DNA of 63,923 nt, counting the filler, from Platydemus manokwari (Eukaryota): assembly GCA_037951405.1 (NCBI GenBank). It is 6 parts of 6 records of this genome, joined end to end, with 100 filler letters (N's around TTAATTAATTAA, not from the genome) between each part and the next. Parts side by side here need not be neighbours in the genome. Positions count along the whole stretch, not along the records: positions 1 to 9,521 come from JBBMOY011237542.1; 5 more parts are not named here. One strand, given 5' to 3'. Positions within the stretch are counted from its first letter, which is position 1. Each line of letters begins with the position of its first letter. This document shows positions 1-63,923 of the stretch, piece by piece. A program made the translations under genes and the position numbers. The notes beneath the pieces are model-generated. The model did not search any database, was not told where the DNA came from, and saw nothing but the letters and a program-made list of their open reading frames with translations.

Positions 1-3000
1 AATTACTAAAATTACTAATTAATTTCAAATATTTTTTTATACTTCGAAATCGTTAAATATAGTTACATCCTTAATTCATCAATTCACTATATATGATATT
101 TCCTACGATATCACTCAAAAATTTATAAGTTTTAGATTTCGAATTGAAAGTCAAGAAAATCTAAAACATTTCAATATTAAGTTGATTCTGTTTCAATCTT
201 TCAATTTTTTAGTCTACAGTTCTTATTGTTCTGTTAAAAGTTTATCGGAGCTTTGACACAATCTCCAGTTCTTCAAACGTGATTAATATAAAAATAAATT
301 GTGTTTCTTACTAAAAACAGCTGATTGTGAATTGATAGTTATAATTTTAATTTATGACGCCCAAAATAACATATTCCTAGTTATTGGTGAATCTATGAAG
401 CTTCGTTGTATGTACTTAGTCTGTATATTATTTCTATTAATTTTTAATGTTGATGTTTCTGAAACTTTGACTTACACCAACATTGATTTAACAATTTACC
501 AGAAACGAATATTAACAAATACATTCGACAAATGAAAAAAATCAATTGAGTATCTTTTCTCCTGATAAAAATTGCAGATATAAGAGAACTCCTTAGAGAA
601 ATAAAACAAACACTTTGAAATTCTTGATACACAATATAATCAAAACGAAAAAAAATTTTATTTTCCAAATATCTTTTAGAAATTTTAGATTTATTTCTTG
701 GAAATAATTTTTCAAATAAATTATATCAAGATAACAATAACCATTTGTCAAAATATCTGTTGTCTTGTAGCTATGGTGTCATTGCTAATTATATTTCAAA
801 TGACGCAAAGTAATAATTACTGATCAATTAAAGATTTTATTTAAATTGCTTTGTGAAATTTTCACATAATTTAATAACTAAACCAATTAAAAATCAATTT
901 TAAAAATTAATTTCATTTTTTTATTGATTTTTAAGTGTTTCACTCAAATTTGAATGAAAATATTATTTATTTCATTTCATAAAATCATCTAAATTTTTGT
1001 AATTTTTTACTGTAGTGTAAGGCACTTTTACTTTAAAGTGTTCTTAAGTACAAAACGCCCAACGTTTGCTTTTATCACCGTTATAACGTCTTTAAAATTT
1101 AATATAAAATTTCAAGGGTTAATGATTATTTTTGTGAAACCAGAGTTGTTTAAGTGGATATGATTATCTTTTGTTTATAAATTCACAAGATTATTTTCAG
1201 ACTTTATGAATTTTCCAAATTTTCCAAATTTTCCTCAATGAACAACTTTGTAAAATATTCAAGTCCCTAAAATATTCCTAAAGTCCCTATGTATGTTTCT
1301 CAAAATTTTAAGAATGATTAAGGAGCGTATTTTAGTTTCTTGTCAGTTTAAATATAAATCATAATGTTTTTCTTGGCTATTTTCATTGTTAAATTCTCAA
1401 TAAATTATTTAAACAATAAATACCTTATTCCCATCTTTCCATTTTATTGTAAGGTTTTCGCTTTTTTTTAAAGTTCAGTTTGCTAATGGCAGTGACCAAG
1501 ATCTGAGCATATCAAGTATAAGATTATCGACCAAAATCCAAGCCAGACAATTCAAAACCTTTGAATCTCTGACAAATTGAAGCAATTCAATTCACTCTCT
1601 GAAGCCAAAACCAGTGCAATCATCTGGATTTAGAGATGTTGCTCTTCGGATCTTTGCAAATACAGTAGTTAACACTATTAGAAACATTACTGAATTACAT
1701 TGACTTTGAATCCTCTACCGATATTAAGAACAGTGCCCAGTAGCCACTGATTTTGACTCTTCAGCGTTACAGAAAGTTGTTATTTAAATTTGGATAGATA
1801 CTGAAGTCATATTTTTCACTGATATTTATGGAAAAACTAAACCCTATGAAATCTTTAGACTAGTCCTCATAAATTAAGACATAACGATTATGTCTTTATA
1901 TTGTAAATATTTTACGGTTTATATGCTCTATCCTTTTTTAGTTTCTTTTCTTTCTGCACGAAATGAACAATACTTTATCATATTATGGTGCTGCTATATG
2001 GTCAGTGTATCATTCAGATTATGACTTACTTCTGGTTATGGATAACAAATTTTACATCACATGATGTGCACTATATAACTTTAAATTACTTGTTATAATA
2101 GTTTTGCCAAAGTTATCTAATTATGTCCTGCCTGATGTCAGTTTTGTTGTAGGAGAGGCTTAACCATAGATATAATGGAGCAATGTTTAAAATCAGAAGT
2201 TCTTTATTCATTGATTAGGTAGTAAGATTCTAATAAAAAGAAATGTTATATTTAGTGACAAGAAGTAATTAGTTTAATCAATTAATCAACCGATTATATA
2301 GCACTGATATCACTAACCACAAATGAACACCCACCTTATTTAAATATTAAAAGGCTAACATTATCCGAAAATAATTTGAAATAAAAGATTTAAATCAACT
2401 TCAAACGTAATTTAAAGTAAAAAACATTTATCTTTTATGTTTTTATTAAATTAAAGTTATTTTTTAAATTAAAATTCTTAATATGAATCAATTATCTATA
2501 ATTTGTTTAAGTTTGTTTAAGTGTTAAATTTTTAATGGTGTGAAAATTTTTAAAATTGAAGAACGTCAATTGAAAGATCAAAGCAGCATTACTTCAAAAT
2601 TTGACATATTTTGAATTACATCTCAACTAATCTGGTTGATTTATAATACTTGAAAATTTTATTGTTTATTGAATGATTACAAAACGTTTTGGAATTTAAT
2701 TGCTTATCAATGCATTGCTTTTGATTCTCATTTGTTGTTTGACATTTACGGTCATGGTATTGTATAATTAATAATCAAAGATAATTTTTATCACATTGAA
2801 TCTAAATTTTAAATGTGTTAAATGGTTCTTTGAATGTTTAATTGGATCTGTATTGTTATAATGCGGAGTTCAAATTGTGAAATAATGTTTCGATATTTTA
2901 TTTTGTAAACTGTGACTAAATGTGGGTGTGCATTTTTCAATGATTATCAGATGAGCATTACTTATAGCATTGGTTACTGATTCACTTAACAAGCTTTATT

Positions 3001-5849
3001 TGAATTTAGGCTGCTAATAGTATTTCAATTTTTTACAGAAACCACGGTTCCCCAAGTTGGTATACAAAGGAATTTAAATTCCATGTAATTGATTATTTGA
3101 TATAATATGTGCTAGATGCCAATTGTTCACAAATAGTATAAATTTATTGGTTTTTTAAAAAGCCTGTTAAATGAATATCTTTGAAGAAATAGCAAATAAT
3201 GATTTTGGTGTTCATCTGATAATCTAAAGATTCCCCTATTTAATAAAATTTATAAATCAATATTAAGCTAGTTTTCTAAAATGTCAGTTTGATCATGATT
3301 TGAAAAAAACTATTTCGGTATGTATTAGAAACAAATCATAAAAATTGAGTAATATGTACGAATCGACGTAGATCTTAGATTTCAACGCTTTGTATTTTCG
3401 GAACTATTATAACATCTCACTAGTGATAAGGAAGGAGATAAGGATTAATAAAATAACATTTGGAATGCAATAATAAGAAAATTATAATGTTCCCACGAGT
3501 GTAATGGAAAACTAAATAGATACAATTGAAGATTTATTTTTTAAGGTATAGGTTTGAAAGTAGAACAAGTTAATCAAGTTATGAATCCTCCTACAACTAT
3601 CTAATTTTTCGAGCCTTTTATTGGTAGATCTCTCGGACCTGATAAGGTAGAAGATATTTTGGAGTTCTTGTCGTTAATGCTTCAAAAACAGGGAGATTAA
3701 CTTTTGACCACATGATGAAATCTAAACACTGGATTCTAGTGATAATATTTGTAACCAAAAATCAATCCTAGATGTGACATGGATGATGAATAAACAAACT
3801 TCCTCAATAATCCAAGTAGAAATACTTCTACGGAACAAAGGGGATCTGAAAGAAATCCAGCCTACAAATACCAGAAATGCAATTTTGAGGAAAGCAAGCC
3901 ACTAGTATTTGGATATATGCTGTACATCAGTTATAACTTTCAAATGATAAGAATACATCATGACAATAACGGAAATATCAAAAAAGGCGATCTTCGAACA
4001 TGATTGGAAGTTCAAGAGGAGGGAACAACAAGGGAATTATTAACAATAAGGATTACAGAGGTTTTGTAGAGAAAGAATGCCAATTTAAGGAATCCAAATT
4101 AACGATAAATCTATAACTAATAAATTATAGAAATATCCACGATATTCCTGATTGATGTAAAATAACTCATGTACAAACTTCCTTTAATGGTCGAAACTGC
4201 TCAAAAAATATAGAAAAATACTCATATTTCTAAAATGCGATAAAAAAGCCGTCCGACTGGACTGTAGAACTGTTCACTTTTGTTGTAAGAGTTCTAGATA
4301 CAATATTAAATAATCTAGGAATATTTAAGAATAGATAAACAAAATAGCTTTTGCATGAAAAAAGTCGAATATAAATGCGAGCTATCTGCATGGAAGTTCC
4401 ACGTGGGAAAGAGAACAACAACAAAGGCAGCTTAAAAATAGTGGGGGAGGATATCCTAGACAACATCAACTGGAAGGCGGAAACATAATTTATTGAAACG
4501 TTGAATTGATTGTATGACTGAATGAAACAGCCATGTAAAACCAATATTTTATGTATGGATGTCTTGATTATCAATGTTATGAATAAATATTTTTATATCA
4601 ATGTTATGATTTTATTTTTTATCCATTGACTCTTAAAAATAAATATTTTAATAGTCAGTAGCACCGGTACCTGGCAACACCTCTTACAAAAAGAATTATA
4701 GGTACAAATAACATTTTTTTTCAGTTAAAAAATGGCTATGGATGGTTTTGACAAACAAAAGAATAAACGAATTGAGAAAAAGCATTGCTTATAGGAACAA
4801 ATTAAATAAGGAAGATGACGAAAAATAATATTCAAAAATTCTATTAAATCAAGGTATCGCCAAATTTTCAGAACCATTTTTCGTACTTGTTAATTAAAAT
4901 TTGGAAAAAAATACATTTAGCAGATAAGGTTATAAAAATATAAAAACTATTAAAATAAACAAAATAATAAATAAAACTTCAAATGTTAATTCAAAGAAAC
5001 ATATTCAAGAAAATATATCACAACCTACATCCATAAATCCTGATGAATTTAACATAAATGTGGAAATATTATATTCAAATTTAATAATTCCGTATTTAGA
5101 AGAAAAGATATCAGAGGGAATAGGTTTTCAATTAATAAAAGTCAACGTACATGGATTCTTTATTGTTGAATTAAATTGATAATGCTTATTTAAATCCAAC
5201 CGATGAAGGTAATATTCCATTAACGGGTAATTTAATGGGTTTAATACACGGAGATTTAGATAATATCCAAACAAAATCTGAGGATATTAAAATTTATTTT
5301 ATAGTTCTGAAAAAAGCAGGAATCCTATGAGAACATTTCGGTAGCATAAATTACATAAAATATTTGAGAGATGTGTTTCTAGAGGATACAAATAATGATT
5401 TAACAGCTATTGAAGACAAACAGGGTAATGATCATATTGATTAAAAGAAATTTAAACGAAAACCAACATAGTTAAACACTGATAAATTTAACAAAATCAT
5501 TATTTATTAGTAAGTTGCATCATTTCCGATTTTTATCAAATAATGATAGATAACACGAAACTTCAATTGTCAATGATTGGCCTTTGAGGAAATCAATTTT
5601 TTATGTATAAATTAAATAATTAAAAATATTTACAATTAGAAAATTAAATCAGTATTCCGTTAACAAAGAAGAATATCGTTGATTATTTGAAAACTCTGAA
5701 GAAAATGGGAATTTCTGAACAAGATTTAACAAAATATAGTTATCTTAGAATTTTGAGTGAGGAACAAGACATAAGGCATAAAGTATACAAAAAGTGTTAA
5801 GCTATATTAAATTGGTGATGTCATCCAAGTTGATAGTAGTAAAAACCTA

Positions 5850-6260
5850 ATATATAATGTAAAAATAGAACCTGATAAAGCAACATTAAAATAAAAACTG
5901 ATTACAAAAGAAAATATAAAATTGATTACTTTAGGATCTGTATTAGGATTTGAAAATAATATGGAATTCATTTATCAGAAAATAAAAAAAAAATCCCTGA
6001 TGTTACATTAATAAATGCTGAATGTTCCATAATTGATGAAGTTATGTATCTCTAGAAAGAACATACATTATTTTAGTTTTCCATCTAATAATGTTCTTTC
6101 AAGTTATTTATATATTAAAGAAGTAAATGAAATAATTTATTTTCTGATATTTAACAAAGGTATTAATGAGCCTACTTTTAAAATAACAGAGTAAAACTGA
6201 AATTTAATATATTTTAACGATGAAGAAATATCATTGAGACTACATCTTAAACAAGTAGAA
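5850..6260 (+). pseudogene. Degenerate Polinton/adintovirus-like minor capsid (penton) gene, C-terminal part
   Basis: Hand translation across frameshifts and stops: EPDKATLK*...ITLGSVLGFEN...PDVTLINAECSII...HYFSFPSNNVLSSYLYIKEVNEIIYF...FKITE*N*NLIYFNDEEISLRLHLKQV. This resembles the Polinton penton C-terminal pattern (..LGF..V..I.V.C.I...F.....GY.....IY.....ITDQ.G..IDF.GE.I.IRLHL). Confidence 0.65.
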
Positions 6261-6279
6261 TTTATTTTTCTTTATAAAT

Positions 6280-6465
6280 ATGTATTTAACAAATTTTCTA
6301 GCGAAATATGGAATTAATAAGACTACTGATTTTTATTTAAAATATATTGCGGGTAATTTAAATTTAGATGTTAAATACCAATGAGAAATAAACTGACTAC
6401 AGACAATAAAAATATATTATGATGAATTTGAAAACAACAAAAGACAAATGTTCCATTTCTGGTGA
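6280..6465 (+). pseudogene. Degenerate Polinton-type adenain (cysteine protease), N-terminal part
   Basis: ATG at 6280 directly after the penton remnant: MYLTNFLAKYGINKTTDFYLKYIAGNLNLDVKY/MRNKLTTDNKN/IMMNLKTTKDKCS (two frameshifts). It resembles the T.NF.L...A..L......MRDEL.....I.NL......GSHW pattern; the catalytic HW is not intact. Confidence 0.5.
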
Positions 6466-6558
6466 CCATGTGAGGTCTGATTGGGTATCAATATAAGCAA
6501 AATTCACAATATATATGTGTGTGTGTTTTCACCGGTTTTTAAATTTCACTAAATAAAA

Positions 6559-7250
6559 ATGTTTATGGTTTATAAATTTGTTAATAATTTAGTATATAAT
6601 ATAGGGCATGCTCAAGAAATGATTAATGCCAGAGAAAGGACTTATTATAGAAAATATATCAATTAGGATAGGAATTATATGAACGGGTATTATGGATTAA
6701 ATGATAGCAGAACTGTAAACTTAGGTGATCTAAAGAATAAAACAAATTCAGTAAATCAGAATATCGTTGAAATTAAAAAATATTTTGAAAATAAGTTTAG
6801 ACCAGAATTAAGTAAAATAACAAAGAAAATATTGATAAGCCTGATTCATTATGCAAATCAATAAATACAATGATACAGGATAATACAAAATAAATGAAAC
6901 AGAAATAAAATTGATCTCTGAAAAACATAGACATTTGAAATTCATAAAAAACGGAAACAAAATTTGTGCAGATGATGAAGAAAAAATTAAATGTTCAATT
7001 TGGGAGACAATTAGAGAAAAAAGTTAAATAATCTCCTTAAAAATAGAAAAGATATCAAAACATTGAGAGAAACTTTTAATGATTTAGGGAAGATAATGAA
7101 TGTTTGTGCTACAAATGAGGATGGAGATAAATAAACATATGTATATTTAAAGAAAAAAGGAAATAATATTAATTGTTATTCAACCGGAACTATGATTTTT
7201 AATGATAGTCCACCTAAAAATTTTGAAAAATATCTTACGTTAAATTAGTT
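6559..7250 (+). pseudogene. Degenerate Polinton fiber-like ORF
   Basis: ORF 6679-6864 contains GYYGLNDSRTVNLGDLKNKTNSVNQNIV, similar to the Y.L.NKRL.NL.DP....DAVN..YV stalk repeat. It is followed by broken Lys/Glu-rich coding-like sequence and is co-oriented with the penton and protease remnants. Confidence 0.4.
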
Positions 7251-9521
7251 ATTATACCCCATAAATCGATATTGTTTTTTAGAATATTATGATAACTAAA
7301 GTTATATCGGAGTTAGTGGTAATTTAACTTCTGAGTCTAAATTTCTCAAAGTAGATGCGTTTAATAGATGGAAGGAATTTTGTTTTTGTTTTTATTTCTT
7401 TTAAATATACTGAAGGAAAAGGAAGTCGTATTGGAATAAGAGATGAAACTATTTTCTTAGGTAAGAGAGCTACAGGTTGACGAGAAAAATCTGGCCCATT
7501 ACCCTCCACTGTGTGAGGTAATAAAGTAGTACAAATCCCACTGTACTGTGATTCTTCATACGATTGAGGTTGTTTCTACAGAAAATTTAGATTGTTCTCA
7601 AAGTTCTAGAAATATTCCTTACAAATACCAAGATATTATCCTTGCTACTTCTGCCTCAAATAATCAACATTTTGTTCAACTCTAGCATCACCGTCAAAGT
7701 GACTGTGCTTCTTAATGTGAAGGATTGGTTAGACCTACAAGTTAGAAGAAATTCCCTTGAGGCTTTCAAGCTCCAGAAAAAAACAGAAGGCAGTGGTCAA
7801 ACTCACCAGGCACTGATGTAATTTTTAGTGACTTAAAACTGAGGCATCTTCGAGGTTTGATATATTCAAAGAGATAACACATCCTTTACATCGATCCCAG
7901 AGACCTTGAGGAAAATAGAAAACGATGAACACGATCTTCGGATGACCAATTATGGCCCTCAATTTTGAGGCTTTAAGTTCTCCAGATTTATTTTCTTTAG
8001 CTCAACCAAATTCAATGAACTGGACCGTGTCTCAATATTGCATATCATTCAGCCTCAATGTCTTCAATGACGATCTATGGGAAAACTGTACTCGAGCCCC
8101 TGGGAAAACAATGTGCAGTTACCTGAATTCCAAGAGAACTTGACTTTGTCAATTCCGAGCCTATGGCAAAAGAGAAATTGATAAATCTTTCGATCGCCAC
8201 TACTTTCGAGTCCTCGAGTAAAACAGAGAATGATGATACCAAGTTGAAGATCTTAGTTCGCAATTCAATGCTGAGAGGAATTCTCAATCCTACTTCTAAA
8301 ATGTAGGTCAACTAGTTTGCTCTTCACTCATGTGATTATTTTCCTTTATTCGAGTAGTTTGATATTAATGCCATGCTAGTTTCCCGGAACAAACCTTGTG
8401 ATCATGCAACTTTTTATCTCCTGATTGATAGAACCTCAAACTAACGGCAATGTTTTATTTAATATTATAAAATTTGCTTAAGACTTGGAATAATGGTTGG
8501 AGTTCAAATCCCAACTAAATTTTATTTTCTCTAAAATAAAAAGCGTCTCAACCGATGGAGAAAAGGCTGCTTATCACGAAACTGTTGTCAAAATTTAAAT
8601 CGGAATGATATTCGAAAAGATATTCGAGTTTAAAGTTTAAAAAATTTAAAATAGTCAAAAATAATGAAAGTCTACTTATAATAGTCAGTAGTTTATTTAT
8701 TAACTAATAATAAAATATAAACCGATGTTATTTACTGTGGTCACATCTTACCAGATTTTTTTTGTTTATTTATTACTATTTATTGGTGTAACCAGTTCGT
8801 TTTGTATTCCGTTAATTTTAATTTTTAATTTTTTATATTAGGAACACATTTTATGGGCATTTTAACACGTTAGCCGATTGCCTGCTTCCGGACATTTTGT
8901 TGCGATAATTCTAATTTACAGTTCTTTCTCAACTTTTAAATATTTAAACGAATATAATTTTGATAACAGATTTGAAGTTCATATTCCATTTTCTGTCGAA
9001 ATCTAACAAAATATCAATGAAAAACGTAGTTTAAAAATATGGAATCCTCAACGTTTTTTTTTACTAAAATCTATGGAAAGTTGTAAAGAAAATATTTAAT
9101 AAAAATTTTATAATCTTACACACAAATCTAAATTTAGTTTTTAAAATAATGTTACTAGTGCCATAATCATTTATATGCATTTTTTAAACATTAAAATGGT
9201 TTTCGTAAATTTATTTGTTTATTCAAGTATCTGGACTAAAGCATGAGAGTGGTGATATATTTTTCTGCAAGACATGTGGTCATTAACTGATGGTGTTTAC
9301 TTCTATGATGATGAAATTGAGAATGACGATATTGATGACTAGTTCATTAATGATGTTTCTTCATTCTCTGCCGGTATTTGTCTTTCAGTTATTGTGATTG
9401 ATTGATTGATTTATTATTTTCAAGTACTATTTTGATACTGTTAATTTTTTATGTGATATATGTTCTATATTTTCGAACTATTATTATTATTATGAATTAA
9501 TTATAATCTTTAAATATCTAT

Positions 9522-9621
9522 NNNNNNNNNNNNNNNNNNNNNNNNNNNNNNNNNNNNNNNNNNNNTTAATTAATTAANNNNNNNNNNNNNNNNNNNNNNN
9601 NNNNNNNNNNNNNNNNNNNNN
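9522..9621. other. Artificial contig spacer (N44-TTAATTAATTAA-N44)
   Basis: Exactly 100 bp with a palindromic 12-mer that puts stops in all six frames; identical in all five gaps. Confidence 0.97.
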
Positions 9622-9766
9622 ACTTTTAAAGGGTAGATAGATTCACCTTTTCAAGAGCTTTTAAATGGTACCAAATGTTGCGTAGCTATGTTATGTTTTA
9701 ATGATTTGGTAAAACAAAAACTTTAAACAACTAAAAAACATGAATAACTTTTGACTCAGCCTAATA
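9622..9766. mobile_element. Terminal fragment of a mariner-like element
   Basis: Ends in AATAACTTTTGACTCAGCCTAA-TA, whose reverse complement TA-TTAGGCTGAGTCAAAAGTT resembles mariner TIRs and the TIR at 17193. Truncated by the contig start. Confidence 0.55.
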
Positions 9767-10334
9767 AAATAGAATTTTAAATAAAAACCTTTATCAATTA
9801 ACTCTTAGTTATTTGTTGTATACTAATAATTGTACATCATTTATTTACTTCTTATATTAATTATCATTCGTAGAAATTCTCCTTGGAAATTCTATTTTAT
9901 TATTCATGTCGTCTCATTATTCATTTTATTTATATTTAAAAAGTGTCAGATTTACTAAAAATAACCACACGTATTTGGAACTAATTATTAGAAAATTATG
10001 AATGGCATTTTTACGTTTGAAATTAAATTATCAAGAAACTCGTAATAATTATAACTCGACCATTTTCTCAGTTCCTTTATATTCTTGAATCTATCTTAAA
10101 AATATGAAAACCATCAATACATAGCAGAGGCTTTCAAATTGGTTACTTTATTCCTAATTTTTCTCGGTGCAAAAATTATTCCAACAGCGAGTATTGAAGA
10201 AGTTTTACTTATTTTTACAGAAAGTACATTTAATTTATTATTGGGTCCATACATGGCGATATCTCCATCTATAGCTCTGTTGAGTAGAGACGAAATATTG
10301 CAAAAGAAAAACTATTTTACAACGTGGAACCCTT

Positions 10335-10600
10335 TTTTAGCACTTTAGGCATTTACATGCCAACACGACCATACACGTATGGCAATCAACCATAATTCAA
10401 AAAAGGGATATAGCCACATAGTAACACATACATAGTGATTAACCAATTCCGAGTATACGAAAATCAACAAGTCCAATGGGAACTTGAGAAATTAAAAATC
10501 AAATCAAGACGTGATACAAATGTGAAACAAAAATTGCACACAAATCTCAAGTATAAATGACGATGTAAAGATGTTCAATTGCAAGTTAGAAGTCAAGTTT
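10335..10600 (+). repeat. Interspersed repeat, copy 1 (copy 2 at ~55010-55295)
   Basis: Colinear similarity from TTTAGCACTTTA(G/A)GCATTTACAT through AAATCTCAAGTATAAAT to GAAGTCAAG, on a different contig. Confidence 0.75.
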
Positions 10601-11348
10601 TCTTTCGGAATTTTTTAAATGATTGTAGTGGCACTTGCATTGTAGTGATCAGTACGATTTAAGGAATGTACAATTTGCAAACTTCGATTCTTTTGAACGC
10701 AATTAGTCACTGAAAATTAAACAATGAAACTTAATGAACGATGCAAAATGATTTTTAATGTTTTTGATTACCTGCTTCTACAAATTTCCACCTTTTATTC
10801 AATGATTAACCAACGGCCTTACTAACGATGATCCTCTGGAATAGATTGTAAGGACGAATTTATTGCATTTAATTAAAAATTATCCATAATTTGTTGAGTA
10901 TGAATTTAAATACTCTTTTTTCTTTTAATTTCTCGTAATTTTCCTTCTGATTTTTCTGGTTTAACAACTATATTTATAGTTTATTTGACCGTATTATACA
11001 GGCTGTTCTTAAAACTACTGATTGTAACAATTAATTTATTCGGTAATTTAAGTGCCACTTCTTTGACATTTAATTAAGTCTTTTTTGAATGTCATTTTTT
11101 CCTCTATTAAATGTTCCCATATTTGATTCTTCTCTCTTGAAAATGATTTGACAATATAATACATTGATCTGTTTCATTGCAACTATGCACTGACGTTGTA
11201 AGTAATCACTGAAGTATTTTGAAGTGATTACAAGATGTTTTTGAGATAATAAAGTGTTAAAATTAAGGTTTAAAGAATTTGGCACTGTATAAATACCAAG
11301 TTGATTTTATCAGATTATTATTCAAGTTTTGAAATGACTACTCACAAA

Positions 11349-12597
11349 CAATGTTCCCTATAAGGAAACGAATGCGCACAGTTGTAAAATGTCTGCATAC
11401 ACCACGGGAAAACGTCAACGCACAAAAGTTTATTAGTGAGAACAAAGTGATGGCTCAGTGTCAAAAATTTTGTTTAAATATTGGTTTTGGGAATGGATTT
11501 CTATTTCTTTAGCGACTTAAAAAAGTTATTTAAATTATTTATGATTGTTGAAGACAGAGGCTACTTAAATCCATGATAATCGTACATGGTGTGGTAAACT
11601 GTCTCTTCGTCATTCAGTGTGTTTGCTCTGTATTGTTGGTAAAAAATTATGCACATGGTATCAAGGCTAATTACTTAAAGTTGTGGATTTGCATAGAGGT
11701 TAAATAATGATTTGAAACTTGCTAGACTAATTTTATAAAAGTAGTATAATAATATTAACACTTGGCTTTTGTGTTTATATGAAAAAAAATTCATGGGAGC
11801 GTTGAAGAGTTAAAAATCGTAACAGCTTAGTTCATATACTAGGAAAATTTTGTTTTCAGTGTTATTTCAGGAAGAATATTGGAGATTTAAAGATTATCTA
11901 TCTTTAGAGGTTTTTTATGTGATAAAAAATTATCTGGAAGTTGTAAATATTCGATTTTTCTTACTTCACAAGAACGAGTTATAAGAGAACAGTACAATTA
12001 TTTCAAATTTTATGCTCAAAGAAAATTGAAGTCAAAATATGTTAACAGTTTTCTAGAACTTCGACAACTTGCTTATAAAAGACAAGAATATTCTGCTTTG
12101 GCAAAGTAGTTGGACATTACTGGGACAATTATGGTATCAAAGCAGACTGTAAAAGGAGATTTACTTTAATGAATTCAATTAAAACCAACCAAAGAAATAG
12201 AATGGGTGTTGTGCATCTGGACATGATTGTAAGAATTAAGACCTATATTAAAAGTAATGGTGTGGTTGATTTAGATTGAGTGTACAAAGCATGGGTACAG
12301 GCAAAATACAGGAGAGAAGAATTGGAATGTTTATACACTATTGACACAAACAAAAAATAGAATGTACAGATTATTTGTTCTAAGTAATTGTTTTATTCCA
12401 GCTTATAGTATTATCTTCAACAGTTTATTGTATCCCTACTATTAGTCTTGTAAAGAAATAGAATCTATATAATCAATAAATTCTTGTCTTATATTCATTG
12501 TTGAGCTGACAGTGCACACATTTAATTTCAGTTTTTCATATTTTGCACAGCACCAAAAGTGATACATAGGGACTTGCAAAAATTATAGGGAACATTG
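11349..12597 (+). mobile_element. Internally deleted, degenerate hAT DNA transposon
   Basis: Perfect 15-bp TIRs CAATGTTCCCTATAA (11349) / TTATAGGGAACATTG (ends 12597). Imperfect 8-bp TSD CTCACAAA/TCCACAAA. Internal remnant ADCKRRFTLMNSIKTNQRNRMGVVHLDMIVRIK (~12140-12240) resembles the hAT C-terminal dimerisation domain. Confidence 0.85.
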
Positions 12598-13166
12598 TCC
12601 ACAAATAATTTAATAAAGGGGAAGTCTATCTAAATAAAATTATATCAAATTATTGATTTCGCATAGACATTTTAAATTAATATACTCATCGATTCTCATA
12701 ATATTCGTTATCAAATAATTTATTCTCAATTTATTCTTCTAAGGAAATACAGTTGTACAATTTTATTCCATTATAACTGTGCCAACATTGGTAAAAAAAA
12801 TATTTTGGAAAGGTTAGAAAATTATAAGATTTTACTGAATTAATGATAATTGCACTTTATAAACATAAATAAAGAATATAATTATCATACTCAATTAAAT
12901 TATTAATAAAAAAATAAAATTAGTCATTTCGGTGGTCACCTTTCTAAATTTTATTTAAGATGTTTGCTTTGTCAATTACTTTTCTCTCAGTCTTTACACT
13001 GCCTTTTATATCGAAAGAAAGGAAAGCATTAATTGATTTTGATTGGTTTTGGTAATACCGTTATTCCTCACTCAATTTTGTCGTAACAAACTCCTTGCCG
13101 TTATGGTTACAGAAGTATTTGTTTTTGAATGTATTAATTATATTGCTGTTTTTATAGTGTTAAATA

Positions 13167-13384
13167 CCGTATTTTCCGGACTATAAGACGAACCTTAACT
13201 ATGAGTTGACTGATAAATACATTAAATTAAATTTAAAATGTACAGCAAGATTTAATGTTCTTCATCATTTAAAATGTCACACTCGCGTATATTAGCATGA
13301 TCACCATCTTTTGCTTTAAGATTCCAGCCTTAATAAATCCTAAATATCTGTTTTAAGTTGCGCCTTATAGTGCGGAAAGTACGA
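13167..13384. mobile_element. Tc2/pogo-type MITE (Tc1/mariner superfamily)
   Basis: ~24-bp imperfect TIRs CCGTATTTTCCGGACTATAAGACG / CGCCTTATAGTGCGGAAAGTACGA, flanked by TA on both sides; 218 bp, non-coding. Confidence 0.8.
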
Positions 13385-15683
13385 TAATGGATTTTGATTA
13401 TGAAATATATGTGCTCCGTTTTAAATTATATTTTTCAATGAAGGATTTCGTTTAAGAATTCTATTATTTTTTGTCACTTTGACAAATTCCAAATGTGAAA
13501 ATGTTTGTTTACGACAGAAGCCATATTTTTAATAAATTTATATCTGGGTTCGAATTGCTTTTTAAAAGTCCTATAAAAATGTTTTTGGTGTATCTAGCTT
13601 TTATTCTATGATGTTTATAATTACGTCATAAATAATTGATTTTGATTGCCGAAATTCTATGTTGATTTTCCAAAGTCGATAAACAAAGAACTCGTATAAA
13701 CTAAAGAGACATGATAATGGACAGCTGTCACGGTAACGTGATTGTTCATTATTAATTAGATATTACATTATTTCTTGTTAGTATAGTACAATTTCCTACG
13801 CATAAACATATGCATTTATTAATTCGTTGTAACGAAAATTTAGCTTAATTTCTGCTTATTGATACAAATGAAACATGATATTATTTCTATCAAATATGTG
13901 CTACAGATTACTGTTTATTGCTTTAAGATTTGGTAACGAAAAGTTAAAATAAACGATCCAGTTGCTTCACTGAGAACTAATTAATCAATTTTGGGTGTTG
14001 AGGTCATGGGAAGACTATCTATTCAGATAGTGTTGGATCAACAGATTATTCATTACGAAGCATTGGACCAATTAAAGAAAATATATCCAAATAAATATAT
14101 TCAAAGATGCAGATATTGCTATTAAATACAAATTTACAGTCTTATATAAGAATACATCATCATCGGTATAACTAAATTCATAATAATTCCAAATCTACAA
14201 TTTTATATTAAATCCCGTTTTTTCAAGCTATTATTGATTCTAAAAAGACACATTTTAAAATGAAAAAAATACAAAATATTTTAATTAAAGCTGTAAAACC
14301 TAGTAAATTCAATAAAATTAGAATTAAGAACTTATAACAACAATAACTATTAAGTTATTCTTTGATTTTATGGCAGTCTTAGTCATAAATGTGATTGATG
14401 ACAGTTTGACTAATTTCTTTAAAACAATTAACAATTTTTGTTGATTAATTTTTAAATTTTTTCCTACATTTGTAAAATGCTAAAGAATACTATGTAGCAT
14501 GGTTAAAATGTAATATTTATTATAAATATATATCTGTAAGAATGACTGACAATTTATTGCTATAAAATTTTTAATATTGTATTGAAAATAAGAGAGAATA
14601 AAAATAAATAGCAACCAATGAAACTGACACTCAGTTAACGTTTAAAAATTCTATAAATAGATCTAAAATCAGTCTAATTTACACTTACAGTTACTGATAG
14701 AAACTTTAGATAATAAGTATGAGTTAAATATATGCGATAACTATTATTTTTGAACAATCCATTTCAATTTATTATTGCTTTAGGTGATCAAACTTATTCG
14801 ATTTATTTATGAGGAATACACTTCTTTTTATTCTCACAACATATTTGCAATTCATATATAAAGTGGTCAACATACCCGGATCAATAGCTTTATTCTTTAT
14901 TTCATCATTCAATTTAGTTTAAAAGCTTTATTATATGTGCATATGTAATAATGTGTTTATTAATTAAATTCATCGACGAAAATCATGAAAGATTTGAAAT
15001 TAGTCATAATTAATTTAGTTATTTCATTTGAACACCGGTCACTTAACAGCAATATCCGAACTTCACGTTCATAGAATTAATCTTGTTGAGTTATACTAGA
15101 AATATAATTCCTGCAATAGTCTTCATACTATTTTACAGAAGTCTCAACAGCACCAATTATAATAATTGACATTTTCAGTGTAACTGATTATAAGGCATCA
15201 ACATCTTTTCGAAAATTCCCTTTCATTTTTAATTTAAATTTGTAATATAATGTGAACAATAGTGTGTAACTTTGACTAAATAAACAATTGATACTTTACA
15301 AGTTAGTAATACAGGGAATATTAACAATTTGTTAACACTATTGAAAATGTCAATTATTATAACTGGTTCTGTTGAGACTTCTGTAAAATTTATTAATTTA
15401 AATTTAATTTGTACTTTAAATCTAATATTTTAAATTTGATAATTTACTTATTTAGTTTTATTTAAGAATTTTTTATTATTAGTTTTTTAAAATAAATATT
15501 ATACATAGGTAATATGGCTGTTATAATTGATTAAAAATAAATTTTTCTTTTCACTAGGAAATATTAAATTATTAAATATAAAGGTGTTGTTTAAATATTA
15601 TTAATTTTTTGATTGTTCAATATCCATTTTTATTTTTAAAATTAAAAAATTTTTTTTTCATATTTTAAAATGTTTTTTGTTAG

Positions 15684-18600
15684 GATTTTGGAAGCTCTAT
15701 GTTTTATTCGAGACAAGACAGAAATTATGCATTGCCTAATATTTCATTATCGATGACTTGTCACGATGAACCCTTGTCTGAAGTTCAATTTAAGTCATAT
15801 AAAACAAGATTACAGTAATTTACAATTTTTTAAACAATCTATTAGTACTATAAATAGGGAATATAAAAATTATCTCGATAGCGTTAATCGTTTAGCTAAC
15901 TGCGTTAATGTTTGTATAACTGAGGAACCAGTTTCAATTGGTGAAACTGGTCTATTGACTGGTGAAGCCTTAAATGCTCTTCAGCATGCTGGGTCGATTT
16001 CAGTTTATAATTTTTTCCAACAACATAATTGGGAATACCCTTCTAATCCAGGTGGACAAGCTTATTTTCAATTATATTCAAAATTAATATCGTGATTAAA
16101 TTAGAAGGTGAAATGGCAGTCGTAAGACCACATAACCCAGTTGCAGACGAATTTCTTGATTCTGAACAACCAATTAGACCCGATTGGCCTTCTGTTCATT
16201 TAACAAAATGTTTTGTTGACCAGGATAAAGCAAAGCTGCATGGATCAGCATTGCCTCTTCGTAATTATTTGCCTCCAACAATTTCGTTTAGAAATGCGGC
16301 TGATGTTGATGATGCTATTGAACCTGATCCAAGGCCATCGAAACAAATGTTGTCACAAGAAGGTTGTGAAATTTTTTAAAAGCATCATGATATGTAATTA
16401 TTAATTAAAGGTGATTTTGAAATTGTTTCAACTGAACAAGGAATTATGGTTCAAAAATATGTCAAAGAAGGGAAAGAAGGTATTATTTTTATTACGCTAT
16501 GCACAATGTTTTAAATTTGCGATTTTCGTAATATAGATGATGATAGTAGTGTAATCTTAACAAGTTTCGTAATTATTTATTGTAATTTTAGCGTTGGTTT
16601 ATTATGTGTGTGTTACGTTTGGTTTTCTTAAAAAGCATTAATATAATACCTAAAGGATTTTAAACAATTTAATGTTCAGCTCAATTGATGCCGCTTTATG
16701 ATTATTATTATGGCCGAATTGAAGGCCGACAGTTTAATCCTGTCAATAAAGGCGAATATCGATTCTCATGTGCAGCTTGTCAAATAACATTATATTCAAA
16801 CGTATCAGCCATTGAACATATTTTATCACACACTGATGATAGATTTATGAAACTGTTCAAAACATCTGATATCATCCAATGTCAGACTTGTGGGAAAATG
16901 TTGGGAAATGCTTTTGAACTCAGAAATCACATGGAAGCGGTAATGATCATTATTGTTGATTTTCCTTTGAAAGTTTTTCAATCAAATAATTAAACTTTTT
17001 GTTTTAATCGATAAAAATCAATATAATCATCAAATATAGTGTAGATATCCTTCTCATCTATAAATGGTTTATGTTATTTTACTTTGTATTAATATTATTA
17101 TTATCTGGAACAGTAGCTTTATTTATTTACACTTTCACCTCATGATCTGTCATCAAATCTTCCCATTTAAAGCGTGTGCCAAATTTCAATTCTATTAGGT
17201 TGTTGCAAAAGTTCAGGCCTTTTGAAAATATTTATTTTCAAAGAATTTTAACAGCATAGTTAATAACACTTCAATCAATTATGTATACTCCTTCATTTTT
17301 CACTACTTCTTCCTATCTTCCCGCCAGTTTGTTGATTTCATTTCGCCAGAAATCCTTAGATCGAGTCTCGAAGAAGTTGGTGAGCCAATACTCACGATGA
17401 TCCAGATTTTCCAAGCTAAGATCCCTCATTTCACTTGTAAGGCAGTGGAAGAGATGGTAATCCTTCGGGGTGAGGCCTGGGGAATAGGGAGGGTGTTAAA
17501 GGACCTTCTATCTGTGCTCTTGGAATGTCATCTTGACAGTTTTTGCGGTGTGTGGTGAAGCATTGTTATGATGGTGGATCACCTGGCCTCGTCGATCTGG
17601 TCTTTTTTGCTGAATTGTCTCATTGACTCGATGCAATTGGGCTTTATAGAGATTCTTCTCTTCTGTCATGTTCTTTCCAAACATTTGACAGTGGATCAGA
17701 TCTTCCCAATCCTACCATATGCAAATCATTGTCTTTCTTGGTTCTGGGCTTAGGCTTCTCTTCAAGACTCATCCAGTCTTTTCTTTGCTTCATTTTCACA
17801 TACAGAAACCATTTCTCGTCTCTAATGATGATTCTGTATAAGAATTAAGTGAGGATCATTTTCTCATATATCAGCTTTACCCTTGTACCCCTCGCCACCC
17901 TCACCAATCACATAATATTGCTCTATCCATGAATAAATGTATAATCAGATGCTCATAAATATTAATATTAAACATCATATTTCATCTAGGAACATATGTC
18001 AGTGATTGGTCCTGATGGTGAACAGCGTGTATTTATTGATACAAATAATGGCAATATTATCTGTACAATATCATGCCGTATTTGTGAAAAAACCTGTGAC
18101 AGCAATTTTGCATTGGCATATCATTTACAGAATTCTCATCGTGAAAATGAAATGCCATATCGTTGTGGCATTTGCAATTTCCACACCTCTCTATATCAGG
18201 ACGTTATTGGCCATTTTAAAAAGGCTCATTGCGATACCAATGAATTGATCTGTCCATATTGTTTGAGAATTTTCATGATCAATGATGCTATACCGATGAA
18301 TGCCAATGAACCGCCCGGAATCGTATCTGGTGTTGGACAAACGAGCTTATTTTTACAGCATTTAAAAACCCATAAGGATTTATTATTCAAACATTGTACT
18401 GGATGTACTTTGAATTTCATTAATAAAACGGATTTCGAACTCCATCGACGATTGGATCATAAAAGTCAAGTAATTAAAACCGAATCTTATCCCGATTATA
18501 AAACACCATTCTTGGCTTTGGAATCGGCATCTGAACCGAGAAATGAATCAACAGATGATGTAAGATATTTTATATATATAGATAATTGTTTTCATTGATA

Positions 18601-18780
18601 ATATTTATATATTAATTATTAGAATGTATTAACAAATATCACCAGTGCTCCACAAATTAAACGTATGAATGCACCAGAACCATCAAGGGTTAAAGATTTA
18701 TCCAATCTGATTGTACCAGAAGAATTGGAAATTTTAATGTGTATTGAATGTGGAGATAGTTTAAATTTGGATAAACACAA
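15684..18780 (+). CDS. POGZ/ZNF280/row-family C2H2 zinc-finger gene (multi-exon, 3'-truncated by contig end)
   Basis: Inferred exons about 15684-15814, 15846-16051, 16105-16362, 16411-16479, (16537-~16568 uncertain), 16680-16939, 17990-18559, 18623-18780, with GT-AG junctions that keep frame. Family motifs: N-terminal LSMTCHDEPLSEVQ (cf. LFMECEEEELEPWQ), LYDYYYGRIEG, CRICE...H..SH..NEMPYRCGICNFHTSLYQDV..HF...H.DT.ELICPYCL, and a later CIECG. Confidence 0.85.
17193..17875 (-). mobile_element. Degenerate mariner transposon (3' half), antisense in the zinc-finger gene intron
   Basis: TA-TTAGGTTGTTGCAAAAGTTC TIR at 17193. Minus-strand remnants RDEKWFLYV, HHNNASPHTAK and HPPYSPGLTPKDYHLF are the mariner GDEKW / HDNA / YSPDLAP.DY motifs, with stops. 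Confidence 0.88.
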
Positions 18781-18789
18781 GTAAGAATA

Positions 18790-18972
18790 ATCAATATATT
18801 ATAATAATGATGGTGATAATAATAATAATAAAATAATGATAATGATAATATAATCATATTAATGATGATAATAATATAATAACAATATATGATAATAATA
18901 TATGAATATTAATGATGATAATAATGATGGTGATAATAATAATAATATTATAATAATGATGGTGATAATAAT
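18790..18972. repeat. Degenerate (AAT/GAT)n microsatellite at contig end
   Basis: Runs of AATAAT/GATAAT with a repeated AATAATGATGGTGATAATAAT unit. Confidence 0.85.
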
Positions 18973-19072
18973 NNNNNNNNNNNNNNNNNNNNNNNNNNNN
19001 NNNNNNNNNNNNNNNNTTAATTAATTAANNNNNNNNNNNNNNNNNNNNNNNNNNNNNNNNNNNNNNNNNNNN
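18973..19072. other. Artificial contig spacer
   Basis: Same 100-bp N/TTAATTAATTAA/N spacer. Confidence 0.97.
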
Positions 19073-20449
19073 AAAGTAAATCGTTATAAATGTTATAAAA
19101 ATATCAACTTCCAGGAAAATATATAGTTTGACTTGTTTAATGATATATTTATGTGACTACGCAAAAATATTTAACAATAAAGTTGTTTTAACTTGTTAAA
19201 TTAAATATTTATTATAATTTAGCATTTCAAACGTTAAGTAAGTTGATTTATTCGGAATTATTTTTTTATTAAAAATATAATTTTTTAATTCTTTAATAAT
19301 TGAAATGTAAAAAATTGGAAAAAAAATATTTTTAGATTTATATTTTGTCGTGATATTGAAATTTTTGCACAATTAAAAATTCATAATATTCAATTAATTG
19401 AATTTATGTAAATTTTATTATCTAGAAAATTCGTTATTTAATAATTCTATGTTTAATGATTTAAATTTATTTGTGATATGGTAAAATTCTGGAGAAAAGA
19501 AGGGTTATATTTATTATTGTAGTTTGGTTTTTCCAAAAATGTTACTATTTTTAGAAACACTATATTTAGTGGAGATTCTATTTGCTGATCAGATTATATT
19601 TGTTGATTTTTGCTGATATTTTTTTTCAAAAATTCAGAGTTTAATTATATTGATTTGTATTTCATAAAAATTTCATGCTGATTTTTGAAAATATGTTAAT
19701 TGATACTACAAATTTTATTTTATTATGCTTTATTAATTTAATAAAATGTTCAATCAGTTGTTAATAATGTTAATAACTATTTATTCAATAAAAATTGGAT
19801 TTTCTGATGACTTTGACAAGATGAGATTCCAAACACGAATATTACCAGAATAATTAATGGTACATTTCCGTAGATAGGCTTAGATATAACATGAAAATTT
19901 TTTACTGTTCGATATCATGGATTCAAATAATCATTCATAACTTAAATCGGTGGAATATGAAGAGTTGGGCTAATTCAAATCCAGTTAATGTGATTTCACA
20001 ATCGAAAATGCATTTAAAATTTAATTATAGTAATTATTAGTAATAGATTATTATAGATTATTGGTAATTTATATCACTGGATTTTTGAAATTTTGACATT
20101 TATAATGTCACGTTATCAAATACAGTCAATTAAATTTGTTTGGCTAGATGAATTACAGTTAACGAACAACATGCCTAGATGATTAGTCAATTCTAACTTT
20201 ACTGGTGGCAAAAAACTCATTCCTACATGTTGATGAATCTAAAATATTGTCACTGCGTGTATTATTATATTCTAATGAATTTAATAATATTGATATTTTC
20301 AATATTTCTAGTTTAGATTTGATTTTGGTGGGCATGTGTGTGTCCACCAGAGCTAACATCAGAGTTCGGATTAATCATTAAAGTGCTTGGTTATCGGGTT
20401 TTATGTAGCTAAACTATTATGTTTCATGTTTCATATATTGATCCACAAC

Positions 20450-23400
20450 ATCCCATGGATCAATTCGGTTTTTAATTGGAGGTGCATTGTAATTACACTA
20501 TGTATCGTTTGAGGATTCTAGAGCATTTTAGCTTTAGATGGTATGCACTACTGTCTGCAATGTCAGTACCTTTAAAGGTAGTGTGGATTATTGGCTTTGC
20601 CTCTGCAATGTCAAAGACTTGAACGGCAATGCCTGATGAGAGTGCCATCACTACTTTTTTTCTGGTACAGACAGTACACCCGTATAACGCACAAAATTGT
20701 TTGATCTAACACATCATACGTGTTTATCAGCATGCTAGTCTAATAGCATTGCCAAAGCCGAGTAGTGTCGAATATTGAAAAATCGACTGATGTTTGAAAT
20801 ATTTATATGACTTTCCTCTGCTATGCCAACGGTTCGAATGGGGGCAAGATTCTTTGGAGAAGGAACCGCCCCTACGGTGGCTTAGATTGGGATTGCTAAT
20901 TCCAAAATTATTTTTTATTTCAGAGGATCTAGTTGAGCTATCGACATGACAATGATATAAATATATCAAGTCGATTTTACAATTAGACACCATGTAATTA
21001 GAAATACTTTCACATTTGATTAGTTAATGAACTGCCTCATTGACATTTATTAGATTTGGAGAATCGATTTATAAGTCTAAGACATTCATTATGTATCTTG
21101 ACTTGTAATGGTATCAATAAAGTCATCACTGGCAGCGTACTTTCCAAGGATCTAAAGCATAAGACCACGCGAAACACTCGGCAATCGAAGTAGGCAGTCT
21201 TAACTATATATATCGTGTATAACTATATATATAACTGTGTATATCGTCCACCTAAAACCTCATTCAATAGTGTATTGTATATTTGTTAAAATCTGAACAT
21301 TTTAATTTTGAGATTTTGTCTCAGATTCTTGTGAGGCTTTTCAAGCTGAGCTGTCGACCTCCGCCATACCTTGGTTGCTGGAAACTGTAAAATTGAGAAC
21401 AATGTACACCAAGACCAAGGTGTTGAAAACTGAGTTAAACACTAGTTAAAGATTACAATTAAAGAACCTCAATCTTTAACTAGTGTTCCTTCTTTTTGTT
21501 CATAACTCAGTTTTCGACACCTTGGTCTTGGTGTACGTTGTTCTCAACTTTACAGTTTTCAGCAACCAAGATATGGCGGAGGTCGGCCGCTCAGCTTGAA
21601 AAGCCTCACAAGAATCTGAGACAAGATCTCAAAAATAAAATGTTCAGATTTTAACAAATATTTCTGGATTCCATCATCTGGTTTGACATTTTCAGATTTT
21701 TATAGATTGTTCCATCTTTCCGAATTAGAGCAAGAATGGCAGTGCCAAGGACATTTATTGTAAATGGTTGAATAACATCAACGAATCTCTCAATATCGGA
21801 GAGTGGCATATCCTTGCTATAGTTATATGTGAAGCTAAGTAACACGATATTATTAAAAATCCCTGATTCAAATGAAAATAACGACATATACTTCATGACA
21901 CATCTTTAACCTGCGTAAGCCTGTATTTCAACAACTTAGCTTGGATATCTATCGGCAGAAGAGACAAGTCATCGTTAGTAAAATTGGTCGTTGGGTTAAA
22001 GAAATAGTACTCTGAGTTGGACAAATCAACTATAAGGAGTTAAATGATATAATTCAATTTTTATCCGTGGAATCAGATAAAAGATGTCGTAATTATGGGA
22101 TCAATTGTGATCTCTCTGTAACCGCAAAGAGTTGGAGAAGGTAATAATCTCTTTATATAACATTTTTCTTTTGGAGTCACTTAATTCGGTCAACAGATTA
22201 AGAATTCATAAATCTGGTCGAAAGAAGCATTCGATAATTGGGATGAGAGCCTATTGTTTAAAACACTGATACGATGCTCATGAATTTACTGATTGTAGAA
22301 TTAGATTTTAAATATTCACAATATAAGATTCAGAATAGAGATTGATCGCTGGAGGATGTTGTGGAATTCTTATAATTAAATTCCTATTCATCACATTATT
22401 AATCACAAATTTACAGGAAAATTTGATGTTAATAAAGTAATGAAGCTGCACAAAAATTTCGTGCCAAATCCACATTCCTCAGTAATGGATTTGTTATCAG
22501 AGTTTTATTTAAAATCATGGCATTCAATAATCCCCGAACCATAATCTAGTAAAACGTTTTCGGTTCGAAATAATGTCTAAATAATCGATGTTAAAATCAT
22601 CTCATAACGTCATCGGGGTTTTGATATTGACAAATTCATAACTAGACTTCTGATAATCAAAGTAGTTGGAAATTTTTTTAATTTTTCGCAACGAAGCATT
22701 CTTGTCTAAAGGACTAAGATCTTTGGAAATCTGTTAAAATCGACATAATTATCCTAAAATCTTATTTTAAATGGTTTACCACGAATAATAATGTGATTGC
22801 ACAGTACCATAGAATCCAGAGATAAATGCATCTGGAAGGATTTAGTTTGGGAATTATTCGGACCAAGCTGTTCTTTCCTCGGATCTTGTGAAAACGCACA
22901 TAATTCCACTGCCAATTTCCCCTATTGATTGGAACGAATAGCTTCATCTTATCCTGATGATGTAATCAGATATTGTACAATAATGGAGTTCCATTCAAAA
23001 TTTCAGATATTATAAGTGGCTGAATGAAATCAGTACTTGAGATTCGTAGTACGTATGCAATATTTACGTCCTTGAACCCAGCTAATTATCAGAAAAATAG
23101 AATAGACTCTGATCTCGAAATATTCAATCTACATTGTAAACATAATAGGAAGGGTCGAGATCGTAGCATACACAGCACTCATAGATAGAAAGAATTTCTT
23201 GAAAAACCTTTTTAGTCCTTTAGATTGAAGTCTTCTAATCAACGTAGTCCTATTAAATTCATCCTCTATTGATTGGGAGCATTGATGCAAGACGTCATCA
23301 CTATATAAAAGACTGCTAACTCGAATTTTACCAATATCTCCATTGGATGACGAGGTTAGTTATTTATAGGTAGATTGTTTTATGGTATTCTGCACAGATT

Positions 23401-24130
23401 TAAGGTCCATATACAATTGTTTGAGCTCTGGATTTGATTTAATTATCTCACTAGTACATTATTGTTCAACCATTTGCATTGATCTACTTTTAAGATCGTC
23501 ACGCTTCGACAGGTAATCCACAATAAAACTATGTAACACTGGTCAATACCATTTTCACAAAAGCATATTCAACCAGCATAAGAAGTCTTTATCAAATATT
23601 ATTACTTGTTTCTTTCAATGGTGCCATTAGTCCAAGAACCATCAATACATTTAAGGGAATCTTTATCAAAGATAGAGATTTAAATTTTGAGCTATTAAAA
23701 GAACAACAGGATTTTCTAGAATATTTCTTGTCCAGTTGAATTTAAAATATTCCTGAAAATTAATAGTGTTGTTATTATGGAACGTTTCAAAGTCTGATAT
23801 CAGTTTCAGCTAACTTATACATTGGTGATTATGATTCATGGAGATCCACAACACGGGTTTTTGCATCTGAGTTTTAGATTTAAGTAAGAATTAATCTTTG
23901 ATGAAATCTGAATCAGATTTCAACTGATCCAAAATCATTTTCGTTTCAAAATCACTTCTGTTGAAGACAACAGGAAAGATTGGTCGTATAAAGATAGAGT
24001 CATAGATATTCATGAATCTGGCCAATTCGGAGAAGATCTAAGGAAAATGAATACCACAGTTAATAAAACCGCTCGAGAAAAACAGTGAAAATTTCCAAAA
24101 GGATAATCAACCACAATTTTCCATTGGATA
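20450..24130 (-). mobile_element. Decayed large element with a Pif1-like helicase remnant (Helitron/Helentron-like?)
   Basis: Minus-strand broken coding sequence. Near 20570-20750: degenerate Walker A region, then YQKKVVMALSSGIAVQVFDIAEAKPIIHTTFK, resembling Pif1/Helitron motif Ia-Ib (VASSGIAA...G.T.HS.FK). Termini not found. Confidence 0.45.
21279..21661. mobile_element. Fold-back / MITE-like long inverted repeat
   Basis: ~158-bp arms (21279-21436 vs 21503-21661) that are near-perfect reverse complements, plus a nested 17-bp IR AACACTAGTTAAAGATT / AATCTTTAACTAGTGTT (21438-21487). Confidence 0.9.
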
Positions 24131-24651
24131 TGACCAAAATAACAAAATGGATGAAATTAATATAGCTTAAATGTATTTCAATTTGTTTTTTCTCTTGGAA
24201 AAATGTTTATAAATACAACAATTATTATTATTATTATTTATGATATTTAATATCAAAATAAAATAATGAAATTGTAGTTGTGATGGAGTTTTAAATTTAA
24301 CGAATAATATTTTAAATAATTGATGACATTTTTCTAATGAATTACATACCAATCACATTATATGAGAATACTGACATATAATCCTTGAATTTTATTTTCA
24401 AATCATTGCCACAACAATAATTTTAAAACCGACACAAATAGAGCTATGACTTGAAAATCAAAAACTCAGATTTAATTTCCAATGAGTACACATTTCGACT
24501 CAAGTTCTTATCAACATTATCTTGCCAAACAATATTGATGTACTACTATTATATAGAAATTACGATATCTTTGGAAAAAAAGTATTTGGTCTAATTTTGA
24601 ATTTTATAACCATCTTTTTGAATTGAGTAACAATTCTATTTCTATTCAGGA

Positions 24652-26022
24652 ATGGCTTCATTCAATCTTACCGAAAATATTATAAACAATATCCGAAAAT
24701 ATTCAGAGAAAAAATACCCTTTCAAATTATCATCTAATTTAAAATGCTTGCGTTGTTCAAATATTCTCAAGAATGCCACACAGACCAGTTGTGGTTGTCG
24801 ATATTGTAAAGAATGCATTGACAGTTATATGGCTGAAGGTAAGCAAAACTGTATGGGACTCGATTGTGGAAAAATTGAATCCACCATAACTGATAATGCT
24901 GTCAACAAAGAAATCGGTAGAATAAAAGTCAAATGTCTGTATGACGGTTGTGACCATGAAGGTTTATTGAAAGATATCGGAATCCATTTGGAAGAATGTC
25001 AATTCCAAACAGTGGTTTGTTCTAAATGTAACGAGCAATTTTTAAAGAATAAATTCGATAATCACACAAAACATGAATGTAAAATGAGACAATTCCAATG
25101 TTCAGAATGTGGAGAAGTTATGGAATTTGGAAAATACAAAGAGATTCATTTGAATATCACCAAAGAGCAATTATGCTCAAGATATCAAGGACCTTGTCCA
25201 TACGATTGTGGAATGAAAGGTAATGTGTTTATTAAAGAACACAGAAAGATTTGTCCGAAACACCCATTTCCATGTCCATGTTCTGAAATTGGGTGTATAG
25301 AAATTGTAACAAAGGAAAATATTGATTCACATATGAACAAAGACAATGCCAAACATTCAGAATATTACTGTCGAGAAATAAAGAGACTCGAACAAGAAAA
25401 TATGACATTAAGCTCACTTTGTGAAAGTAATAATAGAGAAATTGATCAGTTGAAAAATGAACTCAAAAATTTGAAACGTGATTTCGACATTAGAATAACT
25501 AGCTTGGAACAATCATCGAAAGTTTCTTCAATATCATCGATCCCAATGAAACCCCAACAAGACAAAGTCACTTACAAAAATGGGGTTTATATTTGGAAAA
25601 TCGAAAAGTTTTCTCAACTAAGAGCTGCTGCAGAAAACGGAGACAAATTATCCGTCACAAGTGATCCATTTTATACGAAAGAATTTGGTTACAAAATGAG
25701 TATGAAAATTTATCCAGCAGGTGATGGTGTGGGTAAAGGATCTCATTTATCCGTTTTCTTTACCTTGATGAAAGGTGAATATGATGATTTGTTATCATGG
25801 CCTTTCAAAAATAAAGTAACTCTGACATTAATAGATCAAATCAACAAGACATCCGATCATTCTGATACATTCAAACCTGATCCTAGATCGACGTGTTATC
25901 AACAACCATATGATGAATATAACATTGCATCAGGAAGCCCAAAATTCATTAGTTTTACACAGATGTATGATACCTATATAAAAAACGATACAATATACTT
26001 GAAAATTCAAGTTTTGAATTGA
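24652..26022 (+). CDS. TRAF: TNF receptor-associated factor (TRAF2/3-like): RING, TRAF zinc fingers, coiled coil, MATH domain
   Basis: Intact 456-aa intronless ORF. RING CLRC...QTSCGCRYCKEC; TRAF zinc fingers; MATH motifs GVYIWKI, SDPFYT..FGYKM, GDGVGKGSHLSVFF.LMKGEYD.LL.WPF, NIASGSPKF. AATAAA directly after the stop. Confidence 0.97.
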   Translation: MASFNLTENIINNIRKYSEKKYPFKLSSNLKCLRCSNILKNATQTSCGCRYCKECIDSYMAEGKQNCMGLDCGKIESTITDNAVNKEIGRIKVKCLYDGCDHEGLLKDIGIHLEECQFQTVVCSKCNEQFLKNKFDNHTKHECKMRQFQCSECGEVMEFGKYKEIHLNITKEQLCSRYQGPCPYDCGMKGNVFIKEHRKICPKHPFPCPCSEIGCIEIVTKENIDSHMNKDNAKHSEYYCREIKRLEQENMTLSSLCESNNREIDQLKNELKNLKRDFDIRITSLEQSSKVSSISSIPMKPQQDKVTYKNGVYIWKIEKFSQLRAAAENGDKLSVTSDPFYTKEFGYKMSMKIYPAGDGVGKGSHLSVFFTLMKGEYDDLLSWPFKNKVTLTLIDQINKTSDHSDTFKPDPRSTCYQQPYDEYNIASGSPKFISFTQMYDTYIKNDTIYLKIQVLN

Positions 26023-26050
26023 ATAAAAATAAATTTGGTATTTTGTTTCG

Positions 26051-27652
26051 ATTGACTTTTAATTTTATCAGATTAAACCTTTATCAGACTTTTTGAAAGA
26101 AAATCTTTTAATAAGGTATAGGGTAGGTGATCACTCGTTTTTTAGTGGTTATGGTAATGAGTTGTTTTGATATTTGTTTTGGTTTATTATTGATGAATTG
26201 TATTTTAGAATCTTTGGATTCGATTGTTGTGTGGATTTGTTAATTTTTGTTTATGTGTATTTCTGTTATTGATATTTTTCAATTTCCACTGTTTCTTATC
26301 GATTAGTGTTTACATCATGTTGCAAAGATTTATTACATACCAAAGATATATCTCATTCTTAACCAGTATTTAGTGAGAAATACTTTTTTCTTTGTACAAT
26401 TCATTTTGTTAAAGTCCAATCCGATTATCACTAAATCTCATTGGTTCGTCGTGATCACTCTTTAAAATCCTCAATGATTGTGTATCTATGCGTTCTTGGT
26501 TTTCCGAGAAATTTCTAAGTTCGTGTCTACTAATTTTACATTCCACACAATCAATGCGGTACCCATAAATCTATCTTGAATCTCAAAAATTGATCATGGA
26601 ACAAAAGATCGATCATTATTAAAAACCAGTTCTTGACTTCAAACCAATTGACTTCGAATTATATCAAATTAAACTTTTATCCGATTTTTTGAAAGAAAAT
26701 TTTTAAATAAGGTATAGGGTAGGTGATCACTCGTTTTCTAGTGGTTATGGCAATGAGTTGTTTTGACATTTGTTTTGGTTTATTATTGATGAATTGTATT
26801 TTAGAATCTTTGGATTCGATTGTTGTGTGAATTTGTTAATTTTGGTTTATGTGTTTTTCTGTTATTGATATTTTTTAATTTCAGTTGTTTCTTATCGATT
26901 AGTGTTTAAATTAGTATGAATGTGTATCTTTGCTTTTTTGGTAAAAAAAGTAATTTCTAAGTTTTCGTGACTATTACTTAAGTTCCACTTATTTTATATT
27001 CCACTCAATCAATGCGATACAGTGAAAGTTATCTTGATCTTGAGAAACGTTGCTACTAAAAAGCTTCAAGAGCCAGTCAAAAACTTCCAACACTCAAACA
27101 TTAACATATCAATGCAAGTATTTGAGAGTTCCTTTAAGCCTTCCAAAACGAACACCTATGACTAACATCCTTCAATCGATCATTTCAGACTTCGATGCCA
27201 TTGGAGAATCTTGACTGCACCCATCTTAAAAGTTTCAACCATATAACACTTTCCTGCACTCAAGGATCCCGTTGCACTTCAGAATTAAACAAGTTGAAAC
27301 TACTAAACCCGACTCTCGCACTTTTACTACTAATGAGGACAAAGAAACTGGCCAAATCCTTTTGCAAAAGGACCTGATCAATCTCGTAAAATGCTGAACC
27401 TTCAAGCCTAAAAAACCAGCAACAATTATTTCCTCCGTTCTCCACGCAAACTCGTGAGAATCGGCCTTACTACTTCATTCACGGAATACTGCATCCAGAG
27501 CATTGTTTGTGCCTTTAGATTCCTAACAAATTGGGACCTTCAATTCAGGTCATTTGTTATAAATCACATAACAACGCGGTACCGATAAAGCTATCTTGAA
27601 TCTCTGAAGTTGATCATGGAACAAAAGATCGATCATTAATTAAAACCAGTTT
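26051..27652 (+). repeat. Tandem ~600-bp direct repeat (two copies plus a partial third)
   Basis: 26051-26312 matches 26647-26908; 26510-26580 matches 26953-27037; 26555-26631 matches 27575-27652. Confidence 0.85.
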
Positions 27653-27968
27653 TAAAGAAACCTAGAATAAAACGAATGCAATAACTAAATTGATGTATAT
27701 GTGTTGGGGTTCTGGCCCAACAAGTTACTTAAAACAATTAGTTTACCTTGAAGAAATATGTGCATGACAATATGTATGAAATATGTATTAATTTTTATTG
27801 TATCAATTTTATTTAATCACCATGTATTTTTATATTTTGACAATATTTGGATTTTTTGAGCAACAACTATTTTAAAATATTGGTATTTATAATAAAGCTT
27901 TACTCATAAGTCGGGACACCAATTTGCCTCTTGATTATTTTAAATATTAGAGATTTATTTTCAAAACT

Positions 27969-28068
27969 NNNNNNNNNNNNNNNNNNNNNNNNNNNNNNNN
28001 NNNNNNNNNNNNTTAATTAATTAANNNNNNNNNNNNNNNNNNNNNNNNNNNNNNNNNNNNNNNNNNNN
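27969..28068. other. Artificial contig spacer
   Basis: Same 100-bp spacer. Confidence 0.97.
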
Positions 28069-28858
28069 TATCAATACATCAGTACAGATCAACGAATGAT
28101 GAATAATAACTTTAAATTCCATGTAAAAGATAAAGGGGCACACCTCAGAAGTTGGATTAAAAAGGAGTTAGATATATTAAAAGTAAAACATAAAGGTTTT
28201 ACGATGACATGTGAAAAGAAGAATATATACGACAATGAATATTTAATAGATATAGGTCTATCACAAACATGGACTAATGTGGTGATAGTAACAATGGAGA
28301 AGTTCATTCGTATTGGTATGTTTAACTGTTAATAATATATTACCGAGATGTAAAAATAAACATTAAGATAATAATTAAAAATAGCAAATAAATATTCTTT
28401 GAATAATTCTAAATGAAATACATTAATTGTTTAGCTAATGCAACAAAGCAAAATTAATGAAATATTCTTTAAAAAACCTCTAAAATCTTAAATATCGAAT
28501 TAATCTAAATCACCGAACTATTTCCAGGAATGTAAAATTTTATTTATTTTATTGAAACCTCCTCACAAATTTGAAAAAGTCAGAATTCTACTTATATTTC
28601 AAAACACCATATTTTATTTCAGGTTTATGTAATGTAGCATATTTAAAATTAATAATCTCGTCTGTGAATGTTACTAACTAATGACTGAAATTCATCACAA
28701 CTTGTTAATATTTTAATTTAATTTTCATTTGTTTAAATATTAGTTGAAGAAAATTGTTTTAAATTATAAAATTTGAATAATTGAAAAAAATCTATTTGCG
28801 CAAGTATTTTATATTATAAAGTTTAAGAAAGGTATTTTATTACTGGATAATATTTGCC

Positions 28859-29981
28859 ATGAGTGAGATTTATGCGTTCATCAAGAGACATAAAAGGAAA
28901 TTTATTTACTTGGGCGGAATTATTAGTAGCAGTTACGCAATTTATAAAATAACTAATTATGTGCAAAGCTATGTTAAGAAATATCAGTCTAATAAAAGTT
29001 TACAATTTAAAATTCAAAAAGCACAATATTTTCAGGCCACTATAATAAATTCTTTAGATACAATTAAAAGTATTTTGAAAAATGTAAGATTATTAATTTA
29101 ATATTTTTCTTCGTATATTTTAAAGTTGTTTTAAATTTAGCTGGAACATGAAATTGAATTAACCATTGATTCAGAAAATGTGGCCACGAGCTTAGGAATT
29201 ATTTCGAATAATTCAAAACAGTCCGTAGAAAGCGTTAAGCAACAATATGCATCTCTTTCTGTTGATAAAAAATTGGAATTATGGCAAAAGCTAAAGGTTC
29301 TTTGTTTCACCAAATTAACTTTACTAATATATTGCTGGTCATTCATATCTATCACTATTCATATTCAAATGGCAATTCTCGCTGGAAATATGTTCCAAGC
29401 TAGAAATTCTTATCATTCAAATTTTGATATAATTTTAACATATTATCGTATGATTTGTCCATCTTATAATAAAAAATTACTAGATGAAAAATTTCAACTT
29501 GAATTTATAAATTTTACTTTGAAACAGATCCAGGTAAATTTCCATGCTTACTGATTTTAAATTATTGATGGTAAATTAAGTCTCAAATTAATAAATGGAC
29601 GGAATTGGTTCATAAAGCATCGAGTAAAGTTGTGGGGTCTATATCATTGAAAGCACCACTAACGAAAGATGACGTATTCAAAATACTTGAACAAATCAAA
29701 AATCATGTTCATAATGATATTTTGGAAATCTTTTTGCATAGTATACAAATACAATCTGGAGTAAATAAGTTGATGCCAATATTTTCGAAATATTCTCCAA
29801 TGTGTTTGAAAGTAGTGGAATTGGATATCTCAATGCATTAATTTCTTTGTTGTCTCATCAAGTTTGTTTATTTCTTGATCAAAACATGAGGCCCGCCAAC
29901 ATTGGAGACTGTGACAATGACACTATCATCAAGGAACCTTTGGCAAAATTGGTACCATTTCTGTGGATTAGTTTTGTCTAG
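28859..29981 (+). CDS. PEX3: Peroxisomal biogenesis factor 3
   Basis: N-terminal FIKRHKRKFIYLGG membrane-targeting signal; KKLELWQKLKVLCFTK, IQMAILAGNMF, KVVGSISLK and EPLAKLVP motifs. Exons 28859-29083, 29141-29533, 29581-29740(?), 29770(?)-29981; the first two introns are 57 and 47 nt, the last junction is uncertain. Confidence 0.9.
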
Positions 29982-32519
29982 AAAGACAAGAGAATGTTAA
30001 TTCATCTATTTTCGTGTAATATATAAACGATATTTAGGTAATAGTTGTACTAATTAGATTTCCATAAATGTCAACAAAATCATAAACACCGATTAATTCA
30101 GTATAACTATCCGAAAAACAAAATTTCTCCACATTTTTTATGTCATAAAGTTTGAATTCTAATATCCTAATTGATACTCATTATTAGCACTTGAGGTTTT
30201 ATCAGATATACATCTAAGCATAATGCCATGCTCATTAATGAGCAGATTTTGTCCTTTTTTGTTTTTGAACAATCTTGCACAATGATAGTTTTAATTTAAA
30301 CTTCAACACCAACTTTTCTGACCCTCACTTTTTTCTCTTTTGGTTTTGTTTGTTAAATATTTAAGATTTTTATATTTAATTAATTCAATTTCATTAAGTT
30401 TTTTTGTTTCCTCTTTAATAAACTTAACAATTCCAAACGTTTTTCGATGTCTTCTTAATATGCATCATGAAATTTTCCAATGCCTGTCACTAATAGTTCA
30501 ACAAGCACGAAATTGCTTCATTTCAAGACTGAATATTAACCGTGTTGTTGGAATTTTTAGAGAGTTACAGATTTGCATACGCTAGCATGAATAGCCCTTT
30601 CTATTTTCTTGAATTGTTTAATATTAACTTTAAACATTTGGAGAAGTAGAGTTGCTTCAAGATTTGGGAGTATTTCGGCCTACATATGTAAATTTGCACA
30701 GGTTGTCATAATACATAATTCTGTTAAGCTTGAATCATGTGATGGATTGTTGTTTCCTTGGATATTCGCTTACTTACCACTGCCAGAAATTTTAGAATGT
30801 TCCATTGGTTTTTGGAATATTGTTGTCCAAAGATTTTGTAGGCGATAGACTTTAGACTTTAAATATTGTTATTGTGTTCGTCAATGTAGGATAAAAAATA
30901 AGTTGACGTAAATATATCAACTTTTTATCAACTTATCATAGTTTTCTTTTCTGCTAATGTCGATAAATCATATTAGAAATCTTTAACTGTTTCACTTGCT
31001 CTTTAAGCTCTAGAGAGGAATTTCTTCTTAATTATGCTACTAACGTCTCTGATAGGACATTCTTCATGACCATAAACTGGGTTATGTTACTCGTGGTTTC
31101 TTTTGAATGGTCCTTTTGATAAAGAGGTAGTCATTGGAACATCGTCTTCTCATTTCATCAGCATACATGCATGGATAAAATAGTTTGTCATGAAATCAAA
31201 TAACTTCACCGGATCTTTTCCATACTGATCAATTGCAGAAGTTCACTGCTAGAACTGGTTTGATAGGATGTCGAATTGAATGTGAAACATGAAGGGGTTG
31301 ATTATCCGGTTCCTGATTATTAAAAAATTCCGGTAAAAGTTGTTCAATCTCGGTATCGCTAATAATTGTTGAGTAAATAAAACCTGAAGTTTCGACTAAA
31401 ACTTTAGTTGACATTCAAAGTGCTAATCAGCAAATAAATAACAGAAAACTCAAAAAAAAATATTTTCTCAACTGGCCTCAAGTAATAATAGGACATGTTT
31501 GCAATGTTATTTATAATCAGAAGATTGTATACATTTTTGTGCTAAATTTTTATTCTATAATTTGTTTCAAACAATTTCAATTGGATTTATTGATTTATCA
31601 TTTATTGGTCAATAACTATGTATATATCATAGCTTTTTATTGCTTTTGATTGGTCAGTTATGGAATTGGCATGTAGGCATATGTGTCCAAAAAATTGAAA
31701 TAGTCAGTGCAAAGTTCGAAGGGCCATTATTTCCACCAGATTTAACATATGGAGTCAATTTCCATATTAATCTATCTAATTTTAGTTGTTCTTCAGTAAT
31801 TTACTCTTGTTGAAATCATCAAGGTTTTCAATAAAGTTACAGCTTCTAATATACTTAATATAAAAACTTTCTGGTTTGTAACCATGGACATTTTCAAAAA
31901 GAGACTAAAGAAAAGGCATTACAAAGCCTTTATAAGAGAGATTTATTAAAAATTCTGTGTAATTAATTATCTCTTATTTTTTGAGAAAAATTTTCGATAT
32001 AAAATTTTTATTAAGTTTTTGATCAATATAAAATTTTATTTTGGTCAATATAAAATAATTTAAATTTTTACCATAGAATTGTTTTTAAAAATCTTCAGAT
32101 TTGTTCATTTATCTGGAAAACACTTAATTACAGTACAAAAAAAGAAATTTTTAAGAATACAATGATATTTAACATTGTATAATATCATAATAATTTTAAC
32201 AGATTTTACGGTATTTCTTAATAGTGTTGGGAAATGTTTAATAAGGTACACATTTTAAAATATTTACTTTTAATAATTAAAAAGTATTATGGTTGTCTAA
32301 AATTCTTTTGCGTCAACCGAAATCTAATATTGCACTTGATTTGATTTTTAATTGATTACAAATATCATAAATAGTAATTAAATTTCATCTATTTTTTTAT
32401 GAAGATAAATTATTATAATAATAAAAATAAATTTGATAAATAATGGAAGAAAATTATACTGAAACAAAAAGATATAAATACAAATTTTATCTATTCATAT
32501 TAAATATAAATATTTATAT

Positions 32520-33081
32520 TTATGATGGGGCTGTGTAGCTCATAGAAAATGTTTTTAACATTCTAGGATTTTTTTTGCCTGAAGACATTTTAAATTTGCA
32601 TATATTTTCCATATTTCGTTTCGTGGTAGACAACTGCTTATTAAATTTATTGTCTTTTGGTCGAAAATACTTCATATGTTCATTCATTTCCATAGATAAG
32701 TTCAAAAGTTCGTTGAAACCGCATGAAGACATTTCTTTAAGAAATCCTCCAGGTAATAAAATAGAAGATCGGTATATTTTAATTTCTTTATTCAATGAAC
32801 CTGCTAGATTTCTCAACATATTCAGACAACCGAGAGCTTTTCCTTTTCGAAGATTGTAATGAATTTCGAAAACTTTAAGTCCTGAAAGAGGACGAATTTT
32901 TCTTTTGATGTTTTCCTTGGTGGTTAGAATTGTTATTTTGCAACTGCACAGATTCTCAATATTTGCCAAACGAGGATTTTTCACCAAATTATCACTGGAA
33001 CTCAGTTCAATAGATTTGGATGGAAAGAATATGAGCTGGTGAACGATTTTAAATGAATTACCAGCTAATGACTGAGAAATA
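32520..33081 (-). CDS. Putative terminal exon of an unknown gene (possibly a divergent small-GTPase-like fold)
   Basis: Frame open for ~186 codons from a TTCTTAG acceptor (33082-33083) to the stop at 32520, in very AT-rich DNA. Phase-compatible with the exon at 38144-38267. Confidence 0.5.
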
Positions 33082-33279
33082 CTAAGAATTATTTATTAAC
33101 AATTAAAATTTTAAATTTTTTTAATAAATTGATAGTAAATATATAATTATAATTTAATAATAGTACTATCTTTAATAAATTATATGCTTATGAATATCGT
33201 AAAATTTATTTTATATATGATAAAGTCTTATCAAATATTTCCACATATAAAGTAAAAGTAACGATTGATATATTGTTGT

Positions 33280-36200
33280 TGTGATAAGAATTGTAGAATA
33301 TTAAAATTTATTAATTCAAAAAGTTATGTCAATATATAGTATTTAAACAAATACATATACATACATATATATGTATACATATATTACATCCGTCCGCCTT
33401 CGGAAAAGCCTGTGTCTAGGTAATTCATGTATCTCGCTGGCTTTTTATTTCTAGTAGACCTTTCGTTTTCTAGCCCGTGTTTTGTAATATCTTCATTTTT
33501 GAGTTATCATTTCTGTTGATGATGCTTGGCCGCTTTTTCATACTTTCGATACTCCTATCATTGTCCCTTCTTCCATCATCATTTGAGCTATTATCCCTAT
33601 TTCTGATTTTTTTACTTGATTATAATTTCGTTGAATAATTTTATTCAACTTCTGACTATAAAGCTTATATGTCAATGCATTTATTTTCTCTAAAATCTTG
33701 AATGGGCCTACAAATCTTTTACGAAAAGGTTTGTAAAACGAATTTTCAACCATCACTATATCACCAACTGATAATTCATGGGAATATTTCCATTGGTTAT
33801 AGTATTCTGCTTGCTTCATAATCTGATTCTTATTGTAATTCTATACTTATTCAAAATTTTCCCTATGATGATTCATAATCTCTTCCATAATTTTCCTTTT
33901 ATAGGGGCTGCCCTCATTAATTAATAACCATGGCTTTCTACCGAAAAGAACTACAAATGGCGAATACTTCACTGATTTCTGAGATGACATCCAAAATCCA
34001 TATTCAACATGTGTTATTACATCATCCCAGCATTGTCTTAAAAGTTCTCTCAATTAGCCCATTTGACTGTGGATGATATGCTGCAGAAAATGTTCTCTTT
34101 ATTTCCATACTAACGCATAATTCGTATATTAATGTGGATTGAAAATTTGTCAGAATGGATACATTCCGTGGCTCCTAATTTGCTTATGCACTCTTTCCAT
34201 AATACCTTGGCTACATTTTCTGCAGTGATATGGTTTAATGGTATAAATGATACATTTTTGAAAAAATAATATATTATACCTAGTATAAACGGATTTCCTT
34301 GCTTCATTTCAGGATATTGTCCTGCAATATCGATACCAACAATTTTGAACGGCTTATTTCCTTACCTGATGAGCATTCAATATACGAATGCACGTATTTT
34401 TTTCCAGCCTGGCCAATAAGTTCGTTTTCAACGACTCTAGTTTTTTCTCTATTCCGATATGTCCTAAATTGTCACGGATCATTTGAACACACGTCTTAAT
34501 TTCACATTGAGGTACTATATAACGATAAATTCCCTTTTTCTTATAGTATAATGCATCACTTCTAACTATCAAGTTTTCCTTCTTTTTCCAAATATTTTTT
34601 TAACGAGGAATTTTTGATAAATCTTTGATACTCCCGCTGAGAATAGCATTTATCACAATTTTCAATTCTTCATCTTCATTCTGATATAAAAACTTCTTTT
34701 GTTTCACTCGACACAAAACTTTCTCATCTTAACTTTTTTCATAGTCCACTTTTATATTACGTCTTTTTTGTGGGTTTTGATGCTTTATAAAACATTGTTT
34801 ACAATGTGGACATCGTGATATCGCATCTGCATTGATGTGTTCTTTACCTTTTATATATTTTATTTCCATTTCAAATATTTCTAGCTCTGCTTTCCATATA
34901 CAATATTGTGATGTATTTGGAGAATCCCAATTCAGCAACCATTTCAGGGGTACATGATCAGTTCTGACAATAAATTTCTTACCATAAAAGTAATGTTTAA
35001 ATTTTTTTAACAGACACAGATGGCTAGCAACTATTTTCTTGTTATACAATATTTTCGCTGCGCTTTTGTCAATATTCTTGATGCATACCCTATCACTCTT
35101 TCTTCACAGTTTTGTATTTGAATTACCATGGCTCCTATAGCACCGAAAGGTGCATCAGTATCCAAAAACATGTTTCTCTTCTTTGCATGGCAATCAATGA
35201 AATGGTGAAGTCAATGATTTAATTTATGAAAAAATGCAGTTGCTAAGTCGTTCCACCTAAATTTACTCTCTTCAGTATTTGATATAACAGTTTGGTAGTA
35301 TCAGCAAAATCCTTTATAAACCACATAATTTAAGAAATTCCTGTAGTTCCTTGACACATTGAGGTTTTAACCAATTTTTTATTACCCCAAGCTTGTCTTC
35401 ATCTGTCCGTATGCCGTTTTTGTCAGTCACGTGTCCCTGATACTTAATTTCTTTTCTTAAGAAAAAACATTTCTTTTGAGCCATTTTCATCCCAGCCTCA
35501 TCGATTCGATTTAAACTCTTTCCAGCCTTTCATTATGTTCATTGACTGTTCTTCGAAATTTCAGAATATCGTCTAGATAGATTACACAGTTTAACCTAAA
35601 CATAATCCGAAAGGCATTTGATTAAACTGAAACTGTCTGTATCTAGTGCTGAATGCTGTTTTTTCTTTTGCTTCTTCCTCCAATTCAACTTGATGATATT
35701 AGTTCGCCAAATCTATTTTTGAAAAATATCTGGCTCCTTGTACAGCATCGAATAATTCTTCGGAATTTGGTATGGGGAAAATTGGCCTGGCAGTAGCTGC
35801 CTTTAGCTTCCTATAATCTACACACATTCTGGTCACTCTATTCTTTTTCCTGACTGGTACTATTGAGAAATTCCATGCTGAATGACTTGGACTAAACGTT
35901 TGATTCCAGCATTTCATCTATTAGTTGTTTAACTTCTTCTTTTAACTCCAAAGGAATTCTACGAGGTTTAACAGGTATTGGTTGATCAATGTTTGTTTTT
36001 ATACTATGTTTCATTTTCCTAAGTCCTCTGGACCTGTACTAAAGCTATTTCCATATTTTGAAAGAACTCTCATAATATTATTCTTATCCTCAGGATTCAA
36101 TTTATCATCTAAGCCCTGCTCAATGTTTTATAACACTTTATCCAGTTTACTTTCTCTCTTTTCCGAACATAAATTATACAACCCAAATGAATTCCCAATG

Positions 36201-37919
36201 CTGTTCTCGTTTATTTCATTTATCTCTTCTACCCAACGTAAATTTATCCCAGTATAAATATTTTTGGGTACCATTCTCAATTTGCTTCAATATTATCAAA
36301 ACATATCCATTATTTGCTTAAAGCAACGAATCGGCTCTTATCAAATCCCTCTTCACTATGTTTCTCTTATCTGCTACAAACCCATACTCCAAAAAACTAT
36401 TCTTTTTTCTGCTATTTCCGTCAACAACCATAGCTTTAACAAAGTAATCACCATCTCCAAACAGCACATCATTCGCTAATATTACTCGTCTATTATTATA
36501 GATTCCCTCTTCTACTTCCGTCGCATTCCGACACTCGAACCCAATCTCTAACAGTTTAAAGATTCTATATGGGTTTTTTCAATCTCATTTATCTTAATGC
36601 AATCTTTACTAGGTACTCCGAAATTCCATCCTTCATATAACATATTCCAATGAAACATTCTAGAAATAGTTCTGGCACTACATCAAAATATTGAAATAAT
36701 TCTTCTGCGCCAATTACAACTCTTAAATAAACCTGTCCTGGAGGTTTTATTATTGATCCATTTGCACGTCTAATTCTGTTAGGAGATTTCCTCATTTTGA
36801 TTTAATCATCCTTTTTCATTAGTCTATTGACTAAATCTTCGCTGATTACATTAAGCTTAGCTTCCGTGTGAAACAGTAACTTCACTTTCTCATCTTCAAC
36901 TTTACAATCGATTATTGCTTTATATTTTGTCCTTTCTGGTCTGCGATTTGTTATTCCTGTCCATTCAAAAATTTTGCATAATTGTCCTTGATCGAATTGA
37001 ATTGATTGTGCCTACACATTATTGGCTTAACTTGTTTCCAGTCACTCATATCCCACATATTACAACCTCTCTTAGAAAGTGTATCTAAATTCGAGACATT
37101 GTCCTCTTCTGATGTGATCCTTCTTTCTTCGGTATTTAAGTATTTGACATCCTTGATATTTGTACGACAGAATCTTTGCAGATGTGGATCACCATATCGA
37201 AAACATTCAGTTCTCTTTCCAAAACGAGCATAATGTCCTTTTTGTTTACACTTGATACACTGATTTCTCTTGCAATCTGATTTTCGAAGAGTTTCGGAGC
37301 TCTTTTTGGTTGAGCCTTAAATTCTCAGCCTTTAATCTGCCACGGATGTCCATTTCATATGATTTTATGTTTCAGATCCCACGACATATCCAAATCTTCG
37401 GATTCTGGCTCCAAGACATCAGTTTCTTCCTTGATAATCCTGACGGCTTCATCTATATTCTTGGCGTTCAATTGTTTCAGACCAAATTTGAAACTCTTAT
37501 TAAGAAGCCCTTTAATGAATATTTTCTTAGATACCTTTTCCTAATTCTCAAATATTAATTCCAGCTACGGCGGTTTTTAGTCTTTTTGAAAATTCTTTGA
37601 TGGAGTCTGACGGCCGTTGATAAAGTGTCCTGATCATCATATATGATGTCATTACTAACTTCTTCTTAATTGAAGATAACTCTCTTGTGCAACTTAAATC
37701 TGATTTTATTTCCGACTTTACACCAGCATCTACATAATTTAATATGAATTTGCTTCTTAAATTTTCCGGAATTTGCATTGCTTCTGCATATTCGTCTACT
37801 AGTTAAAGGAATTCTTCCACATTTTCCCCATTAAAAATAGGCGGTTCTTTGAAAATTAATCGAGCTATTTCTAGATCTGTCCATGACGCCATGTGATAAG
37901 AATTGCAGAATACATTACA
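33280..37919 (-). mobile_element. Full-length degenerate Ty3/Gypsy LTR retrotransposon
   Basis: Minus-strand order: gag (KEPPIFNGENVEEF; knuckle CIKCKQKGH), protease, RT (IVPVRKK..RMCVDYRKL, FSKIDL, YLDDIL), RNase H (DTDA..AIGA; YFYGKKFIVRTDHVPLKWL; GKEHINADAISR), integrase (IHSD; YSPF..LFGR; FVGPFKI). 3' LTR 33280-33388 with PPT-like GAAGGCGGACGGA; 5' LTR remnant 37892-37919 with PBS TGGCGTCATGG; TSD GTTGT/ATTGT. Many stops and frameshifts. Confidence 0.95.
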
Positions 37920-38143
37920 ATTGTTTACCGACATATTCTGGTTGTATTATTTATTAACTTTGAATATTTTTATAAAAAATCCATGATCATTAATGATTTC
38001 AAAAGAAAGAAAAAACTATCAAATAACATCTCTAAAATCATTATCAATACACTCTATATGATAACGAATAAATTTAGATTTATGCATTAATTTTAACTAA
38101 AAATTTAAAAAATTACAATTTTTGGAATAAACTTTCTCTAAAC

Positions 38144-38267
38144 CTGTAAAACATTAGAAAGCAATGTGCATTAGGCTTTAAAAAGGAGTTCAAAACTATA
38201 ACATTTTCTTTATAGAGCAATGTTATGGCATTTGTACTTTGAAAAGGTAGAGTAAAAATTATCAGAA
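38144..38267 (-). CDS. Putative internal exon of the gene ending at 32520
   Basis: TAG acceptor and AG|GTTTAG donor; one open frame LIIFTLPFQSTNAITLLYKENVIVLNSFLKPNAHCFLMFY. Its phase-2 end joins the 33081 exon in frame. Confidence 0.4.
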
Positions 38268-38965
38268 CTATTTTAATTGAAAATATTCAAAAAATATTTT
38301 CAAACAAAATAATCTATCTCTATCATATACTAATTATTATGTTTCAAATTTTTTAAGGACTCTACATTATAATTCTAATTAGACAGTTTCAGTATCCACT
38401 ATCTGTAAAATATTATCATTCTGTATTCAATTATCTGTTCACTTACTACAAAAATATATTTCCCAAAAGAACAATGCTAAAAGAAATAATAAGATTAAAA
38501 TTTCTTCAAGATAAAATAACCAATTATTATTTCAGCTACCCGAAATCTAGAAAGGTAGGTGGTTTAATGACACTCTAGCTGATTTTGGTAACTTATCGCT
38601 CTCTCTTGCTTAATTTAAGAAGATATTGACCAAATCTTCTGTAATAATACATCATTTACCGGATCCCATACATTTCTGACATCTTAATCTTGTCATAATT
38701 CAAATTAGGAATCAAAAGGCTGTTTCAAATCCAAGAAGTATATTGATTTGGCATTGTAGACTTTGATACGGATTCTATTTCAGATAAGTGGAAATCGTAG
38801 TTGATAATTTGTTTCAACTTTCAAAGTTTGGAAAACTTTAAAATCGTTTTAAATATTTTAATCATATGATCGTCTAATCTGATGAAAAATGAATGGAGAC
38901 AAAGGTACGATATTCTATCTCACAAATTTTTTTAAAGTTCTCAAATAATTTTGCAATTCTTGTCA

Positions 38966-39077
38966 CAAATCATTCAAAATGGTCACAAGAACCAAGGGAA
39001 AACCCTATAAAGGGTCAATACACACAAACCCGATAAACACACGCACCGTTAACCAATCAAATTTATTCTAATATTAA
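38966..39077 (+). repeat. Interspersed repeat; inverted copy at ~51938-52048
   Basis: GGTCACAAGAA.CAAGGGAAAACC...AAACCCGATAAACAC...CGTTAACCAATCA is shared in reverse-complement orientation on another contig. Confidence 0.75.
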
Positions 39078-40234
39078 ATGGTTTATTGGTGGTTGTATTT
39101 TAACTGGTCCTAAGTGGCTTCAATAACGGGAATGGAGACCTCGCTATTGGAAAATTAAATATTAGTATAATCTAAAGGCCTTAATCAATTGCTGACTGAG
39201 TCTTTCGCGATGATACCCAACTCTGACTTTTGATCTCTGTAAAATTAAATCAATCAATTTTCCTCAATGAAATCGATCGATCTATAATATTACAAACTAC
39301 ACTATTACAAAGCTAATGATTCTAACTTGTTATTTATTATTATCAACCCAGACGAACACAATTATATCGTTGATGGATATGAGTTATTATCCGTTATTAT
39401 TAAATCAGATGAACACGCTAATGATTTTGAATTATTATCTTTTATTAGATCACACTCACAAAATAATGCTTTCGAATAAAATGTATTTTGGAAATGAAAA
39501 ACAATCAACACAGTACGAAAAATTTAACAATGAAAATGTAGTTTAAATGGCCGGAACGTTGCCTAGGCAAGTAACCAGCGAAATCCGAAGCGGACGGAGG
39601 AAATATAAGCAGAATGAAGAGGAGAGATTTTTGGCAAACAGTAATGGTTAAATCATACAAATTATCAATGTTAATAATAGGCTTTTTAATTTAATAATTT
39701 ACGATTACTTAAATATTACTCAAATGAGAGAAATGACAGCTAAAATGAAACAATTCTTACTCCGATATAGAAATAACTCCTCTGAAACAAATAAATCCTT
39801 GAATTGAATAAAAGCAAATAGATACTTAGATTGAATGAAATTTGCTTCCGATTATCTTCCTAGTTTATTCCACTGCTTGCTCCGCTTTGGTTTAGTGAAA
39901 TACTTATAATTTTAGCTGATATCAATATTTTCTTTACTCGTGGTAATTGTGGCAGCTAGCTGTGTTTTCAGATCAGTATTTATACTTCGCTGTGCCAGCC
40001 CCCACCTTCTATTTTCGGTAACACTGTTACCGCCGACAAATAAATTTGCATTTGTCGTCATTCTTCACATATTTGTTTGGATCAATTCGTGTACTTTTAT
40101 CGATATTTTCTTTATTATTTATTTTTATTTATTATTTTTTATTTTTATTTATTCTTCCTTATTAAATATTCATTTTTATTTTTTATATTATATTCATTAT
40201 TTAATTTCTTTATAAATATTATATTCATTATTTG

Positions 40235-40334
40235 NNNNNNNNNNNNNNNNNNNNNNNNNNNNNNNNNNNNNNNNNNNNTTAATTAATTAANNNNNNNNNN
40301 NNNNNNNNNNNNNNNNNNNNNNNNNNNNNNNNNN
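40235..40334. other. Artificial contig spacer
   Basis: Same 100-bp spacer. Confidence 0.97.
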
Positions 40335-42159
40335 GATCGGAATGAGGGTTGGGAATTTTTTCGAGGATTCACGTTTGCCATTCGTCGCTTGCGTGCGCTT
40401 TTTCTACGCCTAGTCTCGAGAATATATATTTATATTTTATGAATTTAAAAATGATTAAAAATATGTACAGCGATAACCGTATAGTACCCATAATTTTATG
40501 ATTATAACGGAAACCCTAATTCTATTAACGTAGTCTTAACAATAATATTTGTTTATAATTAGATTATAGGGAATTTATTCTATATTTTAAATTAATGTCT
40601 ATTAATGCTTCTAGCAGAAGTAAATATGTGTGGACCACTCTAAAAGCATATGATAATATAATTCCCGACGAACATTTCGAAAAATAATTAATAGCTGGAA
40701 TATTTATGATTAATGAAATTCGTCATTAAACCAAATTCTTGATTTATCAAAGTAACCAATTTCCAATAAATCTTATTAGTCGACAGAAAGTTGATGCCCC
40801 ATGGTTCCGCTGTACAACGTAAATATCTTGAATGACTATATCGTCCATATTGAATGACTATTATTTTGAAATTCTTGACAGAATCATACAATTCGTTTGA
40901 CTTCAACATCATAGTGGGTTTATAATCAAAATGCTTTACCAGTGACATTTATCCCGCTACTCGTCACAATTTATAATAAATTTATAAATTAAATGCTCAC
41001 CTTGACGTCTGAATAACATTTATATTAGCTCTATGACTGATTTATAATATTTTTTTTCCTTTAATATACATAAACTTGGATAGTAGCCGTTGTCAAATAC
41101 CTTTTCAACACTTACAATTCAGTATAGATCCGAATCCCAGTGAAATCTCGAAGCATAAATTAAGCATTTTTCCAAAACTGTCGAGTAAACAAGATAATTT
41201 ATATTGACAGTAACTTTAATTTTGATAAACAAAAACATGTACACAGCTTTGGCCAAGATATTGAAAAAGCAAAAGTGCAGAGATTGAATAAATATTTTGC
41301 AAAATGAGCCGAGATCGACTAATATTTATTAAGAGCTCAACAACCAAACATCATTTTCAGATCCTCAGCTCCAAGGGATTCGTGTCCGGTTATTGTTGAC
41401 ACACAATGGGGTTATTAAAGGTATACAAAATTACAACCGTCGATTCGTACGCTTATATACTTAGATAAATAAATCGCAGAATTATTGTGATCACCGTACA
41501 TCTTTCGAGATTTCTTTCCATCAAATTGTGTTTTCCTTTACTAGGTTATTTAACTAAAAAACCATTATTGTTAATCACCTTTTTTAAAGTAAATAGGTGA
41601 ATAATTTCTTCGCTATAAAGCAATTAAACTGTTGATTTTTTCTCCATATAGAAGATAAACAAATGTATTGGATAATTTCTAAAGAGATTATTCATTTAAA
41701 ATATAAATGATAACAATTTTCGAAATTTGAGCCGCAAGATAGAAACTAGTGTTGTGTAAAATCTGTAAGATATTTTACATTTTTCTTTGGGAAATATTTG
41801 ATTCTTTTCGTCATGTATCTCAATTTAAATGCAAATATTTTATGACGACAAACTGAGCAAGAAGTTTGTAGAGAAATGAGAACAAATTATTCAAATCCAA
41901 TCCCATTAAATCCATATCATATTTTCAATTTCATATCATAGTATTGACAATAAATTTGAAATTTGACTTTGTTTCGTTCAATATTTTACATAAATAATTG
42001 CAAAAATCTGCTCATTACCAAACCATGTTCTATAAGAATGTATCAAATTTAATGTTAAAATTTCTCAAACATTTTCATAATTTTAGCTTAACATTTTATT
42101 GAATAATTTAAAAATTTCCCATGTAATTTTGAAGCACAAATTAATATTGAACTTGATAG

Positions 42160-42305
42160 CGGTTTGTGGTGGAGAAATCCATGCTTCCGAAGGTCGAATT
42201 ATCAGTCCAAATTATCCAGAAAACTACAAATCCAATAAGCAATGTATTTGGAAAATCACCGTTCCAGTTGGGTATTCAATAGCTTTAAAATTTGAATCAT
42301 TCAAA
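42160..42305 (+). CDS. Tolloid/BMP1-like metalloprotease exon, first half of a CUB domain
   Basis: AG|...|GTAAG bounded: [49 protein letters not shown], closely resembling CUB2 of BMP1/tolloid. Confidence 0.9.
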
Positions 42306-45300
42306 GTAAGATTTAATAAATTTGCACTTTTATATTCCATATTTTGTCCAGAAGTAATAAAATCGTAATATCGTAAAATATTGTAAACGTTTGATTTGAT
42401 AATTGATTCATTTAAACATTGATGTCGAGATTTTTAACATATTAAAAAAAAATTTCACCATGGACTTATCGTCAAATGTTTTAAATATAGTATTTAATGT
42501 CTTTGAATAAAATAAATAAATATTAATGTTTTGTCAAGAACATTATTTTTGAAGTTATCGACCTTAAATTGTTTATTTCAATTAATGTTTCATTTATAAT
42601 ATTTTCTTATTAAGGTTTTATATGAGGTATGTACGCTCTTGCTTAAAAATATTGATACCGATAACAATATTTTTGTATTATATGCTTAAATATTCCCAAA
42701 CAACCTACTCATTTTAAAATATTAAATGTTATTTTCTGTCCAATACATTATTTGTGTATTACAAATTATGTACTGAAGTGTGTACTGTGTGTATGACGTA
42801 ATTATTTTCCGTTTTATAAGTGAAATTCGACACAATAAATAAAAGTATGACGCCAATTGCATTGTGGTATTTGACTGCAAATGATTAATTCAATACTTAG
42901 TAAAATTAAGATGAACTTTATTTTAACGATCTCTTATATTTTGAAGTATATTTTGTTTTCTTATATTCAATTTCATTTATAATTTAATATCATTTTAAAT
43001 AGTATACAATTTAATAAATGATTTTTGTTTCGTTTCACTCTAAGTATTATTCGAAAATTTATATTACAAAATATTCGATAAATCAAGAAATTCGTTATCC
43101 ATAGATTTCCTTATCGATATTTGTTTCGGAAGACAAGCCATATTTGTTATAAGCCAAGGTTGTAACAATCTCTTTTCTTGTTTATTTGTATTTAGTTGTC
43201 GATCATTATTAACATATCTATTTGTCTGTTTTAAATTAGTGCTTATTTTCTACGATTTAATTATTATAAATAAAATCACCTTCATTTAAAAGATTTTTAT
43301 AAAATATCCAGCTAATTGAAATAATTATTTTCATGTTATTGGTGTTTTATGAGTTCAAAAACAACGAAATGTTCTTTATTGGGTTTTGAAATTTAAGTGG
43401 AAATTATAATCAGAGATGATTTTCTGTTATTTTCCTTAATGAAATTTGGCAACTGTTTGTCTGCAAATATTTAGTTTTGATATTAAACAGTCCAACTTGA
43501 CATGTGGGTGTTTATAAAGTTAATATTGATATACTTTGTCCAACTGTTAAGTAAAGACTTTTCAACTCGATACACCACAATCAGCAAGCTATGCTGAATA
43601 AGTGTATCCATGCATTTCATTAATTTATACAAAATTATTTTGGCTAGTGATTTTTGGCATTGCTGTTGAAAGTAATAAACCAAAAAATGATTTATAAATT
43701 AATAATTAATATGATAAATATCACGAAAGGACATAAATAAAATATTTGAAGTATAGAGGCTAACGAATGTCGAAATTTTCAAGAACTCATCAATGTACTT
43801 TGAAAAATTGGTATTGTTTTATTTGGTTTATTTAAGCTTTGAATTTTTAGGGACTTCAAATGCATGGGTGGATGGAATAAATATTTTATTGGATAAACGT
43901 TAAATACACCACGATAAGACTGGGTTATCGGTGAATTTTCGGTGGAGATGTTGGTTGAAAGCATGTTTGAAGGATAGCCTATAAATGATTTTAATTTTAC
44001 AAACAAATTAGATACTCACTTTAAAATTTCTCAAATACATAACGTCCAAAAACTGGGACGGTAAAAATCACTTTGCAATCTTCATTTAAAATGTTAGCTG
44101 CTACTATTTCATGGAATATAAATTGAAAACGAATTAAAGAACTTGAAGCCACAAAAGTATATTTAATCAAAAATATTAAGACAAATTAAATAGATAATGT
44201 ATATGTTTTAATATAAGTATATTATAATTTAAAATGATTATTTAAACAATTGTTGATTTTAAAATCCTCACATTATCCTTTTTCAAATCTTTGATTTTCT
44301 TCAAATTTCTTGTAATCGTATTCTCGATTTATTTTCTAAATCTCTATCTGAAATTCTCTTTAAAATCTATTGATCTATGTGAAATCTTTATTTATTATAT
44401 CTTCTACTTTACTTATTCTCTTCCACGATCTTCATATTAGCTGCTATTACTTAATGAAATATGAATTGATAATAAATCTGAGAATTTCAAAAGCCAAAAG
44501 CATAATTTATCAAATTATTCAATCGAATTAAATTGATCATTTATATATTTAATATCAGTATATTTTTTATTTAAAATGATCATTCAAATATTAATTGATT
44601 TTGAAATCTCCACGTGAAATAAGATAAGTTAGACAGAAAAACATTGGTTAAAAATATTCTGAAATAGAACCACTGAATTTGCATGATTATTATCGATTTT
44701 TGAAAGGAGTAACAAAATTATCGTGTGTGCATTTCAAGATAAGTTGATATTGTTCTTGTTGGTTTATTTACGGCGATCGAGACAGCTTTGTTATCACGCT
44801 TAAAATAATTTTTTTCAAAACGTTTCCTTTGACGGTGAGGTTTGGAAATAGATTACAAGAAATTTATTTCATTTTATGTTGTAAGTTCTGTTCTCAAGGT
44901 TTTATCTGAGGTCCTCAAAGTACTTCAATATTCAATATGATAGAAATAGTAATCTATTTATTAAAGAATAAATCCAATTTCATAAATACCAATAGGAAAT
45001 TATTTCATCGCTCAAAATGATTATTTTATGTCTAATTATAATATCCGTTTAATGTAATTAATGTGGTCATACTTAAAATAATTTCACTCATTTTAACTGC
45101 TATTATTGTGTACTCTATATTAATAAGTAGACTATTATTGACAGTTTTTTTCTAAATGACTGTTATTATTTTATTCGATACAATATTTTATCATATTTTG
45201 ATTTTATTTAACTCCTTAGTATGATTGCAATTATAAATATTTGCATGTGATTATATTGAAATATAAATCTAATTTTACAAAAATTATTCCCTCATATTAA

Positions 45301-46103
45301 AAATGAATATAATGTTATAAATAATATTATAACCAATTGAAAATCTCTCGAAACTAAAAATTTTGGGGTTAACTTGATAATAAAGAAAACTAACTTATTC
45401 AAGTGGTTTTCAAAATATTTATTACATCACGTCTCTCATCAACGGAAAGCCTCTTGGTAATATTTAAAATGAAAGATATTTAGAAAGATAGGCAGAATAT
45501 TAGGACAACATTGATAAATTTGATGAAATTTTTTTTAATTTAATGAATGGAATTTTTCATTTTGATTATCTCTTATATAAACTATTTAGATATACTGAAT
45601 TTAATACGAAACCTAATTTGGATTACAATTTTTTATAGTGTTGAAAATTTAAATTCTGCTAATGTTATCTTAAATTAAACTCTATCATATGATTGGATTT
45701 TTCGATGGTCAAAATAAGATTTGGTATTCAGTTGATAGCTGATTGTTCTTTGTGGTTTGTGATAAGGTTTTTTTTGCGAATTAGATAATATTTTCTCTAC
45801 TCAATTCAGTGAACCAAAATTATTTATATTTATAAAAAACAATTATAAATATAAACCATTAAATAAAATGAGATTACTCAAAATAAATTACAAGTAATTT
45901 ATTATAATGAGTGAAAATAGATTTTTCTGTTAGTATTAAATTAAGCAGGTTTAATTGTATGGTAGAAATTATATTGTAGAATTTATATTTATCATCTTCA
46001 ATGCCAATGACAATAAGTATGCTGAGTAACAATAAAAGTGGCATTGATGTATAAATCTGAAATTGATTTCAATCGTTGCTTATTAACTTTTTTGTCATTT
46101 TAG

Positions 46104-46299
46104 ATTGAAAAGCATGATACGTGTGTTTATGATTTTCTGGAAATTCGGGATGGAGAAGATGAACAAAAGAGGTTATTGACAAAAATTTGTGGTTATCAAA
46201 TACCAGGTCCAATCAAAACATCTAATAATCATATGTATATAAAATTCATGTCAGACAGCTCCGTTGAAAAACAAGGATTTACGGCAATATTTCAAAAAG
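46104..46299 (+). CDS. Tolloid/BMP1-like metalloprotease exon, second half of the CUB domain
   Basis: TTTTAG acceptor, phase 0 with the previous exon: IEKHDTCVYDFLEIRDG...ICGYQIPGPIKTSNNHMYIKFMSDSSVEKQGFTAIFQK, ending in a phase-1 donor. Confidence 0.9.
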
Positions 46300-46791
46300 G
46301 TTATTTTTTCATCATTTCCTATATTATTCAATTTTTTCATTTTGTTATTAACTACCAATTGAATACCTCTTCGAAATGACATACTTAATCCAAGCAATCT
46401 TTATTTTAAGTAGTATCTGTCAAAATTTAAATGTAAAAAAACCGCTGAGCAAGCTGTTATATAAATGATAAATATTAGTTTTTAAAAGAATTACACACAC
46501 ACACTTTAAATTTAAAATTAATCAAGAAGTACATTATTTGAACCTCTAAAAATATTATTTTGAATGATTAGAAAATTTCTTTGAATAATCCACGCTAAGG
46601 AATATGTTTTACTGGATATTGCAATGAATAATTTGAATCATGTGAATGATATACTTGTCGCTAACAAGCTGACCACCAATTTGGATATGATTCTGAAAAT
46701 TGTATATACGGAAAGATGAGAAGACTAAATAGAGATTTATCGATAAATATGCGAATTGAAAATGAATTCGATATATGAAAATTGTTTAGAG

Positions 46792-47139
46792 CAGTGTTAT
46801 TCAAAAGTGAAAGCTCAACCCACTAGTGGGTTGTAAATAATCTTTTGGGGTTCGAGAGAAATTTCATTTCGTCACTGATTTATATTAAGACAAAGTATCG
46901 ATCGAATTTTAAAGATCTGGAATTAGTACTGAGGTCAGCAATCACCGAAACAACAAATATTTGTTGTTTTATGCCAGAATATCCATATTTTTTGTTATTA
47001 TTTTTTTATATTTTTTGGTGCTAAACAAAATTCTTTTTAAAAAAGATTTACTTTATTATTTTTATTTTAGTCCTGAGGTGTCATGAAAGAATTTGGACTC
47101 ATAAATTGGGTGGCAACATAAAAAGTGTAAAGGCCACTG
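46792..47139. mobile_element. hAT/Charlie-like MITE in the tolloid intron
   Basis: CAGTG...CACTG termini; imperfect 8-bp TSD GTTTAGAG/GTTTAAAT; internal AACCCACTAGTGGGTT palindrome. Confidence 0.55.
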
Positions 47140-47532
47140 GTTTAAATGATAGCTGAATAATTTCCTTATTATTACAAATGCAGTATAATAATTTGTTCCA
47201 CAACTAAGATCAAGCGTTATTGACCTGAAAATGATGTGTAACACAAAATAAATCAGAACGTATTGTTTAAAATGTGATATTTCATATAAAAATATTCCAT
47301 TAAAATAAACTAAATTTAGTGGTCACCGACTGAGACGGAAGAAATGAATGGATAAAATAGTTCAGTATCTGTTATCACTCGGAATTTATAATATTTTCAA
47401 ATAAACCGCTATATAAATGACCAAAGATTTTGAAAATATAAAAATTTTCCAATCACAACTCAAGCGGCTCTCTCTAGGTGGTGACAAGGTTTTGGATTTC
47501 AAGATTTTATGGTAAATTTGTTTTTTTTTAAA

Positions 47533-47533
<1 letters not shown>

Positions 47534-47576
<43 letters not shown>
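47534..47576. repeat. (TA)n(GA)n compound microsatellite
   Basis: Directly visible. Confidence 0.9.
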
Positions 47577-47577
<1 letters not shown>

Positions 47578-50500
47578 ATATTCCAATGAAACACTCAATT
47601 GATAAAATCAATATATTAATCAAATCAATAATTTATCAATAAATATTTGATATTTTCGAATCATTACTTCTATCAGAATTATAGGCTTGGTTTCATCAAA
47701 GGAACATTATGAACAATAATTCCAACGTTGCAATAATGTGAAACTCGAAATTTCACCAATATTAATACGGGACACACAATTCCAATGTAAATATTCCCCT
47801 CCCCGTTCTTGTCATAGTGGGAAAACATCTAACAATGCTTTCAACAGATTTATTAGTATAACTATTGATTTTTTGTGAAAAAAAAATAAAGATTTACATA
47901 AAATAATATTAGACAATAATGCGTGCCAACTTTGTGGTTGAAGAAAACAATGATCAGCAATTATTAATTACAAAATCATAATTTCTGTTTATATTGAATA
48001 TCAATAAAATATATTGACATTGAAAATATCAATAAATTATCAAGAACTCACTTTAATATTTAAATCTGGAACTTTTATTTCTAATTTGAAATAGGCAGCT
48101 CCGTTTGATGTTGCCACTGAACTGCCATAGTGACTTCCATCGAGACTTATCGACAAACCAGAATCACTGTCACAAACGCTCATTAAAAATATTCTTTCAA
48201 TTAATCTCTAAATATATCTTAAATCAATACATGTATTGATTTCAAAATACCAATTTGCAACGACTGAATAAATTTTCGAATTTATTTGAATATAAATATG
48301 ATGTGGGTAGTTATTTAAAACAATTAAAACATTTTTCAAATTTTCATTTAACTTTTTGAAATTGTGAACATTCATTTCGAAATATCTAACTTTAAATATA
48401 AAAATTTTAAAGTAAAAATTTTTCATTAACCGAAAAATTAATATTTTTTGAAATAAAATTAAGAATCTAAGAGCTCAAATTAATTTTTAAGAATAAACGT
48501 AATATATAAACATCAAATTCTAATTCTTTTTTAAAAAAGTCTAAGTTAAATTAAGCACTCGAAGTTTTTATTTAAATGTCTTGCACAATAAGAGGGTTCC
48601 CGTATAAAAATAAGCCGAGATATTCAATATTTAGAATATGATCATTGTCATCTATATATCAAATTCTATAAAGAAACCCAGTAAAATGATTTTACCGTCT
48701 TATCGAACATTAAAATTTATCAAAAATTTTAAATTTCGTTATTTTAACTTTCGTTGCTTATCAAAGAAACTCTTTGTTGAGTTTCAACGAGCTTCATAAT
48801 ATTTATCCAAAGCTTTGTTTAGATAGTTTATCAAAATATGCAAAAAATCATGTGCGCAGTAAGCATGTATACGAAGTTGTGATAGTTCCAACATTTGTGT
48901 AATATTATTGCCATCATTCACCAGTTTTTGTGTAAAATAAAGGTTGAATTGTTGTACAAAGAAAATGTCGAACTGAAATTGATAGGTCGAAATCAAACAA
49001 TAATTGATTTGACAATAAATTTACGAGCGATACAATTGAATTATAATAAGACTTGAAGGAATCCTACTACCATGTGCTTAGTAGTATTTGATGTGACGTA
49101 TTAAGATAATTCAAACCAGCATAAACTCGTTGAACGATCGGTAAGTTAAAATAGATATGATTAAAATCAGAAATATGGCGACTCCGTCAATGATCTGATT
49201 CCAATCAGAATAATAGGTTGGGTGTATAATTCGGATAATATAAAAATGGTAGAGCAATAAAATAATGTGGCAAAGAAATTAATACTTCTATTATAATATA
49301 AAATTATCAAATGTGTGATGCTAAAATGTTTAAAGATATTAGTGTTGTGCATTGAAAAAAATGAACAACCGACTTAGGGAACTAGGTACCGCCATACTTC
49401 GGACATAAAACCAAGGAAATGAATTTAGATGTTGCAAACTCTTTCGGTTTTACAAGTTAGTTTTTTAGCCCTGAAAATCTCATCGAGTTTTGCAAGGGGA
49501 CGATTGATTTAAGTTAATAGCAGTTACCATTGGCATAAAATGATCTGATTTGAATGAATTAAAAATGCTTGAATCTGATCGATAAATATAGTTACTATTA
49601 ATGCTAATCTGACGATTGGATGATGAAGTCTCAAAGCGAGATGGGTGAAAAATATCCTAAAATTTATATAGATAATTGAAAAATTTCCGCTGGGTGAAAA
49701 CTGTCCCAAGTAGAATACTGTTCGCGTACTGAACGAGAATGAATTTGAATATCGAATTCTGGTATTGAATTTTCGTAAAGAATTTTATACGCTGAAGTTT
49801 CGTGTTAAAGTTTTAGAGCATTTTCCCAATTTTTGGCTGGGTTTATATACCCAGTTTTTTCGTGGGAGTAATTACTATTCATATGTAATTTATTTTTATC
49901 CCATAGTGATTCAGTGTTACTAATACTTTCGCCTTAGCAATGTACTAAACACCATGGTGACGTGAATTAAATTTTTAAATTAACTTAGATACGCGAATTT
50001 TTAAAATTCTCGAATTAATTTTAAGGATTGATTATTCATGTTATTAATGTTGGTTGGGATATGGGTTGAAAATACCCAATAGACTTATATTTATAATAGT
50101 AACATCATACCGTTCTCCTTATTATCACATAAGAGTGGTTATTATTATTGTTGTTGCTGCTGGTATTATTATTATTACTAGAAATCCAAATAGATACGAA
50201 AATAGGAAAAATAAATTATGATAAATGAAAGTAGAAACATAAAACCTTAGAAACCTCTAAACAGTATTTTAAAAAATTCAATTCAATTCAATTCGAAAAG
50301 GAAACAAAAAGTTAAAACAAGTGATTACCGAAACTCCCATAGAAATGCCTCGAAATCATTCATCAAAATGATAACAACACACATATTAATTAAACCACTT
50401 ATCCAAGTGGCAAAATAAACATTCGAGAAATTATTTGGATTGCAACCCAAGGAAATCTAAATCAAGATTCGACCAAATTTAATTAAAATTTAATCAAAAT

Positions 50501-51937
50501 TACAACGAAAATTAGTCAGTGAATTATTGAACGGATTGCAGCAACTAAATATAAAACAGAATATTACCTAAAGAAATAGAGTAGTAGAATAAAAATAAAA
50601 TTCGATTCCCAAAGAGAATTTATATTCTCTTCCAAACAGTTAAGCCAAATTTCCTGAAAGATACAATGAGATTTTCCTCGACGAGAACCAAGTAAATATT
50701 AACTTTTATCTTAATTCTCGGGATTTGTTTTAATTGTATTCCAATTCATCTAAAGTTCAATCAAAAAAAATGGAATCTTTAAGTCTAACCACTTTTAGGT
50801 CTACTCAGACACCTGAGACTTCTTGAAGTCATAGACACTGGAGTCAGGTAAATGCCCGATAACATAGCTCTATCCAAATTGAATCCATAATAATGACAAA
50901 AGTAACTAAAACTCTTTGGTATTTGGTACCTATTTGTCGGGTATTCCACTATTGATTAAATATTTATTTAATTGTTGCTTACCATTATTTTATGCTTGTT
51001 ATTAAATTGTTCCTGAAAAATTGTGATTCTTTTATATAATTATATTTTGTTTATTATTGATATTTATGAATCTGCCTCAGTTACATTTAAGATAATCGAT
51101 TGCCGTATTTAACACCAATCATTTGAGTCAAATTGTACATGTATGTCAATGACCACATTTTTTCGTACTAATATTTATGTAATCCCAAAATTATGCTCTA
51201 TTTTGGGTTGTGGATATTTGAATGATATTTCCGTGGCAATCGACTTTACTATTATTATTGTCGGGTTACTAAACTACAATTTAAATCTAAAAAATTGTAT
51301 TAACTAAATAAAAAAAATGCTAAATTTTATATTTCAACATAAAAATTTTCGTTTCGAGGCGGTGGGATATCCTTCACCTCATTTTTAGTTTGTATGTTTC
51401 GTTGGCCTTCAGCAGTTGTCTTCCTTTTTAGGCAGAAGAATTTTCTTCATAATCCCGAGAGTACGGCAGTCCTGATTTTGGTCCGTGCCGGATAATTTTT
51501 GATTTCCTAGTTTTTTTTTCCTATAGTAAATTGCTAATATGTTTGAGGTATGTATGAAAATGTCATAAAGTCTCAATAATAAAAATAAAAAATCTTCATT
51601 TCACAAAGAAAATCATTCAAGATGGGATCAGCACTCGAAAGTCAAAAAACAGAATGCAGAGTAATCAAAAAGACTGATTACTGAAATCACACATAAGCTA
51701 TACACTGAAGTTACCGATCAAAAAAGACTGGTAAGAATCCATGGAATTCAACCTCTTTTACAGACCCATTTGGTGTGTTTGCTTGATGTCACGGATCTTC
51801 ATTTTCAATTCGCTAAATTTGCTTGTGGATCGATTTACTTGAGATTTTCCTTATATTTCTCGTGCCATTTGGCGGATATTTGAACTTGTTGTCGTTTGTA
51901 GGCATGTGCCTGTCGATTCTTAGCTTCTAAATATGGA

Positions 51938-52048
51938 TTAACATTAGGATGAATCTGATTGGTTAACGACACCTGTGTTTATCGGGTTTCCGCGCATTGA
52001 TCCTTTTTATGGTTTTCCCTTGATTCTTGTGACCCTTTTGATTGATTT
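51938..52048 (-). repeat. Interspersed repeat, inverted copy of 38966-39077
   Basis: Reverse complement aligns by eye with 38966-39077. Confidence 0.75.
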
Positions 52049-53423
52049 ACGATGTGCTTATTTTTTAATTTGTCGGTTTAATAATTCAATAACATTTTCG
52101 TCTGTTATGGTCGTACTCGGAGGAGCCTTGATTGTTGATTTTATTGATGGTTAGGTCCAATGGCGCCGTAACCACAAATATTTGGTGCTCAATTTCATGT
52201 AAATTAAGTTTTTAATCTCATTCTCGTTGAATGAGATTCAAATTAGAATTCTTATGGTGGAGAAAAATAATTAAATTGATTTTAACAATAAATGCATTTC
52301 CTTAGCTACTGGAACTTCGGAATAATACATTATTCTGGGCAAATTTCTCGATAAACGATTGTAAAGTAATTACAATGTTTCCTCGAGCAATATCAAATCG
52401 TTAAGTCGTAACAATAGTCCAGTGGCTAATTTGAGGAATATAATTCGATTGCCTTAGTTTTCTCAGTAAATGGATTGTTTAGAATTTCGCGTGGATCACG
52501 AATATTGTACTTCGCAAATTTTGATAGTTGATAGTAATTATTTAGAATTCGTAAAGGTCAATTTCATCTTAGGCTCATGCCTTACAAACTATTTTATAAT
52601 TGGTTACTTTCTTTGTGTTACATTTTAATTAATTATTAGAATTTTTTAATACTATTTTCACTGATTTATTTTCATTCTTACTATGTTTGGTAATTTTTCA
52701 ATTTTTATTGTAATTTATTTCATTTTATTTCTAGAATTTAATAATTAAAAATTTATTTTTGGATTAAAAAATATTATTTAATTCAGGGTGAGTCATTCTG
52801 CTATTTGGAAATATTTTTTATCCATTTTGATTATTATTATTTATTACAGGATTGTACTCAACATTGTGATAGTTACAATTATTATAATTATTAATGAGAA
52901 TTTCATTTTCCAAGAATTGTTGCAGATATACCGAGTGTCTATTTGTTGGGATAGCATGGAACGTCTTGTGCTCTATTCAGATAGTGAAGATAGCGAGTGT
53001 ACATACAGTGAGTGGAGACAGCAACAACAGCTGTCCCAGAAACAGCCGCAGCTACACAAAGCATCACAAGAAAACTCAACCATTAACGAGCGTTGACGAG
53101 TTCAAAAGACCAAAAACACCCCCAAGACAGAAACCCGAAAGACCCGGAACACCAACAGTTAAACCCGCGACAATAGTAATTAAACCCATGAAATCAGGGG
53201 AAACTTGGGCTACTCGAAGCTGGAGCGTGGATTTTGACGCTTGATGTCAGTGAAGATTCCCATCTGCGATCCAATCAATCCAATATTTTGACTTGATGTG
53301 ATTCTAATTTTGAACTGATATTTTATAATTGATGAACATTTTTATCTTGAACATTTTTGTTAATATTTGATCTAACATTAATGAACATTTTTGTAATTTA
53401 TTATTATCGTGAACATTTTTTGT

Positions 53424-53523
53424 NNNNNNNNNNNNNNNNNNNNNNNNNNNNNNNNNNNNNNNNNNNNTTAATTAATTAANNNNNNNNNNNNNNNNNNNNN
53501 NNNNNNNNNNNNNNNNNNNNNNN
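53424..53523. other. Artificial contig spacer
   Basis: Same 100-bp spacer. Confidence 0.97.
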
Positions 53524-53650
53524 ATGCAAAAATGTATAACTCAAATAAATTAAATTGTCATTTGAATTTAATAAGCATAAAATTAATAAATTGATTATAT
53601 AAAATATATTAATATTGAAAGTTATTTGAAATTCAATTTTTCGTTTAAGA

Positions 53651-54601
53651 ATGACGGATAAAACTGATTTGGAAAAAATAGGGCTATTTAAGGAAATGGG
53701 TTACCACACAATAGGTGATCCATATAAGCCAAATTTTATAACATCAAGAGATGGTATATTAAAAGGGAAAGGCTTTCTTGGTGATACTACAAGAACAAAA
53801 TGTGCTAACGATGATGGATATTTTACGAAACCATTTGTCAGATTATTTCAAGGTGAAAGTGATTCAAATATGGTCGTAATAAGAAGGCGCTGGAGAAACA
53901 AAAATGCTGAATTAAATCTGGGAAAGGCTTTTATTATACCTTCTCCGGCAAAAATGCAATCAGGGATTGGTTCAAGATTAGGATGCATGGAAGAAATCAT
54001 TCCATATTTTTCAGGAATTCCAAAAACACGACCCGAAATACCAAAAGAAAAAAGGAATTTCATAACTAATCCTGGAAAAAAGGGAACTGGATATGGTTAT
54101 GTTGATGTGTGTTTAAATCCTTATCCTGAATCACAACCAGAACATTATGATAATGCTAGAAATATGTATTTTCGTAAAGATATGGCCGAACATCAATTAA
54201 AATCACTTAATAGAAGAGAGTTCATACCTGCTGGTTCATATGGAAGATATTTCGATCCAAATCCATTTCAAAGTGATGTTAATCTGGGTGGTCTTGATAT
54301 GTTAAAAACAAAACCTGTGGTCTACTATCAGAAGAAAACGTTTATTCCAACCAGCTATCCTAAAAAATCTGGGGGTATGAAAGCCGGAACTCTGACTCCT
54401 TATCCTCCTGCAATGCCTGCAGAATATAAAGACTCTGGCATACAATATTTGGTTCGGGACATACGAAACAATACTAACAAATTGTACAACCGAATTCCAG
54501 GTTCAAAATCATGTATTTATAAATCAATTCTTCAAATGAATGTTAATTTTCGTGTCAACAATCTCAATTCACATTCAATTAAAACGGTTATGAACTACTA
54601 A
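53651..54601 (+). CDS. CFAP96: Cilia- and flagella-associated protein 96 / C4orf47 (UPF0602) homolog
   Basis: 316-aa intronless ORF. KTDLEKIGLFKEMGYHTIGD.Y, GYF...FVRLFQGE, NLGKAF, N..TNPGKKGTGYGY and KKSGGMKAGT match the family signature as I recall it. Confidence 0.9.
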   Translation: MTDKTDLEKIGLFKEMGYHTIGDPYKPNFITSRDGILKGKGFLGDTTRTKCANDDGYFTKPFVRLFQGESDSNMVVIRRRWRNKNAELNLGKAFIIPSPAKMQSGIGSRLGCMEEIIPYFSGIPKTRPEIPKEKRNFITNPGKKGTGYGYVDVCLNPYPESQPEHYDNARNMYFRKDMAEHQLKSLNRREFIPAGSYGRYFDPNPFQSDVNLGGLDMLKTKPVVYYQKKTFIPTSYPKKSGGMKAGTLTPYPPAMPAEYKDSGIQYLVRDIRNNTNKLYNRIPGSKSCIYKSILQMNVNFRVNNLNSHSIKTVMNY

Positions 54602-55009
54602 GAAAAGTCTAAAAGAATCACAATGAATTTTAATGGGTTGGAAACTATTCGGCCCATAAACAGATATCTGAGCTTGAATTATGAAGATCACAGCCTAAGG
54701 ATGTCTGCAATAGGTTAATAGAAATTTCAATAAATGTCTTTAAAATTTTGATAATTTGTTGTAATTAGCAAAATTATTCAATTATAGGTGAGAAGGTTAT
54801 TTTTCCGATTTCTTTTTCTAATTGGACTTAAGAATACTTAATAGTTATGATATGAATTAAAGGAAAGATAATATTAATAATAATAACCTTAAAAAATAAT
54901 GTAATATTAAAAAAACATTCTAAACAAGAAATATTTCAATAATACATTATGTAGAATAGAGTCGAAATCTTGAAAAAGGAAAACAATTTTACACCTTGAA
55001 GCCCTTAAT

Positions 55010-55295
55010 TTAGCACTTTAAGCATTTACATATCTACACAACCATACAGTTATGATAATCAACCAATCACAGAAGATTTAGATGGGAAATTATATTTCGA
55101 AAATGGACATAGCCACGTAGTAACAATCACATAGGAATTTACCAAACCGAAGTATACAAAATAAATAAATTCAATAGAAATTTGAGAAACAAAGATCAAA
55201 TCAAAATGTGATACAAACGTGATAAAAAATTACACTCAAATCTCAAGTATAAATACCGAATTAAAGGTGTCCAACTGCCAATTGGAAGTCAAGCT
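55010..55295 (+). repeat. Interspersed repeat, copy 2 (see 10335-10600)
   Basis: Colinear similarity to 10335-10600. Confidence 0.75.
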
Positions 55296-58200
55296 TTAGA
55301 TTGTATTTGTTGCGATGTTTTACGGAGTATTAAAAGTACTGATTAGTGCATGTTAAGGAAAATACAGATAACAACTTTCAATTCTTCTGTTGTTAACAAT
55401 CAATTATTTGCCACTCAATTTAAAATGAAATTAATAAACTGATGGATCTTTTCAATTATTTTCATCTCAACATGAAACATATTCAATCAACCTTGGAAAC
55501 TTTATGAACTATATGTGAATAAATAAATTATCAAATTAATTAAATTCATATTATGCTTACGGAAGCAATTTATATTGGTTATCACTAATCAGATGAATAA
55601 ATGTATTTTGATTATGCAAAACACGACAGCATAATCCGGAGGCTGCAATAAAACAATTGAAATCTTATTATGAAAGGCTGATTTCAATTACTATAGCTAT
55701 TTGACTTTAATCAAATATAACTATCTATTATAGAGGATTATCGCAATGATTTATTAAAAAATTAACATTAAAATCATAGGAATTCAATGGGACTTTAATA
55801 TCACATTAGTGACACAATTGGGTCTGGGGAATCAGTCCACGGTTTTGGTATTAGGATGATCAGTGAAATGATTGTATTAATGCTTTGTGGTTGGAATTCC
55901 ATGCTTACAGTGTTTATTGAGAATTTCGGTATAATTATTAAATCGAAATAAATCATCACGGAAGTAAAAACCATTAATTTTAATTCATCGAATATATATT
56001 TGAAATAACAATTTAATTGTAACTTCAGTGGAACCTGTTTATGAATAATAATAATAATAATAGAAACTGTTACATGTAAATAACCATTAATAATTTAGTA
56101 TTTATTTTATTTAAGAATTTGTGTATGATCACATTAATCGATATCCAATGAGCAAAATTCAACATGTTAATCTAATAATGTAGACTAAGCAATTTTTTAA
56201 CTAATTCTACAGTAATTATCACATATAAAAATATAATTCAATAAATATATAAAACAATGAATGTGAGATATTTTTATAATTTCAAAAAATTTGTTACTCA
56301 CAAACTTCAAATACAATTCGTTTTCTGAAGCATAAATCTGTCAATTCTTGTTCTTAATTATTACGCGATAAGAATAGCTTGTAGTACATAGTTAATATAT
56401 TTTCGCTTAGCATACTGATAATGAAATAATTCATTAATTAATAATGATTTTCAATAACAGTTGTTAATTAAAAATAATATCTAGAAACCTTATTATTAGT
56501 TGCTTGTATTATGATAATTAATAGTTTTAAATTAATTTATGAATCTTTAATTATACGACTGTACTTATAAATTATTAAATAAACAAATCGTTAATCTACT
56601 CATATATATATATATATATTCCTGTTACACAATCAAACAGATTTTATGAATCCATGGGTGATCGTCTTATCAATAGCGATCAAAATATTATTTACATTTA
56701 ATTAAAAAATTTCAGCTGCAAGCCATGATGATTGCCTAATCGCTAAAGAGTGACTCTGATTATATAATCGACAATCAAATAATCTCTTGTGTCTATCAAA
56801 CAGGAGTTCAAACACCTTCGATATTGCAACAAAACTCGTAATCAAATATATCAATTTCTTTTACTGCAGTTAAATGCTTTTATTGAATATATTATGATAT
56901 GATTTTATATTATGATTTTATATTATTATATTAAAAATTAAAAATAATTCCTATCATCTGCAAATCAATTAATTTAATAAAAATATATTTAAGAAAACTA
57001 AAAATAACAATCAGTCGGTATAAATAAGTTTACAAATAACGAGAAAAATAAATTTGGAAGCCGGAAGTTACTAAGGCTTGTGAAAAAGTTAAACTTAAAA
57101 GCATCCAGGTTCATATTAGCATCTTCTGGTTTGTGCAATAAAACATGGCGTATCCACTAATCAATTATTTTTTCACTGAGGCACATATATATGTGTGTGT
57201 GTGTTAATAAATCTACAAATACATTATATTCTCTTTTTATGTATATTTTTATTGGTTTTTCAGCAGGTATCTACAATATACAAACGAACCTGGCGTACAT
57301 AATTGAACTCACATAAAATTATTTCGTTTCATTCAATTCAGCTAATACAAAGGCCTAGATGGGGATACATGACTTAACAGAACACAAATAATATGTGTGT
57401 GCGTTTAAACTGTTTTGTAAGTTGATTAATTAATTTAGACACAAGTAAGATTTGAATTCGTCAAAATGACAGATTTCACGACTTAAGTTGATAAAAAGGG
57501 TTCTTTGACCTACTTTCGTTATAATAAATGAGATAATTTTATAATTGAACTACTATGTTCGATTTATTCGTACAATTCAGTCAATATCTCACTTTTTAGG
57601 ATGTTTAATAGGGATAAAAAATTAGTTTTAAAACCAAATTGCCATTCTAATCACAACACTTCTATATGATTATTTGAGGTTTTAAATTTAAATTTTTTAA
57701 TTATAAATTGAGTTAGTTAGTTACAGATATATTTAATAATAACATAGCTATTGTTATAAAATAATTGTAAAAATTGAGAATATCTTTCAATTTGTTTCTA
57801 ATGTTATAAAAAGGGGTCCTCGCTAATTTTCGACAAAATGCAATTCGACCTACATTTTTCAAATTATCAAATTTTAGTAAATTTTTAAGCTCTAATCCGT
57901 TCAATAATTAATTTCAAACAACTTTAATTATTCTTAAGTAATTAAATTAAAAATGTTTTTTGCTTTTATAACAATATAAAAAATTATTATTAAATACATT
58001 TATATTGATTTTTAATATTATATTCACATAGTTATAAAGTTCTTCTAAACAAATGCAAAGAGTTTTTGTCGTTCAAGTAAAATTTTAAATTTTAATTTTA
58101 ATAAACACTGCTAAGTTTATGATTTGGAATAAATTGATAAACATCATTGGACCGAAAATTGGAAAAATTAAAATTAGAAACTTTTAGATATTTTTAGATA

Positions 58201-59004
58201 TTCATAAAAATTGCTTATTGTGAAATGAGTGGTTCAGCAATAACAAATAAAATGTAAGAATACTTAAACATATCAAGTCAATACTCAGTTAGCTGCGCAA
58301 TATCATTGAAATTATCCACAAAGAAATCTCATAAAAATAAATTTCCAATTAACAGAGATTTTAACTAATTTTATAAACACTAAAAATAATATTCTGAGCG
58401 AGCTTTAAATAATGAGAGTATTGACTAGAATAATTTTAAATTTTATCACTTTAAAATTATATATGTGTGTGTCCGTGCGTGTGTGTTATCAAGATTTTAA
58501 AAAATATCATTTTTGAAATTAACAATCTTCACGGTGTTGATTGTAAATTTAAAGTTATTCCGCAACAATAGCAATCAATATTATTTCATGAGAAATTCCA
58601 GTTGCTATGAAATCATGTGGCAAATCTTTCAAATTTTAAACTCCAATTCCGGTAGATGTGATAAATAAAAAAGGAATTTACAAAACAAAGAAAATAAACA
58701 AACCAAAAACCAAGAGTCAAAACAGAATGGAAAACAATTCAAACAAGTTTATTCAATATTTCCAAAGAAATGTGCCTCCAGAAAACCACGATGAGTTCAA
58801 TGGATATACTTTATTGAGGAAAAATTAGAAATATTTTTAGCAATTACAAAATCGGAATAATTGTCAAGATTTAATCAAGTCGATGAGCTTGGTTATAAAA
58901 TAGAAACAACTGATTGGCTTAAATTAAGTAATAAAACACATTAATTATTTATTTTAATTATAATTTAGTTTTGGAATATTTCATAAAATTGTCAAGATTA
59001 ATGC

Positions 59005-59046
<42 letters not shown>

Positions 59047-59052
59047 TAATAA
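59005..59052. repeat. (AAT)n microsatellite
   Basis: Directly visible. Confidence 0.9.
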
Positions 59053-61199
59053 TTCAGTTGCATTAATAGCCTTCATGTATAAATACAATGTGTGTGAGTG
59101 TACAGAATAAAACCCCATTATCCAGAACTCATCAAATAAATACAGATCACTAGATTGTATTTATCATTTGCAAGAATAATAAAAATGAGTGTCTCTTGAG
59201 TACCTGAATCAAAATAATCAATTAATTAATTAAAAAAATGAAATCCAATTTAAGGTGGCTGGCACATAAAAGAATATAAATTAAAAGTGATATCAAATAT
59301 AAAAAATAATCTTATTCTCACGAATTCCTGAAGAAGTTACATAAGTTATAAATAATCGAAGTCACAAAATAAAAACACTAGCAGTTCTAATCTTTTTAAG
59401 TATCGAGTTCCGAATATATGAAAACTGAGCTTTGAAATACTGCACACTGGGGAAATAATAATTTTCTATAAAATTTCCCCAATTAAATTCGGGGGTTGAC
59501 TAAACGGAGTATCCAGTTTTAGAAAATGGTTATCAAATAATAAAGAATTTGAATGATGACATAATAATTAATGAGTAAAAGACAATCTGAAAGATTGACT
59601 AAAAATCGGTACAAAGGCTTGGTTAATTTTGCAGACAAAACTCTAATGAAAATTTAACGGACAAGTACATGAAATAAAACAATTGATGATTATTAGAATT
59701 AATAGAGGATTAACAGTTTCGAAACGACATTATTTGAAAGTGAAATCAGAACAAATCAAGATTTATCAATTGAAGTCTGACAGATTAATTCTAGTAGTAA
59801 CAATCATGAGTAGTAATAATATGTAATAATATGAAATTATCGAAAGATCATCTACTCTATAGTTGGTTGCGTTTCCAATCCTTTGAAATTAACCTTGTAA
59901 TATTTCATTTGAAATTTTAATAAGCGAAAATATTATTCAAACAAGGGTTTATCATTTTCTTTGAATAAGTTGTAAATTTCAGGGAACAGATGAACTCACC
60001 TGGTGAGGGAGAAACGACAGATACTGATTCAATATTAAATACACATTGTGTAATCAGCCAATAGACTACAAATAAGTGATTGGTAACCTGTATTAACCTT
60101 TATTTGAGATAAAGATTTTAATTACAGGAATTCTAGGAGCTCATAATGTCAAATACAATGTTTTATCTTATTTTTTTAAAATTTATTAAAGTTATTGTTT
60201 ATCTGTTATTTAATTATTCGAACCAATAATATTCGTACGATTATTCTTGTCCAAATAAATTTCAAGATAAATAAGAGAAAATCACGACAATTTCCGGGTT
60301 GATTTCAAAACATCATTTCATCTCAGGTAATCCATTGATTAGGAGCTTAAGTTAAAATGTTGGAATTTATTTCATCCATCATATTAATACAATAAATACT
60401 GATTTAAATTAACCATGATTTGTGTTTCAGATGAATTACATTTGATTGATAGCAGCGTTCGAGATTTCGCGATACTCTAATGTTTGATGAAGACTGAATT
60501 CGAAGTACTCATACATCCGAGATCGATATCAAGTTTCTCAGGATTCACAAAAGAGTATAATAAACCCACCACGGTTTGATCTAGTCCTTGGTCTACTCCA
60601 GCTATAAGCATGAATTATGGCTCCATGCATTGCACATACATAAATATTGATAAATTCGTAAATTCATACAAGCTTGTAGAAAAATAGTTGAAAAATTGAG
60701 AATAAAATCAATTTATTACAAAATCAGCCGGATGCACGCTTGACCCGAAATTAAAATAATTTGAAAAAAAAGTTATAAAAATAAGGTTTTTTTAAAAATT
60801 GTAAAAAAAATTTTCAATTCTTAAACGAAAAATAAGAATAATTAATTATAATTAATAAAAAATCCTGTCATACATTCTAATTTACCCATAAATGACATCT
60901 GGGTTATTCATTTATAATGCGTTACCATCGAAATTGACAATGTAATGCTGATTAATATATTCGATAATAAAAATTTACATCAATTTTTTGAACGGCCTAC
61001 AGACCTGATAACCCATATAACATAATCAATTCAGGCAGGCTGTCAAAAGATATATAAATTGCACCACATATTTATCTCTCATTGAAAATAGGTGCGAGAA
61101 AATAATGATTCACTTGTGGGAGATCGTTTTTGGGGAATAATAGTGTCAGAGCTAAGAATGTTCAGTCTCGATAAGCTTTCAAATGGCATTGTCAGCCAA

Positions 61200-61620
61200 G
61201 TGCCGGCTTTGCATTTTACTGGAGAATTACATTAATCTCTAACAATATTATTAAATAAATGTCGAACACTAGGATCACGAGAGATTTAACGTTTAGAGGA
61301 GAGCCTTTTTAATTAGTTATTGTCTAAAAATCTCCATTACATGTAACTTCATTATTATTTCTTATCAATTCCTTGTTTCTTTATTCTTAAATACAATTTC
61401 GTAAATTTGGCCATCTTGAGCAAGCATATCGTTAGATATTTTTGGCAGAATATATTTAAGATCTCTTTGTTGATTGATTCCTTAGAATTTATCAGGAGAT
61501 TTTGTTTTATCATTTCTATTGATAGAAAAGAATTATTTTGTAAAGTAAATAACTGAACTTCCTTGTTTTTCAGTAACTCTTCACTCAAAAAACCAACAGC
61601 TATTTAATCAGATTTAACTG
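61200..61620 (-). pseudogene. Possible DNA-transposase (hAT-like) fragment
   Basis: IAVGFLSEELLK...EILNIFCQKYLTICLLKMAK and a downstream GSPLN resemble middle regions of hAT-like transposases. No catalytic motif or TIR seen. Confidence 0.25.
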
Positions 61621-62721
61621 TTCTGAATAAACGTTATAAGTATTAAAAATATTAAAAATATATAATTTAAATTATCAGAACACAGGCGCATTAATAACAG
61701 ACTTTCTAATATAATAAAGAGAAAGGTTTTTATTCAAGATTTACAAATAATCAGTAATATATCAAGTACTATCGTTTTAATTTGAGAACAATAGCACCTT
61801 ATGCATAAATAATATATTGACTAAAAGAAATCATATACATATAATTAAATAAAGGTGTCAGATAACAGGATAAGTTTAGTGTAAATAATATAAAAGACAG
61901 CGCTGAAGTAAAATTAATTGTTACCATATTTCTGTATTGATGGTGGGATATTTCATAAATACGTACATTATTAATAATGGTCCTCGGTTCTTTCTCATTA
62001 CTCTCCGAGAAATTATTTCACGTTCCAAAAACACATTAATTTTTAATTACCATGACTACATTGAAGGAAATAAGTGTGCTTCTTATTTGCACAGTATTCG
62101 ATACCAAAAACATTTAATTCGTTTAAAATTAATAATTAAAATGTTCCAGTAAACATTGTCGTTTAATTTGACAGAACACAAAGAAAGCTGTATAGCTGTA
62201 TTGTCTGAAAAGAAAAGATAAAGCAATAACAAAAATAAATATTAATTTTATTGAGAATTTTGAGATTTTACGACACGTAAAAGTTATTTTGGTCCTTTAA
62301 TTTCAAAACGAAAATTTATTTTGCCACTTGTTAAAAGTTTTTCAAATAATAAATAAATTTTTTCTTTCGTAGAAAATTTGCTGAAATATAAAATTTTAAC
62401 AAGTAGTTTTTATCGATAAATTTAGAAAAATCTTTTATTGAATTTTATTATAACAAAATTTTCATTGATTTTTTTAAAAATTAAGTAATTTTTAAAATGA
62501 CAAACACGTCAAAGATAAAATTAAATTTTGTTTAATCAAATTGATTTAATTATTTAATGAAAATAATAATAACCAAATATTTAAATATTTCCTTAAAGTT
62601 TAAATCTTTTCAATTTCTTTAAAGTGCTTTCTTATTTTAGAATGGTATAGAACGGAACTGAATTTCAAACATTTCTTTGAATTATTTTGGAACTTTCAGT
62701 TAAAAATCTTTATCCAATACA

Positions 62722-63334
62722 ATGAATACTACAGTCGTACCTTATGCTGTCAAAGAAGAAACCAAAAAATATGATGTAAATTTTGATATTTATATTGATT
62801 TAAAATCTTTTTACCATCGATTTATTTTTCATTTGGGTTATTTTTTGATAAATTTAATTTCAACGATATTAGATGGCTCGAAATTATATGCAACCGAAAC
62901 ACAATGCTATGAATCATAAAATCACTTATCGACCATCGCATTCGACTAATAATTATTCCCCGTCTATTAATACTTCTAAAACGAGAAATCAATATAATTC
63001 TCCTATTGCTTCAAATAATCAATCATCTCGCATATATAACGGTCAACCAATTCAACAACCGCATTTTAATACTCAACCAATAAACGGTCCTCGGATTTAT
63101 CCTAACGGCACTTCAAGTACCAGTAGCCGAGGATCTATACCCGGACGAGGATCGACCGGAGGAAGTTCGGTATCGGAACGAAACGGTCCAACATTCGGCA
63201 AATACAAATTGATCCGAGAAATCGGAAAAGGAAATTTCGCAAAAGTTAAACTCGCACAACATTTGATAACGGGCAAAGAGGTTGCTGTGAAAATTATTGA
63301 TAAAACCAAGCTTAATACGTCGGCTTTACAAAAG
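62722..63334 (+). CDS. MARK: MARK/PAR-1 serine/threonine kinase, 5' exons (partial)
   Basis: Exon 62873-63334 encodes [46 protein letters not shown] and ends at AAG|GT, the intron position I recall being conserved in MARK genes. Probable first exon 62722-62775 (GAT|GTAAAT, phase 0, 97-nt intron). Confidence 0.93.
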
Positions 63335-63851
63335 GTGATTTCTATTTGTTTTTAAGTCAATTTCATGCGAGTTATTTTTGTATAAAAATCTATCACTTAC
63401 CATGCACAATTTTGTATGCAAAAAATATTTAAATCAATAAATGATAATTATATCGATATTTGTAATGATAATAATAATAATAATCATAATAATTCCGACT
63501 TTTTCAATTCAGATGATTAATATATTTTTATAATTGTGTGTGTGTGTGCGTATCGTGTAAATCATGTTGGGGATATTTGGTGCCAATAACTCGTCGAGTA
63601 GGATTGCAAAATTGCGCATGTTTACTACTGTCTGCATGTCTGCTTGTGTGTGTACATTATGTATGAAATATCCGTGCACTTCGTAGGTGTCACTTCCTGA
63701 ATTTAATGACTCGTTTTGAAGCCCGATTACGATTCGACAATCATTTCAACTGTGTTTATAAATACGGTCAGCGTTATTCTCAATGAAGACGCATTTATTG
63801 ATGGGGCCTGTTTCTAGTTCAATTATTTTTTGTGTGGTTGTTATTGGTGAA

Positions 63852-63852
<1 letters not shown>

Positions 63853-63923
<71 letters not shown>
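63853..63923. repeat. (ATT)n microsatellite
   Basis: Directly visible at the window end. Confidence 0.95.

Follow-up and report, generated by a model that had tools for sequence, protein, structure and literature searches.

What is the densely packed, stop- and frameshift-riddled coding-like DNA near the start of this Platydemus manokwari stretch, and what did its genes once do? The whole stretch analysed (the window) comprises 63,923 nucleotides, and a preliminary description placed at 4680-7260 a decayed, capsid-encoding Polinton-like element. Our analysis of the window and of its sister copies bears this out: there is support for the penton, for the protease and for the fiber-like gene, and in the sister copies these are tied to pPolB, integrase, ATPase, major capsid protein (MCP) and terminal inverted repeats. 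We conclude with high confidence that this segment is a dead chromosomal copy, with internal deletions, of the virion module of a many-copy Polinton/Maverick (adintovirus-like) family, whose last gene is likely a penton-mounted attachment fiber with a strongly variable lectin-like tip. The decayed module spans about 4690-7464 and contains, from 5' to 3', a remnant of ORF-U (a gene usually found directly ahead of that for the MCP), the 3' two-thirds of the penton gene, the 5' half of an adenain-type protease gene and a truncated fiber-like gene (Table 1). The right limit of the module moves from 7260 to 7464, the exact end point of 35 of the 39 copy matches ending within 7400-7700.

Table 1. 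Features of the decayed virion module and of its two neighbours, in window coordinates.
Feature	Positions	Strand	Evidence
Left neighbour, outside the Polinton: non-LTR retrotransposon 3' remnant (endonuclease end and tail)	3609..4600	+	Separate repeat family
ORF-U remnant	4690..5771	+	tblastn of natural copies matches 4718-5767
Deletion junction	5772..5779	.	Many copy matches begin at 5779-5782, others stop at 5770-5771
Penton, single jelly-roll minor capsid protein	5780..6257	+	tblastn E 4e-35
Adenain-type cysteine protease, 5' half, three frames	6274..6500	+	tblastn E 6e-14
Fiber-like gene	6520..7464	+	tblastn, sister natural copies
Right neighbour, outside the Polinton: another repeat, likely a non-LTR retrotransposon 3' end and tail	7485..8543	+	Separate repeat family

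All the motifs quoted earlier were found on the plus strand in the order described, with the penton end at 6180-6257, an ATG at 6280 and a stalk motif at 6691-6756. The protease pieces at 6322-6360, 6381-6395 and 6416-6439 lie in three different frames. The longest stop-free plus-strand frame within 4680-7260 has 83 codons, in agreement with the remark that the ORF track barely shows the module. A Pfam scan of 18 window frames, with stops read as X, found no relevant family; the evidence for the genes runs through the sister copies. Searching the window by tblastn with natural open frames of these copies yielded E values of 5e-26 for the penton, 1e-17 and 7e-20 for the fiber, 2e-9 for ORF-U and 6e-14 for the protease, indicating a match far beyond chance. 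At the DNA level the module gave 60 non-self matches of 66-87% identity, a count resting on 40 scored candidates out of 1653.

The preliminary description had suggested looking for related copies carrying pPolB, rve integrase, A32 ATPase, MCP and terminal inverted repeats, and such copies are present. The family encodes an MCP (PF21738, E 6e-7), which is deleted in the window copy, as well as three proteins absent from it: an A32 packaging ATPase (Pox_A32, PF04665, E 2e-6, locus L074), an rve integrase (PF00665, E 1e-10 and 8e-8) and a pPolB (PF03175, E 9e-9), the last on a contig (locus L115) that also holds penton, protease and fiber. Integrase and penton share a contig in 3 of 115 loci. Across these 115 loci the gene order is constant for MCP before penton (19/19), penton before protease (32/32) and protease before fiber (31/31), and the order of fiber against pPolB holds in 20 of 22. 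ATPase, ORF-U, MCP, a pX-like ORF, penton, protease, fiber and a membrane-type ORF lie on one strand, integrase and pPolB on the other; this full order was assembled from overlapping contigs, without a complete element. In 30 of 30 loci the fiber is followed by a hydrophobic ORF of 259 residues with no Pfam match. The pX-like ORF was recognized from motifs by eye (PF05829, E 0.023). An ORF of locus L017, which by its motifs, again read by eye, we take to be PLA2-like, gave no Pfam match; it neighbours the integrase, on the other strand than the pX-like ORF, and is not joined to the latter. A terminal inverted repeat of about 320 bp is common to one left end and several right ends, and among the nine ends shown the terminus reads AGTAGT in six and AGTAGA in two and is eroded in one. 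No terminal inverted repeats occur in the window stretch, and none of the contigs fetched, which are short, holds both ends of one element. A sequencing-run search listed one DNA holder and no RNA holders.

The window penton corresponds to residues ~95-257 of a natural copy and is interrupted by several stops and frame changes. Structure prediction, proposed earlier for a reconstructed penton, was applied to a natural open copy and gave a model with pLDDT 80. Foldseek comparison of this model revealed the mavirus penton (E 5e-10), the Sputnik penton (E 7.5e-7) and adenovirus penton bases as top matches. The VIA comparison gave a Z score of 14.1 with an rmsd of 11.1 over 235 aligned residues and, to a PBCV-1 capsid chain, a Z score of 12.5 with an rmsd of 3.0 over 129. 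The predicted fold therefore identifies the gene as a penton, as had been claimed. Searches with penton, protease and head profiles against PDB sequences returned chance matches only, and a viral_contigs search with the penton gave 51 pattern matches, none of them confirmed.

The adenain-type assignment of the protease also holds, here through a chain of sequence profiles. The family protease, with His, Asp and Gln-Cys motifs in its alignment, has no direct Pfam or PDB match and reaches PF00770 (Peptidase_C5) through intermediates only. A profile of eight PF00770-positive ORFs recovered 7 of 10 family protease pieces at E<=1e-4, whereas the best of 250 shuffles reached E 0.37. In addition, hhalign paired the family protease with the PF00770-positive ORFs at 96.5% (E 9e-10), with His, Asp, Gln and Cys aligned. 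In the window copy the catalytic His is no longer conserved, and a deletion has taken the region bearing the catalytic Asp and Cys. The distance from protease to fiber gene is 61 bp here, whereas 30 of 33 locus rows show 136-333 bp.

The segment 4990-5450, once considered a possible remnant of a major-capsid or other viral gene, belongs to ORF-U, a separate gene, and the capsid gene itself is deleted here. The capsid reading was ruled out mainly by position: ORF-U lies directly upstream of the MCP in 10 of 11 loci holding both. Comparison of ORF-U with the C-terminal 170 residues of the MCP, the only part compared, revealed no similarity (E 0.28). Within the remnant there are two internal repeats; several stops and shifts of frame interrupt it, about 100 bp are deleted internally near 5680, and its 3' end is gone. 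ORF-U has no Pfam or NCBIfam family, no Atlas match and no database homolog among 7674 candidates; from its motif we presume a resemblance to Polinton PZ.

The junction downstream of ORF-U marks a deletion of ~2 kb, a size estimated from gene spacing in locus L017. It took away the end of ORF-U, the entire major capsid gene and the pX-like gene after it, together with the first third of the penton. The catalytic half of the protease and both element ends are lost as well. The window copy is able to make no protein of the module and by itself is an ordinary fossil. The left-flank repeat has 48 non-self matches and a relative (L041) with an RVT_1 domain (E 3e-9); its endonuclease we assume from motifs to be of the restriction-like type. 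A Penelope-like element was an initial guess for this flank and was given up. The right-flank repeat has a higher GC content and no Pfam match in the six frames tried, and its type, presumably a non-LTR retrotransposon, was taken from motifs in locus L043.

The preliminary description had also named fiber-like stalk repeats as frequent in such elements. A fiber-like gene is indeed present, but its stalk motif occurs once instead of being repeated, and a coiled coil and then a predicted lectin-like head come after it. Full-length family fibers have ~420 residues; the window copy retains the stalk motif, the coiled coil and the beginning of the head (~90 of ~205 residues) before it is cut at 7464. 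In all three natural copies holding it, the stalk motif matched the tail fiber family PHROG 2710 (E 4e-9, 1e-8 and 1e-10), and it matched YadA_stalk weakly (E 0.015-0.13). The predicted head model (pLDDT 65) matched ConA/LamG-like domains in three fold searches, including phage tailspike and phage ConA proteins, at E ~1e-4 and Z 7-8, a range common for the tool; against a cyanophage tailspike it gave Z 7.8 with an rmsd of 4.4 over 178 aligned residues. These models lend moderate support to a ConA/LamG lectin-like head, predicted for the end of the fiber. The fold lists also contain botulinum and tetanus binding domains, which share the ConA-like subdomain; a toxin role was rejected.

It is rather unlikely that the last gene encodes something other than an attachment fiber, such as a different structural protein or one that interacts with the host, likewise built of a coiled coil and a beta-sandwich domain. 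The modest scores of the head model, the lack of a Pfam LamG match among 47 pieces and the presence of only four database relatives, all unnamed, would suit such a protein. However, the match of the stalk motif to phage tail fibers, the agreement of the three fold searches and the fixed place of the gene in the virion module argue for a fiber, as do the LamG fibers described for Polinton-like viruses in the available part of PMC12220804.

Across copies, the variation of the fiber gene is concentrated in a few short head loops and lies far above that of the capsid genes. Divergence between copies is 2-3 times greater in the loops than in the framework, with nucleotide distances of 0.38-0.52 versus 0.17. 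The fast site class holds 10-15% of head codons, 3-8% of those in the coiled coil and ~1% in the penton. The loops look mosaic: among pairs sharing loop 1, 8 of 17 are wholly different in loop 2, and in the reverse case 5 of 14. The low correlation between loops and framework could also stem from saturation or misalignment. Counting gave a pN/pS of 1.46 (1.12-1.78) in the head loops versus ~1 in four other genes, and for the head M2a fitted better than M1a (2dlnL 154). Positive selection on the head is nevertheless not claimed, because the likelihood prefers uniformly faster sites (lnL -10493.5 vs -10516.4). Exchange of short loops between co-existing variants is the likeliest source of the variation, at nearly even odds; positive selection is possible but doubtful, and relaxed constraint together with misalignment is improbable. 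Such variability would fit many related viruses varying their grip on host cells.

The copies diverged mostly under purifying selection. Omega ranged from 0.09 to 0.26 on internal branches and from 0.24 to 0.35 on terminal ones, values biased downwards since the copies analysed were the best-scoring matches, and omega=1 was rejected for 5 of 5 genes. The low terminal omega suggests that the copies quite probably derive from many separate active lineages. Had a few master copies instead given rise to the family by transposition within cells alone, with capsid and fiber genes as passengers, the differences would be neutral decay. The star-like trees (77-86% of length terminal), the broken or partial state of all copies seen, with stops at ~0.7-1.6% of aligned codons, and the statement in part of PMC8097293 that no Maverick particles have been seen agree with this scenario. 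It is unlikely, however, given the low terminal omega, the rejection of neutrality and the concentration of variation in a few head loops, unlike uniform decay. That the stretch is DNA of another animal, prey or contaminant, in a mixed assembly is very improbable: at least five distinct COX1 genes occur in the assembly (of five read, four use the invertebrate and one the flatworm code), but more than 1100 first-look candidates for penton and fiber, copies among host-type genes (TRAF domains) and other high-copy repeats, and a GC content equal to that of other stretches in the set speak against it.

By analogy with known Polinton and adenovirus biology, we propose a life cycle for the ancestor. 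It would have replicated through protein-primed pPolB, and the A32 ATPase would have packed its genome into a capsid built of double jelly-roll proteins, with pentons at the vertices. The protease would have matured this capsid, the fiber would have attached it to cells, and the integrase would have inserted the genome. After insertion, the window copy presumably decayed, lost ~2 kb and both ends, and gained its retrotransposon-remnant flanks. The family is of some interest because it bears on whether animal Polintons form infectious particles. Virion genes under purifying selection even on terminal branches, together with loop variation mostly at the predicted attachment tip, are the expected trace of a diverse transmissible virus. 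Conceivably, though at odds below even, the genome keeps a population record of an animal Polinton spreading between cells or hosts as particles, with many independent integrations, conserved capsid genes, and lectin-type fiber-tip loops shuffled and diversified like adenovirus and phage receptor-binding loops. If true, this would point indirectly to a phase outside cells and to an arms race over receptors in an invertebrate, which lacks antibodies.

Similar to the Polintons/Mavericks in the available parts of PMC4028283 and PMC8097293, the family has pPolB, rve integrase, A32 ATPase, a double jelly-roll MCP, a single jelly-roll penton one gene from the MCP, an adenovirus-like protease, inverted repeats beginning AGTAGT and mostly degraded copies; 96% of vertebrate Maverick loci are degraded (PMC8097293). 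Vertebrate Polintons have a two-module layout, from which the gene order here differs in that integrase and pPolB lie on the opposite strand to the virion genes. The vertebrate core genes named in those parts include no fiber gene with variable loops, whereas the present family has one, and searches of the open literature, subscription papers being outside the scope, turned up no description of hypervariable loops in the fibers of animal Polintons. Adintoviruses, as far as the examined portion of PMC8502044 goes, are likewise animal-associated and encode hexon, penton, adenain, packaging ATPase, integrase and PolB. Their supplementary Fig. S2 maps carry a 'Fiber' label, in keeping with the fiber-like gene here, and no flatworm is named in that portion of the supplement. 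The PLA2X of Alpha-class adintoviruses is a PLA2 fused to pX; the present family also has a putative PLA2-like and a pX-like ORF, but the two stand apart. Beta-class virion modules are marked by GasderminX and cupiennin-like genes. Planarian Polintons silenced by piRNAs and Orthopolintovirales insertions in Rhabditophora have been reported (PMC8532177, 10.1101/2025.04.19.649669); the available parts of these flatworm accounts are without the gene-level anatomy and fiber variation given here. Protist Polinton-like viruses also have fibers carrying ConA-like lectin domains, for which a role in determining host recognition has been proposed, but in the part of PMC12220804 at hand these fibers are long and modular, with arrays of LamG domains and with S74 chaperones. 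In contrast, the fiber described here has ~420 residues, one stalk motif, a coiled coil and one predicted head, and belongs to an animal Polinton with pPolB and rve integrase.

The window copy of the virion module lies on contig G000:C1237542, which makes up the whole of positions 1-9521 (the assembly holds 911 Mb in 2 million contigs). All motifs quoted in the preliminary description were found on the + strand in the order given, and the ORF track does barely show the module, with no open frame above 83 codons on that strand; a Pfam search of the window frames gave no relevant match. The module DNA is a dispersed repeat with at least 60 non-self matches (40 scored of 1653 candidates), and at the protein level the assembly contains at least 218 penton matches (150 scored of 1112 candidates) and at least 152 fiber matches (150 scored of 1278 candidates). 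Homology to these copies begins at the left edge of the module and stops sharply at its right edge, where the fiber also ends with about 90 of 205 head residues remaining. Both flanks belong to other repeat families, the left one including a reverse transcriptase-bearing member. Both element ends, integrase, ATPase and pPolB are missing, and a deletion of about 2 kb has removed the capsid and pX-like genes together with the 5' third of the penton. The protease is short by about 75-270 bp, a loss that covers the region of the catalytic Asp and Cys. Stops or frame changes are present in all four gene remnants, and the window penton differs from other copies by medians of 0.41 at synonymous and 0.29 at non-synonymous sites. 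The window copy is inert and its locus is an ordinary fossil; the proposed Polinton-type virion module is real, and that reading was right in outline.

Coordinates of features in the window copy and in other loci of the assembly
Feature	Locus	Position
Decayed virion module (+)	window	about 4690-7464
ORF-U remnant	window	4690-5771
Deletion junction	window	5772-5779
Tandem-repeat tract	L074	4707-5053
Tandem-repeat tract	L017	4922-5173
pPolB N-terminal region with Endonuclease VII-like domain	L129	707-1783
TRAF-type gene	L018	3842-5861
TRAF-type gene	L023	929-2351
Cysteine-rich ORF	L008	3-566

The genes were identified through open frames that occur naturally in sister copies on other contigs. 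The predicted penton structure (261 residues, pLDDT 80) retrieved the mavirus penton first (E 5e-10), followed by Sputnik and adenovirus penton bases. Comparison with VIA gave Z 14.1 and rmsd 11.1 over 235 aligned residues, and its neighbours in the Atlas at score 0.98 are clusters without names, most of them viral. The family protease conserves the His, Asp and Gln-Cys motifs and has no direct Pfam or PDB match. The adenain-type assignment is supported by alignment with PF00770-positive proteases of the same genome (96.5%, E 9e-10), whose profile detects 7 of 10 family protease pieces (best of 250 shuffles, E 0.37); further PF00770-positive proteases in the assembly belong to other families. 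The fiber has one stalk motif matching phage tail fibers, then helices and a beta-rich head, for which three fold searches with a modest model (pLDDT 65) returned ConA/LamG-like domains (E about 1e-4, Z up to 7.8). The stretch 4990-5450, tentatively offered as a major-capsid or other viral gene remnant, falls in ORF-U, a separate gene that precedes the major capsid gene at 10 of 11 loci. Family and homolog searches with ORF-U gave nothing; it may resemble Polinton PZ. Its central repeat is present once or twice among family members (window versus locus L130), the window having two.

Mapping of 24 marker frames and a tally of 115 contig-level loci revealed a fixed gene order, and copies linked to pPolB and integrase do exist. 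Integrase and a PLA2-like ORF come first on the opposite strand, followed by ATPase, ORF-U, major capsid, pX-like ORF, penton, protease, fiber and a hydrophobic ORF; pPolB, again in opposite orientation, closes the order. ATPase was upstream of ORF-U at just 3 of 6 loci. MCP, ATPase, integrase and pPolB have Pfam support in sister copies. An inverted repeat of ~320 bp is common to one left end and several right ends, and AGTAGT, described as a Maverick end motif in PMC8097293, stands at 6 of the 9 ends shown; none of the contigs examined carries both ends. In several copies (L074, L122, L168, L026, L017) a short tandem-repeat tract separates the integrase/PLA2-like genes from the ATPase. Six loci (L018, L024, L021, L119, L145, L165) carry differing internal deletions, some retaining the inverted repeat, which is the pattern that non-autonomous derivatives should show. 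At one locus, the N-terminal region of a pPolB contains an Endonuclease VII-like domain (E 4e-6). On a Polinton-like contig from another family (L117, G000:C1140117), an open pPolB-like frame of 617 residues shares its strand with an rve integrase of 364 residues. TRAF-type genes (RING, zf-TRAF, MATH) with long open frames stand beside two Polinton copies. At another locus, L008, a cysteine-rich ORF has a start resembling a signal sequence and contains an internal repeat; a Pfam search gave it no convincing family.

At least five COX1 genes are present in the assembly (L205-L209 were read). One uses the flatworm code, with AAA at conserved Asn sites and ATA at Ile sites, whereas four use the invertebrate code, three presumably snail-like and one arthropod-like. 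Therefore, the main genome is likely that of a flatworm, mixed with DNA of other animals, which suggests a predator with prey DNA.

Hypervariability was found in the fiber head. Four short segments vary strongly inside a conserved frame (47 aligned pieces; 56 copies), with loop distances of 0.38-0.52 versus 0.17 for the framework. Loop and framework distances correlate at 0.08-0.15, compared with 0.26-0.68 for 16 penton windows, and 8 of 17 pairs with the same loop 1 have a wholesale different loop 2 (reverse, 5 of 14). Exchange of loops between variants is the leading reading of the cause. Positive selection comes second: pN/pS by counting is 1.46 in the most variable head columns and about 1 in four other genes, and M2a improves over M1a by 2dlnL of 154 for the head (penton 16, coil 17, protease 5, MCP 0, TM 0). 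However, a model with one site class that evolves faster at synonymous and non-synonymous positions alike fits the head better than M2a, so the hypervariability is established, and exchange and selection are candidate causes.

The copy trees are star-like, with 77-86% of length terminal. Terminal-branch omega was 0.24-0.35, a value biased downwards because the copies used were best matches, and neutrality was rejected in all 5 genes (14-50 copies each). Despite the star-like trees, these values suggest that many lineages evolved under function before insertion. By the Polinton scheme in PMC4028283 and PMC8502044, and by the adenovirus fiber-penton arrangement as cited in PMC12220804, the ancestor would have used protein-primed replication, the ATPase would package the genome into a jelly-roll capsid, the protease would mature the particle and the vertex fiber would attach to cells, with integration as a further putative step.

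Database relatives are few, with 8 penton proteins and 4 for the head profile. In a literature search on animal Polintons, hypervariable fiber loops were not found reported. Capsid-coding Polintons are already in print, as are adintovirus fibers (a label on Fig. S2 of PMC8502044), LamG fibers of protist Polinton-like viruses (PMC12220804) and flatworm Polintons (PMC8532177; 10.1101/2025.04.19.649669); the part worth following is the family-level fiber variation.
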